A stretch of DNA of 53,309 nt, counting the filler, from Dirinaria sp. TL-2023a (Eukaryota): assembly GCA_051941275.1 (NCBI GenBank). It is 2 parts of 2 records of this genome, joined end to end, with 100 filler letters (N's around TTAATTAATTAA, not from the genome) between each part and the next. Parts side by side here need not be neighbours in the genome. Positions count along the whole stretch, not along the records: positions 26,729 to 53,309 come from JAVEBF010000160.1; 1 more part is not named here. One strand, 5' to 3'. The first letter of the stretch is position 1. The number at the start of each line of letters is the position of its first letter. The position numbers and the translations under genes are program-made. This document shows, one piece after another, positions 1-53,309 of this stretch. The notes beneath the pieces are model-generated. The model was not told the DNA's origin, did no database searches, and was given only the letters and a program-made list of their open reading frames with translations.

Positions 1-411
1 AAGAAGAAGAAGAAGAAAGGGGGGGGGGTTCTGATAGCCATACGTGGTCAATATGGCTAGTAATTATTAACATGAATCTAGGAAGAATTTTTTTTGAAAA
101 AGCTCGGGTTTCTTGGGATTAGTGAAGTTACGGTATATATAGAGAGATAGTTTTTGTGATAGCTATGGTGGAGGAGGTGGTCTTTCCTTCCCCCGCGGCT
201 GGGCTTACTTTAAAATACCTAAGTAATAATTCTCCGTAGGTAGGTAGAAGGAGAATTTTCTCTCCCCTTGCGCGGGTACGGATGCTCTTTTTGCGGATAC
301 TATTCAGAGCTCTCTATATACCATATACTAGGATTTATATCGATGGGTCATTTCTGGACTTCAGACGAGAGCCTATATTGGTAACAACACATCTTGGAGG
401 AACTTGCACCT

Positions 412-2035
412 TCAGTAGCGCTGCCCTCCAGCGAGCGGAGTATACTGTTCATCCCTCCCTCTGACCCACGTCTCACTACTGTACTCTTCTGGACTTGGCG
501 AACGGCCCCTGTCGAGCTCATTTCTACCCGGCGAATATGCTCGTTGGATCGTGGCCGGCTGCTGCTGGTAGGGGTATGGCGGGGGTAGAGTATTGTTGCT
601 GTAGTATGCCTGCTGATCGGGATTTGGCGCCGTCCTCAGCGGTTCGATGCCGAATTCATCAGAGTTTTGCTGCTGCAGGAGCGCCCGACTGCCACCAATG
701 AGGTAGTTGACGGCGATCACAAGTCCTTGGAAGATCTCGACGGGATTGGCGGCTGCGGCGATTGCTTTGACTCCCAATGGACCGCCGCGGTAGTAGTGCG
801 AGTTTCTGTGTCGCTGCGACTCTACTAGGGACGTTGATCGTCGATGGTTGTTCAAGTCGTAGGGTGCAACATTGTAGGCATAGAGATGAAGGAAAGAAAA
901 GAGGACCATCTCGCCGCAGAGAAGGAGATTGGGAATGCCGAAAGCGATGTCGTTGTAGGACAGCGTTGATGTCGGTTTCAAGGCGCTCGTGGAGTGAAGG
1001 ATGGTGAAAACGATCTAAATTTCTCCAGTATTTAGCGAATTTCAATCAAGAACCTTGTGTAGCGCGTTGCCGACGGACCTCCTGAACAAAGCTAAGGAAT
1101 ACAATTCCCTTGATCCCGAGGAGCTTGGACATAGCTCGATGCTCCTTGAGCTCGGACTTAAACCGCGTATAGAATGCCAGGATTCGGATGAAAGCCAGTG
1201 CTACCGAGACCGATCGGAGTATTGTCAACTGAAACAGATATTAGTCAAAGCTCTCGACAATAGTTACAAAGATTTGCACGGACCCATAGATGAGCAAAAT
1301 GTACGCTGTCAGACGCCAAGCAGTAAGTACCCAAGGCTTGTGAAGCGTCAGTGGCAATGGCAACGATCCATGATATCACGATGTACTGGAACACAAAGAT
1401 CCAGATGCGCTGTTCCACCTTGTAAGCTGCCGTATCCTGGGCATGAACCATTTCGAATACTCACATGGTACCATGAACTGCTGTTCCCGCCTGTCACTTC
1501 ACCCTTCGTGTCTTTCGTCTCAAGCTTACTGAAGAACTTTTCACGTGTCTCTTCTACAGGCGCGATGTAGGTTACCATCAGGAGGAAGAAGCTTGTAAGC
1601 GCAACGCTCTCGTATGCGTCCGTCCAGGGTTCCAGGTAGGTGGCAGCATGAGGGAACGACGCCGCAAGGAAGCAAAGGATCGCGTATACTGGAACAAGTG
1701 CGATGATGCGCATGATTCTAGTTAGAGTATGTTAGGATGAATAAATATTTGCGTAAACGTTGACTCACTTGACTTGCTCAGCAGGGTAGCTGAAATGCAA
1801 CGCGTGTTGCATGAAAGCAACAGCAGAGACTATGCATGCGGTAGCTGCAAAAGCACCGGCGAGGACGACTGTGAGTTCATGAAAGTTCATGGAACTAACG
1901 ACATGCTTCGAGCCTGCCATCCCAGATAAGCACCTATCGATGGCAATTGTAGATCAATGCCGGCGTACCATATTCGGGACCGCTGGGTTGGGTAGGACAT
2001 GTATGATTACTTGAGCTGCCATGGAAAATGCCCAT
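412..2035 (-). CDS. Organic solute transporter OST-alpha / TMEM184 family membrane protein (multi-exon)
   Basis: Exon fragments join into the family pattern: MGIFHGSSSNHTCPTQP (ATG at 2035) ... IMRIIALVPVYAILCF ... YESVALTSFFLLM ... WIFVFQYIVISWIVAIAT ... KLLGIKGIVFLSFVQ ... GIPNLLLCGEMVLFSFLHLYAY, then a low-complexity tail ending at 412. GT-AG introns separate the ORF pieces. Confidence 0.85.
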
Positions 2036-3540
2036 TGGAGTCTACGAGAGCTCCAACAACTCGCAAACAATGAAAAGGTAAAAAAAAAAAGACCGGTTCA
2101 GAGAAGATTAATTCTTATTGCAAAGGAGATGGCAGGGTCTCGAGAATTTGAGATGACGGATAGGAGAGAAGCAGTTGCTTGTATGACTGAGGATTTGAGA
2201 AGTAGGAGCATGGTCTTTTCTGTGATTGAAGCAAGTGCTAACATATATAAACTCCTTGATGTGGAGCCAGCTGAAGTACGAGTACATCGTCGCAATGCAA
2301 CAAGCAAGTGAGCTGACAGTCGTATTGGTTCGGCCATGTTCAGAATTCTTTAGTCGCGCCATCACTCGCCCTGTGGGGCTGAGTGAAAGGGTTTGCATCA
2401 TCAGCATGAGTTTCGGCGTATATAATTCAGGTAATCCGGCCGATCGCAGCGATTGCCTTTCAAGGTTAGAGATTCGCCGCTAGCCCAATGTTTCAGCCAT
2501 CTTCAAAATTCGCCAATAGATGGAGCGGCTTTGTAGTTGTCTGATCGGGCCTAAGCGGTACTTCCCGCCCACCCTATCAAAATGTCCTTGAATGTAAATA
2601 ACGATAATAAGCATGGGGATCTCTAGTTCGGCTTCTTATCGCAGCAATAACGACTTTGCATAGCTGTGTTTGCATGTGACGTGTTTTTTTGATTCGAAAT
2701 CTCCGGTGGTCGCGGAGTACGAAGAATGGCATGATGATTCTACCGTTAGTGTTGCCAACTGGAGGTCACCCGAAGAGCCACCTAGAATCATCACCTCAGC
2801 GACTCAATTCGCTGCCAAGAGCGCACCTGCGTGACCTCACGTCCACCTGTAAAGCCGGGATGCAAGTAGGCCATTAGCGGCTAGAACCAGGCAAGTATCC
2901 AAGTCACGTCTAAAGTCGCTCTTTACATTATTTGAGGCTGGGTGAGGGAGGCTTGGACCACCACCTGTGGACCACGAAGTGGTTGCCCGTAGTGGTTAGA
3001 GACTCGCTTGCAGATCGAGACCTCCGGCGGTGAGAAATCGTGATGTTATTGGTGCAAGTCAATCGAGAGCTACCGGGAAAGGGGCTGAGGCTGTGGTTAG
3101 TTTAAGCTCCCGCCGCTAGAACAGGTGAAGCGTAGTTTCAGGGGCAGATACAGAGAGCCTATGTAGGTACTCGTACTTAACTACCACTTTACGGCGCGCT
3201 CCGGCCTTGAGGAAGGGTTCAGTAGCAGCATTACAGGAAAGTATGCTTGAAATTACGTCTTCGATGATGAGGCAACCGTCAGTGATGCGGCTGAAACCAA
3301 GATCTTCCGAAGCTGATCGACTTCATGGAACCAGTGCGCACCGCCCGCATTTCCTTCCTGTGGTAAGTAGAGTGACTCGGTCTCTCTCGATAACTTGAAT
3401 TTCTACATATGTCGACCGAGTCTAATAACGGAAAATTTGCGATCTGCTCTCCTCTTGCCCTTTTGCTCGTCTCGGTCTCGGCTATCTTTGCCCATGAGTT
3501 CTAGACTGGCTTTGTTGGGCTTCGCTGACAATTACCTTCA

Positions 3541-5139
3541 ATGGCTACCTCTGGGCATAGTACCGGCTGCTATGCATGCAGGCGAATGAAAGTCAAAGTA
3601 CGTCGCATGGGTACCTGCACTGTATTCTCCCCTATTCTGAACATCTTCCACAGTGCGATGAAGGTCGGCCACATTGCATGCGCTGCCAGAAGGCGGGCAG
3701 ATCCTGCCCAGGCTATCGTGACATTCGTGATCTAATGTTCCGATCAATGAATGAGAAAGCGGAGCAAAGAAGCCGTCGCCAAAACTCCCATTCTACACGA
3801 TCGGGGCCAAAACCTAGACTATCTCCAAGTGGCTGTGATCAGGAGCGCAGGCCAGAAACGAGTGCTTCCAATGTCAACACCAGTCGCCATGATCGCCTTG
3901 CGGTTTCCTGCGCACCGGTGCCCAGTGACTGGAAACAGCAAGCCATTGTTGCTTTCTTCCACGACTATGTTATCTGCACAGATTCGCAAGGCCGCGGTGG
4001 GTATCTAGAGTTTCTGCCCGAGCTTTACCAGGAGCAATCCGGGAAACCTTACTTCGTGGAAGCTCTGAATGCAGTCTCGATGGCCAGCTTTGCGAATCGA
4101 GGCTCGATCGACCCTTTGAGATTCTGTGCGCGGCGGTCATATGGACGCGCATTATCCTTGGTCAATGCGATGTTGAGTGATGCAGGAGGTCAAGAAGGAT
4201 GAAGCACTTACTTCCATTCATCTCATGGCCATGTACGAGATCATTAGTGGAGATAAGACTAAATTGTGGGCGAGCCACCATGCCGGTCAAAGGGAGCTGA
4301 TACGTCTGCGTGGGCCCGCTCAATTCAAGTCACCAAGAGGTCGCTCGCTGTACCGCTTGATCCATATAATTCAACAATTCCAAGAGCTTTATTGCCGCCG
4401 TCAGCCCGTCTCAAAACCCGACGCAGCCTTCACCACATTCTATCCAATGCCACATGCAGCGAAACTTGCGGAACTGCTATCGGAAGTCTCAAAGCTAAAG
4501 AGGGGTGTTACCGGGCCCACAGAGCGCGGGAAGCATGAAATACATCCCGGCAAGTGGGACAAGGATGCCATGACCCTTGATCAAAGAATGCAAAGTTGGA
4601 GCGACAGAGCACCAGAAGCTTCATTATTCCGGTCAATTCCCTCTGAGGATTCGCGGCTGAGGCAAGAAAACGGATGTGTGGTGGAGTACCCTGAGCGCAT
4701 TTGGATTTTCAATAGCATCCAAATGGCTTGTGCGCGAAATGCGTTCACCTGTGGACGCATTCACCTCCTACAAGCCATGCTCGACTATCGTGCGAGACTC
4801 GCAACCGGAGCTTCGATTCTGTCAGCCTTGCCTTCCGAAACGAACCTTCGTCAGCGACTGCAGGAATTAGTTGGTGATATTTGCGCAACTGCTCCATTCC
4901 TGCTCGGTGAGGTCAATATTCAAGGCGCTCTCAACATCGACGCAAGGCGAAAAGCCGTAGGAGCATACTTGTTGCTGTGGCCACTACATGTTGCCGCAAC
5001 CGTTGCAGATCTCCCAGCTGCGCTGGAAACCTGGATTGTTGACCGCATGTTCTGCATCGGTCATGCTGTAGGAATAAAGCAAGCCTTAGTTCTAAAAAGT
5101 TATATTGGTAAAGGGATACCCGAAGATCAATTGCATTAG
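3541..5139 (+). CDS. Zn(II)2Cys6 fungal transcription factor with C-terminal fungal TF domain; apparent frameshift near 4180
   Basis: Exon 1 (3541-3597, GCYACRRMKVK), intron 3598-3653 and CDEGRPHCMRCQKAGRSCPGY form a complete binuclear cluster. Typical middle region (YGRALSLVNAMLSD / QEVKKDEALTSIHLMAMYE ... HHAG..ELIRLRG) and GAYLLLWPL ... IGIKQA-like C-terminus. The two halves lie in different frames. Confidence 0.8.
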
Positions 5140-5344
5140 TTTCTGGAGTAGTACAGTGTGATTAGGTCAATGCTTGAAGCGAGTATAGACGAAAAGGGAA
5201 TGTAGCCATGGAATTAATTGAATAGGTAGTTGTTCCATATATGGGTATGACGCAGGAATCTCTTGACCGAAGGATGAACGCATGAATTTCAACATCGCAG
5301 CTCCCTATCAATGCAGTATGCTTGGAGGTCGAATAGACGGAAAT

Positions 5345-5620
5345 AAAGTCCAACAGAAGAGGAAGTCGGCTTGATGACGCCCAGAGTCAAGGGTGATGCT
5401 GTGGGCCAGTCGATGTTCGACATAGCCGTTTCAGCAGATCGAGACCCAGACTCAGGGCGCCTCATTCACGGTCGGCTAGAACGAGATCACCTGAGGTTCG
5501 AAGGCGAACACCACGAGACATCCGGTAAAGGAGACGGAGTGTACGAACATCCATACCACACGAAGCGTAGGCAATGCCTGAAACCTCAGGTCCACGGAGT
5601 TGAGCTTAGTGAGCTCAGAA
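5345..5620 (-). ncRNA. Candidate structured non-coding RNA, family not recognised
   Basis: Nested inverted repeats between two convergent genes: long irregular hairpin ~5372-5468, multibranch stem closed by ACCTGAGGTT(5489-5498)/AACCTCAGGT(5582-5591), and hairpin TGAGCT-N5-AGCTCA (5601-5617). G-U wobbles mostly favour the minus strand; strand assignment is uncertain. Confidence 0.4.
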
Positions 5621-5901
5621 TAGCAGTCTTTTATCTGTCCCGTCAAATCCTGATTAAACCTCGGAAGGAGTGTTTTACGGCCCCTTAAGTCGGTTCCCCT
5701 TCACACTTCCACCTTCAACGTTTCATATTGACAACAACGGCCTCTGGGCCTTATAGGAGCGAATCGGTTTTGTCAGAGATTGGAGCTCTCGCATCCCTAG
5801 ATGTTCGACGACCGAGAAAGCGTCTCGATAGTCATACGAATTCCGGAGCTTAAGATCTTGTGGCTCTCAACGCTTGCGGTTGAAGCTTGACCACAAACCT
5901 T

Positions 5902-6975
5902 TTAGACTGCCCAGTAAGTGCACACTCTTGCACTGACAACGTAGTTCATGCACGGCCAGACTGTCTGCTTAACTCGGGCGCGGAGAATGATGCTGTCCCC
6001 AATTTCCATTTCTTTCAGCACTTTATAACCTGTTGAATTCACCCTTATACGACCATTCCCCTCTTCAGGATAAGTTTCTTCGGTGTTGTCATCGTACCTC
6101 CAGGTGACGACACCGTGCTTATTTAGTCGGGAATTTGCACCATTTTCAAATATAAGGGCTCGAGTCTGCCGATCCAGTGAAGTTTCCTCGTCAGGATCCG
6201 TTGCTACCGACGCCGGTTCTACGTTGCGCAATCGACGTCCCGAAGGTAGCCACAAGGAGTGCATGGAATTATAGAAGCTAGGGTTCGGAAGTTTTGGAGG
6301 CCTCCTTCTCCCCACACTCCCATTAACTGTACTAGTGACCGATTGCGTACGTTTCGTATAAGGGTCCTGTGAAGTTGAATCCTCGCTATTACTCTTGAGC
6401 GCCGCTTCGAACCAGCTCGAGGTTGTGCAGACGCTGCTGTCTCTGCTATCCTCGCGGCTCACGATTGAAAAGATAATTTTCCGACAGGGGCGCCGACCAC
6501 GGGCAGGCAACATCATCGACTGACCGCTTCCAGGCTCTTTACTCCGGAATTTAAGGTTGCGCAAATTTTGAACTGCCCATGACGCATATTTCTTCTCAGG
6601 TGCTGCTGGCTTTGCCACCGCGAGAGGTTCAGTGCATAGCAATTCTGTATCGCCGAAAGTCTCTGGAACCCAATGATGATACGTGAACTGTGTGGAATAA
6701 AATTCTGTGCATCGAGCTCGGCCGTCACTTAACACAGCTACGGAGTCTTCCATCGTTGTGCAACTGGATGGCCAGTATTCAGCAAAGTCCATGATATCTT
6801 CAACTAACTCCACTGGTATGGAAAGGCTGTTGAGGAGACGTTTGGTCTCAACGGCCTGCCATACCGTGGGGAAAGACGGTGGCTCCTTGGCCGGCTGTGC
6901 TAGATCTTGTTTGAGATTCTCTCTGACGAGGTTCACACGATCATCACCCCTCTGCTGTTGCGGGTTGGTGTTCAT
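5902..6975 (-). CDS. Conserved fungal hypothetical protein (F-box-like N-terminal motif)
   Basis: Intronless 357-aa ORF with IPVELVEDIMDFAEYWP, PCRKIIFSIVS, SSWFEA and EIGDSIILRAR...NYVVSARVCTYWAV, a pattern I recognise from an uncharacterised Pezizomycotina family. Confidence 0.75.
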   Translation of the reverse strand: MNTNPQQQRGDDRVNLVRENLKQDLAQPAKEPPSFPTVWQAVETKRLLNSLSIPVELVEDIMDFAEYWPSSCTTMEDSVAVLSDGRARCTEFYSTQFTYHHWVPETFGDTELLCTEPLAVAKPAAPEKKYASWAVQNLRNLKFRSKEPGSGQSMMLPARGRRPCRKIIFSIVSREDSRDSSVCTTSSWFEAALKSNSEDSTSQDPYTKRTQSVTSTVNGSVGRRRPPKLPNPSFYNSMHSLWLPSGRRLRNVEPASVATDPDEETSLDRQTRALIFENGANSRLNKHGVVTWRYDDNTEETYPEEGNGRIRVNSTGYKVLKEMEIGDSIILRARVKQTVWPCMNYVVSARVCTYWAV

Positions 6976-7784
6976 GTTTTCGTTGACAAATCAGCTAAGG
7001 AAATCCTATCTGTATGAGTCTTTGACATGAGGTATTTGCCAGCAGTGAGCTCAACGCAAAAAATGACAGTCAAAGCAGTTCAACAAAGGCATGGATCTTC
7101 TCGTAGCGCATATATCAACAGTGGTGCAATGCCGTCCTTCCGGTAATCATAGGTAGCTTGCCAGCTTACGCTATATTCATCGAGTCGTCGATATGAGGAT
7201 GTCGGAAATGACTTATCGACACCAATCGGAAATGTGTGCTATCAACGCTTCTCGCAGCCGGGAAAAGGGTGCATGGCTGATGGCTCTCATGCGGGAACTG
7301 AACGGATTACCGGAAATAGCAGGATTTATATCCGTAGGTAGACCTGCATTGCCACTCGATCATTAGAGTACAGTCTCTTATCTTAAGGTAGCTCCGTACA
7401 GTATCTTACCTACCTTTGGATGGTGGAATGGAGAGGTTACGTCATTGTCACGTGATTTATCAAGCGTCACCGTATGACCGTATCCGCAGATTGTCTACAT
7501 GTAGGTAAGCGAGATAATAGTATTATTGACGGTCAATTTGAACATCGAGAGCGAGTGTCAATTTTTCCTCCATTATGTACCACATTGGTAAATCGCCTGA
7601 CAGCTATTGTACAACCCACTCAGCGAGTATTTACAGCCAATATTCCACAACCACATCATATCAGGCTGCTTCGATGCTTTTCTTCTCAGTACGTCTCTTT
7701 GACCACGACCTTCCCAGCGTTACGCAGCCGGGCCAGCTTCCTAGGTCACCAAAAGCTCGACACAGCATGCACCGCGGGGAGATG

Positions 7785-8402
7785 TTATCCTTTGTTTGAA
7801 GGCCTTTCGTTCTTAAAAAATCCGTACCCCGTAAATCGGTTATTCTCACCGTGTAATATTCTGAAGTTGATCTCGCGTTCCAACTTTATTTCGGATATCA
7901 CCACAGCAAACACGCCGCTGACCACATCTTTCAAGATCCCCCACGTCAATTTCGACTCTTTCTCTAGCTCTTCAGGGCTGTATGCGCTGAACTCCAGTCC
8001 ATTGTCTTCATCATCATATGCACCATTAGGTAAAGGGATGAGCCTTCCATGTCGGTTGGTCTGATACATGACATCGCCCATCGTTTCCAAGAGGAAACTT
8101 CTTGCTTTTCTCCGCTCTACCGGGCGGCCGCGGGTTATGAGGAGGGTCGTGAGCGTATCGGGGATTTTGTAAGCGTATGATTGCCAGTCGACGCCTTCGG
8201 TGTGGTTGAGCGCACTAGAACCCTGCTGTAAGTACATGTTCCATGCAGCGCTTTGGTCGGAGAGGGGTCCATGCCTCTGGAACTGGGCAGCCAATCGAGA
8301 TTCAGCATAGCTGCCGTTGATAGGTAACGTCAAACCGACTGCAATCGATAGGAAGCAACAAGCCAACCCGAGCAAAACCGGCAGTCGACATTGGAGATGC
8401 AT
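7785..8402 (-). CDS. Small secreted protein of unknown function (~205 aa)
   Basis: ATG at 8402 gives a signal-peptide-like start MHLQCRLPVLLGLACCFLSIAVGLTLP, followed by an uninterrupted globular-looking ORF (YKIPDTLTTLLI ... KLTWGILKDVVSGV ... FTGYGFF). Confidence 0.7.
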   Translation of the reverse strand: MHLQCRLPVLLGLACCFLSIAVGLTLPINGSYAESRLAAQFQRHGPLSDQSAAWNMYLQQGSSALNHTEGVDWQSYAYKIPDTLTTLLITRGRPVERRKARSFLLETMGDVMYQTNRHGRLIPLPNGAYDDEDNGLEFSAYSPEELEKESKLTWGILKDVVSGVFAVVISEIKLEREINFRILHGENNRFTGYGFFKNERPSNKG

Positions 8403-9119
8403 CAAGTAAAGCGCTGTCACTCGTCGCAACAGCAAGATTGGAGATCTCGATATCAGGTTTTTCTCCTGCCGATGATTTCGTACTTTGCGTAGTCGTTCGG
8501 TGGTCATCGGCTATGCGGGTTTACCGTTGCGCCATTGGCTTCACGATATCCGAAGCGATACGCGAGCTCGCGAGGCAGTAGGATACGATAATGTGGAAGC
8601 GGAATTACCAGATCTTTGGTGCTCAACTTCAGATACCTTAAGACACCAGTCCATTTCTTGCATCTTACGAACAGACTCATCAGGTCAAATCCAGGATTCG
8701 GAGAATGGTATCACGAACCTTGCATGTACTGTACGTAGTCTAAGGTAGGTCTCCCTATTCAGGCAAGTAGGTTTTGTTACAGCTGCCGGTATGTCGCTAC
8801 AGTAGAATCGTGGCTGTTGGCTCTTTGTTACGACAATGTACATTGTTGCCATTATACAATTATCGTCTGACCATAACAATGAGCCATTGTGGCCCGAATA
8901 ACAATAGCCTTGTTTTCTTTCTGTCTTCTTATGACTCTCTTATCACCAGCATGGAGTATAAATATACTCGAGAAAATTCCTCCCAAATCAAAGACCAATA
9001 TATACCACCCACGTTCTTCTATAATCATCCAACATCAGCAAACAGCCAGCAGTATAATATATATATACACTCACCCCTAAATCCACCAAATCCCACTCAG
9101 ACCCACCACCCCAAAAGTC

Positions 9120-9506
9120 ATGGACCCGATCGCCACATTGATCTTCGCCCACCCATACCCGGAGCTCGCAACGTTCTCCTGCACGCAAACCGGTTGCCCG
9201 ATCAAGACCCCGCATCATCCAGGTGAGTACCACCCCGGACAAATCGGTTCCCCATTTTACATCCAGCTTCTCGAAGACAAGCTGTGGTACTACTCCCTGA
9301 GCTGGGGGGAGTTTTTGCTGTTGTACAAGTTTTATGCCGCGCACGCGAAGAAGATTAGGAGGGACAGTCAGGAAGATGGGAAGGCCGATATGGAGCGCTT
9401 GATCGATGAGAGGATTGAGACGATCCTGGAGGCGAAAATCAAGAAACCGAGTCTGGAGGAGAAAACGCAGCAGCTGTTGGCTTTGTTGAAGGGATCTAGG
9501 GAGTAG
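9120..9506 (+). CDS. Orphan 128-aa protein with Cys/His cluster and charged helical C-terminus
   Basis: ATG ORF preceded by a C/A-rich UTR-like leader; CTQTGCPIKTPHHPGEYH motif; coding-like composition against more AT-rich flanks. Confidence 0.5.
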   Translation: MDPIATLIFAHPYPELATFSCTQTGCPIKTPHHPGEYHPGQIGSPFYIQLLEDKLWYYSLSWGEFLLLYKFYAAHAKKIRRDSQEDGKADMERLIDERIETILEAKIKKPSLEEKTQQLLALLKGSRE

Positions 9507-9560
9507 ACGTGGAAGTATATAGCAGCTATATTACGTCTGTAATGGTACACAATCATCCAG

Positions 9561-10030
9561 TTGAGCATATACCGTGCTGATGCCATGCATTTCTTGATCC
9601 AATGAAGATAGGGTAGGGAAAACTTCAGTCCGGCAGCCGAGCATAAAGCATGCCAATGCCATGCTCGATTACTCTGAGTCCGACGAAGATAAAGGAAACC
9701 CTTGAACGGACTGATGGAAATCTTCGGTGCACTCGTCACACCGACGTTTACTGGATCAAGCATGCGCCGTGCTCTTGCGGTGCATTTCTTCATTCAAAGA
9801 AGATGGAAAAAAAGAAGAAATGAGTGAGTGCCATTGCAACCCATCGATCGATATTTACATAGCATGAAAAACTTTGCAATTGTAGCTTTTTTTTGCTGAG
9901 TCGAGCATATGCTCTGTTCATGCTATGCATTTCTGGATGCGACGAAGATGTGGAGAAATCTCAGTTCAATTAGCGCTTTTGTTTTTGTTCAGAAGAGCTT
10001 CCCTATGCCGTGCTCATGCGTCCATGCATA
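9561..10030. repeat. Degenerate ~55-65 bp repeat, about 4 copies plus one partial
   Basis: Approximate consensus GAGCATA..CCGTGCTCATGC.ATGCATTTCT.GAT.C.ACGAAGAT at ~9563, ~9639, ~9758 and ~9903, partial at ~10003. Confidence 0.6.
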
Positions 10031-10871
10031 ATGAGTGCTTGAGCACTACACGAGATGCTCTGATTTGTTAGTACGGAGTTAGAGAGCTTTTGGGAAGTAG
10101 TATGGCTCTTGAGAATCTGATATCAGTCCCCGAATGCCCAACAAAGGAAAGGTACAAACTTAATTTCTGATCTGTAGTGACGTGTATAAGAAACACTTGA
10201 GAGAGTAGACACTTGATGGACACTGGATCTCGACATGGTTGTCCAGCTCACGGTACAGATGGTCAACCTTTGAATCCGCACAAACAGCATACAAGGGTAA
10301 TACTTTAGGCGGGCTAGTTGCGTCTTATAGAAGTTTTTAGTCTCCAAGTCCTACATGAGCTTTTCTCTGATATTCAAAGCCCCACATATACCACAGTCTA
10401 AATCGCGTAATGTCATCAATACGCGGCCAAAAGTCGTGTCATTGAAATCCAGGCGACTATAAATCGAGCCGTACCCCTATTTTGTTGCTCAAGAAAACGA
10501 AGCAATCTTAAACCCATCAAAAACAATGGTGGAAATCTTGATGAGATAGATGCAATCCTTCGAAGTGACGAAGACACATAAGAGATGCGAGCTATGGAGT
10601 ACCAAGCAAACAAAGTCGGATTGTGGGTAGTGGGCGACAACAAGAAAGACAACACAATGTCAAACAGTACAACAGCGGTATACAGCTTTGCGCAGCACAG
10701 TTGGGAGGGATCAGCAGCTTACTTTAACAGACTTTTAGTCCTTCCTAAAGTTGCTTCTTCACGAGGCTACCGTGATAAGAGTGAGGAAGACCCACCTGCT
10801 CTTACATTTTCTCGACAACATTCCTTCTGCTTGTTGCGAGGTTTCCATTACCTTCTTCACCAAAAGCTCTA

Positions 10872-11234
10872 TTGAAGAAACCCAAGCTAGACGATTCTAT
10901 TCCGCTCGAACGCTTTCAAAATGAACATCCTTCCGAATTGCCCTACAAAAACTATCCTTCCTATGGAGATCCTACACCATGGCATTTATCCCGAGGAGCG
11001 TCGATCGCTGTCCTCACTTGCCTGCCAATCATGGCTGTCGTATTCGCTATTGTAGGATTCGCGATTGGACGTGGGATAGAGAAGTCGAATACGAAGAAGG
11101 AGACGAGGGAGGAAGAGGCAAGGGAGAAAGAGGCAAGGGAGAGAAAGGCGAGGAGGAGAGAGGAGCGAGAGAGGGAGGAGAGGGAGAGGAGATGGAGGGA
11201 GAGGTGGGGAGAGACGAGGAGCGAGATATGGTAG
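10872..11234 (+). CDS. Putative small single-pass membrane protein with E/R/K-rich tail (5' end unresolved, possibly degraded)
   Basis: Hydrophobic segment IAVLTCLPIMAVVFAIVGFAIG followed by EEEAREKEARERKARRREERERE. No in-frame ATG upstream of the TM segment (frame closed by TGA at 10782). Confidence 0.4.
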   Translation: MKKPKLDDSIPLERFQNEHPSELPYKNYPSYGDPTPWHLSRGASIAVLTCLPIMAVVFAIVGFAIGRGIEKSNTKKETREEEAREKEARERKARRREEREREERERRWRERWGETRSEIW

Positions 11235-11890
11235 AAAGCTCCTCCGCCTCAAGGCGGTCCGATCTGGAATTAGCTAGGACAAAGGAGAGATGCAAAGTGT
11301 CTATATGGGGTTCAGAAAGATCGAGATAGAAACGAGCAGAGCGTAAGCGGGATGCAGCGAGGCGAAAGAAGAGACTGTGCGACCAGCGCCAGAAACGAAA
11401 GGTTAGAAGTCGCACATGGCTAAACTAATAATGACAACCTTGACATTTCCCAGAGCAAAAAGTATTCCGAACCCAGTAACTCTTCTTCGAAAGGCTGGAC
11501 GATATGCTTGGCCAATCTTATGGTAAAACAGGAATGGTTCCCGGATTAGTCAAAGACGACCATTCATCGCCTATCGTTTAGAGTAGATGGCGAAGAGAGT
11601 CAGTGGAGGCTCAGCAAGGCAGCTTATTGAAACACGATATGATTCTGCACACCAGTAGAACGTAAAAAGAATTCAGATCCGGTCCGCGTGACATTTGTGT
11701 TGGCAACAGTTGTTTGTCTGGAACTCGTTGGAGCTTTAGACTCTTCTAGGCTCGCTGTCTTCGCAGCTACTGTGCAAACTGTCTAGTTTTGGGTGTTGGT
11801 TGCATAGTTGCTCTTTAGTCACGAATTAGTCAGCAAATTGGGGTTTCCAATACCTCTCGAGCATCTACTTGACTACTTTGCTTCTTCTTT

Positions 11891-11917
11891 TCATCATCAT
11901 CATCATCATCATCATCA
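11891..11917. repeat. (TCA)9 microsatellite
   Basis: Nine perfect TCA units read directly. Confidence 0.9.
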
Positions 11918-12733
11918 GGTAATCGAACCAGGCCACGTGAAAACCTAAAGTTCCATTCGATTGTGCTTCGTCTACAAGTTTGCGTCTCAACACTACCTTG
12001 AGCCGACGCCTCCAAATGACGCTGGCTGAAACACGCTAGCAGCCGTGCAAACGCCGGGGATGCCTACCCGGCCCCGGAGGCGCTTTTCGGCATCCCATAG
12101 ATGGGAGAGCTGGCAAGATTATCCTACGAAGCCGTATTGAGCATTGAAATACTTATGTCATGACCATCCAAGCTATAGCATGGGTCATGCAGCGCCTATT
12201 CAGTCCAATAAGGTGAGGCAAGCCGCAATTCCAAGGATGCAAGCCAGAGGAACAATCTCAGAGAGAGCCAAGCTGCCAATGGGCCTGAGTCCTTCATCTT
12301 GCGTGGTCAAAGTCTTCTCTGATTCCGTGCTATGACTAGTTGGAAAGAATGCTCAACAATGCCTTACGAATGCGTGAAAGATGAAGCCGAGGCCATTACC
12401 TGCCGCGATGAAAATTAGAAAGACGCCTGCTATGTTGATGGTGTGCTGGCTCATCCTGTGATTGGGCCCAACATGGATTGCGATCCTTTGGATGTATCTC
12501 GCTAAGGAAAGCTCGATGTGGTCTTCAGCTCCGAAGTTTCATGCTAAGGGTGGGCCACATTCAGAGAGCGATTATGCACACTGGCGGCTTGAACTGCCAG
12601 ACTGCAGATCGTGTTTCTTTCTTGATTTCCATGCTCTTTTCGCCAACACATAGCTGCCATACGTATTTTCGTTTTTTCTCCAAAACCCTAACATATTGTG
12701 TTATCCCTTGATTTCCACCTTCCAGTCATCGAT

Positions 12734-15700
12734 ATGGCAGATTTGAGTCGCCAATCGGCTCGCGAAATTATTGAAGATATCATGATTTCGCATGGCGGAA
12801 TCACTGCAGAAGATCGGGCAGTCACAAAGCCATCCGTGCTACGGTCGCTAGCTAGTGTTCGTGAAAGCCTTGCTAAAGCTACCACTACGTAAGTTGACCC
12901 AAGGCCATCGGCCCTTCTCACCGTCTTACGACATAGGCTATCGAACCAGCTTTACTCCAAAGACACCAGATTCGTGTATGAATTAATCCAAAACGCTGAG
13001 GACAATACCTACAACATCTGCAAAGCGAGGGGAGTCAGTCCAGGGCTCATATTCACGGTCGCGCCAGACCTTATTATAATTGATTCCAATGAGGACGGAT
13101 TCACAGAGAACGATGTTCGAGCATTATGCGAGCTCGGTGGTAGTACTAAAACAGCCAGTGGTGGGTTCATTGGTGAAAAAGGTATTGGATTCAAGTCAGT
13201 CTTCAAAATTGCCTCCAGGGTTCGAATTCAGTCTGGACCGTTCTGCTTTGCTTTTGAGTATGGCAAGGATGATGACGGTCTTGGGATGGTGACTCCTATT
13301 AATGATGAGCATGAGAAACTACCAAAGAAAGTTCGAACCCGGTTCACGCTAACTCTGAATGGACATGTAAGCTTCGACGATTTGGTGCATGAATTCAATG
13401 GCCTCCCGGATACCTTATTGCTCTTTCTAACCAAGCTCAAAAGAATCACCATCCGAGTACCAAAAGTGGCTGGGCTCTCAAACACAGTCTACACGTATAC
13501 CTATGATGAAACCCTGCAGATCGGAACGGTAGTCAAAAGCGAGTCGATGGGCGAGTCTTCAAAAGTGACGTCCAGGCAATACTATGTCGAACGTCGAGTG
13601 ATAAAAGATCTTCCTGCAGACAAGGCTCGTCCTCATACCAGCGGAGCCGAAGTGGTCCTGGCTTTCCCAGTCAACGAAGAGAGCCGTCCTATAATTGAGC
13701 AGCAGCACGTGTTCGCGTTTGTGCCCATGCGAAGAGTAGGGTTCAATGTAAGTGGTTCACTGTTTATACCGAACAGTAGGGCTTAGACTTTCTAGTTTCA
13801 AATTCAATCGGATTTCGTAGTTCAAGCGAGTCGAGAAGATATCTTAGACTCGGCCTGGAATAACGCCCTTTTGGATGGCGTTGCAGCGACTTTTCGACAG
13901 GCGGTGCTCCACTTTAGGAGGAATCACCCACTCGAATTCTCTTGGATCCGATTTTTACCGAGCGACCACATTCCTGAACCTTTTTGGGCACGTCTTCGAG
14001 GGAAAATCCTGGAATACCTAAGGCATGAGGAAGTGTTACAGACTTGGAATGCCGATCGCTTAGCAAGAGCTGCGGAAATAAGATTGGTACCTCCGGATTT
14101 CCTTGACGCGAACGGTAAACCACTTTTCAGCAGCTTGGCCGGTACTCTGCATTGCATCTCCTCAGACTACTCGAGAGATGATACGGATCTCCTTACGGCG
14201 CTTGGTGTTCAGACACTCAGTAGTCACGAATTTTGTCATAGACTATCTTTCGATCTTGATTTCGACGTATCACGGTTCAAATCAAACGCGCAGTCCGATT
14301 TTGATTGGAACACTCGAACTGCAAGAAAGCTGCTCGCAATTTCAGAATCTGATTTTGCAATGATTCAAGAAATCAACTTAATACCTCTACAGGACGGGAC
14401 TTGGACTTCTGCCAGTACTGCAGAGCTATATTTCCCAGAGTACCAGTCCGTTCCTGTCCCCTCCGACATTGGCTTACGCCTTGTTGATAAGGACTTTTTG
14501 TCAAATGCTGCTAGGAGAGAGCTATACTATGTACTTGGGGTCGAAGACTGTTTGCCCAATCTAGTCATATCAAAGATACGTCGCAGATATAATACAGATT
14601 TCGCCAAACTCGGGGCCTCTGTTTCACATATACGATGGCTTTACCATTTCCTACCCGAGGAACAACGTGGTTTGGATCGACTCATTCCCCTCTTTGCCCA
14701 CGATGGAGTCCCAACATATCGAGCCCGTAAAACAATAGCGGGAGAAAGGAGAGTCTGTGATTTGTACTTTGAAACAGAAGACGAATTTGGGGTTAAAGAG
14801 CTTTGCCGCGAGCAATCGTCAATCTTCCCGAAGAAAGGAGTGACTCAGTATGAAGTTTACTTCATCAACGAGGCATACCTCAATGCCGTGGAACCCATGG
14901 TCCTTGTACATGGAATGTCATGGCTCAACTGGCTGGAAGATTCGGCAGGCGTTCGCCGCATCCCTCGACTTGTGAGATCAGTCGACTCTACAAAAATATC
15001 GAACCTATTTTCTTGGCTGGTCTCGAATCGACCCGGGCAAGTCGTTGAGACACTTCATGCGTACTGGTATTCATACAAAGATCAGATGAAGCCTGAGATT
15101 ATCAAATTTCTACGTGAAGCCAAGGTCCTCTGGAGACAGGGAAAGGAGATTGCTCTTGGGGCAACTTGGATACCAACGCCTGAGCTTGTCAAGATCTGCG
15201 AAGACTATGGGTCGGTCCGAAAAGGGCGCTTTTCCCATTCCAGTGTGGTCGCAGAAATGCCCTTTTTAGATATTCGCACGAGGTTAAATCCGCAAAATCA
15301 GGGTGAATGGAGGTTTCTAGCTCAATTTGGTGTAAGCTTCGACGCGAATACGTTCTTTTATCTCGAGGCGTTGCGTGTTCTCCGCACCGATTCAAGATTA
15401 ACCACGGGCTCATTTCCCAAAAAGTTGGGAAGGGTATACGAAGCAATTGAAAAGAGCAGCAATTCTTCCAATTATGAGAAAATCTGGTAGGTCTAGGGTC
15501 ACAACCCACAGATCCGTATTTAACGGTAGCAGTGAACTTTTTGCACGCGAAAATCTTATACTGGCACCATCGCAGCACAATTCTATGTGGATATGGGTAC
15601 CCGTCAAAGACTGTTTTTGGGAAGCCCCAGCTTTCATTGACAATCGGAACGTGCTTGGATCACATGAGCAATATCAAAATAATCAGTCTATAAAGCATCT

Positions 15701-18327
15701 CTTTAACGGCATTTTGGCCATTCCAGACAGCAACAGTCAACACTACATTGAACAACTTACACATTGGAAAGACAGAGAAACAGTGGGAGATGTTGTAGAG
15801 GTTTATCATCATCTACTACAGGCTACGAAAGAAGGGATGAAATCAGCAGATATCCGGTAAGTCACTCGGTACAACTATCTCGGAACATAGGTGACATTTT
15901 GTGCATCAAAGCCAATCATTCGAGGCCAAAAAGCTTGTTTATTTGCCAAGTCAGACAAGGTGGGTCTCTCCGTCTTCGTGTATATGGACAAAGTCGACAA
16001 GAATCGTTAGCAAGAAAGCTATAGCCGCAGAATTTCCTGAGCTGCAGGACTTTTTCATTTGTGTACTTGGAGTACAGGAACCAGACAAGTCCACATATAT
16101 CATGGAACTTGCAACTCTGTGTCGGGAGGAATCTGCTCCCTCTATTGCCAAGGTTAAGTCATTATTACGAGACATCAATTCGTGGCAACCCTTAGAAAAC
16201 GACTTAGACATACTCAAAACTCTGGACGCATTCCCAGTGAAAGATCCGACAGGCACATTGCGACTGCGGTGTATCGAACACACTTTTGTGCTTTTCGATC
16301 GACTGAGCCATGCAGAGACTTTCAAGGGCAAGGTAGCTTGGCTTGACTTCGACATAGAAGAAATGCGATCTTTACGACATCTTATCAAGGTTCTCCATTT
16401 GGATGCCAGATACACGTCACGACTAGTCAATGAGGAGACTCGTGCTCAAGATGCGATTTTGGACCCATCTCTAAGCGAAGAACTGCGGTATCGAGCTCAT
16501 GCAATCTTTCGGTGTGTTTGCTACCGCGAAGCTGCCAATTGCATGATGAAACTAACGAACTGCTAGATGTGCTGTACACTATCAAGATAGTGTGTCAACG
16601 AAGCACGGAGACTCCCTTTATCAGCGACTTCAGCGAGCAGATGTACGCCTTACCAACAGCATTTCCAGTACAACTAAGCTTATTCTGAGCGGGACGACAA
16701 TTGCAAGCGCAAGCACTATAAGTAGATTGCACCTTCAAGATGAGGGCGATCAGATCAGTCTTTATGTTCCTCGGAACGAGAGAGAAAAAGAGCTCTCTTA
16801 TCTCACGAAGGTTCCAGAGCGGATGATGGCCTACTTCGGAATCAAAGACAGAGGCGCCGCGAAGGTTTTTGGAGATGTCGTGAGATCCTCCCGCGCAGTG
16901 CTGGATGACGTGCTAGAAAGTCATGGTATCATGCGCTTGCCGGGACTCATGTCAGAGTCGGCGCTTGGAAACGAGAACAATATGCTTTCCCATGTCCCAA
17001 ATTCGTCTTCAAGGCCAGAATCGGAAACCGAGGTGAGGGGTGTCTTCAGTGCCTTTGGTGCCTCAGCTGCAGACACTCTCTTAGATCTTCCCGCAGGGAC
17101 GAAGAGATCAAGTGAACGAGCGCGATCAACATCGTTTGGTCTCGTGTCAGAGCCGATGTCTGAGAACGAGGAAAAGATGCCTTCCTATGTCCCAAAGTCA
17201 TCTCAAAGGTCAGACACCGAAACTGGGATAAAATTTGGTTTTGGTGTCCCAATCGCAAAGACTCGCTTCGGCCTTCCTATGCCTGACAAAGAGGACAAGA
17301 TATCTTCCCATGTCCCAAAGTCATCTTCAGGGCCAGGAACGGATATCAGCGTGGTTTCTTTATGGGGTGCCCAAGCTTCAAAGATTCTCTTAGATCTCCC
17401 TGCGGACACGAAGAGGTCAAACGAACGAGCACGATCCGCGTCTCCGGCACGGGCTACGGGACTGGGAGGCGTCTTTGGTGTGGAGCAGCCCTCACAACCG
17501 AAGGCAGACCGCACCAATGAGCGGTATAGAGCCCTTTTGGATCATGTGATCAAGAGCGCGCACTATGAAAGTGATCAAGTGGGCTTCTCGAATGAGATTT
17601 TTGTACCAGATGACGTCTTTGGTACTCGTTCGACAAACCAAATGCTCCACGACATGAAAATGGGTGCTGCGGGAGAGCTATTCGTACGGACACTTCCGGC
17701 ACGCTTTTAAGGTCTTATCTGACGCCCTTGTGCAGGTATTTGAGTTCCTTCTAGATATCCTTTCCCCATCGCTCTCACGCGCCAATTGGAGGAGCAAGAT
17801 TAGAAAGCATGTCTGCGTGCACGAAAAATACAGCGATATGACTAGCTATGAAGGAACCGAAAAAGCTGATATAATTTACGACGATGTCGATGGCAAATTC
17901 ACAGATTATCTGATCCGACACGACAAACTCGACCAAGATATCTGGATCGACCAGAAACCGAGGTATTTTCTCGAGGTCAAAACGACGATGCAGAAGTGTG
18001 AAACGCGATTCCTCATGAGCAAGGCCCAGGTGCAGAGAGTAAGTTGACAACCGTTTTATAGTCCCACAACCATGTCAGCAACATCAGCAATATCAAAAGC
18101 ATTGGACTGCCGCTGACAGCTATTGGGGGTTATAGATGGAGCGAATGGTCATCCCTCCGGGAGAATCTACAGCAGAAGTCTACGTCATAGCGCGGGTCTC
18201 GAACCTCGGACAAAAGGGCATTGATCTGGACTTCATCGTGGATCCCGAGACTCAGAGGCGTAACAAACAGCTACGGATCGAGGCAGAATCCTACAGAATC
18301 CTCCATTCGTGCGCGTTGCCTGAGTAA
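12734..18327 (+). CDS. Large sacsin/NO VEIN-like protein: N-terminal GHKL (HATPase_c-like) ATPase plus C-terminal DUF3883/NOV_C-like PD-(D/E)xK nuclease
   Basis: ATG 12734, intron 12889-12936, then LYSKDTRFVYELIQNAEDN, DSNEDGFTENDVRALC..GGSTK, IGEKGIGFKSVF (GHKL motifs of the sacsin/NOV type). Further introns near 13748, 15487, 15857, 16512, 17683 and 18039. C-terminal MGAAGELFVFE ... EKADIIY ... YFLEVKTT ... RFLMSKAQ is a restriction-fold motif. Confidence 0.88.
16968..17440 (+). repeat. Intragenic degenerate triplication in the linker of the NOV-like gene
   Basis: SHVPNSSS / SYVPKSSQ / SHVPKSSS at ~16970, ~17165 and ~17290; LLDLPAGTKRSSERARS (~17078) versus LLDLPADTKRSNERARS (~17387). Also visible at the DNA level. 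Confidence 0.8.
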
Positions 18328-20234
18328 AATCTCTTCACACTCCACACTCACTCTGAATATCCAAGATTTCTAGAGAAGAAGTGATGTATTTGCTCCTCGA
18401 GGTTTTGGGACAGGGAATCCTGAGCTTAGAGATTATCACCAGGCCAAGAGAATGGATATGCTTTTTCTCCCACGACTTCCTGCCACAACGTCACGCACTT
18501 GTATTCACCCCCTTTCTTGGTTCACCTACTTTCTTGTTCGGGTTAATGTTGAAATATTCACTCCACCAAAATTGTCTTTGCAAACGTCAAATAATCTGTT
18601 TGTCTAAGATGCATCAAATTTAAAGAGTCAAACATGTCATCGATTCGAAAGAATCTGCGCTACGAAAATTGCGTTTGCGAAAAATTGTCGATCTCAACAA
18701 GGAAACATCGTCTCTTCGAGAGAGACGGCGAAGTAATTCATCTTCATCGCAAATTCAAGTTTCAATTTGGATATCGATCGAGCATTTTGAAAAGGAAATG
18801 TTTCACATTTCTCTCTCCTAAATTGATGCTGCATATTAAATAGTCAGAAGCATCGGATGGTTTTGGTGGTAAAGACATTTTGGTAGGGTGAATATTTTAA
18901 CTCTAACCCTAACAAGAGAGTAGGTGAACCGAGAAAGGGGGTGAATAGGAGTAAGATATCTTATCAACAAGAAGAAGAATGAAGATAAAGAAAGAAAACC
19001 CAAAGATTATAAATCCAGCGTTACAGACTACCGAACTTTTTTCGACACGAGAAACAAGGTAGGAATAGCGTCGTGGTGGTGATGCTAAATTTTTTTTTGT
19101 AGGTGGTACTTACAGTGGGTCTTCTATTACATCCCTTTTTTTTTTCTTTTTTGTGAGGGAGGGGATGGCTATCAAAGAGAGAAAAGACCCATACGAAAGG
19201 AACACTACATTGAATTTTATTCAACTCTACTTCATACTTCATACTTCATACGAGTACCGTTTACTTATCACCAGATTAGTTTCCTATCCATGAAAATTTA
19301 TTTCCTCCTCCTCCTATTACCTTCCCTAATTATTTTCGCCTCGAAAGTCTGAGCAGTTGGTGGCTGCTTTTTGTTGAGGATACTGCCACGCTCTACGGTC
19401 TATGGTGCTGCGAGTGAGGGATGGGATTCGCTGAGGACTGAGGCTGGGTTGAAATGCAGATTTTTTTATATATAGAATTGTATTGTGTTCCCTCCAGCCA
19501 AGGGGTATTTATTATCCAAGATCGGAAAAAAAATGGGGCACGCTTCTGCTGCGGATGATATATGAATTGACTGAAGGTAGAGAATAGCGAAATAGAGTCA
19601 AAAATCATGAGCAGCTGGAGCTAATAGTAAGGAGTTTTTTTTTTTTTTTCTGCGGTATCAGTAGCTGGGAGGTGAAACGGAAAAACCTCAAAAGAGAGAG
19701 AGAAAAAGGTTTTTTCGGGTTTCGAAAACAGAAGGGGGGTATGATTATGAATTTTCTGGATATATGCTTCGAAGGCGTGATTAATCGATCCTAAAAGAAA
19801 AAAGAACAAAAAAAAGGAAGAGAAAATGTCGATTTTCCGTGTTGCTGGACGAGGTATACGAGATGATAAATCTGTGTGAATGCTCAACGACTTATATAAT
19901 CAGTAAAATAACACGTTTGCGCTGATTTTATGAAAAGTTCTGATGTTTCTCTACTGCGTTTTGAAGAGGAGGATTGGTGCACCGTTCTTGTCACTTCATT
20001 TCAAGCCTACAATGTAATCAAAAGATAACGGAAAACCAATCCAAATACTCCAACGACGATGGGAGTAAGCCGAGTTACTAACGCTCACTCTTCAAAAAGA
20101 GTATCGTCAGATTTAGGAAGTATTTATGAGGTCAATTGCACCTTATCTATGTATGTGTCTGTATGTGTGTGATCAATTAACTGCCTAACATCTATAAGAA
20201 AGAACGTGTGTGGGTACCTTAGGCGGTTCACCTA

Positions 20235-20336
20235 CCCGGGGACTGCCTATTACACGGGACTACATATTACCCGGGGCCTACGGTACCTATTATCCGGGGG
20301 TTACCGCCCGAGGACTGCCTTCCGAGAACTGCCATC
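20235..20336. repeat. Degenerate short tandem repeat (CCGGGGACTGCCTATTA-like, ~6 copies)
   Basis: ccggggactgcctatta, cacgggactacatatta, cccggggcctacggtacctatta, tccgggggttaccg, cccgaggactgcctt and ccgagaactgccat occur in succession. Confidence 0.6.
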
Positions 20337-21119
20337 CAAATCAAATCTAACCGCTTTCGTCAAACTATACTTGGCATTTTCTTAGTGGTGGGGTTCCGGT
20401 TTTACAGGTATATATTTTTCAGTCAAAGGTAACTATACATCCTTCCTCCTAGCTGAACGAGATAAAAAAAAAGTATGGGCGGCGGCCCTGGATATATCCT
20501 ACCTTATTATTGCTTAGGCGACTAAATGTACCGTACCCCGCAACGAACTAAGGTCAGGTACGAGGGGCACCTAGGGTAAGGATAAGATTAAGGTGAGGCG
20601 CCCAAACCTAACCAACGTAGAAGTCCGACAGATGAGTGAAAGGAACCCATATTGGTTTAGCGCGGATCCCCTCAGCCCTATCCCAAGGTTGGTACTTTAG
20701 AATGTCTTCATGAAAGAGAGTCGATGCTCAGACCAGCTCCTGCTGAACGGAGATGATGCGCACATACTTTGGGGGAAAGGAAACCATAGGTCGCGGAACT
20801 AGTGTTCAGAATGCAGCCGCAAGCTCATCGTGTTCTTCTTTCAATGCACAGACATCAAGTTTCTTGGTAGTGGGATCTTTCTGGATTTCAAGGTGTTGCA
20901 AGGACAACGGCTGTACCTGCATTTCGCTACCGCCTGTAAAGTAGTGGGTATGTTGTCTCAAAAAACCCTGCGCTGCGCTCGCTGAGCTTTGCTCTTAGGT
21001 CATATGACTGGCGATGATAGGTGTCAAATACTATAAATCTAGGCGTAGAATCGTGACATGAGATCCAATCTCGACTCTCGTAAGTATGTGCGCTAGATTG
21101 GGACTGAACTAGTTGTATA

Positions 21120-21448
21120 TTACGCTGTCCAAGGCTCCAAATCCCAGAGAACGATTGTTGTTTCAGACGGCACTGGTGTTGCGAGCGCATGAAGTTTTCT
21201 GTTTGCCAAAGGCAAAGCCTTAAATCTTACATAGTCGTCATACCGCTGAGCAGCATGAGGCTGTAGAGGTCTCGTCGACTTCCCTCTTCTAATGGCCATA
21301 TTTCGGATAAACGTGCGTTGATTATTTCATTTGGCAGGTCCTTGAAGGTCCTGACTCTGGATACCGTATCTTCTGCACGAGCAGAGATCTTGCTGTCTGA
21401 CGGTTCGCGAAGGGGTCTGTGTTTGTAGTTATTGTTGTTGATTTCCAT
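21120..21448 (-). pseudogene. Truncated F-box-like gene relic
   Basis: TFKDLPNEIINARLSEIW...RDLYSLMLLS followed after a break by NRKLHALATPVPSETTIVLWD, matching the usual fungal F-box pattern (LP.EI...L..L.LVSR.LH.LA.P.LY). An early stop follows at 21120-21122. Confidence 0.45.
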
Positions 21449-22580
21449 TTTGGTCAGTCTTGTAAGTAAGACTTCTCAAGATTTGACCTGATTGAGTATC
21501 CGGTCAGATTTTCGTGGTTAGGAAGCAGCTTGCGCTGATAGATGCGTTCTATCAGTGGAATGTTGGCTCATAACGCCAGCGATGTTCCAAATAAACGGTG
21601 ATAGGCCGAATACAACACATTCAAATACCTACAGAAGCCATTGTGAGATGCACTGAGTTGTATTCACCACATTACACTCCATCAACACCCACGTAAGCGT
21701 ACGTTTGGGAGTGATATTGGGTGATCGGAAGTTTAAAGCTGCAATCGAAATTGGCAGGTCTGTTGATTCTTGAAAAAGGCAGAGTTTCCGTTATCCATGC
21801 GACCAAGGCGTATATTGTTAGATGCCGGTTAGCGGAATGGTCCGATTTGAGTAATGTTTCTTTTGCAACCTTTGATAGCATGTAAATTTGGTTCAATCGG
21901 TAAAAATTCGTGAATGGCAGTCCCAGTCACACGAGTATCAGTGAGCTTGTGATGTTGATTAGGAATCCCAATTGACTCAATCAATGTCTATGAGATGGAC
22001 TAGTTCCGAATATCCGTTCAAAGGCCATAGTTGACGACATCCTGATGGCACCAAAACACCTCTGCAATGACAGATCATCTTGCTTTCAAAGAAGCAGTAG
22101 TCGTTTTGGGGCTCTTATCAAGTCTAGAACCTCGACACCGGTATCTCTGATTTTCTTTGCGTCTTGCAGCTAGTCCACATATGGGTTCTCGAAGCGGAGA
22201 GTTGTCAGGTATTGGACTGCAGCATGCGTTGATAAGACAATTCTTTAGCGAGTATGTCACGAAGGCTGAATATGCTAGCTTGACGTCAAAGATAGTCGAA
22301 GCTATTGGTAACGGCGTGGAGGAAAGATTAGTGTAATATCTAGTGAAGTCGCTCTTGGCCCCGATTGGTATGTCTCCATGCACCATCACTATGTTGTTAG
22401 GGGAGTATAGAAATAGAATAAAAAACTCAAGCTAGTCACGGCCCTTCGCGGATCGGATATAGCGGCGTGATGGCTTCAGACGAGGAGTCTATAAAACCGG
22501 AGGCATCGCCGGCCTCAGAATTCCAGTCTGGAAGAAGAGATAAGAGAACATACCAAGAATTTGCAAGTGAAAGGCTAGGC

Positions 22581-23074
22581 ATGCCATGTGCGTCGAAGGA
22601 TTATTACCTCAGCACATCAGGAACTTCATCAGTAATGGATCCCATGTACCAGCTTCAGCTTCAAACTGACGTGACGTTCTAGTGTCGAAGGATATAGAAG
22701 CGATACGCACGGTGGTTCTGGCCTATCAAGATGCCATGAATGCCTCGAGCACCGACAGAGTAATGGCACTATATGCCCCTGACGGGGTTATCATGCCGCA
22801 GCACTCCCAAGCCAGAATCGGCGCCGATGCAGTCAGAGAGGCTTACGAAGACACCTTTTCCGCTATCGCGTTCCAAGTGAGATTCAATGTCGAGGAGATC
22901 GTTCCCACCAACGCTGATTGGGCCTTTGCACGCACGACATCGTTTGGAAGGACGAAGACTAAGGCAGGCGGTGGAGGGCCGGAAGCAAATCAAGAGCTGA
23001 TCGTGTTCCAGAAGATCGGTGGCGAATGGAAGATCTCACGGTTTTGCTTCTGCACCACCAATCCGGCACAGTAG
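22581..23074 (+). CDS. NTF2-like / SnoaL-like (DUF4440/YybH-type) protein
   Basis: ATG CCA T, intron 22588-22682 (GTGCGT...CTGAC...CTAG), then TG TCG AAG gives MPLSKDIEAIRTVVLAYQDAMNASSTDRVMALYAPDGVIMPQHS...WAFART...EANQELIVFQKIGGEWKISRFCF. Confidence 0.85.
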
Positions 23075-25676
23075 GTGGTTGGAACAAATACACAATCTCG
23101 GATAAAGCACCGATGGGCTGAATGAAGCTGGAGGGATTTGCTTACAAACCACGCTCGTTTCTTTGCTGGAATTGCGAAAAGAAGAAGAATCTAGAACACG
23201 AGAAGTTTTTTTGGCAATAGTATGATCAGATGGTTGCAACGCGGGAAAAGTATCTACATTAGACGAATATCCGGGATTAGAAGATCCTCGTTGGATCGGG
23301 TTTGGCTCAAATGTCGCGTTCTGCACCAGTGACCGACGTGGCCCGCCGTAGTTATAGACCCAAACCTAAAGATTAGCCCGATTAGCCTGATTAGGATTTC
23401 AACCTTGTAAGGCCACGCACGACATGCATCTTCGGAATGACTCAACTTTTCTTTTCTTCTGCCTGAGGTAAGGCTAAAGCGCAATCCCATGACGACGGGA
23501 CTGGCCGCTGGTGCCGTGAGTTCGGTACCGACGGCTCAGAAAACCACCGCCCTATCGGAACATGCTCTTCAAATCCTGCCAGCGAGGCCTCATCATCCAT
23601 GAACGACTTCGTACCATTGCTCCACCCTAACGTAAGTAAGCTGGACAATGCGGACGAGGACAGGCATGCCATTCGCGTGATCTGCCCACTGACATCGTCA
23701 AAACTGTCTTAGTCACCATACCGAATCCTCCGTCGTTTTCGCCCTCGCCTTGCTCCACGCCTCCCTCAACTGTCCCCCCCATTCTTCCCCCAACCTCCAC
23801 TCTCCCTTACACCAGCACCCCAATCTTTAGGCCTCATTGCGTCGACGATAACCTCGCGACTGTGAAAATGGGCTAACATTCTTATGGCTGGCTGGATCGA
23901 CAGCATCGAAAACTCGTCGGCAAAGCTCGACAAGGCAAAGCATGGTCCATCAAGTGCACCCATAGTAATATCTCGTGGCGTCCAGAGCAACGCTCTGTAC
24001 AACCTCCTTCTAGGGCAGCCACCTTGGCGATGCTGAAGACCTAGCCAAGGGCACTGATGTTCTGGATCCAATGACTTCTAAGTCTACAGTGGCTTACAAA
24101 AAGTAGAAGGAACTATTCATAGGTGCTCGGGAGTTTGCCTATTTACGAAAGAAGTTCCTTGTTGAAACATTGCAGAGAAGAGCTGGGACTACCGGGCGAA
24201 AGCGATGGTCAAGATCGCAATGCAGGCGAGGGGAGCATCAACAGTTACGTCGCAATGGGTCCACAAGAGCCCAGCAGGAGCGGTTGCCACTGAACTCATA
24301 GCTCGGCGCTAACAATTACAGCCGGTGCAGAAGTCGACTATCTAGTATTGGCTACCTGCCCTCTATCACTATCCTGCTAGATCCATGGCAAATTTGGGAT
24401 CATTCCCCCGATCTACTACACTCCCGTCTGTTGGAGCGGGATGCAAGTGTTATCCGAAGGTTTAAAAAGCTTTTTATAGACTTATTGAACAAGGACTCCG
24501 CGCTCGTCGAACGAATCTTTAGACGAATAAGGCTAGCTTACGCTTTCATGCAGAAGGAATGGCCAGGCTGGCTCATGTATCCGCTAGCGATAAGTCAAAG
24601 AGCTAGTATACACTAAAATACCTACCCAATGAAGCAATTCTAAGGCAAAAGGAAGCATTCGGGCGTATCAGATCAGCTGAGCCTTGATACACCTTGGACA
24701 ACAGGATCCAAAGATACCGCCGCCGATCGCTAATCTGTACCCGGTAAGCCGTCTTACTGGTATGGTCAGACGCCTGAATAAATATCAGTAGCGTGTTGTG
24801 CCCCGTGGAATTCGAACTCGGATTTGAAGTGGACCGATAGCAGGCTACGTCACCGCTCCGCAAAGCTCTGGGTTAACACACTACCTTAGGCAATGTGTAC
24901 GGCCTGCGCCATACCGTATTTCAGGTTCGGTGCAAGCGACAGCGCTGAAGTTTCGAGCTCTAGCAGAGACTGTAGTTGGATCTTGCGGTTTTTTCGGGCA
25001 TTTAACAAATCCGGGGTTAATGCACGTACCAGCACTAATCCCCGCGCCAAAATAAGGCAGTTCGAGGCGAGGCGATGATGATGTGATGTCTGATGTTTAT
25101 CCGAGCTTTAGCCGCATGTTCTTCCGAGCCGAGCCAACTCCCAACCATCAAGTGGGAGGGAAGGACGAGGGGGAGGCAGTGCTCAACTGCTCATGCTCCC
25201 GCTCATAAATTCCACCGCTTTAGGTACTTAAGGTACTTTACCTTACTGACAAAGCCTTACATGTGCATCAGTCAGCTCGAGGCGGCTGTGCAGCGAGAAA
25301 TCTATGGGATACGGTATTATTCCCATAAACGCTCCAGCTAGACCATACCTCAATACATGCGGAGAAACTCGTGTTCTGAATTCAAGACAAAGATGTGCTG
25401 GATGGCCCCTCAATGCCATCAGTCACCCAGCCTAAAGGGGCTGTAACCCAACAGAATGGCGGGCGGATCTTTGCATGCACTGGAGGCTCTCTAAGGCTGT
25501 GACGGAGCATGGACCATCCGCAGGCCAAGGATTCCTTGAGAAGGACCCTGATCTTTCTTACCGTAATAACAGCTTTCTCCCATTTCGCGATACCCGTTCG
25601 TGATATTCACGCTCTTTTAGAAGCCGTCCTTACCCACACCCACTCAAAGGTCTCCTTTCATCCCTTCACATCGGCT

Positions 25677-26212
25677 ATGCATCTCATTATCATCCCGTCA
25701 ACATCATCGCAAACGCTCCTTCCCCTTCTCATTCGCATTCTCTTCATCCAGTCCATCATCAACCGCGGGGTTGTGGCGAGTCCAATCCTGGCTAATATTG
25801 GTACCTAGCCTAGCGCCCCGAATTCCAATACTATATACTAGTCAAGCTCCTGTCACTGACTCGAGACATACTCGCATTCTCAGCACGCGCCGCCCAATCT
25901 CCTACAGAAACTGCGTCATCCCAGCGCGCAACAGCGACTCCACCTTCATCTTCCTCGTCGTCATCATCATCATCATCATCCTCAGATTACTGGTCATCCA
26001 CGCAAGGGATCTGCGCCATCGTCGGCGTCATCGTCGGATCCCTGCTCGCCGGCGGCGCATTATACTACACCGCGATAACCCATCTGGCGACGGAGAGAAG
26101 AGAGGCGAGGCGGGAGCAGGAGGAAAGGGAGCAGCGAGCCCGACAAGCCAAGAGGGACGCCAGGAATCCGCTAAAGGTCGTATTTTGGCGCAAGCTGTTC
26201 AGGAGGAAGTAA
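25677..26212 (+). CDS. 150-aa type I membrane-like protein (hydrophobic N-terminus, poly-Ser ectodomain, one TM helix, E/R-rich tail); not in the ORF track
   Basis: Exon 1 25677-25800, intron 25801-25883 (GTACCT...CACTGAC...CTCAG), exon 2 25884-26212. Splicing keeps frame: MHLIIIP...VVASPILANIARAAQSPTETASSQRATATPP(S)13DYWSSTQGICAIVGVIVGSLLAGGALYY...ERREARREQEEREQRARQAKRD...FRRK*. Confidence 0.7.
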
Positions 26213-26628
26213 ACATCTGTTCTCTATCTTCGTGGGAAGGGAAAGCGACCCGAGTTGTGCGGATGATGGGGATGATACTATGCATGAAATAGGAGATATA
26301 AAAGCAGGGTTGGGAGGGAGAATATTGAGGCATCTTCGGGAGCGTCTGTTCGTCTGGCTTTGGATGTAGGAGGAGGGAAATACTATAACCACCTTATTGT
26401 ATATCTGCCGTATGACATACCTATCCATTCTATACCGTATCTTCTTTATCGGACCCCACCACATCCACAAACAATGCAAGACAACAATAACCTTTTCATA
26501 CATGAAGCACTCAAAAAAAAAAAAAAGACTACAAACAAGTATCATAATCTCTGATCTATATCCAGACAAAAAATACTTATAAATACAACATTATACCCAA
26601 CTAGGTAATATACCCCTTCCCCCTACCC

Positions 26629-26728
26629 NNNNNNNNNNNNNNNNNNNNNNNNNNNNNNNNNNNNNNNNNNNNTTAATTAATTAANNNNNNNNNNNNNNNN
26701 NNNNNNNNNNNNNNNNNNNNNNNNNNNN
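26629..26728. other. Artificial assembly spacer: 44 N + TTAATTAATTAA + 44 N
   Basis: Exactly 100 nt and symmetric. The central 12-mer (26673-26684) puts stop codons in all six frames, typical of contig-joining linkers. Confidence 0.95.
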
Positions 26729-28308
26729 TTCCCGAATCAAAGAGCCTTTCAAAAAGTATCTAAAAGTAGTATTTACCTCTGGATATTATATTTACACTTT
26801 CGATCCATTTTCTTATGAATTTCTTAGGGAGTTTGTTAGTAGGTTGATTATAAGAAGAATATCTATACGTTTTTTAGATGTGGATTTGAGGTTTTGTATG
26901 AATTTTATTTTTAGAAAAATGGGGGGAGGGGATTTGATGTTGTCGGCGTTGGACAGGATAGTAATCCATATACGGCGTATTTCGAGTGAAAAGATCTTGA
27001 AAAAAAATAAAAAAAAAAACGCTTAATCAATATCGTAGCTCATTTCGAGTAATAGAATTCATGCTTTTATTCTATATCCTCAATTAAGTCATGAAGAAGA
27101 GAATATCTTTTTCTCTTCATGAGATATACGAAGAGATTGAACTAGTGAAAATCAACTTAAGACCTCCATATGACTTATCATCTTTCCCAGATTTCAAATT
27201 CAAGAAAATTAAAACCCCTTGCCAAAAGAAAATCTGGAGCATGATCAAATCTTGTTGAATTTGGTTGCTCCAAATGGGGTTCCATCACGTCTCTTTTTCA
27301 TACTTCTATGTGTGTGTAGGTTGGTTATTTACATACATGGCAACCTTTATGTGCGGAGGTCTATACCCCGATTGGGCCTAGTGCTCTCTCTGCCGGGTAT
27401 GCCCTATGCCGCTCACTTTCCAACAAATCTACTAATAAACCAAACGAACACCGAACACCATCTCTTCCTCTCACGACCGCAACATAACTTAAATATGTAG
27501 ACATATATACACGCGTATTTTCTCTCTACGTGAACAGCTACTAAAAAATGCTATCGATTAGAAGCTACCTATATCCAAAAATCTCGTGTCTAGATTCAAA
27601 TTTTTCCTTTTCCAGGATCACCGCTCAAAAAGCCAAAAAAAAAAGCCCCCCCCCAAAAAAAAGTAGTCTACCCGTCCTGAAAAACCCCTACACTTAACCC
27701 CTCTCCCTCACCCCTTCCCCAACCAGCTCCACCACACAACACCACACCGTCGCAAGGCCAGCTCCATTCTCAGATCTGAAATCAAGGCATGCATGAAGCC
27801 AATTTCCAAAACGAAGGTGGTTTTGCAGATTCTTCAGTTAGGTAGTACATGATGAGTTTTGATTCGTGGGCCAATTTTTTTTTTTTTTTTTGTTTTTTTT
27901 TTTCAAACAAGATGAATGTATTTTTTTATTTTAGAGGTTGGAAGTAGGGAGATTGAAGCAGAGGGACAATGCGGTTCGGGTGTTACTGCTGAGGGGAAGG
28001 GGGCTTGATTTATCTAAGTGGGTTGTGGAAATGATATTTTTTGGGGGGGGGCGTGATGAAACGATTTGACGTGGGTTATTACCTGCGATGGTCGCATGTT
28101 CAGAACGGGGGTTGTGGGAAGAAGGATGGAAGAAATTATTTGATTTAATGGAGTTGGTTGAAAGTTATATCGATTGTTATACGTGGCGAGACGAGCATTG
28201 AATTTTGGTTTTGCTTCGCGTTGTTTATCTGAGGATCTAAATTCCAGAAACCTACTTCTATCGATAATTTAGTCCAATCTTTTATTTTAAGGATCACCTA
28301 CAAAGCCT

Positions 28309-30265
28309 TCAGACTAGAGGATTAGTCGGCGGCTTGTATGCCTCAACCTGCTCCTTCAGCCTCTCATCGCCTAGCACTGTAGATTCGGATGAGTCGGTAT
28401 CTTGACGGTCTCCATGTGGCGAGGCAACGCTTTCCACTTCTGCATCGCTCGCAACGACTACCTCCGCGTCCTCTCTTTGCTTGAACGGCTGATCTGGCAC
28501 GAGCCATGCTGCAGTCGTCGTGAACGGGATTTGACTTACAAAGAAGACAAACGCCAGGATGAGCGTGTTTAGATACTTCCACTTGGTCGCGCTTGTGACG
28601 AGCGAGAATGTCGTGCCTACCGATTCAAAAGAACGCAACAGACCCGTGGTGCGAGCCAGGGTACCAACGCCATCGTCAAGTGTTCCCTAAGCGAAGACCG
28701 TGAGTATGCCAGCCAACACGCAGAGGGAGTCAAAAGATCGAGATAACTCACCATACTCCAGTAAAGATAGGTCTGGAGTGATTCGCTTGCAAAGCTCCAA
28801 AGGATGTATACAGCAAAGCCCCTCCCAAACCCGTGAGTCTTCCAGTCCAGGTGCGGATTTTTCCGCCCATACATCACCTGGTTTGTCGTCTGCCAGATCC
28901 ATAAGCTGAGAATTAGAGCGACAAGCCATAGCCATACGACTCTCGCTCGTGTACTGCGGCGCCACGGCTTGAAGTCTAGGGCTAGCCCGGTCAAGAGGTC
29001 ACCGCTAATGCCAGCGACAGCAGTAAGAAAACTCCCCAGAGCACGAGATCGTACTGAGAAATATGTGGCGAAATAGTTACCCTGATAGGTCGAACCCCAT
29101 TGACCGACAATGAAAACAGGGATAAGGAGTAAGATTCTGCGGGTTCGAACAAGACGCCAAACGGCTTTGCCTTCCACTAGCCAAGTGGTCCTCTTGATCC
29201 ACTCAACCTGGGTGCCATCATCTCGGATAACGTTTTGTGGCGGAGACAGGAGGAGTGCAATAGGGAGACCGGCACATTGAATCCCGATCAGGACAAGGTA
29301 GGTTGTGTAGCCAACCTTGCCGGTTTTGGAGTCTTCGACATTGAGCGCCAAATTAATTGCGCCGCCAATGAATTGACCCATACCGCGGATGCCGAGCCAT
29401 ATTGCAACTGCGCTTGAATTAGCTGGTGCATCGCGCTCGAACAGAATATCTAATCTGACCGTAGCGCCCCCGCTTATGATGTTCTGGATATCCTAAAACA
29501 ATTGCAGCTATTTCGTAATCAGCAACAGCTTATTTAGTGGATGTCAACTTGAAGACTGAAGATCGCCTAAGTGCAAGCTTCCATTCGAATCATTGCAGAC
29601 TTGTAAATTTACCAGAAAGGAGCATGATTAATTTCAGACTTGTACAATCACCAGATAGGAAATGATGGTATTGAAGTTACCTTCAGTAGCCCAGAGCATA
29701 CTTGCCGAGAAGCCGCAAGTGACAGCCCCTACAAGCACGTACCAGACTGTGCCATATCGATTGTTGGTATAGAGGCTCGAAGAGTAGAAGGGATAACCCA
29801 AAGTCCCAAGCTAATTTGTGAGCCCAATCATACCATAATTCATTCAATAACTACTTACCACCAAACCCCATTTCAGCCCGATCTTATTCGAAATTAGGCC
29901 ACCCAGGGTGCATCCAAAGATCATGATCCTGAGTGATCGTTGTTAGCTTTACTTACAGAGACAATGAGGAAACATTAATCATACCCAAAGGTGACGGCAT
30001 TTGCTGCATTCACCAAGTATGGCGACTCTTCTCCTCCTGCACCTAGGCCTACAATTCTGTATAAGTCATCCGTAGGCTTATCGCAAAAGAATCAAGCCAT
30101 ACTGTTCAGCGCGTTCCATATCCCGGGGTTCATGAAAGACACCAATCCGACTATGATGCATTGCAAAAGGGTGCCACGATAGAACCTATGTATCTTGTTC
30201 GCTGCAACAACAGATGCGCGCCTAATAGGCGCAGGATCTGAGCTTCCTGCTGTATCGAAGACCAT
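28309..30265 (-). CDS. UNC-93-like (DUF895) MFS-fold membrane transporter, multi-exon
   Basis: ATG 30265 MVFDTAG...FYRGTLLQCIIVGLVSFMNPGIWNALNS, LGAGGEESPYLVNAANAVTFG, GQFIGGAINLALN, LLLSPPQNVIRDDGT, YFSVRSRALGSF, GLLRSFESVGTTFS. Confidence 0.88.
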
Positions 30266-30417
30266 ATTGGCAGCTCAGCCACACAGTGAGATCCGAGTTC
30301 ACCGTCAAGTAGATCGTGTGGCCTTTGGTGGAGGGTTACCACAAGAAAGTCCTCTTCTGTAAAGCGCGGCGTCACAAAGTTGCAGGCATCTCAAATTTCC
30401 CAATGGTGATCAATCTA

Positions 30418-30427
30418 AGCACGCCAT
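30418..30427. promoter_or_regulatory. Candidate bZIP (CYS-3/MetR-like) site AGCACGCCAT
   Basis: The identical 10-mer recurs at 34700-34709 and as reverse complement at 37207-37216, each 100-155 bp upstream of a cluster gene ATG. Confidence 0.55.
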
Positions 30428-30992
30428 TCTCAACTATTCTGATTAAGTGGTTACTCAAATTTCGCTTTGGCTATCGCGGCATGCCATACTGAGATGGACA
30501 AACGCTAAATGGGTGGCGAAAGCACTGGACTTCGAGGATTTTGCGATAGTAGGAAGAAAAAGCCGTGGGGACATGCAGAAACTTAAGCTATGCATGGTTG
30601 TCATTCCCAGAAGCACAGCAGCTACCGCAGAATCACCCGCCTATATACGGTAGCCAAGGGTGAACCTTATCCTGGGTTTCTCCATAGCAATATCCACCTT
30701 CCGTAGACTTGTTGCTCTTCAGTACCAATTCCATTCACCTGCCTATTTAGATATCAGTAGCACAGGTTTCAGACAGTCCCGGCAATGCATGATAGGTGCC
30801 CGCTATAAATTAGTCCAAATTGCGAGATCTCTTGCGGGAAGGCGTAATCTTGGCGATTTGCATTGGTAGATTTGCGACCATTCGGACATAACCAATTGGA
30901 TTTTGGTATCTCCGGCGTTTATGGGCTGATGCAGGCAGCTTAAAGTAGTTGAGCTTGGTCAATAATGTCGAACAACAGTCACCTATATCATT

Positions 30993-32432
30993 ATGGCTTC
31001 CAACGCGCCAACTTCGCCCAAAAATCACGCTGAGAAAACACATATCTCGAACGGAAATGGACCGAAATCGAAGAAACGCATTATCATGCAAGCCTTTGTC
31101 ATGGGCTGTGGAGGACATATGTCTATCGGACAGTGGCGGCACCCAGAAGACCGGTCGTCCCAAGTCACAGACCTCGAACATTGGACCGACATTGCAAAAC
31201 TTCTTGAGCGTGGCAGATTCGATGCGTTGTTCCTGGCTGACGTCTTGGGTACATATGATGCATATGGTGGAAGCGCAGATAGCGCGGTCAAAACTGGTAC
31301 CCAATTCCCAGTGGTAGAGCCCCTTCTCCTCGTGCCGGCCATGGCAGCTGTAACGAAGCGTCTGGGTTTTGGTGTGACCGTATCCACGACCTACGAGCAC
31401 CCCTATCAACTGGCTCGGCGATTCAGCACCCTCGATCATCTCACGAAAGGGCGAGTTGCTTGGAATGTAGTGACTTCATATCTTGAGTCAGCAGCCAAAA
31501 ATATGGGCCTAGATACCCAGGTTCCTCATGACGAGCGGTATGAGATTGCAGAGGAGTTTATGGATGTGGTCTACGCTCTTTGGGAGTCGTCATGGCATCC
31601 AAACGCTTTGTTGTACGACAGAACATCATCCACAGTGACCCGGCCAGATCTTGTCCGGAAAATCGATCATGCCGGCAAATTTTTTACCGTCCCTGGACCT
31701 CACCTAGTAGCACCGTCGCCGCAGAGAACGCCTTTGATTTTTCAAGCAGGATCGAGCGGTACCGGATTGGCATTCGCGGCTAAACATGCCGAAGCAGTCT
31801 TTGTGTCTGGTCATTCACCCGAAGTGGTCCGCCCTCGAGCGGACGTCATTCGAGCAACGGCGAGGGAGAAGTTCGGAAGGGATCCTTCGGAAATCAAAAT
31901 CATTGTTAAGGTGACAACCATAATTGCAGATACTGATGAACTTGCTCAACGGAAATACGAGGAACATAAGAAATATGCCGACCACGATGGTGCACTGACG
32001 CTTATGGGAGGAAGTGGCATTGACCTCAGTCCCTTTCCTCATGACCAGGATCTGTCAAAGGAACCTATAGCTAAGAAGCTCATCGCTTCGTACCGATGGA
32101 AGCATCTTGAAGCACAACAGTGGACCACAGGTATGCTAGCAGAATTTGGTAGCATCGGAGGTAACGGCCCATTATTTGTTGGTTCACCATCAACGGTGGC
32201 CGACCATTTAGAGACGTGGTTGGATGAGGCTGACGTTGATGGATTCAATTTTGCCTATGTTATTTGGCCCGGAACGTACGAGGACATTGTCGAGCTGTTA
32301 GTCCCGGAGCTGGAACGACGCGGTAGGGTCTCGTCCTCGGAAGTACCAGAGTCCTTGACCCTGAGAGAACGCTTTGTTGGGAGGCAGCATGTCGGCAACG
32401 GCCATGCTGGAGAGAAGTACAGATGGACTTAA
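30993..32432 (+). CDS. Luciferase-like FMNH2-dependent monooxygenase, NtaA/SoxA/DszA (LadA-like) family
   Basis: Intronless 479-aa ORF with GQWRHPED, AKLLERGRFDALFLADVLG, YEHPYQLARRFSTLDHLTKGRVAWNVVTS, PSPQRTPLIFQAGSS and DVDGFN. Confidence 0.95.
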   Translation: MASNAPTSPKNHAEKTHISNGNGPKSKKRIIMQAFVMGCGGHMSIGQWRHPEDRSSQVTDLEHWTDIAKLLERGRFDALFLADVLGTYDAYGGSADSAVKTGTQFPVVEPLLLVPAMAAVTKRLGFGVTVSTTYEHPYQLARRFSTLDHLTKGRVAWNVVTSYLESAAKNMGLDTQVPHDERYEIAEEFMDVVYALWESSWHPNALLYDRTSSTVTRPDLVRKIDHAGKFFTVPGPHLVAPSPQRTPLIFQAGSSGTGLAFAAKHAEAVFVSGHSPEVVRPRADVIRATAREKFGRDPSEIKIIVKVTTIIADTDELAQRKYEEHKKYADHDGALTLMGGSGIDLSPFPHDQDLSKEPIAKKLIASYRWKHLEAQQWTTGMLAEFGSIGGNGPLFVGSPSTVADHLETWLDEADVDGFNFAYVIWPGTYEDIVELLVPELERRGRVSSSEVPESLTLRERFVGRQHVGNGHAGEKYRWT

Positions 32433-32923
32433 TAACCGTAAACCTCGGGGGATCATACCGGTTCCCTTTGGCTTCCTCGGTGCAAAGATACACAGTATTT
32501 CCGTCATATACTGCGAACCTGGCGTGGTCAAAAGATGACTGCTAGCCTGAGTCGCGTTCCTACCTTCTAGGGTAGTCAACCCTTGTCACACTACTTTCAG
32601 CAAGCTTTTTTTAATGAGCGTGTTGGTATTGAATCGAGTCTGCCAGTCGATAGGTGTGATAGAATACCATGGTAGCTGCCTGTGTGAGGCATGTGTTATG
32701 AGTGTCTGGATCAATCCATCAGACCTAATCTAACCCTAGTTTGATTATTAGCTTCACTTTCGTTCCAAATCGAACGATGAGGAATTTCTTCTCTAGTCTA
32801 AGAGACTAATCAAGCAGTCAAAGTTAGAAATGGTCATTGACCGCGGATCCAACGTTGGAATTTATCCAAGAACCTCAATCTAGGTCTGCAAGCACACTTG
32901 CTCCTTTCCCGAGAATTGATCCT

Positions 32924-34598
32924 TTACTTCTGACTCTCTGCTTCAACATATTTGGCGCCCAACCGCTCTCGTAAAATTTTCAATCTATCTTCGTTTGCAG
33001 CATGCCAAGCAGCGGTGTGGCCCTCGACACGCTGGCCACCAAACCTCTCGGCGTCCCTATTGACCCACTCCACGAGGCTGTCCACGTATTGCACCTCCTC
33101 CCCCCTTAACGAATGAAAAGCCCTTCCACTGCCTTTTCTTCGCACCCTGGCCCTGTACTCGTCCCTCATTTCCTGTTGAGATGGTAGTTCTGCCTTTCCG
33201 CTCAGAACCGCCGCAAGCGCGACGGCTTGAAACTCAAATAGGGAGAAAGTGGCCGTGTAGTACGGCGCCCCGATGAAAGAGAGGGTAGGGTCAGGAATGT
33301 AGAAAATGTCTTTGTGCAAATTGTGGCGCTGAGTGCCGTCAGTGACGAGGACCGTGTCGGATGCGTCCTCCGGTGACGTATCATCTTCGTGGTGATTGGG
33401 GAGAAATGGCAGCGAAATATGATACCCTGTGCAGAGTATGACGCGATGGGTTTTGGTGAGCACACGCCCGTTTTCCAAATGGATATCGAGGGGAATAGGA
33501 GCCGAGGGATGGAGTGATTCGTCTGCGTTGGTAGATGGCGGCGGCTGGAATGACCTGACGTTGTCGACTCGCTGAGCATTCTCCGGAAGCAATTTTGACG
33601 GTAGGTCGAATGCTCCTCCCCGTGAAGTTTGGTAAACGGTCTCAGCCACAGGTCCTAGATCCTTTGCAATATCTGTTGATGAAACTCCAGCGCCAATAAG
33701 CAGAACGTTCTGTCAAAGACATTATCAGGATAAATCCAGTCGGTTGCGAGTATCAAATCCTTACTTGATCAACGAATGAGTCTGGTTTCCTATAACTTTT
33801 TGAATGTTGGATCCGAGCGGGCCACTTATTCTTCCACTGAGCAAGTCCTGGAAAATCAGGAATGCGGCAGGTATGGTAGTGACCGGACGCAATCACGACA
33901 GCGTCAAACGACTTGTGTCTGTTTAGTTGTACGCACATATGTCATCGGCGATAGAGTTACCCATAACTGTTCAGACACCTTGCAATTACTCGAAAGGGTT
34001 GAGGTTCTCACTTCCCATTTGCTGCCGGCTTTCTCGATTCTCTCGACCTTCGTGTTGTACTTGGTATTTCTATGCACGCCAGCTTTTTGGGATGTATCGC
34101 GGATGTATTCATTCAATATCCGATGACTGACAAAATCAGGTGTTCCTTGTGGCCACGTGTTGATCTGCAGTTTTAAAAGTCTCGTGGATACATTGTTATT
34201 TAGACTGGCGTAGCAGGGCCTTATCTACTGATCAATCATCAATGGCATTATGGAGGTATATCAAGAATTTCCAACCCTGGTGGAGCATGTCTGATCATTG
34301 ATTGGGAATCGAGAATATCGGAATCCACGCCATAAAGTTCACTCCTATCTGCGCACGAGGGATTGACAGCGGGATAAGCAGGATCTAGAGCGGTTCGCTC
34401 ATCGTAGAGCCTTCCAATGTTAGAAATTGTCTGAAAAGCGGTATAGTGTGCTGACCAGATGCCGCCTGGCGCGCTGGACCTTTCGAAGACCGTATAATCG
34501 ACACCGGCCTTCTCTAAGTGTGCTCCGGTAACGACACCACTAATGCCTGCTCCGATGACGGCAACTTTCATTGGGGGCATATCGCCATGATCTGACAT
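32924..34598 (-). CDS. Flavin-containing monooxygenase (FMO; thiol-specific/dimethylaniline monooxygenase-like), multi-exon
   Basis: VAVIGAGISG (FAD), FERSSAPGGIW, FDAVVIASGHY, QHSKSYR (FMO-identifying motif), VLLIGAGVSSTDIA (NADPH), VILCTGY, NLHKDIFYIPDPTLSF. Confidence 0.93.
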
Positions 34599-34699
34599 TC
34601 GAGTCCCTGCGAGTCAGCCGTAATATATATCCACTTGCCAGCTTTAGCTACATGAGGGGAATAAGTCCGAGGCTCCCTATCTGGCTGCATTAGCGTGAC

Positions 34700-34721
34700 A
34701 GCACGCCATGTATCACGCAAT
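34700..34721. promoter_or_regulatory. Tandem candidate bZIP sites AGCACGCCAT and ATCACGCAAT upstream of the FMO
   Basis: First site is shared with 30418 and 37207; second is the exact reverse complement of ATTGCGTGAT at 37926-37935 in the TauD promoter. Confidence 0.55.
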
Positions 34722-34996
34722 CCGATAGCACGCACACCAGACCCGTCCAAAAGATGCCATGGTCATTGCCTGAAGCCGGCTTTGACTTCCGGCAAGGGCA
34801 CCATGTTCAGCAGCCGGCAGCAACTTACTGGTGACTTTTGTCAAATGAACACACAAGGATTGAGAGTCAGCTATCAAAGGGATGTAGAAAGAGTACCAGC
34901 CCGTCATGCGAAGAAAAGCATTCACGAATCGTAAGCTGGCCTAGTTTCGTGCTCTTACTGTCTCAGAAATTTTTCTACAGCGCTGGAAGGCAATGC

Positions 34997-37071
34997 CTAA
35001 GCCTTGATATCCGTTGCTACTGTAATGTGCTCGAGGTTGTGGTCGCTATCGTCGCTTGAGTTTGAACCCTGGCGCTCCTCCCCATCGATGGATCTGTCAA
35101 TAAGATGCGTTAGCGAACAGCGCAGCTGTTGGACTTTACCAGAAAATATACCTCCTGCGCTGCTTCTCATGCAAGACCTTAGTGCCAATACCTACGAGAA
35201 TCAATGCTATAGATAGACCTGTTATGGTAATAAACCCCTTGCGGTACTGTGGTGCATCGACCTGTTGCCAAACAAGCAGCGGTAGCCAAGCTTATAGCAC
35301 GTAAGCCATTTCTTTCATAGACGCGATCACGATCACTCATTCCTCGTTGTCTCCGGCACAGATCTCATGAGCCCATCTATGATTCTTCGCATTAGCCGCA
35401 GTTGCACTTAAACGTATTCACTTTTGGTGGTGAAAACGAACGCCATGCAAAGGCCCGAAAGACCGTAGCCACCTCCAGAAAATATATAACAGAACCAGCG
35501 CCAGCCTTCCGGAATACGCCATATGGCAAGCGACGTGTAACAGATAATGTTGATAATCTGATAATACAGGCGTCAGTTACTGTCACCGCGCGTAAAGCAG
35601 CGGCGCAATCCTGCGGGAAACTCATGAACATGGATCGGTTTAGCTCACAGCTCCAAAGATTATTGGCGGCAGCCGATCACCATTGAGAATGGAATCTGAT
35701 GCCCAAGCGTAGGAGAGAGTAGTCACAATTTGGACTGCATATGTCGTTGTCGGATAGTTATTAATCTGAGCTATCGTATATTTCGGATGTTTGGAGGCTT
35801 TCAAGTATTGAGCAAATACTGGTGCTGCACCTGCAGCACCATTGTTGAATAAACTGCTTGTGTCAGTCACATGGCGATTATGTTTTGGGGTTGACCCACA
35901 CATAGAGTGCTGTCAGCATATAGATGTGCCAGGAAGTTAGGATTTTCTTGACTTTGGCCTTCGTGTAGGGTGCCCTTGGCTTGCGGTCCTCTAGCGTCAT
36001 TCTCTTGACCGCGAAAATTCGTTCCTACTTGCAATCTTAGTCTGACTTTCCATGATGAAGTCGTAGACTTCTTACCTGATCTGTCAAGTACCAAGCACGG
36101 CTGGTCTCGGGGACGTCAGGAATGAAAAAGAAACCTGCAACGGCTATGGGTAAGGAGATAATGCCATCGACTAGAAACAACCTGAATCACACCTTAGTCG
36201 TGGCTCTACTGCCTGAAGATTTAGAATTAGTACCATTGCCAACCAGCAAAGCCATTTCTGCCACTTAGATGGTAGACAGAAGCCATCAAATAACCCGAGC
36301 ACATGGTTGCTACTGCTGCACTGGTATGGAAGATACATGACCGCTTGGCGAGCTCATCTTTTCTATACCAGGAGCCTATAACGTATTGCATTCCGGGATA
36401 GAATGAGCCCTCTGCGAGACCTGAGTCTCGGTTAGAAGAGGTAGATATCTGGGCACACAAGGATCAAGTATACCAACAAAGAATCGGATGATGTACACTT
36501 GACGTGCCGAAGTGCAACGGCTGATACTGAAGGTAAGTACAGTCCATACAATCTGATTTGTGTCAGAGTATCTGTCATATACACTCAGCTCTCGACTGAC
36601 CTCATTCGTCGGGATCCAAAGTGAGGGCCGAATGCGAGTTAGGACTACATTACTTGGAATTTGACCAAGGACGTAGCCTATGGTCCAGCAAGTTTGCATA
36701 TAATTGAGTTCATTATGGTAAAGCGAGAGTTGTTCTTTCCTTTGCACGAATCAGCATTTACAAACCAGTTCCAGGACCGGGACCGCAGACATTCCGGATA
36801 CAAAGGCATTATTCATATTGGCTTGATCGAGGTATTTGATAAAATACCCTGAGCGTGTTAACAGGTCAGAATAATCACAAATTATCTCGCAATACTTACC
36901 CAAAGACGCGAATGTCAGTAGCGCAAAGTCAAGTTTGAACAAGAAGCGACGCTCTTCTTGTGACTTGTCCAAAGTGTCCCAGATGTAGCTTTGCCACTTC
37001 CGCTTAACCCTTGTATGAATCAAGTCATCTGCTCTCCCCAATCTTTGCGTAACATCGTCACCTGGTTGCAT
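34997..37071 (-). CDS. MFS transporter, allantoate permease / anion:cation symporter family (SEO1/FEN2/Liz1-like), multi-exon
   Basis: WQSYIWDTLDKSQEERRFLFKLD, KYLDQANMNNAFVSGM, WTIGYVLGQIPSN, FYPGMQYVIGSWYRKDELAKRSCIF, GWQWLFLVDGIISLP, WQQVDAPQYRKGF. Confidence 0.92.
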
Positions 37072-37206
37072 GGTGCGTAGACAGGCAGTTACTAGTAAGT
37101 GATATCGAGTGAGCGAGGCTCGTGGAGAAAAAGGATTTCTGGTGCAATCAGGATACTAATAACCAGAGATCTCATCGCCATAGAACTTGCGTTCTGCCAA
37201 GTATCT

Positions 37207-37216
37207 ATGGCGTGCT
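37207..37216. promoter_or_regulatory. Candidate bZIP site ATGGCGTGCT upstream of the SEO1-like MFS
   Basis: Reverse complement of the 10-mer at 30418 and 34700. Confidence 0.55.
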
Positions 37217-37700
37217 ACAATCGCTGTAGATATAGCTGCTTAGAAAGCTAGATATGCATGTAGCCCAGCCTAGCACGGTTTGTGCGCATCGAGACAAATC
37301 ACGAGATGAGGGCCAGAGAAAGATAGGGATCTTCGGCATCTCGGCTGGTGCTGGCCAGTAAAAATATCAATTATTTTCAGAGGACCCAGCCCTCACACAA
37401 AATTGCAAAAGTGGAAAACAGTTCCTAATCTAGAGTGACCTGGCCAAATGGCTCTGAAGGAGGCGCATCTCCGGCCACTGATGCTAAAATTCATGCGAAC
37501 ATTAACTATGATAAAGTGAAGCTCATTGGAGGCTTGAAGACTTTCGACCCCGTTGCCCTTCGAACGGAATTTCATTTCGGCTAGGCTTCAAAGACTAATT
37601 GCCTAGTCAAGGCATCGACTCATAAGCAGAGGAGTTCATCGAGGTAACATTTGGAAGGCAATGGAAAAATTTGTACTTGGGAACTAGCAAGGATCATGCG

Positions 37701-37710
37701 ATGGTATCAT
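37701..37710. promoter_or_regulatory. ATGGTATCAT, exact match to the Neurospora CYS-3 consensus ATGRYRYCAT
   Basis: Lies in the divergent MFS/TauD promoter region. Confidence 0.5.
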
Positions 37711-37925
37711 CGTCTCCTCGGTAACACAGCAGACCTGAACGAGCTGTGTCCAAATGTCACACCTAAAAAGTGTTTCACTGGCACGATTGGCTGCCTATCC
37801 AAGAGTAACTTTGAGAAGATAAGACGATAAGAGGCCGAAGTCTCGGGAGGAGCATTGAAAAGGCGCCACTGCATGTTAGGGAAGGGGAGAGTCCAGCATT
37901 GTGTGTAAGGGTGTAAGCAATCCGT

Positions 37926-37935
37926 ATTGCGTGAT
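37926..37935. promoter_or_regulatory. Candidate bZIP site ATTGCGTGAT upstream of TauD
   Basis: Reverse complement occurs at 34712-34721 in the FMO promoter; about 155 bp upstream of the TauD ATG. Confidence 0.5.
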
Positions 37936-38090
37936 TGACCCCGCAATCTAAACCGAACATGAGTTGAAAGCATAGTACGGGCGAAGGACTCGTACAATAG
38001 CCCTGTGAAGATAGCCCTGTGAAGAAGAAAACCATCGACACAAACTTCTACTAACATATAAGAGACTTCGATTTACTGAGTTGTGGAGCA

Positions 38091-39331
38091 ATGGCTCCAT
38101 CTGCCATTGACCCAGTCTTCGTCGATGTGGTACAGCCTAAGACGGATACCTTGAAACTTCCTTTGGAGTCCAGGAAGAGGCTTGAAAAGGCAGGTATAGA
38201 CTTATCCAATGGGTATCCATATCGCCCCGCCAGGCCACTGTATCTGCAAGACGTCGAAAAGCTTCGTAGTGGATTCCGTGAGCATAGAGATCCAGGCGCT
38301 CGAGCCGATCGAGGCAAGTCGAGTTTGTTTGCTGCAGCGGAGAAAGTCATCGACCTGACTGCTCATATTGGGACGGAGGTTGTGGGGTTGCAGCTGAAGG
38401 ACTTGACCGCTCAGCAAAAGGACGAGCTAGGCTTGCTCATTGCCGAGCGCAGCGTGGTTTTTTTCCGCGATCAAGACATTTCGCCGCAACAACAGAGAGA
38501 GCTCGGAGAGTGGTATGGCGAAATTGAGGTCCATGTAGGTTGCGAATTTCTGAATTTCCCGTGCGTGGTTGACAGATGGGCATAAAGCCACAAGTGCCAC
38601 AAGTCCCTGGAGTCCCCGGTGTGACTGTTATCTGGCCAGAGCTTCAAGCGACCGAAGCCAAAGTGACCAATTTCCGAAACCCCGGAGGCGCGGCCAGATG
38701 GCATACAGATCTGGTGCACGAGAAACAGCCGGCAGGGGTGACTCACTTACATAACGACACAGTACCTGCTATCGGTGGCGATACGCTGTGGGCAAGCGGA
38801 TACGCCGCCTACGAGAAGCTATCACCCGATTTCCGCAAGATAATTGACGGCAAGCAAGCGGTGTATCGCTCAGCTCATCCGTATCTAGATCGCAATGATC
38901 CCACTGCAGGACCCAAGTACTTGGAGCGTGTTCATCCGTTGGTGAGGGTTCACCCAGCCACAGGATGGAAGGCACTTTGGGTCAACCGCGCAATGACTGT
39001 TCGCATCGTGGGTCTTGACAAAGCCGAGAGCGACGTCATTCTAGGATACCTTTACGATGTTTTCGAGAAGAATGTCGATATTCAGGTTCGTTTCCGCTGG
39101 ACTCCCCGGACAAGTGCGTTATGGGATAACAGGTGAGCAATCATCTCCGTATCCGTACTGGATGTAGCAATGACGTGTTGCAGGATCACCATCCACAATG
39201 CGAGCTGGGACTATGAAGGCTCCACGCCAAGGCACGGGACAAGAGTGACAGCACTGGCAGAAGTTCCTTTCTTTGATGAGCATGCTCCCACAAGGCGGCA
39301 AGCCTTGGGCATTGCTGGCAGTGATGATTGA
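38091..39331 (+). CDS. TauD/TfdA family Fe(II)/2-oxoglutarate-dependent sulfonate dioxygenase (JLP1-like), 3 exons
   Basis: DLTAHIGTEVVGLQL, LLIAERSVVFFRDQ, WHTDLVHE (HxD), GGDTLWASGY, HPLVRVHPATGWKALWVN, WDNR|ITIHNA, RHGTRVT; stop at 39329-39331. Confidence 0.95.
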
Positions 39332-39782
39332 CAAGCAGTAACCGCAGTCTAAGGCTTTCGTTGCTTTTCATCCAAGTACCTGTGACTTTGGGTTAATCAA
39401 ACAAACACTAAGGTAGACAGCGAACACAAATGTCAGGGAGCACGGAATCAAATGTGCTTGTTCCTAGCCAGTAGTGAGAAGGTGTCGAGGTATTTTGCTC
39501 TCCCATGCCAAGCAACCAATTCGATCCAAACGAGGGCTCAACCCTCGCTTTTTGGGCTTAGCCATTTCCCGCCTAGCGCAGTCGCACTCATCCCTCGCAA
39601 ATCTTGACTCACCACTCACCAGTGCACAACTCCTAAGATCGATTTCCATCTAGCTATCAAAGCTTCTGTCTCTACCTACTCGCATCGATCGCACTTCAAC
39701 TGAATGTTAGGATAAATCTGCCCTTAGAGAACCAACAGGAACTTCAGCAAAAAGTAACAGCGATAAAGCGAGAACTGCGACA

Positions 39783-40270
39783 ATGGTGGGTGGCGACGCC
39801 GTTCTGCGGCTTGTCGGCATCAAGCGGTGACTGACGAAAAGGATACAGGTTTTGGCAGTCGATCTTCTCAACCCGGCGCCTGCGGCCGAGGCCCGCAAGC
39901 ACAAGCTGAAGGTACGTTTGATGCGATGTCTGCGAGCAGAATCCAGGTTTCATCAAAGCTAGTGGGGTGCGGGTTGTCGTGTGCCTCACCATAATTACTC
40001 CCTCCAAGGCGCACATTCACACTTAATGGCCCAGACACATATAACAATGCCGCATTCTTTCGGATGCTGATATGGTGCTTTATGTAGATGCTTGTGCCCG
40101 CACCCCGATCCTTCTTCATGGACGTCAAATGCCCCGGCTGCTTCACAATCACGACCGTCTTCTCCCATGCGCAAACTGTCGTCATCTGCGGAGGGTGCAG
40201 TACGGTGCTATGCCAGCCCACAGGAGGCAAGGCGCGGTTGACAGAAGGGTGCTCATTTCGGAGGAAGTAG
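39783..40270 (+). CDS. RPS27: 40S ribosomal protein eS27 (S27)
   Basis: Exons 39783-39785 (ATG), 39849-39911 and 40088-40270 give [82 protein letters not shown]. Confidence 0.98.
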
Positions 40271-40786
40271 GGAGATTTGGTACTGGTGGTAAAGAAGAGA
40301 GAAGGACAGGACGAGGGATGTTGGAAGGTAGAGGTCGAGATGCTGTATGTTAGCATGAAGTATGGTATAGAACCAAAGAGGAGTGGATTTGCATGCCCTT
40401 TAAGTCTCTCGCGCAATTTCGCTGGTTATATTGTAGGTTGACTGGTAAGATGTCTGTATGGCATATGCCAGGATATTTGTTGGTGGACGGACATGTTTCA
40501 TTGCTTCGCGCCTGATACTTGTACATGGGCTTAAACGTCTAACATATCCTGGGCTCTTACACTTCTTTTCGCTTTCTAGTCTGAAACATCGTACAAACGC
40601 ATAGATGCTGAGCCGTTGTCTTACTTTAAAATGAAACATATCACGAGCTCATATGCGAAGACATTAGGTCACATTTTACTCGATGATTCTTACGAACCCT
40701 TGATACAGCAAAAGGGTGAGCACCACGCCTTCCATACGCGCTCAATGGCCCGCTCAACAGAAGTCAAAAGTATTCCTCGAATGTTG

Positions 40787-42379
40787 TTACGGCGCAGTCC
40801 ATCCGCTCACTACTTCAATACCCCTTTCCCCATCTTGCTCTGTCGGCGTACAAGCCCAGCTGCAACCTCTTCTAAGAAGCGGAAATATGGACGTGCCGAG
40901 ACATGACATACTGGCCGCTTCTGACCTAGAGGGACCAAGCGGGTAAATCGCAAGCGTACAACGCCACCATTCCACCCACTCAGTGCGTGGTATAAGATAT
41001 TCTTTGTTGCAGACGGTGCACTTTTGGCCACGATAAGATTTTATATACCAGGCTCGTTTCAACAGTTCATCAATATTAGAAGGGCGAGATGTTGGAAGGA
41101 AAAAGGGCAGCTGAGATAGATTCATGGAGGCATACGCGGAGCGTAGAGCAAGCTCGAGCAAGGAGGGTACCTTTGTCCTTTCACTCAACGGTGGTTCCAG
41201 CATCTTTGCTTTTTGTGGCTGAAAATTCAAGGTACTTGACGGGGCCGGGGTCCAACCCTGTACAGAGGATCCGTCAGTAGAAAGGTAAGCAACGGACGTT
41301 CGGCACAAAGCATGAAGGCCACTTTGTGGACTGTTCTCGAAAATGGTTCCAGCACTATTCAGGTTTTGCGGCTGGATAAAAGGGTTCAGCGCAGCAGAGA
41401 TCCAACCCAGGCGGTGAGCAAACAGATCCAAGATCTCAAAAGGCAGCCAGCGCAAGTTGTTATTACTCAGGTTGAGCTCCTCCAGCCGCCGAAGACGAGA
41501 CAAAGCGGGTGATATCTCCACTATATCGTTTGCACGGGCGGATAATATTGTTAAGTGATCTAATTCGTAGAGTTCTCCTGGTAATACGGTAAGCTCATTG
41601 CCCGCCAAGTACAGCTCAATAGGCCTGTAGATCTCGCCGTAGTCTTCGTCTTGGGATGCCGGGGTTGTTCGCGCCAGGAAGCGCAAAGCTTGTAGTGTCG
41701 AGGGCAGCAGATGTCGCATACTGAGGCCTGAGAGGTCGAGAACGCGCTGACTGGAATCTGCATAGGTTTCGGTTAAAATCAATGCTCTTTTCTGTGCTCG
41801 GTGGAACGCTTCTAGATCCTGGGGCTGCTGCTGCCAATAGGGGAAAATTGGGCCATGCTGTAGTCCAGGGTCCTCAAAGTACTGCGCTGCTCGTTTGAGG
41901 AGAGAGGTTTCCCCATGTTCCTTTCCTTCCCTGGGCGGAATGGACATTGGGCTCAAGCAACCGGATGCAGCATTGTATTCACCATTGGAGAGCCCTTTTT
42001 CCTGGCGTGGCTCCTCGTCCATCTCTTCAGTCTCATCGCTTCCCATCCATACTCCACTATCCAGATCACGCCGAAAAGGACCCCTTCGGCGGCGTTCTGG
42101 ACGATAATGTTGTTCTAGCGATACGCCCTTTCCACTGTGGTTGTACCAAGGCCCACGTCGTTGACGTTTGAGATTAGAGTTGGGCTGAATATAGTTTTCC
42201 ACCGTCGCGGGTGAATCGTCACTCGAAAAAATGGGCGGATCGCTCGAGTCGGCAACGAACTCATCGATGTCGCGCTTCCTACTTGTGTTCCTTCGCAGAG
42301 GCCATGGTACCGACAGTGGGAGGCTTGGCTCGAACTCGTCCGTGGGACATTGTGATCTGGACATGCCTTCGTCCTCCAT
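40787..42379 (-). CDS. Conserved fungal leucine-rich repeat protein
   Basis: Intronless ORF with LRR units LYLAGNELTVLPGELYELDHLTILSARANDIVEISPALSRLRRLEELNLSNNNLRWLP, N-terminal SSDPPIFSSDD and DSGVWMGSD, C-terminal VPSLLELAL, CTVC and RRGCSWAC. Likely ATG at 42379 (MEDEG). Confidence 0.85.
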   Translation of the reverse strand: MEDEGMSRSQCPTDEFEPSLPLSVPWPLRRNTSRKRDIDEFVADSSDPPIFSSDDSPATVENYIQPNSNLKRQRRGPWYNHSGKGVSLEQHYRPERRRRGPFRRDLDSGVWMGSDETEEMDEEPRQEKGLSNGEYNAASGCLSPMSIPPREGKEHGETSLLKRAAQYFEDPGLQHGPIFPYWQQQPQDLEAFHRAQKRALILTETYADSSQRVLDLSGLSMRHLLPSTLQALRFLARTTPASQDEDYGEIYRPIELYLAGNELTVLPGELYELDHLTILSARANDIVEISPALSRLRRLEELNLSNNNLRWLPFEILDLFAHRLGWISAALNPFIQPQNLNSAGTIFENSPQSGLHALCRTSVAYLSTDGSSVQGWTPAPSSTLNFQPQKAKMLEPPLSERTKVPSLLELALRSAYASMNLSQLPFFLPTSRPSNIDELLKRAWYIKSYRGQKCTVCNKEYLIPRTEWVEWWRCTLAIYPLGPSRSEAASMSCLGTSIFPLLRRGCSWACTPTEQDGERGIEVVSGWTAP

Positions 42380-43460
42380 AATTCGTATCGAAATCTTAGA
42401 CTTTCCAGTGGGCAAATACGTAGCACCGAATGTCCTGTATGACGGAATTCAATTCGGGCGTCACGCGTATTCCATGTGGCAGACGCGTTCAACGAAAAAA
42501 AACGACAGCTGACGGGACGAACCGACAATTAGCTTCAAGGTTTGTTTTCGCTTTCTCATGCCACGAATCCCTTTTTACCTGGGGATTATACACATTGATT
42601 TCTCTGCTGTGGCAGGGTTCTACTTTCAAGACGAGACTTTGTAAACAAGATGATGATGAATGGACTCACTGTAGAAGCGTCACAGCAAGAATATTGGGTG
42701 CATTACCAACGTTAAAGGTGAGATACCCTAACCCTAAGGTAAGGTGTCGAGCGTACCTTAAGGTAAGGTCTTGCTCCCACTGGCGCACCCTCTTGTCGCT
42801 GGAAGCGGCAATAGTTACCTCGAGTAAAACATCACCCGACCCTGTTGATGCAACCTACCATAGGGAAAACGCGGTACCTTACCTTATCTGACTGGAGATC
42901 TCCTAAATGGCCTTTGAACAATCGCCTAGGTGGACGATCCCGCAGTAACTCGTACACAGTGCAGCACTGTTCCACTTGGTCCACGATAATGTCTGCCTTT
43001 GTCGCAAATGCGTCAAATGTGAAGAATGAATTGCTCAATACTGGAATTCAGTTGTCTTCAATTACGAGATGGTGGGGAAGGAAGTCGGTATTACTGAAGC
43101 TCGGAAAAATCGGACCTTAGAGATTAATCGCAGCCGTGCAAGAAATTCCAGCTTTCAGCCTCATCTGCAAGAGACCCATGGGCCATGGCGATCGGGCTCC
43201 CGTGAGGAATAGTTGTCGATCACTTTCCTAAAAGAGGTCCATGGCAAGTCCCCACGTTTGATAGCGTTACATGGATATTATTATTAATAAGTTCGTCGCG
43301 CAAGGCTGAGCGGTTCAGCTGCAATTCCGATTATGGAGTTAATAACTCGCACCGCTCAAGGTGGAGGTTCACACCATTCCACTGCTCTTTGGCGCAGAGA
43401 GATGCTGGGCATCACTCGTCAAATTATCCAGTCTGCCCTGTCCAGAGACCCAATCACAGA

Positions 43461-46400
43461 ATGGACCAAGGCCAGGTGAATGGAAAGACTAGGACCGATC
43501 AAAGCTCTATTCAAGCAATACTTCGTGAAGGATTTGTCGGGATCGCTCCTGGTGACAAAGCTTGGGAAAATACTGAAGTCGAGTCTGGAATTCTATTGGC
43601 CTCTATTGCGAGAATCATTGCTGATTGAGTTAAAGCATTGTCGCTGTCCCTGCAGTAGGCGCTCATCCGGAAAGAACTTGGATACCTTATCTTTCACAGC
43701 GTCCGAGAGAGCGCACGCAGGCCCTTTACAACAAGACCCTGTCCACTGCCCCTCCAACAGCTCGCTCCTCAAAATCGCTCATCTACGATCTGTCGTCGAG
43801 ACGTAGTGCTGAGAGTTCTCCCGCTGAACCTCCCCATACTCCTTTAGACATTGACGAAGATGGCCGCGACATGTCGCATGGGCCATGGTTAACGAATGAT
43901 CTTCGGAAAAAGGTACCACAGGCCAGGATCCTTCTGTATCACCATGGCGAATTGGAAGAGGGCACTACAATACAAACGTTGGCAGATCGTTTATTGGAAA
44001 ATCTACGCCAAGCACGGAAAATAGAGTTCAAAACTGAATCGTCAGATTCATTCTGTCGGCCCATCTTCTTTATCTGCCACAGCACAGGGGGCCTTGTTGC
44101 CAAAAAGGCTTTGAACATAGCTAATGAGGAAGGTGCTCTGACGCCCATCGCTGATGACTGTCACGGTATGACGTTCATAGCTACTCCGCACCAAGGATCT
44201 GCCTACCTATCATCGAAAGAATTCTGGCCGAGTATTCGAGAAGTCATGCGTTTACACTCTGTGATTCCCGACAGCTTGCAGCGACAACTACGCTTCGAAA
44301 GCCCCGAGTTGCTTGACATGGCGGAGAAATTCAAGAAATACTCTACGGACTTGCGCATCACTACATACTATGAGACCACTGACTCGGACTTGGCTTTCAC
44401 GCCGGCGAATGATGATGGGCCAAGATCGTACCACGTCCCTATTGTCTCCGTGGCGTCTGCCATTATGGAGTTGGAACATGAATCAGAGATTCCTCTTTCC
44501 AGTGACCACGTAGGCTGCGCGACTTTCATAGGAGATACTGAGGCTCAGGAAACCTTCATCTCGGAGCTTGAAGTGGCCGCCCGCTCAGCAGCGACTTTAT
44601 CGAAAGTAAAGCATTACAGCATAGATCTGGAAGAGGAAGTGAGGGTTGAGGTTAATGGGTTTTTTGAGGATAACACGTCGTCCGTGAAACTTTGGACCGC
44701 AAGGCCATCACTCGCAGATTTTCTGAAGAGTAGCCCAAAGGAACTCCTAAAAGATCGCCTCAAGCAATCAAAGGAGCTTATCAAAGCCCCTGCGGCTAAG
44801 AAGGACACACAAAGTAACAAGGGGAAGGAAATTTCAGCTTTGACAGTAGCCGAAGAGCCGAAGTTGAAACCCCCCGAGAAGCTTCGTGGGAAATATGGCA
44901 ATGCTCCACGGAACAAGCAAATGCTACAGCGTCCAGCTCCTCTTATCAAGTCTATGTCTAGCAGCCGATTAGCGAAAGACCCCGGCAATGAGCAGAACAA
45001 TGGAAGCCGATTAGAAACACAGAAAACTGCCCCAGATGATACGTCGACTGTTGCAACTGAAGGCCGTTCTGTACCTATTATCACATTCTCCCCAGAAAAC
45101 CCGCTCAAGGAGCCACGCAGGCACTCGATTGCTCCTGCCGATCCTGGACCGCAGCTTCCAGCAATGAATAGACTCAAATTGACATGGGTGCATATTCCGT
45201 ATACCCACCCTGGCTGGGTTCCCTCTGTACTGGATCGATTCTTCCAGGGAACAGAAGCGAATCCATATTCGGAATTTCTTAAAGAAGAACACTGGGCTTC
45301 AAATCACAATCACGGAAGACATGCGGCACCTCATGCTAAATACGTGAACTCCACTTTCATCAATCCTAGCAAAGAATCAAACAAATTTGCAGTATATGTA
45401 AGTATGCTTAACGCATGTTAGAGGACACCAGCTGACTGTACCGGTCTAAGCTTCAATATGTACGTAAGCAGTCTAAGTCTTCGTGCATTGATCCGAAGCT
45501 GACCGTAATCTCCAGTTACACTGGGACACGTACAGGCAACTGTTAGTAAGACGTCTCACAATCAGACGACGCATGAACCAACGACGTGTAAGACCAATTC
45601 GTGAAGACATCAAAGATTCGAAATCACTAGAAGCCAAGATGATTTGGAAATACCTGGGAGCGGAGCCGCCATTTCACTGCCGGAGGACGTTGGATCAATT
45701 TGGATATCCAAATTTGAGATCGTGCGAAGCCCGAGATGATGATCAGATGATTTGGAAGAGAACGAAACCGAAAGCTAAGATCTCCGCACGGTCAAGTAAG
45801 AAAACCGGATCAAGTACACATGAACCTTATGACTTTACATCTTCTACCGATTTCGAAAAAAAGCACAGCGCCCATCATAGCCCTTTTGACAGGGAGGAAG
45901 ACGACAATGATGAGTCATTACAGAAGAAATTAGAAGAAATCAAAAACAGTACCCAAGAAGGCAACGTGCTCATGGTTGATCAGCTGTGGCTCTGGGCTTT
46001 GGACGACAAGACTATCGTGACCTTTTTTCCCAGAAAGGAGGGCTTCGCGTCCGAGGGCAGGCTGTCCCAGCAGGGCGATCTACACAACGATATCTATAAC
46101 GAAGTCAACTCTGGCCTGACGGTGGTACCAGACGCGCATATGTTCGCTGCACTCATAGTGCAACGTGCAGTAACAATACTGTTAGATCGCACTGCGCACC
46201 GACATCTCCAAGTTCTCCGCATCTATGAAGAATCACTCAGTATCCTTGTATGTTTTCTTCCATTGCGTCGCCTGATCGTCTCACTGACGTGTACAGATTG
46301 AAAGGATGACAAGATCCTATAAGTCCTTCCGAAAAGAAGGCTTCAGCGTCAGGCCCGATGCCTACTACCGCAAACAAAATGGTGAGCCAATGACAACAGG

Positions 46401-47509
46401 GGAGAAGCAGGAGAAGGACTTGAGCGTCGAACGTCAAAGCAAAGAAGATTTTTCGTCTTTGTTGGAGCTAAGAGACATCTCTGATGAGCTCCACACTATC
46501 AAGAAGCTATTCCAGGAGCAAAGAGATGCTCTAGTAGACATGGCCGTACACTACCTAGACGCCGAGGGGACTGGTGAGAAGCAGAATGCAGAGCAGGACC
46601 GGAAGATTTTCATCCAGCGAGCAAGAGAAGCGCAGAAGCACAGCGCAAATGGACTGGATAATCTTGTGAAAGCCGAACGCAGTCTCAACTCCTTTGAGAG
46701 GAGCGTTTCGGACATGATTGAGAGCGCAGAAAACACCGAGAAGGCTGTAGGACCGCTCTCCGCCGCTTACATCGGCTTGACTAACGGTGATCTAGTACAG
46801 CAACCTCCTGGACATCAAGCAAAAGCAGGCCAGCGTGGACGAGTCCCGATTGGCCAGGGCTCAAATGGATGCCACCGCTGCACAAGGCCGAGCCATCATG
46901 GTCTTTACCCTGTTCACCATCATATTTGTACGTCTCGGGTTCCGTTCTTGATCTTGCATTATTCCGTTGACCCAATGCAGCTTCCCCTATCTTTCTTCAC
47001 ATCAGTCTTTGGCATGAACGTCCGAGAATGGAGTGATCCGAACCAGCCACCAGCGCTCCGTCGTATTGTTTATTTCATAGGTCTGTTACTCCAGCCCTCG
47101 GGTGAGCTTCGGCTCTTAAATTGACTGATTGGCAGGTCCGATCTCAGTTGGGGTCATCTTCATCGCGCTGACCTTGGCTTTCAGCATTAGCATCCGCGCC
47201 TTTGCGGTCGCGGCCCGGAAAATTGTTGTTGGCGTGTCACATGACCTCTATCACCTGATTTCTCAGCCGCTGTCTAAAGCCTCCAGGCCTGCCCATACAA
47301 TGTATGAAAGGACTCGAATACCACTCCTTCTTGATGGTATCGCAGATCGCTATCTGCGCCACAAAGACCAGGATTTCGGGAACGACCATGGGATTTGGAA
47401 TTCTTACGCTCTTCCGCAACATAAATCAGCCCGAGACGTGACCTACGGGAATGCCCGGACATCAAGCTCGAGGAGGCGTTCATTTTTTAAATATTTTGAT
47501 AAGGTTTGA
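43461..47509 (+). CDS. Alpha/beta-hydrolase (DUF676/SesB-like) fused to a CorA-like Mg2+ transporter domain, multi-exon
   Basis: ATG 43461, intron 43583-43635, VDIVAVPAVGAHPERTW ... WLTNDL ... RPIFFICHSTGGLVAKKAL ... FIATPHQG ... SDH. Then YLHWDT, RRTLDQFGY, VLMVDQLWLW, LLELRDISDELHTI, LLDIKQKQAS, AIMVFTLFTIIFLPLSFFTSVFGMN (CorA GMN motif) and a second TM helix. Confidence 0.88.
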
Positions 47510-49174
47510 TGATGAAAGACGGCAAGCATTGTCGATCAAGCTCTTTTCCGGACCCTCGCTTGGCGTTGTCGAGTTGGAGGGATTGGCCAGACACCGTTGA
47601 ACTTCAGTACGTACTGTGGAGCCTGTACTCATACAGCGATTGGTGGCCAGTAAGACGTCTCTTGCGCCTGTGAGTTTTCGTGCCGTGTTAGACGACCATT
47701 GCTACATGATGTTTGGGGGGTTTAAGATGGAGATCCTTTCTCTCAACAACCATCACATCCCTCGGTCGAGGGGAAATTCCAATCCAGCCTGGCCCTAGAA
47801 CCTTTATCGCTGCAATGCCCCGTGCCCGACGCCCTGCACGCTTACCTCAGTTGACATGCGGAACTGGAGATCAGTGGAGCTTGGTTTACGAAAGTGAAGC
47901 CGCGTATTCCCCGTTGGCGGTGTTTTGCTAGCGGTCATGAACGCTGGGACAACCTCGGAGCAGGATATACGTACCACTACCATCAAGAAGAAATGGCAGT
48001 TGGCTGCGGACAGCGGCGTTACCTCGGCCGTAGACTCATGACACAGAACCAGACCAAGCTTGACAGTGCAACTTCCAGATCAACCCAAGGTGGACGTGGG
48101 GTGAGCAGGGTACGATACCTGTATCAAGCAATGAGCCAGGTCGCACAGAATGCGTAGCACACAGCATCGCTCCATGAAATCCAAGCATCTGTCTCCAGCA
48201 CGGGGGGCATGAAGGGGAAGACGGTGCCCTGGTCTTGTATCTTACATTACTGGCCAACGTACCTTGACCCGTCACTGTCCTCTTCCTCCAAGTATGAGCC
48301 GAGGCTTTTTGATCCTCGGACTTTGACATTGTGCAGCATGCCTTCAGGGATCCACTTAAGTTCCAGCCGATGGGCAGATTCCGATGGGCAGACCGATCAT
48401 TAGGTACATCTATCCAGGTAAGGTAAATTGCCTTATGGATACCTATGTGTGGATTCCGTGCCGAGATATCTACATGTAATGTACTTAAGATATACCTTAT
48501 GCTCTTGGCCAGGTAAGGTACCTACTTTACTTACCTTATTTGTCCCTCCTGAATCTCGGAGCTAAGGGACTAATGGAAGGTAAAGTACATGTACATTACA
48601 TGTAGTGGCTCCGGAGCGGTGACACCGCAATCCACCAACGTTGCACAAGCCCCCTTGTGCCTGGTGGATCTAGTAGTGAACGAACCCCATCAAGCGGTTT
48701 GGCCGGATCAAGGAGGTCCTGTACCCATGGTAAAGTAATAATGGCGAGGGGAGTGATGTAAGATCAAGTACTTTACTTACTTTACCGTGCCTTGGGGCCG
48801 GCTGGAGGTTCGGACTGGAGTGGTACAGGGTGGAAATCAATCGTCCCATGTCCATGGCCATGTCCACTTATGTATCGAATTTTCACAAGGTAAAAGGGGA
48901 TCATTGATCACTTGCAAGCCTTGCTTGTTCCCTTTCATAAAGACCCTGCATAACAATACTTGACACAAAACGCCTGCTGTCTCACTCGGATTAAATCTGC
49001 CCTCATCGTCTTTCGTTTTCCACCCCTGCTTACCCATATGGTCGTCCGTATTTTGAGCCTTGAAAGTGTGATCATCCGGCTTCGGCCTGCTCGTTTTTAG
49101 ACGCGAGCATTCCTTGATCGCGTCGATCTTCGCTCGAAACCCCTGTGGTCCCTGATACCAACACCATCAACAAG

Positions 49175-52100
49175 ATGCTGCTCAACGCCATTTGGCTCAC
49201 AGCCGCGCTTTCGGGCGTAGGCTCAACATTGAACAGTCCAGGTAAGTCCTGCTCTCCACCATGCACGTTTTTCCATAGCTCACACTCACAAGGCGGTGCA
49301 TCAGCACCCGTCCGCCCTCTGATCGAGCGCGTTGACGTAGCCTCTGGCACCGAGCTTCGCATACTGCCTCTCGGCGACTCCATCACGGCGGGCGTCCAAA
49401 GCTCGGATGGCAATGGATATCGTATTGGCCTACAGAGAGATCTAGCTGGCAGCAAGCTGCTGTTTGTGGGAGACTCATCAAGCGGATCGATGCAGAACAA
49501 TGAGAATGCGGGTACGTACTCGTCATCTTGCCGAATTTCTCCATGATCATAGAGCTCGTCGTTGCTGTTTGGAGCAATGGGAGACACCGCAGGACGATCG
49601 GGGAGAATGCTGCTGACACCTTCCTGATAGGCTACTCGGGATATACGATCGTTCAGATCGCCAGCTCGGCAGCTCATGCCATCTCAGTCGATCATCCCAA
49701 CGTCATTCTCCTCCACGCGGGTACGAATGATATGAATCAATCTCCGCCCTCCGGTGGATCATACGCCGACGCTCCACAGCGTCTTGGCTCGTTGATTGAC
49801 CAATGCATCCGAAGTAACCCTGACGCTGCCATTCTCGTTGCTCAGATTATCAGCGCTGCCGATGCAGGCGTTGAGTCGCGCATCAACACATTCAACGACG
49901 CCATCCCGGGCGTTGTTGCCCAGCGTGCCAATTCTGGTCACCATGTCATGGTCGTCGACATGAGGTCCATCACGACCCAATATCTCTCAGATGGGCTCCA
50001 CCCTAACGACGCAGGATACCAAAAGATGGCAGATCTGTGGTTCGCCGCTATCAAATCTGCCGATGCAAAAGGATGGATCAAATCTCCTGTTGGTGCCGAC
50101 CCGGCCGGAATTAGCAAGTCCCAGCAATCACCTAACCTCCAATGCTCGCCCGGCTCCAATGTCCAGCGACAAACTTGTTCTGGAAATCCCGTCTGGTATA
50201 ACCCCTCATCAAGCGGTAAGATTGCCAGCGGAGTTGGCCACGGAGGTGACGGCGAATTCTACAACAACTGGGTGCCACAGGGGCAAGTTGCGAGTGGCAT
50301 TTCCCTTAATGGCTCCAACGTTCGCTTCGTATGTGTGCTCGCCATTTCTTTCAGTCTTAGCCTGCGCTAACTGCACTCAAAAGGCGGACCTAAATGGGGA
50401 TGGCCGTTCCGACTATTTGTGGCTCAATCACACGAACGGAGCGGTGATATTGTATCTCAACACTGGGACTGGTAATAAGATGTCTTGGGCACCCGTCAAC
50501 GGCGGAAAGCCGATCGCTTCTGGCGTTGGGCCAGGCATTGGGGTCCGCTTTGCTGACATATCGGGGTCTGGAAAAGCTGATTATCTGTATGTCCATGACA
50601 ACGGTGCCGTTTCCTTGTACCAGAACGGTGGCGCGGATCCCAATGCCCCTGGTGGTTGGCTTTGGATCGGTCCGAAGGAAATCGCGGCAGGTGTTCCGAA
50701 CGCCAACCAGGAGAATGTGTTCTTCCCGGACATCAATGGCGACGGACGTGCGGATTATGCTGTGGTAGGTAAGAAGGGCGAGATCAACTTGTGGCTCAAT
50801 ACAGGAGGTCCTTCCTCGTATGATGTGTCCTGGATCTCGGCCGGCCAAATCGCAACGGGTCTTGGCACGCCGAACATTTCGTTGGTCGATATCTCCGGAG
50901 ATGGGCGCTCTGACTACATGATTTGGGACGAGTTTGGTGGTCTCACGGGATACTTGAATGAGCGAGGCCCGAAAGAAGATGTACCAATCTGGATAGATCA
51001 AGAGCACAGCAACCCAAAATCAATTGCCACTGGAGTAAGTGATCCCCTCTTTCAATCTTTCAACGCTTCTTGATCAGTCTTGCTGATCTCTCTGCAGGTT
51101 GGTGTAGACTGGCGCCTGTGCTGGCTTTCTGATTTCAACAACGATAAGAAAGCAGACTACGCGATTGTAGATGTGCGGAACGGCGCCTTTGACCTGTATT
51201 TGAACGAAGGTCAGGCCGACACCAGTGTCACCGGAGACGGTGTCTGGCTCGTCGACATGAACAACGATGGGGTCGACGATTATGTCTGGATAGACGAGGT
51301 TGGAGCTATGATCTGCTATATCAACCGAGGGCCCAATCCAACGGCGTTTCTTGGCTGGCTGTGGACTCCGCAGAACAATGGAGGGTCGATCGCTACAGGT
51401 GTTGGAGCGAAGCGAGAGCAAATCCACCTTGCATACATCTACGGTTCGGGCAGAGCAGACTACGTGGTCATCGACGACGTTACTGGGGCGGCGCATGTAT
51501 GGCAGAACGGTGGCGCACAGAGCTCAGGCTGGCTGTGGACACCCAAAGGGGAGATCGCTACAGGACTTGGTCCCGGCGCAGGGGTTCGTTTCGCAGACAT
51601 TGGCATGTTTCCCTCCTCGATCACTGCAGATACATGCCACTAATGTGATTTGATAGATGGGGATGGCCGAGATGATTACATCTGGCTTGATGAGAAAGGA
51701 GCTGCGCTTATATATATCAATGAGGTAAGTCCTTATTCGACTTTGGCTGCAGCTTGTCTTTCAGTCTTACCGAACGTCCACTGTAATTGGGGCTCAGAAT
51801 CTTCACGTACATTCTGGTGATGCATTTGAGCGATGTGCGCCTTTGGCCCTCCATTAGCTTTGATTTCCAATTTCTACAGTTGATATCAGCTAATCGATGG
51901 CAGGTCGGAATCAATCCCGCCAACTGGGTTGCAATGAATGGCGGAAAACCAGTCGCTACCGGGGTTGGTGCACACCGAGACGAGATTCGCTTCGTAAGTT
52001 TGATGCTTGTGCTTTAGAATCAATTATTCCTAACGTGAATTCCAGGCCGATATTAATGGGTGAGATCCGGTGGCTTATTAAGACCACAACCCGTCTGACG

Positions 52101-53309
52101 TATCATCACAGTGATGGCCGCGCAGATTACATATGGGTGCACCCATTAGATGGTTCTATCGATACATGGCGCAATTATCACGTCGACACTGGTGTTGGCA
52201 TTAATTGGGTGCCATACAGCCAAAAGATTGCAACCGGGGTTGGTTACGCAGGAGCGAACGTCAAATTCGCCTACCTTAACCACCCACGCACTGGTCGCGC
52301 CGATGTAAGTGTTCTCCATTCTCACTTCTGGGCCCGGTCGATACACGAGAAAGATTTTTCTCGAATAGGGTATATGTCGAGAAATCGCATTTCATGTTGA
52401 GCTGCTCGATCCATAGAGGTCCACTATGCGAGATGAGAGCAGTTCTATCAAACAACATACCTTCTAATACATACCTTTAATGCAACTGCTTTGGCATATG
52501 CTGACGTATAACAGTATGTCGCTGTCGATCCTCCAACTGGAGCTCTCCATGTATGGCTCAATGACTGCAACGATCTAGGTAAATCTAGCCCTCCCAGTAA
52601 TGGCAACGGAGGAGACTGTGGAGCAGGTCCAAGCTTAAGCTTGAGCCCATCCAGTGGTGGCCCCAGCCCCCCACAGCCCAGTGGCTCCTCCGGTGGCCCG
52701 AGTCCAGCACAACCCAGTGGCTCTCCCGGAACGCCTACCAACGGTCCATCAAGTGGAAGTGCCCCCGGATCCCCGGTCGTCGAGAGTTCCATTCCTGGTA
52801 TCACTGTGCCCGGCGTTGTTACTATCGGCAACCCAACCATTGCACCAGGAGCAACTCCTACTTCCTCCGGTATCGCAGGGCTTCAACCGCTCGCATCACA
52901 AGTCGCAGAACTTTACGCAAGTGCTGAGTCTGCTATTGCTGCTCTTGCGAGCGAAACATCTCCCAGCACCAGTGACGTGTCATCGGCTGAGCAGGTACTG
53001 GCAGCACTCTACGAAGAGATTCAAATACTGCTAGCCAGTGCACTGCAGACCCCCCTCTCGTCAGTCTCAGGCGGCGACGTACAATTACTGCAAAACCTTC
53101 AGGGTCGACTTCCAGCAATACTCTCTCAAATCGGCTCGATTATTACTCAGCTTGGCCCCAGCACCCGTAGTACCCCAGACCTAGCTGCGATTCGCGGAGC
53201 TGCCGGTCAACTTGATTCCAACGGCGCCATAGGACAAGCGATCGGTTCGGTAATCGAGCCTGTTGCTTCACATCCAGGTGGCTCAAGGTCTGGCAGTTCT
53301 GGTGGAGGC
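49175..53309 (+). CDS. Secreted SGNH/GDSL esterase (CE3-like) with FG-GAP/VCBS-like repeats, Ser/Gly/Pro linker and further helical region; 3' end beyond the window
   Basis: Signal peptide MLLNAIWLTAALSGVGS; RILPLGDSITAG, LLHAGTND and DGLHPNDAGY (SGNH blocks); repeated (A)DLNGDGRSDY / DINGDGRADY / IATGVG units; final frame open from ~52514 to the window end. Confidence 0.9.

Follow-up and report, generated by a model that had tools for sequence, protein, structure and literature searches.

A gene of a lichen-forming Dirinaria encodes a probable fungal relative of the Tiamat ATPase-nucleases

Tiamat (TmtA) is a single-gene anti-phage system found in Bacillus cereus and other prokaryotes (Millman et al. 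2022, as cited in 10.64898/2026.09.30.754977), and the B. cereus protein, according to that preprint, defends against phage and requires E44, hydrolyses ATP, cuts single-stranded DNA and nicks double-stranded DNA. Figure 5 of the same source places Tiamat, Tiamat-like proteins and sacsin on one side of the GHL tree. Two preprints of October 2026 (10.64898/2026.09.30.754977 and 10.64898/2026.09.30.755639) already survey fungal Tiamat-like proteins, including het-6/HET fusions designated Types VII-A/B. NO VEIN (NOV/EMB2597) of Arabidopsis thaliana and its animal homologues are reported to combine an ATPase, a solenoid core and a NOV_C nuclease with conserved active-site residues, preceded by a long N-terminal region that is conserved, confined to eukaryotes and marked by three motifs; the tree given in 10.64898/2026.09.30.755639 sets the fungal proteins well apart from these plant and animal forms. 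Our literature search found no fungal Tiamat-like member with a tested function, although the family itself has been surveyed, and the remark in the initial annotation that no function has been characterised in fungi holds. Here we describe a further member of this known fungal family, from a lichen-forming Lecanoromycete, which we read, with a probability of roughly 60% for this explanation as a whole, as a fungal Tiamat-type ATPase-nuclease, a conflict-type role being its most tentative part.

The window, that is, the whole stretch of 53,309 nucleotides from Dirinaria sp. TL-2023a that was analysed, carries on its + strand an intact, intron-bearing gene of this lichen-forming ascomycete at 12734-18327. 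Its eight exons (12734-12888, 12937-13747, 13796-15486, 15530-15856, 15912-16511, 16567-17683, 17736-18038 and 18136-18327, the last ending in the stop TAA) are separated by seven short GT-AG introns of 43-97 nt, and the spliced coding sequence of 5196 nt has one stop, the terminal one. The product is 1731 aa long, or 1730 aa if intron 3 uses a tandem acceptor 3 nt downstream. The bounds first proposed for the gene coincide with the ends of the coding sequence, ATG at 12734 and TAA ending at 18327, and all five motifs quoted with them lie in one + strand reading once the seven introns are spliced out. M1 and the N-terminal helix have aligned counterparts in the fungal family, and no second copy of the gene was found in the window by tblastn. 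The source record is labelled MAG and the deposited annotation disagrees with our model at three sites, as might be expected of a pseudogene in decay, of mis-assembly or of contaminating bacterial DNA; this reading is largely refuted, and we regard it as hardly probable at all. Splicing out the seven canonical introns gives 1731 codons in one open frame uninterrupted by stops, every active-site position is preserved, the flanking genes are fungal, with Zn2Cys6 and fungal-specific transcription-factor domains among them, and the closest relatives are all fungal, identity to the prokaryotic ones not exceeding 34% in the N-terminal part.

The spliced product is 98.5% identical to the public Dirinaria sp. 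TL-2023a protein P0001, with 26 gapped positions. The deposited model removes as an intron the 51-nt stretch at 15945-15995 (+ strand), which encodes the 17 aa RWVSPSSCIWTKSTRIV and carries a W..PS.C.W block conserved at 90% or more in the family; 19 rows of an alignment of 21 homologues have this block, which is missing only in P0001 and P0019, and because of it 15945-15995 should be coding rather than intron. A later acceptor in the deposited model also loses the 24-nt stretch at 16567-16590 (+ strand), whose eight residues, CAVHYQDS, align with the A-x-H-[YF] block that the family conserves (P0019, the nearest relative, has RCAVHYQNS here). Judged by this conservation, the deposited gene model is mis-spliced at both of these sites.

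The first 433 amino acids (12734-14128, + strand) contain the N-box ELIQNAEDN (from aa 67, 12980-13006), DSNEDGF (from aa 101, 13082-13102) and GEKGIGFKSVF (from aa 131, 13172-13204), all on the + strand. The best Pfam match of the whole protein, SACS, falls in this N-terminal part (E 9.9e-11), and a PADLOC TmtA model, one of the Tiamat set PDLC03964-03972, matches aa 28-559 of P0001 with E 3.2e-75; TmtA models match all ten fungal proteins tested. The quoted motifs are not chance resemblances, since they lie within these SACS and TmtA matches, and in 60 fungal homologues they are either invariant or conserved in 90% or more. Across 48 sequences, eight of them prokaryotic, N71, D74, G131, K133, G136 and K138 are invariant, and E67 and R335 are conserved in at least 90%. 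The AlphaFold2 model of aa 1-433 (pLDDT 88.2, pTM 0.86) gave at least 500 Foldseek matches at E<=1e-3, the best at E 2.9e-11 and probability 1.00; those listed are all Hsp90, HtpG, TRAP1 or GRP94 chains that span the N-terminal and middle domains, aligned over 400-480 columns. Profiles and model thus bear out the proposed GHKL ATPase as one of Hsp90/sacsin type, and this region is predicted to be an Hsp90-type ATPase followed by a middle, 'transducer'-like domain, with the Glu/Asn N-box and the glycine-rich boxes intact.

The ATPase and middle domain are followed on the + strand by a central core of about 860 aa (aa ~434-1296, 14129-16870), in which Pfam found no family in exons 3-6. Homology to the core that separates ATPase and nuclease in Tiamat was detected with hhalign, which aligned a profile of 60 fungal sequences with the archaeal Tiamat ORF L002 over 1136 columns, up to residue 1270 of P0001, with probability 100 and E 4.1e-75. 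A phmmer query with exon 3 retrieved 1462 cluster representatives at E<=1e-3, 315 of them at E<=1e-30. The core gives way to a poorly conserved, serine-rich linker (16871-17638, + strand), in which 34 of 230 residues are serine, the commonest residue, and which is almost all 'x' in the consensus of the 60 fungal homologues. The linker holds diverged direct repeats, an 86-nt unit in three copies (16943, 17138 and 17261) and a 71-nt unit in two (17057 and 17366), the copies being 63-79% identical to one another; Tandem Repeats Finder reported no tandem repeats in it. The initial annotation had described more than 1000 aa of helical sequence between the ATP-binding and nuclease motifs, and this is roughly borne out by the ~1120 aa between the middle domain (to ~433) and the nuclease (from ~1553), but ~250 aa of it belong to the serine-rich linker.

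The C-terminal domain (17639-18324, + strand, interrupted by introns at 17684-17735 and 18039-18135) contains GAAGE (from aa 1561, 17663-17677) and LEVKTT (from aa 1646, 17970-17987), again on the + strand. Nine of its residues (G, G, E, W, S, D, E, K and Q) are invariant in 60/60 fungal homologues, among them an E...D...ExK...Q set formed by E1565 (17675-17677), D1612/D1617 (the latter at 17883-17885; candidate metal ligands), E1647 (17973-17975), K1649 (17979-17981) and Q1665 (18027-18029). The TmtA model PDLC03971 matches this region with E 1.7e-7, onto the last 140 positions of the profile, and hhalign aligns it with an archaeal NOV_C region (probability 89, E 2.1e-6). Pfam NOV_C itself scored 18.9 bits, below its cut-off of 22.1, as it remained below threshold in every fungal homologue in which it appeared (3/11 and 2/29). 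In L002 and two other prokaryotic ORFs, SACS is combined with a NOV_C above the Pfam cut-off, and when an HMM purpose-built from the fungal C-termini was run on these three NOV_C-bearing prokaryotic ORFs, it matched L003 at 9.3e-7 and L002 at 7.3e-5 and gave no match to the cyanobacterial L080.

The AlphaFold2 model of this domain (pLDDT 88.2, pTM 0.87) found no Foldseek match at E<=1e-3, so that the Foldseek comparison proposed for both termini succeeded for the N-terminus, with the Hsp90 family, but not for the C-terminus. VIA-align placed I-Ssp6803I first (Z 6.0, middling on the scale of the tool), with Hjc (5.9, 5.7 and 5.3), NhoI (5.4) and D212 (5.3) also among the top rows; 11 of the 12 top rows are, judged by entry title and known fold, restriction enzymes, Holliday-junction resolvases and related nucleases. 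The TmtA profiles, the hhalign result, the best matches of the model and the invariant residues tie the C-terminus to the Tiamat nuclease, and we consider it a divergent NOV_C domain with a predicted restriction-endonuclease fold. The nuclease of NOV_C/DUF3883 type foreseen at the outset is thereby supported, and the domain models as restriction-endonuclease-like rather than lacking a PD-(D/E)xK fold.

A two-copy prediction of the C-terminal domain scored 0.32, against 0.00 for the best control, and barely reaches a mark passed by 21/30 solved one-chain pairs and 0/23 single chains from microbes and, in a weaker calibration for eukaryotes, by 17/29 solved pairs and 0/30 single chains. At least 82% of contacts agreed between runs, and partner pLDDT was at least 76; the pass may be owed to likeness to known nuclease dimers. 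The predicted interface involves the last ~20 residues, as 10.64898/2026.09.30.754977 predicts for Tiamat.

A different reading of the same protein is that of a catalytically silent, sacsin-like scaffold or chaperone, whose ATPase would handle clients and whose C-terminus would bind nucleic acid or dimerise without cutting. Human sacsin (SACS, the ARSACS protein) belongs to the same branch of GHKL ATPases, the sacsin domain is the best Pfam match here, the C-terminal domain misses the NOV_C cut-off and doubles as the predicted dimer interface. Sacsin, however, has several SACS regions and further domains (UBL, DnaJ and HEPN), and ends in terminal domains of its own, other than a restriction fold, whereas the window protein has one SACS region, shows by Pfam no repeated SRR regions or other sacsin hallmarks and ends in a restriction-fold domain. 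A pseudo-protease fold described in Tiamat cores (10.64898/2026.09.30.754977) implies that pseudo-enzymes occur in the lineage, but the bacterial homologue is reported to be an active DNase, and invariance of the E, D, ExK and Q positions in 60/60 fungal homologues would be hard to explain in an inert domain. We therefore hold a silent scaffold to be very improbable.

The homology of ATPase, core and nuclease places the window protein, with high confidence, among the GHL ATPases of the Tiamat (TmtA)/NO VEIN lineage, as a fungal protein of Tiamat type in family and architecture, and it gives the one-gene defence module that the gene had been said to resemble a name, Tiamat, through profile and hhalign matches. 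The parts follow the Tiamat order, an Hsp90-like ATPase with catalytic Glu, a long core, a flexible linker and a C-terminal PD-(D/E)xK-type nuclease, with profile-level homology over the ATPase, most of the core and the nuclease, and a homodimer joined at the nuclease end is predicted for both proteins. Unlike prokaryotic Tiamat, the gene is eukaryotic with seven introns, its product is 21-34% identical to prokaryotic relatives, and divergence has taken its nuclease domain below the Pfam NOV_C cut-off. The protein falls short of a full NO VEIN, since the N-terminal extension is absent: the ATPase begins ~50 aa into the protein, and the surveyed fungal proteins are likewise described as lacking this region. 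ATPase, core and nuclease are common to proteins of Xylaria, Aspergillus, Colletotrichum, Podospora and others; among relatives this chassis is joined to HET in 2/11, to R3H and RRM in 1/11 and to an N-terminal thioesterase in 1/29. Both HET-fused forms (P0017 and P0018) retain the nuclease-like domain, whereas the window protein, from a lichen-forming Lecanoromycete, carries no HET domain. Xylaria arbuscula, Monosporascus MC13-8B and Colletotrichum fioriniae each harbour distinct paralogue lineages; several fungi thus have more than one copy, unlike what a strict single-copy orthologue would show.

The same protein could instead have been exapted for a housekeeping role in nuclear or RNA/DNA metabolism such as repair, chromatin or RNA processing, and would then act, like Arabidopsis NO VEIN, as an ordinary cellular factor. 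This is a live alternative because Arabidopsis NOV is essential for development; a preprint describes it as embryo-essential, nuclear and broadly expressed, with developmental roles. The family is also widespread in Pezizomycotina (60 matches to the C-terminal query at E<=1e-3, all named ones fungal), one relative bears the nucleic-acid-binding RRM and R3H domains, the neighbouring genes are ordinary, and in the tree the window protein groups with other Lecanoromycetes, that is, lichen fungi, a grouping that fits ordinary vertical descent as well as it fits a conflict model. On the other side, the N-terminal region by which plant and animal NOV are defined is missing from the fungal proteins (here the N-box already lies at aa 67), and 10.64898/2026.09.30.755639 agrees; the same source calls fungal homologues 'sparsely detected', unlike an essential gene. 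Paralogue lineages and the swapping of effectors to HET also speak against it, as may the nearest relative, P0019, which although of the same order is just 55% identical over the N-terminal 599 columns. Taken together, we consider an exapted role unlikely, though well short of negligible.

For the Tiamat-type reading, a mechanism may be modelled on that presented for B. cereus Tiamat and other GHL clamps in 10.64898/2026.09.30.754977. The protein would form a homodimer joined at the nuclease end, ATP binding would shut the ATPase gates at the N-terminus and so enclose a ligand that the core holds, and the ATPase cycle would license cutting of nucleic acid by the metal-dependent nuclease tethered to it. 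Such an ATP-gated nuclease is, in our judgement, slightly favoured. A role in defence or non-self response, along the lines of the genome-defence, antiviral or cell-death function proposed in the initial annotation, is more tentative, and we would place it somewhat below even odds; it could consist in restricting mycoviruses, transposons or other foreign nucleic acid, or in non-self-triggered damage. We infer a role of this conflict type from homology, from paralogue turnover and from the HET cell-death domain that sister fungal proteins have added to the same chassis; knock-down of plant NOV is, moreover, reported to change virus responses.

The neighbourhood is no defence island, and unlike Tiamat the gene has no helicase, methylase or restriction genes beside it. 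The description of the locus as accessory-type DNA stands weakly: the flanking ORFs have no Pfam family and 18328-22600 has a GC content of 43%, against 48% for the window, but dinucleotide indices gave no clear signature of RIP, one upstream ORF resembles widespread Ascomycota hypothetical proteins, and ordinary metabolic genes lie 5-15 kb away. A Zn2Cys6 factor, a SnoaL-like gene and a sulfur-scavenging cluster are the closest neighbours that could be recognised.

Read from stop to stop, the plus strand of the window shows long open frames one after another from 12.7 to 18.3 kb. The frame changes at short intervals, and every change falls on a canonical short GT...AG intron of 43-97 nt, several of them with CTAAC-like branch sites. 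When the seven introns are removed, eight plus-strand exons (12734-12888, 12937-13747, 13796-15486, 15530-15856, 15912-16511, 16567-17683, 17736-18038 and 18136-18327) join into a coding sequence of 5196 nt that has one terminal stop and encodes 1731 aa. The ends placed by the initial annotation at 12734 and 18327 coincide exactly with the start codon and the stop codon, and the five ATPase and nuclease motifs that it listed are all found in the spliced product, at aa 67, 101, 131, 1561 and 1646. A tblastn search found no second copy of the gene within the window. Bacterial contamination and a pseudogene were considered and rejected, as the frame is open over 1731 codons and the closest relatives are fungal.

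A query with exon 3 retrieved a 100%-identical public protein of 1705 aa, titled 'MAG: hypothetical protein Q9191_001815 [Dirinaria sp. TL-2023a]' (hereafter P0001); Dirinaria is a lichen-forming genus of the Caliciaceae, Lecanoromycetes. P0001 and the present model differ by 26 residues at three sites. At 15945-15995 (+), the deposited model splices out 17 aa with a W..PS.C.W block whose conservation in the family is 90% or more; in an alignment of the present model with 21 homologues, this block occurs in all rows but P0001 and P0019, the nearest relative. At 16567-16590 (+), a later acceptor in the deposited model deletes 8 aa with an A-x-H-[YF] block, and RCAVHYQDS in the present model corresponds to RCAVHYQNS in the nearest relative. 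The third difference, of 1 aa, is a tandem TAG/CAG acceptor at 15529/15532 (+), either half of which may be used. Judged by family conservation, P0001 is mis-spliced at two of the three differing sites and lacks two conserved blocks, and the corrected splicing matters for any profile or structure built on public fungal models.

The N-terminal part of the protein carries the signature of a GHKL-type ATPase. The Pfam family SACS (sacsin domain) matches exon 2 (E 9.9e-11), and E67 and N71 lie within ELIQNAEDN, which is followed by NEDGF and GEKGIGFKS. The first 433 residues were aligned with 39 fungal and 8 prokaryotic relatives; in these 48 sequences N71, D74, F107, G131, K133, G136, F137, K138 and F141 are invariant, and conservation is 90% or more at E67, N103, E104, G106 and R335. 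From this alignment AlphaFold2 gave a confident model (pLDDT 88.2, pTM 0.86), to which Foldseek matched 500 or more chains of the PDB at E<=1e-3; the matches listed are all of the Hsp90 family (HtpG, Hsp90, Hsc82, TRAP1, GRP94). The best match had an E of 2.9e-11 and a probability of 1.00, and since 400-480 columns were aligned, the similarity takes in the middle domain of Hsp90 as well as its N-terminal ATPase. The TM-scores were only 0.37-0.47, which we attribute to the relative orientation of the domains. At the sequence level, a search of the PDB with the whole protein returned two TRAP1 rows only, both non-significant (E 0.6-0.95).

The same features describe the ATPase of Tiamat (TmtA), a single-gene anti-phage system of Bacillus cereus: the catalytic Glu, the Mg-binding Asn and the glycine-rich boxes are all present in the window protein. 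Its E67 corresponds to E44 of B. cereus Tiamat, the two being equated by motif position alone. In Tiamat a 'transducer' provides an arginine to the gamma-phosphate; R335, with its conservation of at least 90%, would be a candidate for such a residue here.

Membership in the Tiamat family was established by profiles that extend beyond the ATPase. The PADLOC TmtA model PDLC03972 matched P0001 with an E of 3.2e-75 and 252 bits, pairing aa 28-559 with profile positions 22-542 of 1302; eight more PADLOC TmtA models matched the same protein, and TmtA models matched all 10 of the 10 fungal relatives examined. When a profile of 60 fungal sequences was aligned by hhalign with the Tiamat-like protein of a Halobacteria MAG (locus L002), a probability of 100 and an E of 4.1e-75 were obtained over 1136 columns, covering residues 9-1270; homology therefore runs through most of the core that follows the ATPase and middle module. 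No Pfam family was matched on exons 3-6; the Tiamat core has been described as a DUF3684-type region, TPR-like folds, a 'Fold B' and a metalloprotease-like fold. Among 1.84 billion cluster representatives, phmmer with exon 3 as query found 1462 that match at E<=1e-3; the number at E<=1e-30 was 315. A scan of prokaryotes with one genome per species gave 577 matches to the pattern. Of these, 522 proved to be relatives, and the best of the prokaryotic relatives are 27-34% identical over the first 350-560 residues. From these results, the window protein is a fungal Tiamat-type protein.

Nine prokaryotic Tiamat-like ORFs were scanned with Pfam. SACS was combined with an above-cut-off match to NOV_C, the nuclease domain also known as DUF3883, in three of them: L002, L003 (an uncultured bacterium) and L080 (Calothrix). 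Another three contain no nuclease and lie directly after a HEPN_Swt1-SNF2 helicase gene. These nuclease-less genes are found at L004:2515-6081, L005:2367-5939 and L010:2313-5936, and the preceding gene encodes about 1190-1208 aa with HEPN_Swt1, SNF2 and Helicase_C. According to a preprint on Tiamat (10.64898/2026.09.30.754977), the effector can come from a neighbouring helicase-nuclease, with which these three loci agree. In a Saprospiraceae ORF of 1995 aa (L008:5944-11928), the nuclease is replaced by a C-terminal SF1 helicase (AAA_11/AAA_12, UvrD-like).

In the window protein, the C-terminal domain is too divergent for Pfam: NOV_C scored 18.9 bits on the C-terminal 225 aa, under the gathering score of 22.1, and had no match at E<=0.01 on the whole of P0001. 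Among the fungal relatives it was found in 3 of 11 and, in a second scan that took in 29 of the 59 relatives of the 60-protein alignment, in 2 of 29, every match being sub-threshold. Other comparisons point to the Tiamat nuclease. The PADLOC model PDLC03971 aligned residues 48-216 of the C-terminal piece with the last ~140 positions of its profile (E 1.7e-7), and hhalign of the fungal profile with an archaeal NOV_C region gave a probability of 89 and an E of 2.1e-6, pairing the ExK strand, the SK.Q helix and the strands that follow. An HMM of the fungal C-termini matched L003 (9.3e-7) and L002 (7.3e-5) and missed L080. In 60 of 60 fungal homologues, G, G and the glutamate of GAAGE, then W, S and D, the glutamate and lysine of EVK, and Q never vary; D1617 is invariant and D1612 is at least 90% conserved, and both are candidate metal ligands.

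The AlphaFold2 model of the C-terminus was again confident (pLDDT 88.2, pTM 0.87). In it, a long helix carries the Glu, the Asp lies beside a strand and ExK is on the next strand, as the residues of a putative active site. Foldseek gave no PDB row at E<=1e-3 for this model, the weak top rows being HincII, EcoRV, SwaI and Hjc. In an all-against-all structural comparison, the top rows were I-Ssp6803I (Z 6.0), three Hjc resolvases (5.9, 5.7, 5.3), NhoI (5.4), the fusellovirus nuclease D212 (5.3), SwaI and the RecU-like PBP-related factor A (4.9). Nucleases of such kinds make up 11 of the first 12 rows, and the best matches have a Z of 4.7-6.0, where anything below 8 is middling by the tool's own warning. 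The argument for a nuclease therefore leans on the agreement of profiles, residues and fold, and on no single score. Taken from sequence and model, the C-terminus can be regarded as a nuclease domain of the PD-(D/E)xK type that is a homologue of the Tiamat nuclease and retains the acidic residues and the lysine. The initial annotation had read the protein as an ATPase joined to a restriction-fold nuclease, and this reading was right in view of the TmtA, hhalign, residue and fold evidence; its C-terminal part, where the reading was weakest, is supported by the TmtA and hhalign profiles and the invariant residues, with fold scores that are moderate.

The nuclease end of Tiamat is predicted, in the same preprint (10.64898/2026.09.30.754977), to be a constitutive dimer interface with extra C-terminal strands. 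When two copies of the C-terminal 225 aa of the window protein were modelled together, the score was 0.32; the best of three controls had 0.00. In calibration, the mark was reached by 21 of 30 solved one-chain pairs and by none of 23 single chains from microbes, and by 17 of 29 pairs and none of 30 single chains from eukaryotes. Contact agreement between the dimer runs was at least 82% and partner pLDDT at least 76, and the modelled interface lies between residues 206-220 and 152-157 of the C-terminal piece. The model favours C-terminal pairing, without showing binding, and resemblance to nuclease dimers of solved structure may account for the pass. Considering all parts, the window protein is most likely an ATP-gated dimeric nuclease.

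The core is connected to the nuclease by a linker of ~250 aa that is serine-rich and barely conserved; a disordered tether is described at this position in Tiamat proteins (10.64898/2026.09.30.754977). At 16943-17436 of the window, serine-rich peptide repeats are encoded by diverged direct repeats, three of 86 nt and two of 71 nt. Tandem Repeats Finder reported nothing on the linker, and the diverged repeats were seen only by a direct-repeat search.

Three related architectures were compared with the window protein and rejected. In NO VEIN proper, the ATPase is preceded by a long N-terminal region that holds three conserved eukaryote-specific motifs. The window protein has no room for such a region, because its N-box already lies at aa 67 and its start Met pairs with M1 of the family. 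Sacsin has several repeat regions and accessory domains, whereas at E<=0.01 Pfam matches SACS only once in P0001 (aa 58-145) and reports nothing else there. The HET-fused Tiamat-like proteins (Type VII) carry a C-terminal het-6-like HET domain, whereas P0001 has no HET match.

Two preprints dated 1 October 2026 treat this family. In the first (10.64898/2026.09.30.754977), B. cereus Tiamat is reported to hydrolyse ATP and to act on DNA, cleaving ssDNA and nicking dsDNA, and eukaryotic homologues are said to be abundant, some Ascomycota sequences being like prokaryotic ones; ATPase and DNase activity and protection from viruses are known there for B. cereus Tiamat alone. The second (10.64898/2026.09.30.755639) relates NO VEIN to Tiamat and finds that it affects plant-virus interaction. 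It describes the fungal homologues as devoid of the NOV N-terminal region, 'sparsely detected' and sometimes joined to HET, and suggests that they may stem from independent transfers from prokaryotes. The available text of neither preprint contains an experiment on a fungal member, and a full-text literature search found the fungal branch catalogued only, with no functional test. The window gene reveals no new kind of system; it adds a well-resolved, apparently intact member from a lichen fungus with both active sites conserved.

The C-terminal query returned 60 proteins of 937-2984 aa, and the named ones are all fungal and nearly all from Pezizomycotina; PF27504 is listed as a precomputed domain on most relatives. 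A quick maximum-likelihood tree of the first ~650 residues was calculated for 77 fungal proteins, all fungal rows being kept, and rooted with 6 prokaryotic ORFs, its only prokaryotic rows; support is SH-aLRT only. The window protein pairs with a protein of Heterodermia aff. obscurata (support 100; 55% identity over 599 columns), a member of Caliciales, the same order as that of Dirinaria. This pair lies inside a clade of 11 rows (support 96), the others of which include further lichen fungi and Dothideomycetes. Separate paralogue lineages occur within Xylaria arbuscula, Monosporascus sp. MC13-8B and Colletotrichum fioriniae. The chassis is also joined to other domains: HET in the relatives P0017 (E 7e-28) and P0018 (5e-24), both of which retain the nuclease-like domain, RRM and R3H in the relative P0013, and an N-terminal thioesterase in one Aspergillus fumigatus protein. 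Such a modular, paralogue-rich pattern, as read from sequences, is typical of conflict systems and falls short of proof.

A defence-type function had been proposed in the initial annotation, and we put the probability of a conflict role in fungi at about 40%. A more specific and more tentative proposal is that fungal Tiamat-type proteins such as this one serve as active nucleases in innate immunity or allorecognition: mycoviral, transposon or non-self material would be sensed by an ATP-gated clamp and answered by cleavage of nucleic acid, and HET-fused paralogues would couple the same sensor to cell death. If this is true, Tiamat would be a prokaryote-derived immune module active in fungi, at work here in a lichen symbiont that permanently touches foreign cells. 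The family connects the anti-phage defence of bacteria with NO VEIN of plants and with human sacsin. The module might instead have been exapted for a cellular role, which we consider somewhat less likely than a conflict role. The clean gene model and the named catalytic residues form a basis for ATPase and nuclease assays and for knock-outs.

The gene had also been placed in accessory-type DNA. Its surroundings look like unremarkable fungal DNA, which neither supports nor excludes this placement. The immediate flanks contain no Pfam-recognisable genes; one ORF upstream is similar to hypothetical proteins of Ascomycota that form a large cluster. Directly downstream, 18328-22600 is a gene-poor stretch of ~4.3 kb with 43% GC (39% at 19-20 kb), no ORF of at least 130 aa and no clear dinucleotide skew of the RIP type. 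Degradation of the flanks by RIP was unsupported: in the AT-richer stretches TpA/ApT is 0.82-0.85 and (CpA+TpG)/(ApC+GpT) is 1.12-1.19, judged against the usual RIP thresholds.

At a greater distance from the gene there are a Zn2Cys6 transcription factor, a SnoaL-like gene, an LRR ORF, a DUF676 ORF and GDSL/FG-GAP ORFs. At 40787-42445 (-) and 43634-47121 (+), the LRR ORF adjoins a 595-aa ORF with a match to DUF676 (putative serine esterase), and two more long ORFs in the same direction, without a Pfam family, come after the latter. The LRR, DUF676 and later ORFs could form one large multi-domain gene of the kind that fungi use in non-self recognition. A TauD-family dioxygenase is spread across two adjoining frames, 38055-38582 and 38573-39133, separated by an intron or a frameshift.

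Follow-up and report, generated by a model that had tools for sequence, protein, structure and literature searches.

Gene content and organization of the Dirinaria locus

Five contiguous genes, with nothing else between them, occupy positions 28309-39331 of the 53,309-bp stretch of DNA from Dirinaria sp. TL-2023a analysed here (hereafter the window), and their products raise the question of whether three oxygenases and two transporters constitute a single organosulfur pathway, a looser scavenging system, or a unit unconnected with sulfur. In order, the genes encode a predicted UNC-93/DUF895 MFS transporter (G1, - strand), a luciferase-like (LLM) monooxygenase (G2, +), a yeast-type flavin-containing monooxygenase (FMO; G3, -), a Dal5/ACS-family MFS transporter (G4, -) and a TauD dioxygenase (G5, +). 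The coordinates and strands of the original prediction are retained, as is its observation that no unrelated gene intervenes. We estimate a probability of about 0.7 that this cluster serves the sulfur-limitation-responsive scavenging of alternative, organic sulfur by means of two fungal modules located side by side.

Open reading frames are preserved in four of the five genes (G1, G2, G3 and G5). Spliced transcripts of G3, G4 and G5 are present in the lichen metatranscriptome of a close relative, where 14 introns of these three genes are seen as joints in RNA contigs 90-97% alike to the Dirinaria sequence, and G1 and G2 have no coverage among these contigs. Among the 95 flanking ORF pieces of at least 90 amino acids, neither a flavin reductase or other sulfur gene nor any polyketide synthase (PKS), NRPS, terpene synthase or nitrogen-catabolic family was found.

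The UNC-93-like transporter and the luciferase-like monooxygenase

G1 (28309..30265, - strand) comprises seven exons and about 509 codons, with introns at 30049-30102, 29929-29984, 29811-29858, about 29529-29680 (boundary uncertain), 29408-29459 and 28687-28751, and its spliced model contains no internal stops. Its own exon pieces gave no Pfam match; the UNC-93-like identity proposed earlier is borne out through the Xylogone homologue P0125, which is colinear with G1 along residues 22-448 of 473 (tblastn) and contains PF05978 (UNC-93; 50.1 bits, cut-off 22.9) as well as PF07690. One UNC-93-like relative bears the label 'Notoamide biosynthesis cluster protein'.

The divergently transcribed G2 (30993..32432, + strand) is a single-exon gene encoding a 479 amino acid predicted FMNH2-dependent monooxygenase, which matches PF00296 (1e-48) and the NtaA/DmoA family TIGR03860 (495.3 bits; cut-off 279.7). 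It shares 81% amino acid identity with Xylogone P0002, and the next named relatives reach at most 54%. The solved relatives of G2 are DmoA (6ak1; 449 bits), LadA (3b9n; 417 bits), HcbA1 (6lr1; 322 bits) and DszA (5tlc; 254 bits). The earlier description of G2 as DszA-like is therefore loose, as DszA is only the fourth-best solved structure; judged by these matches, G2 is an NtaA/DmoA-family member with DmoA and LadA as its nearest solved relatives. The former is the Hyphomicrobium dimethyl-sulfide monooxygenase and the latter an enzyme of Geobacillus. Both belong, like G2, to the TIGR03860 subfamily, with matches spanning the whole length, yet DmoA acts on dimethyl sulfide and LadA on long-chain alkanes, such that subfamily membership leaves the substrate of G2 unfixed. 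An alkane hydroxylase (LadA) and a hexachlorobenzene dehalogenase (HcbA1) are included among the solved relatives. The reductase that G2 needs is absent from the cluster, a point missed in the original prediction.

The FMO, Dal5-family transporter and TauD-family dioxygenase

G3 (32924..34598, - strand) encodes a predicted 489 amino acid class B FMO of the yeast type in five exons, separated by introns at 34411-34455, 34220-34275, 33912-33960 (or 33919-33967) and 33710-33764. The spliced model is open and is covered by spliced RNA contigs of the relative. The presence of FMO-like (34.9 bits; cut-off 22) and NAD_binding_8 domains supports the FMO assignment made previously, and the closest solved structure is the S. 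pombe FMO 2gv8 (9.4e-26). One G3 exon shows a weak match to trimethylamine monooxygenase.

At the other end of the cluster, G5 (38091..39331, + strand) encodes a putative 378 amino acid Fe(II)/2-oxoglutarate dioxygenase of the TauD/TfdA family (Jlp1-like) in three exons, and both introns (38535-38587 and 39133-39183) are seen in the RNA contigs of the relative. PF02668 (TauD) is matched by exon 1 (37.3 bits) and by exon 2 (129.8 bits), the latter confirming the TauD identity. Among solved structures, G5 is matched best by E. coli TauD (1gqw), with which the WHTD and GGDTLW motifs align; the distal His and two Arg residues align with a bacterial TauD-family protein. Non-sulfur enzymes, such as phenoxypropionate and 2,4-D dioxygenases, also belong to the TauD family.

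G4 (34997..37071, - strand; 11 exons, 502 codons) shares 59.5-63.5% identity with the homologues P0375, P0517, P0518 and P0520, and its relatives include Trichoderma and Botrytis proteins, some of which carry the source name 'pantothenate transporter liz1'. The gene was originally described as SEO1-like, but the names that the nearest relatives bear at source are of the Liz1/pantothenate-transporter type. The best NCBIfam match of P0375 is TIGR00893 (2A0114), at 135 bits under the cut-off of 395, and the predicted transporter is classed here as Dal5/ACS-family (TC 2.A.1.14-like). Nine of its intron joints are found in the RNA contigs of the relative, or ten where the divergent last intron is counted. 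The best spliced model is fully open except for exactly two internal stops, a TGA at 35339-35337 (- strand; codon 409) and a TAA at 35294-35292 (- strand; codon 424), both read directly from the sequence. These lie in the conserved stretch DNEE*VIVIASMKEMAYVL*AWLP, where the aligned homologues have Arg in 6/6 cases at codon 409 and Gln in 5/6 at codon 424, and an RNA contig of the relative is colinear across the region (225 letters, 12 differences, no gaps). The interruption was overlooked in the original prediction. Two in-frame nonsense codons at conserved Arg and Gln positions suggest that G4 is probably a pseudogene in this assembly, and at least one part of the cluster would then not be functional there.

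The two nonsense codons could indicate that the locus is a decaying or fortuitous juxtaposition, in which members of expanded families (TauD, Dal5-type MFS, FMO) have become neighbours by chance and form a functionless unit in a lichen-associated fungus. TauD families number 11-42 members per genome in Sordariomycetes, according to the portion of PMC7441637 available, and the conservation seen in relatives is that of sub-pairs of the five-gene arrangement. However, four of the five frames are open, G4 is open bar its two stops and is spliced and expressed in the relative, the sub-pairs recur across other fungal classes, and an identical 10-mer in three promoters (see below) is hard to credit to chance. 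As such, a decaying or fortuitous juxtaposition appears highly improbable.

A shared promoter element

Exactly three copies of the 10-mer AGCACGCCAT are found in the 53,309 bp of the window, one in each promoter region of the cluster; these regions total 2,148 bp, or 4% of the window. The first copy (30418..30427, + strand) precedes the G1 ATG by 153 bp and that of G2 by 566 bp. The second (34700-34709, + strand; feature 34700..34722) lies 102 bp upstream of the G3 ATG and is accompanied by ATCACGCAATC (34712-34722, + strand), which has one mismatch to ATBRCGCCATC. The third (37207..37216, - strand) precedes the G4 ATG by 136 bp and that of G5 by 875 bp. The upstream distances to the start codons of G1, G3 and G4 are thus 102-153 bp. 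A 10-mer common to all three regions occurred in 1/2000 dinucleotide shuffles. The flanks of the copies (+/-25 nt) are unrelated, so the copies do not stem from a duplicated segment.

The DAP-seq motif of the N. crassa regulator CYS-3 is given as ATBRCGCCATC in the accessible text of PMC8550094. Its core, BRCGCCAT, is fitted by CACGCCAT within AGCACGCCAT, and the element differs from the Neurospora 11-mer at two positions, 2 (G for T) and 11. Across the whole window the core is not enriched (12 matches against 9.25 expected), with three of the 12 in the promoters. The G4/G5 intergenic region furthermore contains ATGGTATCAT (37701..37710, + strand), an exact match to the older CYS3 consensus ATGRYRYCAT that is weak alone; three exact matches occur in the window against 1.02 expected, and at least three in 8/100 shuffles. 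The occurrence of the same 10-bp element with a CYS-3/MetR bZIP core in all three promoters suggests that sulfur scarcity probably activates the five genes jointly. We infer regulation by a CYS-3 orthologue and sulfur-containing substrates for the enzymes.

The promoter evidence also bears on a role in non-sulfur catabolism or detoxification, in which the FMO and the NtaA-family enzyme would oxidise amines, alkanes or xenobiotics, the TauD-type enzyme would act on a non-sulfur substrate, and the MFS proteins would import a vitamin-like acid (pantothenate/allantoate type) or export products. Such a role draws on the relatedness of G2 to LadA and HcbA1, the pantothenate transporter names given by the sources to G4 relatives, the notoamide label of the UNC-93-like relative and the resemblance of the G3 exon to trimethylamine monooxygenase. 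These relatives' names are, however, automatic transfers, and N. crassa genes of the same names answer specifically to sulfur starvation and CYS-3 (PMC8550094). The fit of the promoter element to the CYS-3 core and the lack of PKS, NRPS, terpene synthase and nitrogen-catabolic families in the 95 flanking ORF pieces further argue against a non-sulfur function, which we regard as improbable.

Two modules or one pathway

The original prediction arranged the five genes in one linear route of import, S-oxidation, C-S cleavage and sulfite release. In such a dedicated pathway, a single organosulfur compound would be imported, the FMO would oxidise this sulfide to a sulfoxide or sulfone, the LLM enzyme would cleave the latter to a sulfinate or sulfonate, and TauD would release sulfite from that product. 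The order of chemistry fits the fungal scheme drawn by bacterial analogy by Linder 2018 (PMC5857272), and the promoter element is common to all five genes. Against it, biochemical proof of any of the steps is lacking for fungi according to the same review, and the modules occur apart in other fungi. G1 and G2 homologues are adjacent in two Leotiomycetes, namely Xylogone (KAH8810702.1 and KAH8810701.1, respectively) and Scytalidium (B7463_g12624 and g12625, on one 11,605-bp contig). The adjacency of G3 and G4 is conserved in the Dothideomycete Viridothelium virens, where a merged 1030-aa model (P0529) aligns with G3 at aa 9-483 and with G4 at aa 488-978. The N. crassa TauD/MFS/FMO block is separate from the DUF895 and LLM genes, and in this fungus an FMO is paired with a Dal5-family MFS in two places, one of which has no TauD alongside. 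The presence of two different transporters likewise speaks against a single route, which seems unlikely. A description as two recurring modules side by side, G1-G2 and G3-G4-G5, suits the cluster better, and we consider scavenging in parallel, or partly in series, more likely than one dedicated pathway.

In the scavenging system proposed here, the first module would pair a DUF895/UNC-93-like MFS importer with a divergently transcribed NtaA/DmoA-family FMNH2-dependent monooxygenase, which would break a C-S bond oxidatively in a sulfide, sulfone or sulfonate, drawing reduced FMN from a reductase whose gene lies elsewhere. In the second module, the yeast-type FMO (G3) would S-oxygenate thiols or thioethers, and G4, cut short by its two nonsense codons in this assembly, would represent a Dal5/ACS-family importer. 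The TauD/Jlp1-type dioxygenase (G5) would hydroxylate the carbon beside a sulfonate (or sulfate ester), freeing sulfite (or sulfate) for assimilation. A scavenging role for the predicted organosulfur genes is thus upheld by the CYS-3-core promoters and by the N. crassa blocks and Candida regulon described below, but their arrangement in one linear pathway is not.

Comparison with known sulfur-starvation systems

Two blocks of consecutively numbered N. crassa genes, which sulfur starvation raises roughly 90- to 1,300-fold in expression and whose promoters CYS-3 binds in DAP-seq (PMC8550094), resemble parts of the Dirinaria cluster, with families matched by annotation names, not by sequence. NCU05883-05888 holds the G1-G4 families. 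Within it, NCU05884 ('MFS transporter Seo1'), NCU05885 ('flavin-binding monooxygenase'), NCU05886 ('DUF895 domain membrane protein'), NCU05887 ('oxidoreductase') and NCU05888 ('dibenzothiophene desulfurization enzyme A') are bound and regulated by CYS-3, with log2 fold changes of 6.7-10.3 on sulfur starvation, or about 100- to 1,300-fold (PMC8550094, supplementary files 2 and 3). The LLM-type xenobiotic compound monooxygenase NCU05883 likewise has a DAP-seq peak for CYS-3 but carries the mark 'not confirmed by differential expression', and the neighbouring NCU05889 is flat at about 150 FPKM (PMC8550094). Gene pairs in this block have common DAP-seq peaks, as expected of divergent pairs, and their adjacency is deduced from locus numbers and peaks. 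Unlike the Dirinaria cluster, the block lacks TauD and includes an extra 'oxidoreductase', possibly a reductase partner, and a second LLM gene.

The second block comprises the suc-2 taurine dioxygenase (NCU07819), the mfs-29 'pantothenate transporter' (NCU07820) and the dam-2 'dimethylaniline monooxygenase' (NCU07821), the same three families in the order G5-G4-G3. CYS-3 binds and regulates each of these genes, and on either side NCU07818 and NCU07822 are flat; induction of NCU07820 is not significant in the wild-type comparison (q 0.19) but is significant against the cys-3 mutant (PMC8550094). A single CYS-3 DAP-seq peak is common to NCU07819 and NCU07820 and lies 770 and 388 bp, respectively, from the start codon (PMC8550094), an arrangement like that of the divergent G5 and G4, which a 1,019-bp spacer separates. 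The NCU07820 transporter is presumably intact, in contrast to the twice-interrupted G4.

On the most likely reading, the five genes of Dirinaria form a sulfur-starvation cluster whose kind can already be seen in the published data on Neurospora. The earlier view that no characterised fungal pathway was recognisable must be revised accordingly, as the co-regulation of such blocks is contained in these data (PMC8550094), although physical clustering is not discussed in the available main text, where the two occurrences of 'cluster' are unrelated. Conversely, the suggestion that the locus points to a substrate class for the orphan UNC-93-like transporter gains experimental backing, as the DUF895 protein gene NCU05886 is itself a CYS-3 target (PMC8550094).

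In the available text on Candida, sulfur starvation induces the JLP (TauD), SOX (LLM, PF00296), FMO and SEO/SOA genes, several of which have a promoter bound by Met32 (PMC13170222), and the PF00296, PF02668 and Dal5-family genes of C. parapsilosis are Met4-dependent (PMC11502921). Growth on taurine and other sulfonates depends on Jlp12, and glutathione is taken up through Seo13 (PMC13170222; PMC11502921), while single fmo and sox mutants of C. albicans show no growth defect on the sulfonates tested (PMC13170222). Four of the five Dirinaria families are represented in this regulon, with SEO1, SEO13 and SOA1 as Dal5-family members, and an UNC-93-like member is not mentioned in the accessible portions of these sources. 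The regulators are of the Met4/Met32 rather than the CYS-3/MetR bZIP type, and the genes are described as a regulon rather than a physical cluster.

Bacterial sulfur-starvation operons share the same enzyme logic, combining an LLM FMNH2 monooxygenase, TauD and a dedicated importer. Operon types of this kind include tauABCD, ssuEADCB, sfn/msu and dszABC. They differ in using DszC/SfnB-type acyl-CoA-dehydrogenase (ACAD)-like oxygenases in place of a class B FMO, and usually encode a flavin reductase, as exemplified by the FMN_red and Flavin_Reduct genes of locus L008. Of the eight bacterial loci fetched, four were examined. One of these (L002) encodes an ABC transporter, an LLM enzyme and two ACAD-like proteins, and another (L006) has genes for an ACAD-like protein, an LLM enzyme sharing 44% identity with G2, a TonB receptor, an MFS transporter and TauD in a row.

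Organisation of the gene cluster and its flanks

Exactly five genes lie between positions 28309 and 39331 of the window, which is fungal in character with short spliceosomal introns. As the original prediction had it, nothing else is found in this span. The first gene (G1; 28309-30265, minus strand; seven exons, ~509 codons, open frame) encodes a predicted UNC-93/DUF895 MFS transporter, and is followed by a single-exon gene for an NtaA/DmoA-family luciferase-like FMNH2 monooxygenase (LLM) (G2; 30993-32432, plus strand; 479 codons). These two genes, here termed module A, are followed by module B, comprising genes for a flavin-containing monooxygenase (FMO) (G3; 32924-34598, minus strand; five exons, 489 codons, open frame), a putative Dal5/ACS-type MFS transporter (G4; 34997-37071, minus strand; 11 exons, 502 codons) and a TauD-family dioxygenase (G5; 38091-39331, plus strand; three exons, 378 codons). 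A Pfam family could be assigned to six of the sixteen submitted ORF pieces, while ten were without a family. We consider it likely, with a probability of roughly 0.7, that the cluster is a sulfur-limitation-responsive scavenging system built of two conserved modules and carrying a CYS-3/MetR-type promoter element.

The left border of the cluster (26000-28300) is AT-rich (GC 0.39) and gene-poor, includes two 44-base N runs (26629-26672 and 26685-26728), and could represent a degraded repeat. At the right border, a ribosomal protein S27 gene (39700-40360) with a zinc-ribbon motif (CPGC...CGGC) and introns at 39785-39847 and 39910-40085 shows the highest RNA-contig depth figures of the runs, and is followed by a gene for an LRR protein. 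No sulfur, flavin-reductase or secondary-metabolite core families were identified on the flanks, where 95 ORF pieces of at least 90 aa were scanned. The locus was also considered as a secondary-metabolite cluster, a reading which was rejected on the absence of a core synthase family from these 95 pieces. A Zn2Cys6 transcription factor (Zn_clus and Fungal_trans_2 domains) and a SnoaL/DUF4440-like gene, located upstream at 3561-5136 and 22670-23071, respectively, have no evident link to the cluster.

Transcript evidence was drawn from four RNA runs, all of one lichen-metagenome sample and sharing 7-10% of words. The assembled contigs are 90-97% like the window, with 0/34 placed pieces reaching at least 99%, and thus derive from a relative. 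They cover G3, G4, G5 and the ribosomal protein S27 gene, and their canonical intron joints agree with the gene models, while the region of G1 and G2 (28309-32432) is without contig cover, which is uninformative either way. One contig of the relative (36899-37791) extends from exon 1 of G4 upstream to 37791, and the TauD contigs begin at or before 37917. This indicates either a very long 5′ leader of G4 or another transcript in the spacer between G4 and G5, of which only ~125 bp would then be untranscribed.

Predicted functions of the encoded proteins

The G1 product is colinear with a Xylogone sp. protein (P0125; 78% amino acid identity) over residues 22-448 of 473. The exon pieces of G1 were too short and yielded no Pfam match of their own, while P0125 contains the UNC-93 domain (PF05978; Bitscore: 50.1; cut-off: 22.9) as well as PF07690, and the putative UNC-93/DUF895 membership of G1 is by proxy through this protein.

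The G2 product contains the LLM domain (PF00296; e-value: 1e-48) and matches the NtaA/DmoA family of FMN-dependent monooxygenases along model positions 2-421 of 422 (TIGR03860; Bitscore: 495.3; cut-off: 279.7). It had been labelled DszA-like, a name that does not fit its ranking among solved relatives, where DmoA is first (Bitscore: 449.3), followed by LadA (417), HcbA1 (321.6) and, in fourth place, DszA (5tlc; 253.8). An enzyme of this type needs a flavin reductase partner, and neither FMN_red nor Flavin_Reduct was matched in any of the ORF pieces scanned in the window, 16 plus the 95 from the flanks. A G2 homolog of the chytrid Fimicolochytrium jonesii (P0054; 834 aa) combines PF00296 with a flavin reductase-like domain (PF01613), so that one natural fusion protein unites the monooxygenase and the reductase lacking from the present cluster.

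The G3 product shows the FMO-like domain (PF00743; Bitscore: 34.9; cut-off: 22) and, in exon 1, NAD_binding_8 (Bitscore: 33.3). The motifs VIGAGISG, HSKSYR and LLIGAGVSS are legible in the spliced model, which carries both the N-terminal FAD motif (GxGxxG) and the second dinucleotide motif of class B FMOs, and its best solved relative is the FMO of S. pombe (e-value: 9.4e-26).

In G5, the TauD domain (PF02668; cut-off: 27) was matched by exon 2 (Bitscore: 129.8) and exon 1 (Bitscore: 37.3). The best solved relative is E. coli TauD, with WHTD aligned to WHTD and GGDTLW conserved, while the distal histidine (ITIHNA) and RHGTR have TQHYA and RELRR as aligned counterparts in a TauD-family protein from bacteria. 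We take these residues to be the His-X-Asp...His iron triad and the C-terminal arginines. Exon 3 alone produced no meaningful match to solved structures in the PDB, and exon 2 alone scored 116 bits against the NCBIfam taurine dioxygenase model (NF007104), the cut-off of which (313) applies to a whole protein. By its domain and residues, G5 is assigned to the TauD/TfdA Fe(II)/2-oxoglutarate dioxygenases, with a predicted Jlp1/TauD-type release of sulfite from sulfonates.

The Dal5/ACS family to which the G4 product appears to be related (TC 2.A.1.14) takes in Seo1, Soa1 and Liz1/Fen2, and the SEO1-like label of the original prediction is a tentative one within it. The best NCBIfam match of a G4 homolog (P0375; 59.5% amino acid identity) is TIGR00893 '2A0114', with a score of 135 bits that is below the cut-off of 395. 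The nearest full-length relatives (60-64% amino acid identity) are named 'pantothenate transporter liz1' or 'ACS family' in their source records. An ESM Atlas search with one G4 exon recovered generic MFS clusters only, a representative search with the N-terminus chiefly recovered exon-sized fragments, and the ten such fragments looked up added nothing further on gene adjacency. Catabolism of compounds other than organosulfur would find some backing in these automatic 'pantothenate transporter' names and in the presence of LadA and HcbA1 among the relatives of G2, of which DmoA is the highest-scoring. We regard a non-sulfur role as improbable and favour sulfur scavenging.

The interrupted reading frame of G4

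The best of 1536 splice-site combinations for G4 retains two internal stops within its 502 codons, TGA at 35339-35337 (codon 409) and TAA at 35294-35292 (codon 424), and the frame is thus interrupted. Both fall inside a conserved stretch, DNEE*VIVIASMKEMAYVL*AWLP, in which the aligned homologs have arginine at the first stop (6/6) and glutamine at the second (5/6), and C-to-T changes in CGA and CAA would yield the two stops. Skipping of the stops by alternative splicing was rejected, as they sit in a conserved coding stretch that is kept in the RNA of the relative. With the remainder of the frame open, the picture is that of recent inactivation, of polymorphism among strains or of an error in the assembly. 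That the five genes lie together by mere chance, or are decaying, would be in keeping with the broken G4; set beside the otherwise open frame, we consider this highly improbable.

A promoter element shared by both modules

The promoter regions at 30266-30992, 34599-35000 and 37072-38090, which together make up 4% of the window, were compared by k-mers. A single 10-mer, AGCACGCCAT, is common to all three, and its three exact copies in the 53,309 bp fall one in each region, at 153, 102 and 136 bp upstream of the start codons of G1, G3 and G4, respectively. Of 2000 shuffles of these regions that preserved dinucleotides, one gave a shared 10-mer, and the flanks of the copies are unrelated, so that the element is no duplicated segment. 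The 10-mer includes the 8-bp core BRCGCCAT of the DAP-seq consensus ATBRCGCCATC of N. crassa CYS-3, as given in the part of the source available (PMC8550094), and the full 11-mer fits with two mismatches. Furthermore, a second site with one mismatch to this consensus is located two bases beyond the 10-mer in the G3 promoter. We infer from these matches that a CYS-3 orthologue would bind AGCACGCCAT.

The core itself is not enriched in the window overall (12 occurrences against 9.25 expected), with three of the twelve in the promoters, and matches to the 11-mer with up to two mismatches (78 against 63.8 expected) are uninformative. The older CYS3 consensus, ATGRYRYCAT, occurs exactly three times against 1.02 expected, a count reached in 8/100 shuffles and not convincing alone, and 28 times with one mismatch (21.1 expected). 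One of its exact matches, a weak indication, is located in the spacer between G4 and G5.

Conservation and possible origin of the modules

In Xylogone sp., the accession numbers of the G2 and G1 homologs directly follow one another (KAH8810701.1 and KAH8810702.1), as do their locus tags (B7463_g12624 and g12625) on one 11,605-bp contig of Scytalidium lignicola. A 16,712-bp ENA contig appears to carry both homologs, judged from equal contig sizes. For module B, a 1030 aa protein of Viridothelium virens (P0529), named 'pantothenate transporter', contains FMO and MFS Pfam domains, with residues 9-483 aligning to G3 and 488-978 to G4, and so places an FMO and a Dal5-type MFS transporter adjacent or fused in a Dothideomycete. 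About 20 of 120 FMO-only JGI metagenome fragments among the matches listed (P0255-P0355) are named 'ACS family pantothenate transporter-like MFS transporter', plausibly through annotation transfer from merged FMO and MFS models such as P0529.

The eight loci found via G2 are all bacterial-looking (GC 0.55-0.72; 38-50% identity to G2), and a sulfur-scavenging-like context was observed in two of the four examined. One, from a bacterial metagenome (L006; 8614-16079), contains consecutive genes for an ACAD-like protein (DszC/SfnB-type), an LLM, a TonB-dependent receptor, an MFS transporter and TauD, with a LysR regulator adjoining, and is a compact sulfur-scavenging-type locus.

The G1 and G2 proteins share 78-81% identity with their counterparts in Xylogone and Scytalidium (Leotiomycetes), while the next named relatives share 63% (G1) and 54% (G2). 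G1 is 97-100% identical to a lichen-MAG protein that bears the label Dirinaria sp. (Lecanoromycetes), on a contig equal in size to that with the G2 of the window, and the nearest named relatives of G3 are lichen fungi, at 59-63% only. The identity pattern of the G1-G2 pair suggests horizontal transfer, retention in only a few scattered lineages or mis-binning of the contig.

Proposed role and comparison with known sulfur regulons

Sulfur in soil and bark is mostly organic, and the window presents a compact, promoter-linked candidate set for its release. The encoded enzymes probably act on organosulfur compounds in parallel or partly in series. The original prediction placed them in a strictly linear pathway of import, S-oxidation, C-S cleavage and sulfite release, an arrangement that is conceivable and unsupported by the results, and which we judge unlikely. 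It is also doubtful, if worth setting out, that the trio G3-G4-G5 represents a dedicated, undescribed eukaryotic route and G1-G2 a second one, the two being controlled by one CYS-3-type switch and together completing a system that leads from reduced organosulfur to sulfite. The trio would then import a reduced aminothiol or thioether (e.g. cysteamine, hypotaurine, or a pantetheine- or glutathione-derived compound), which stepwise S-oxygenation by the FMO would turn into a sulfonate and TauD would cleave to sulfite, while the DUF895-LLM pair would serve sulfides or sulfones. On this reading, the G1-G2 pair may also have passed horizontally between a fungus of lichens and the Leotiomycetes.

Sulfur scavenging by the two modules is consistent with the sulfur-starvation responses of other fungi. 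According to the portion of PMC13170222 available, the JLPs (TauD-type), SOX1/2 (LLM-type), five FMOs and SEO1/SEO13/SOA1 of C. albicans are upregulated under sulfur starvation, with Met32 bound at several of their promoters. Growth on sulfonates needs Jlp12 and glutathione is imported by Seo13, and single fmo and sox mutants grow normally on taurine, the sole source tested for them. Likewise, PF00296, PF02668 and Dal5-family genes of C. parapsilosis are described as Met4-dependent in the part of PMC11502921 available. In the available text of the 2018 review by Linder (PMC5857272), fungal enzymes that free organic sulfur are termed largely uncharacterised, the FMNH2 monooxygenases among them, and Jlp1 was then the only verified desulfonating enzyme.

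The closest parallels are found in N. crassa (PMC8550094 supplement). The genes NCU05884 ('MFS transporter Seo1'), NCU05885 ('flavin-binding monooxygenase'), NCU05886 ('DUF895 domain membrane protein'), NCU05887 ('oxidoreductase') and NCU05888 ('dibenzothiophene desulfurization enzyme A') each carry the flag 'CYS-3 bound and regulated' and respond to sulfur starvation with log2 fold changes of 6.7-10.3. For NCU05883 ('xenobiotic compound monooxygenase'), which has a CYS-3 peak, expression rises from <0.5 to 141-376 FPKM, and NCU05889 is flat. Similarly, NCU07819 (taurine dioxygenase), NCU07820 ('pantothenate transporter') and NCU07821 ('dimethylaniline monooxygenase') are bound and regulated by CYS-3, the first two with a single common peak, while NCU07818 and NCU07822 are flat. 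Induction by sulfur limitation, demonstrated only for these same-named N. crassa genes, is by analogy predicted for the present cluster. Physical clustering is absent from the main text of PMC8550094 as far as available, where the two uses of 'cluster' are unrelated. Our literature searches found NCU05886 or NCU05888 named in this CYS-3 paper only, and nothing relevant linking DUF895 with sulfur.

The original prediction had also not recognised this as a characterised fungal pathway. This stands for the biochemistry and the physical modules as such, for which the literature searches found no describing paper, and does not stand for the regulon concept and comparable blocks, which are in published data; the finding consequently refines knowledge and opens no new field. 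A sulfur role gains backing from it both for the orphan DUF895/UNC-93-like transporters and for FMOs of fungi, and N. crassa knock-outs and sulfur-starvation data exist for both.

By family names and gene order, G1-G2 and G3-G4-G5 match two Neurospora blocks that have sharp borders and are under CYS-3 control, a likeness of annotation names and gene order in which adjacency in Neurospora is read from locus numbers and shared peaks. The trio G3-G4-G5 matches NCU07821-07819, while for module A an 'oxidoreductase' accompanies the DszA-like gene in Neurospora, whereas the window has no flavin reductase. Modules that are apart in Neurospora can thus sit together, which points to DUF895+LLM and FMO+Dal5-type MFS+TauD as recurring units.
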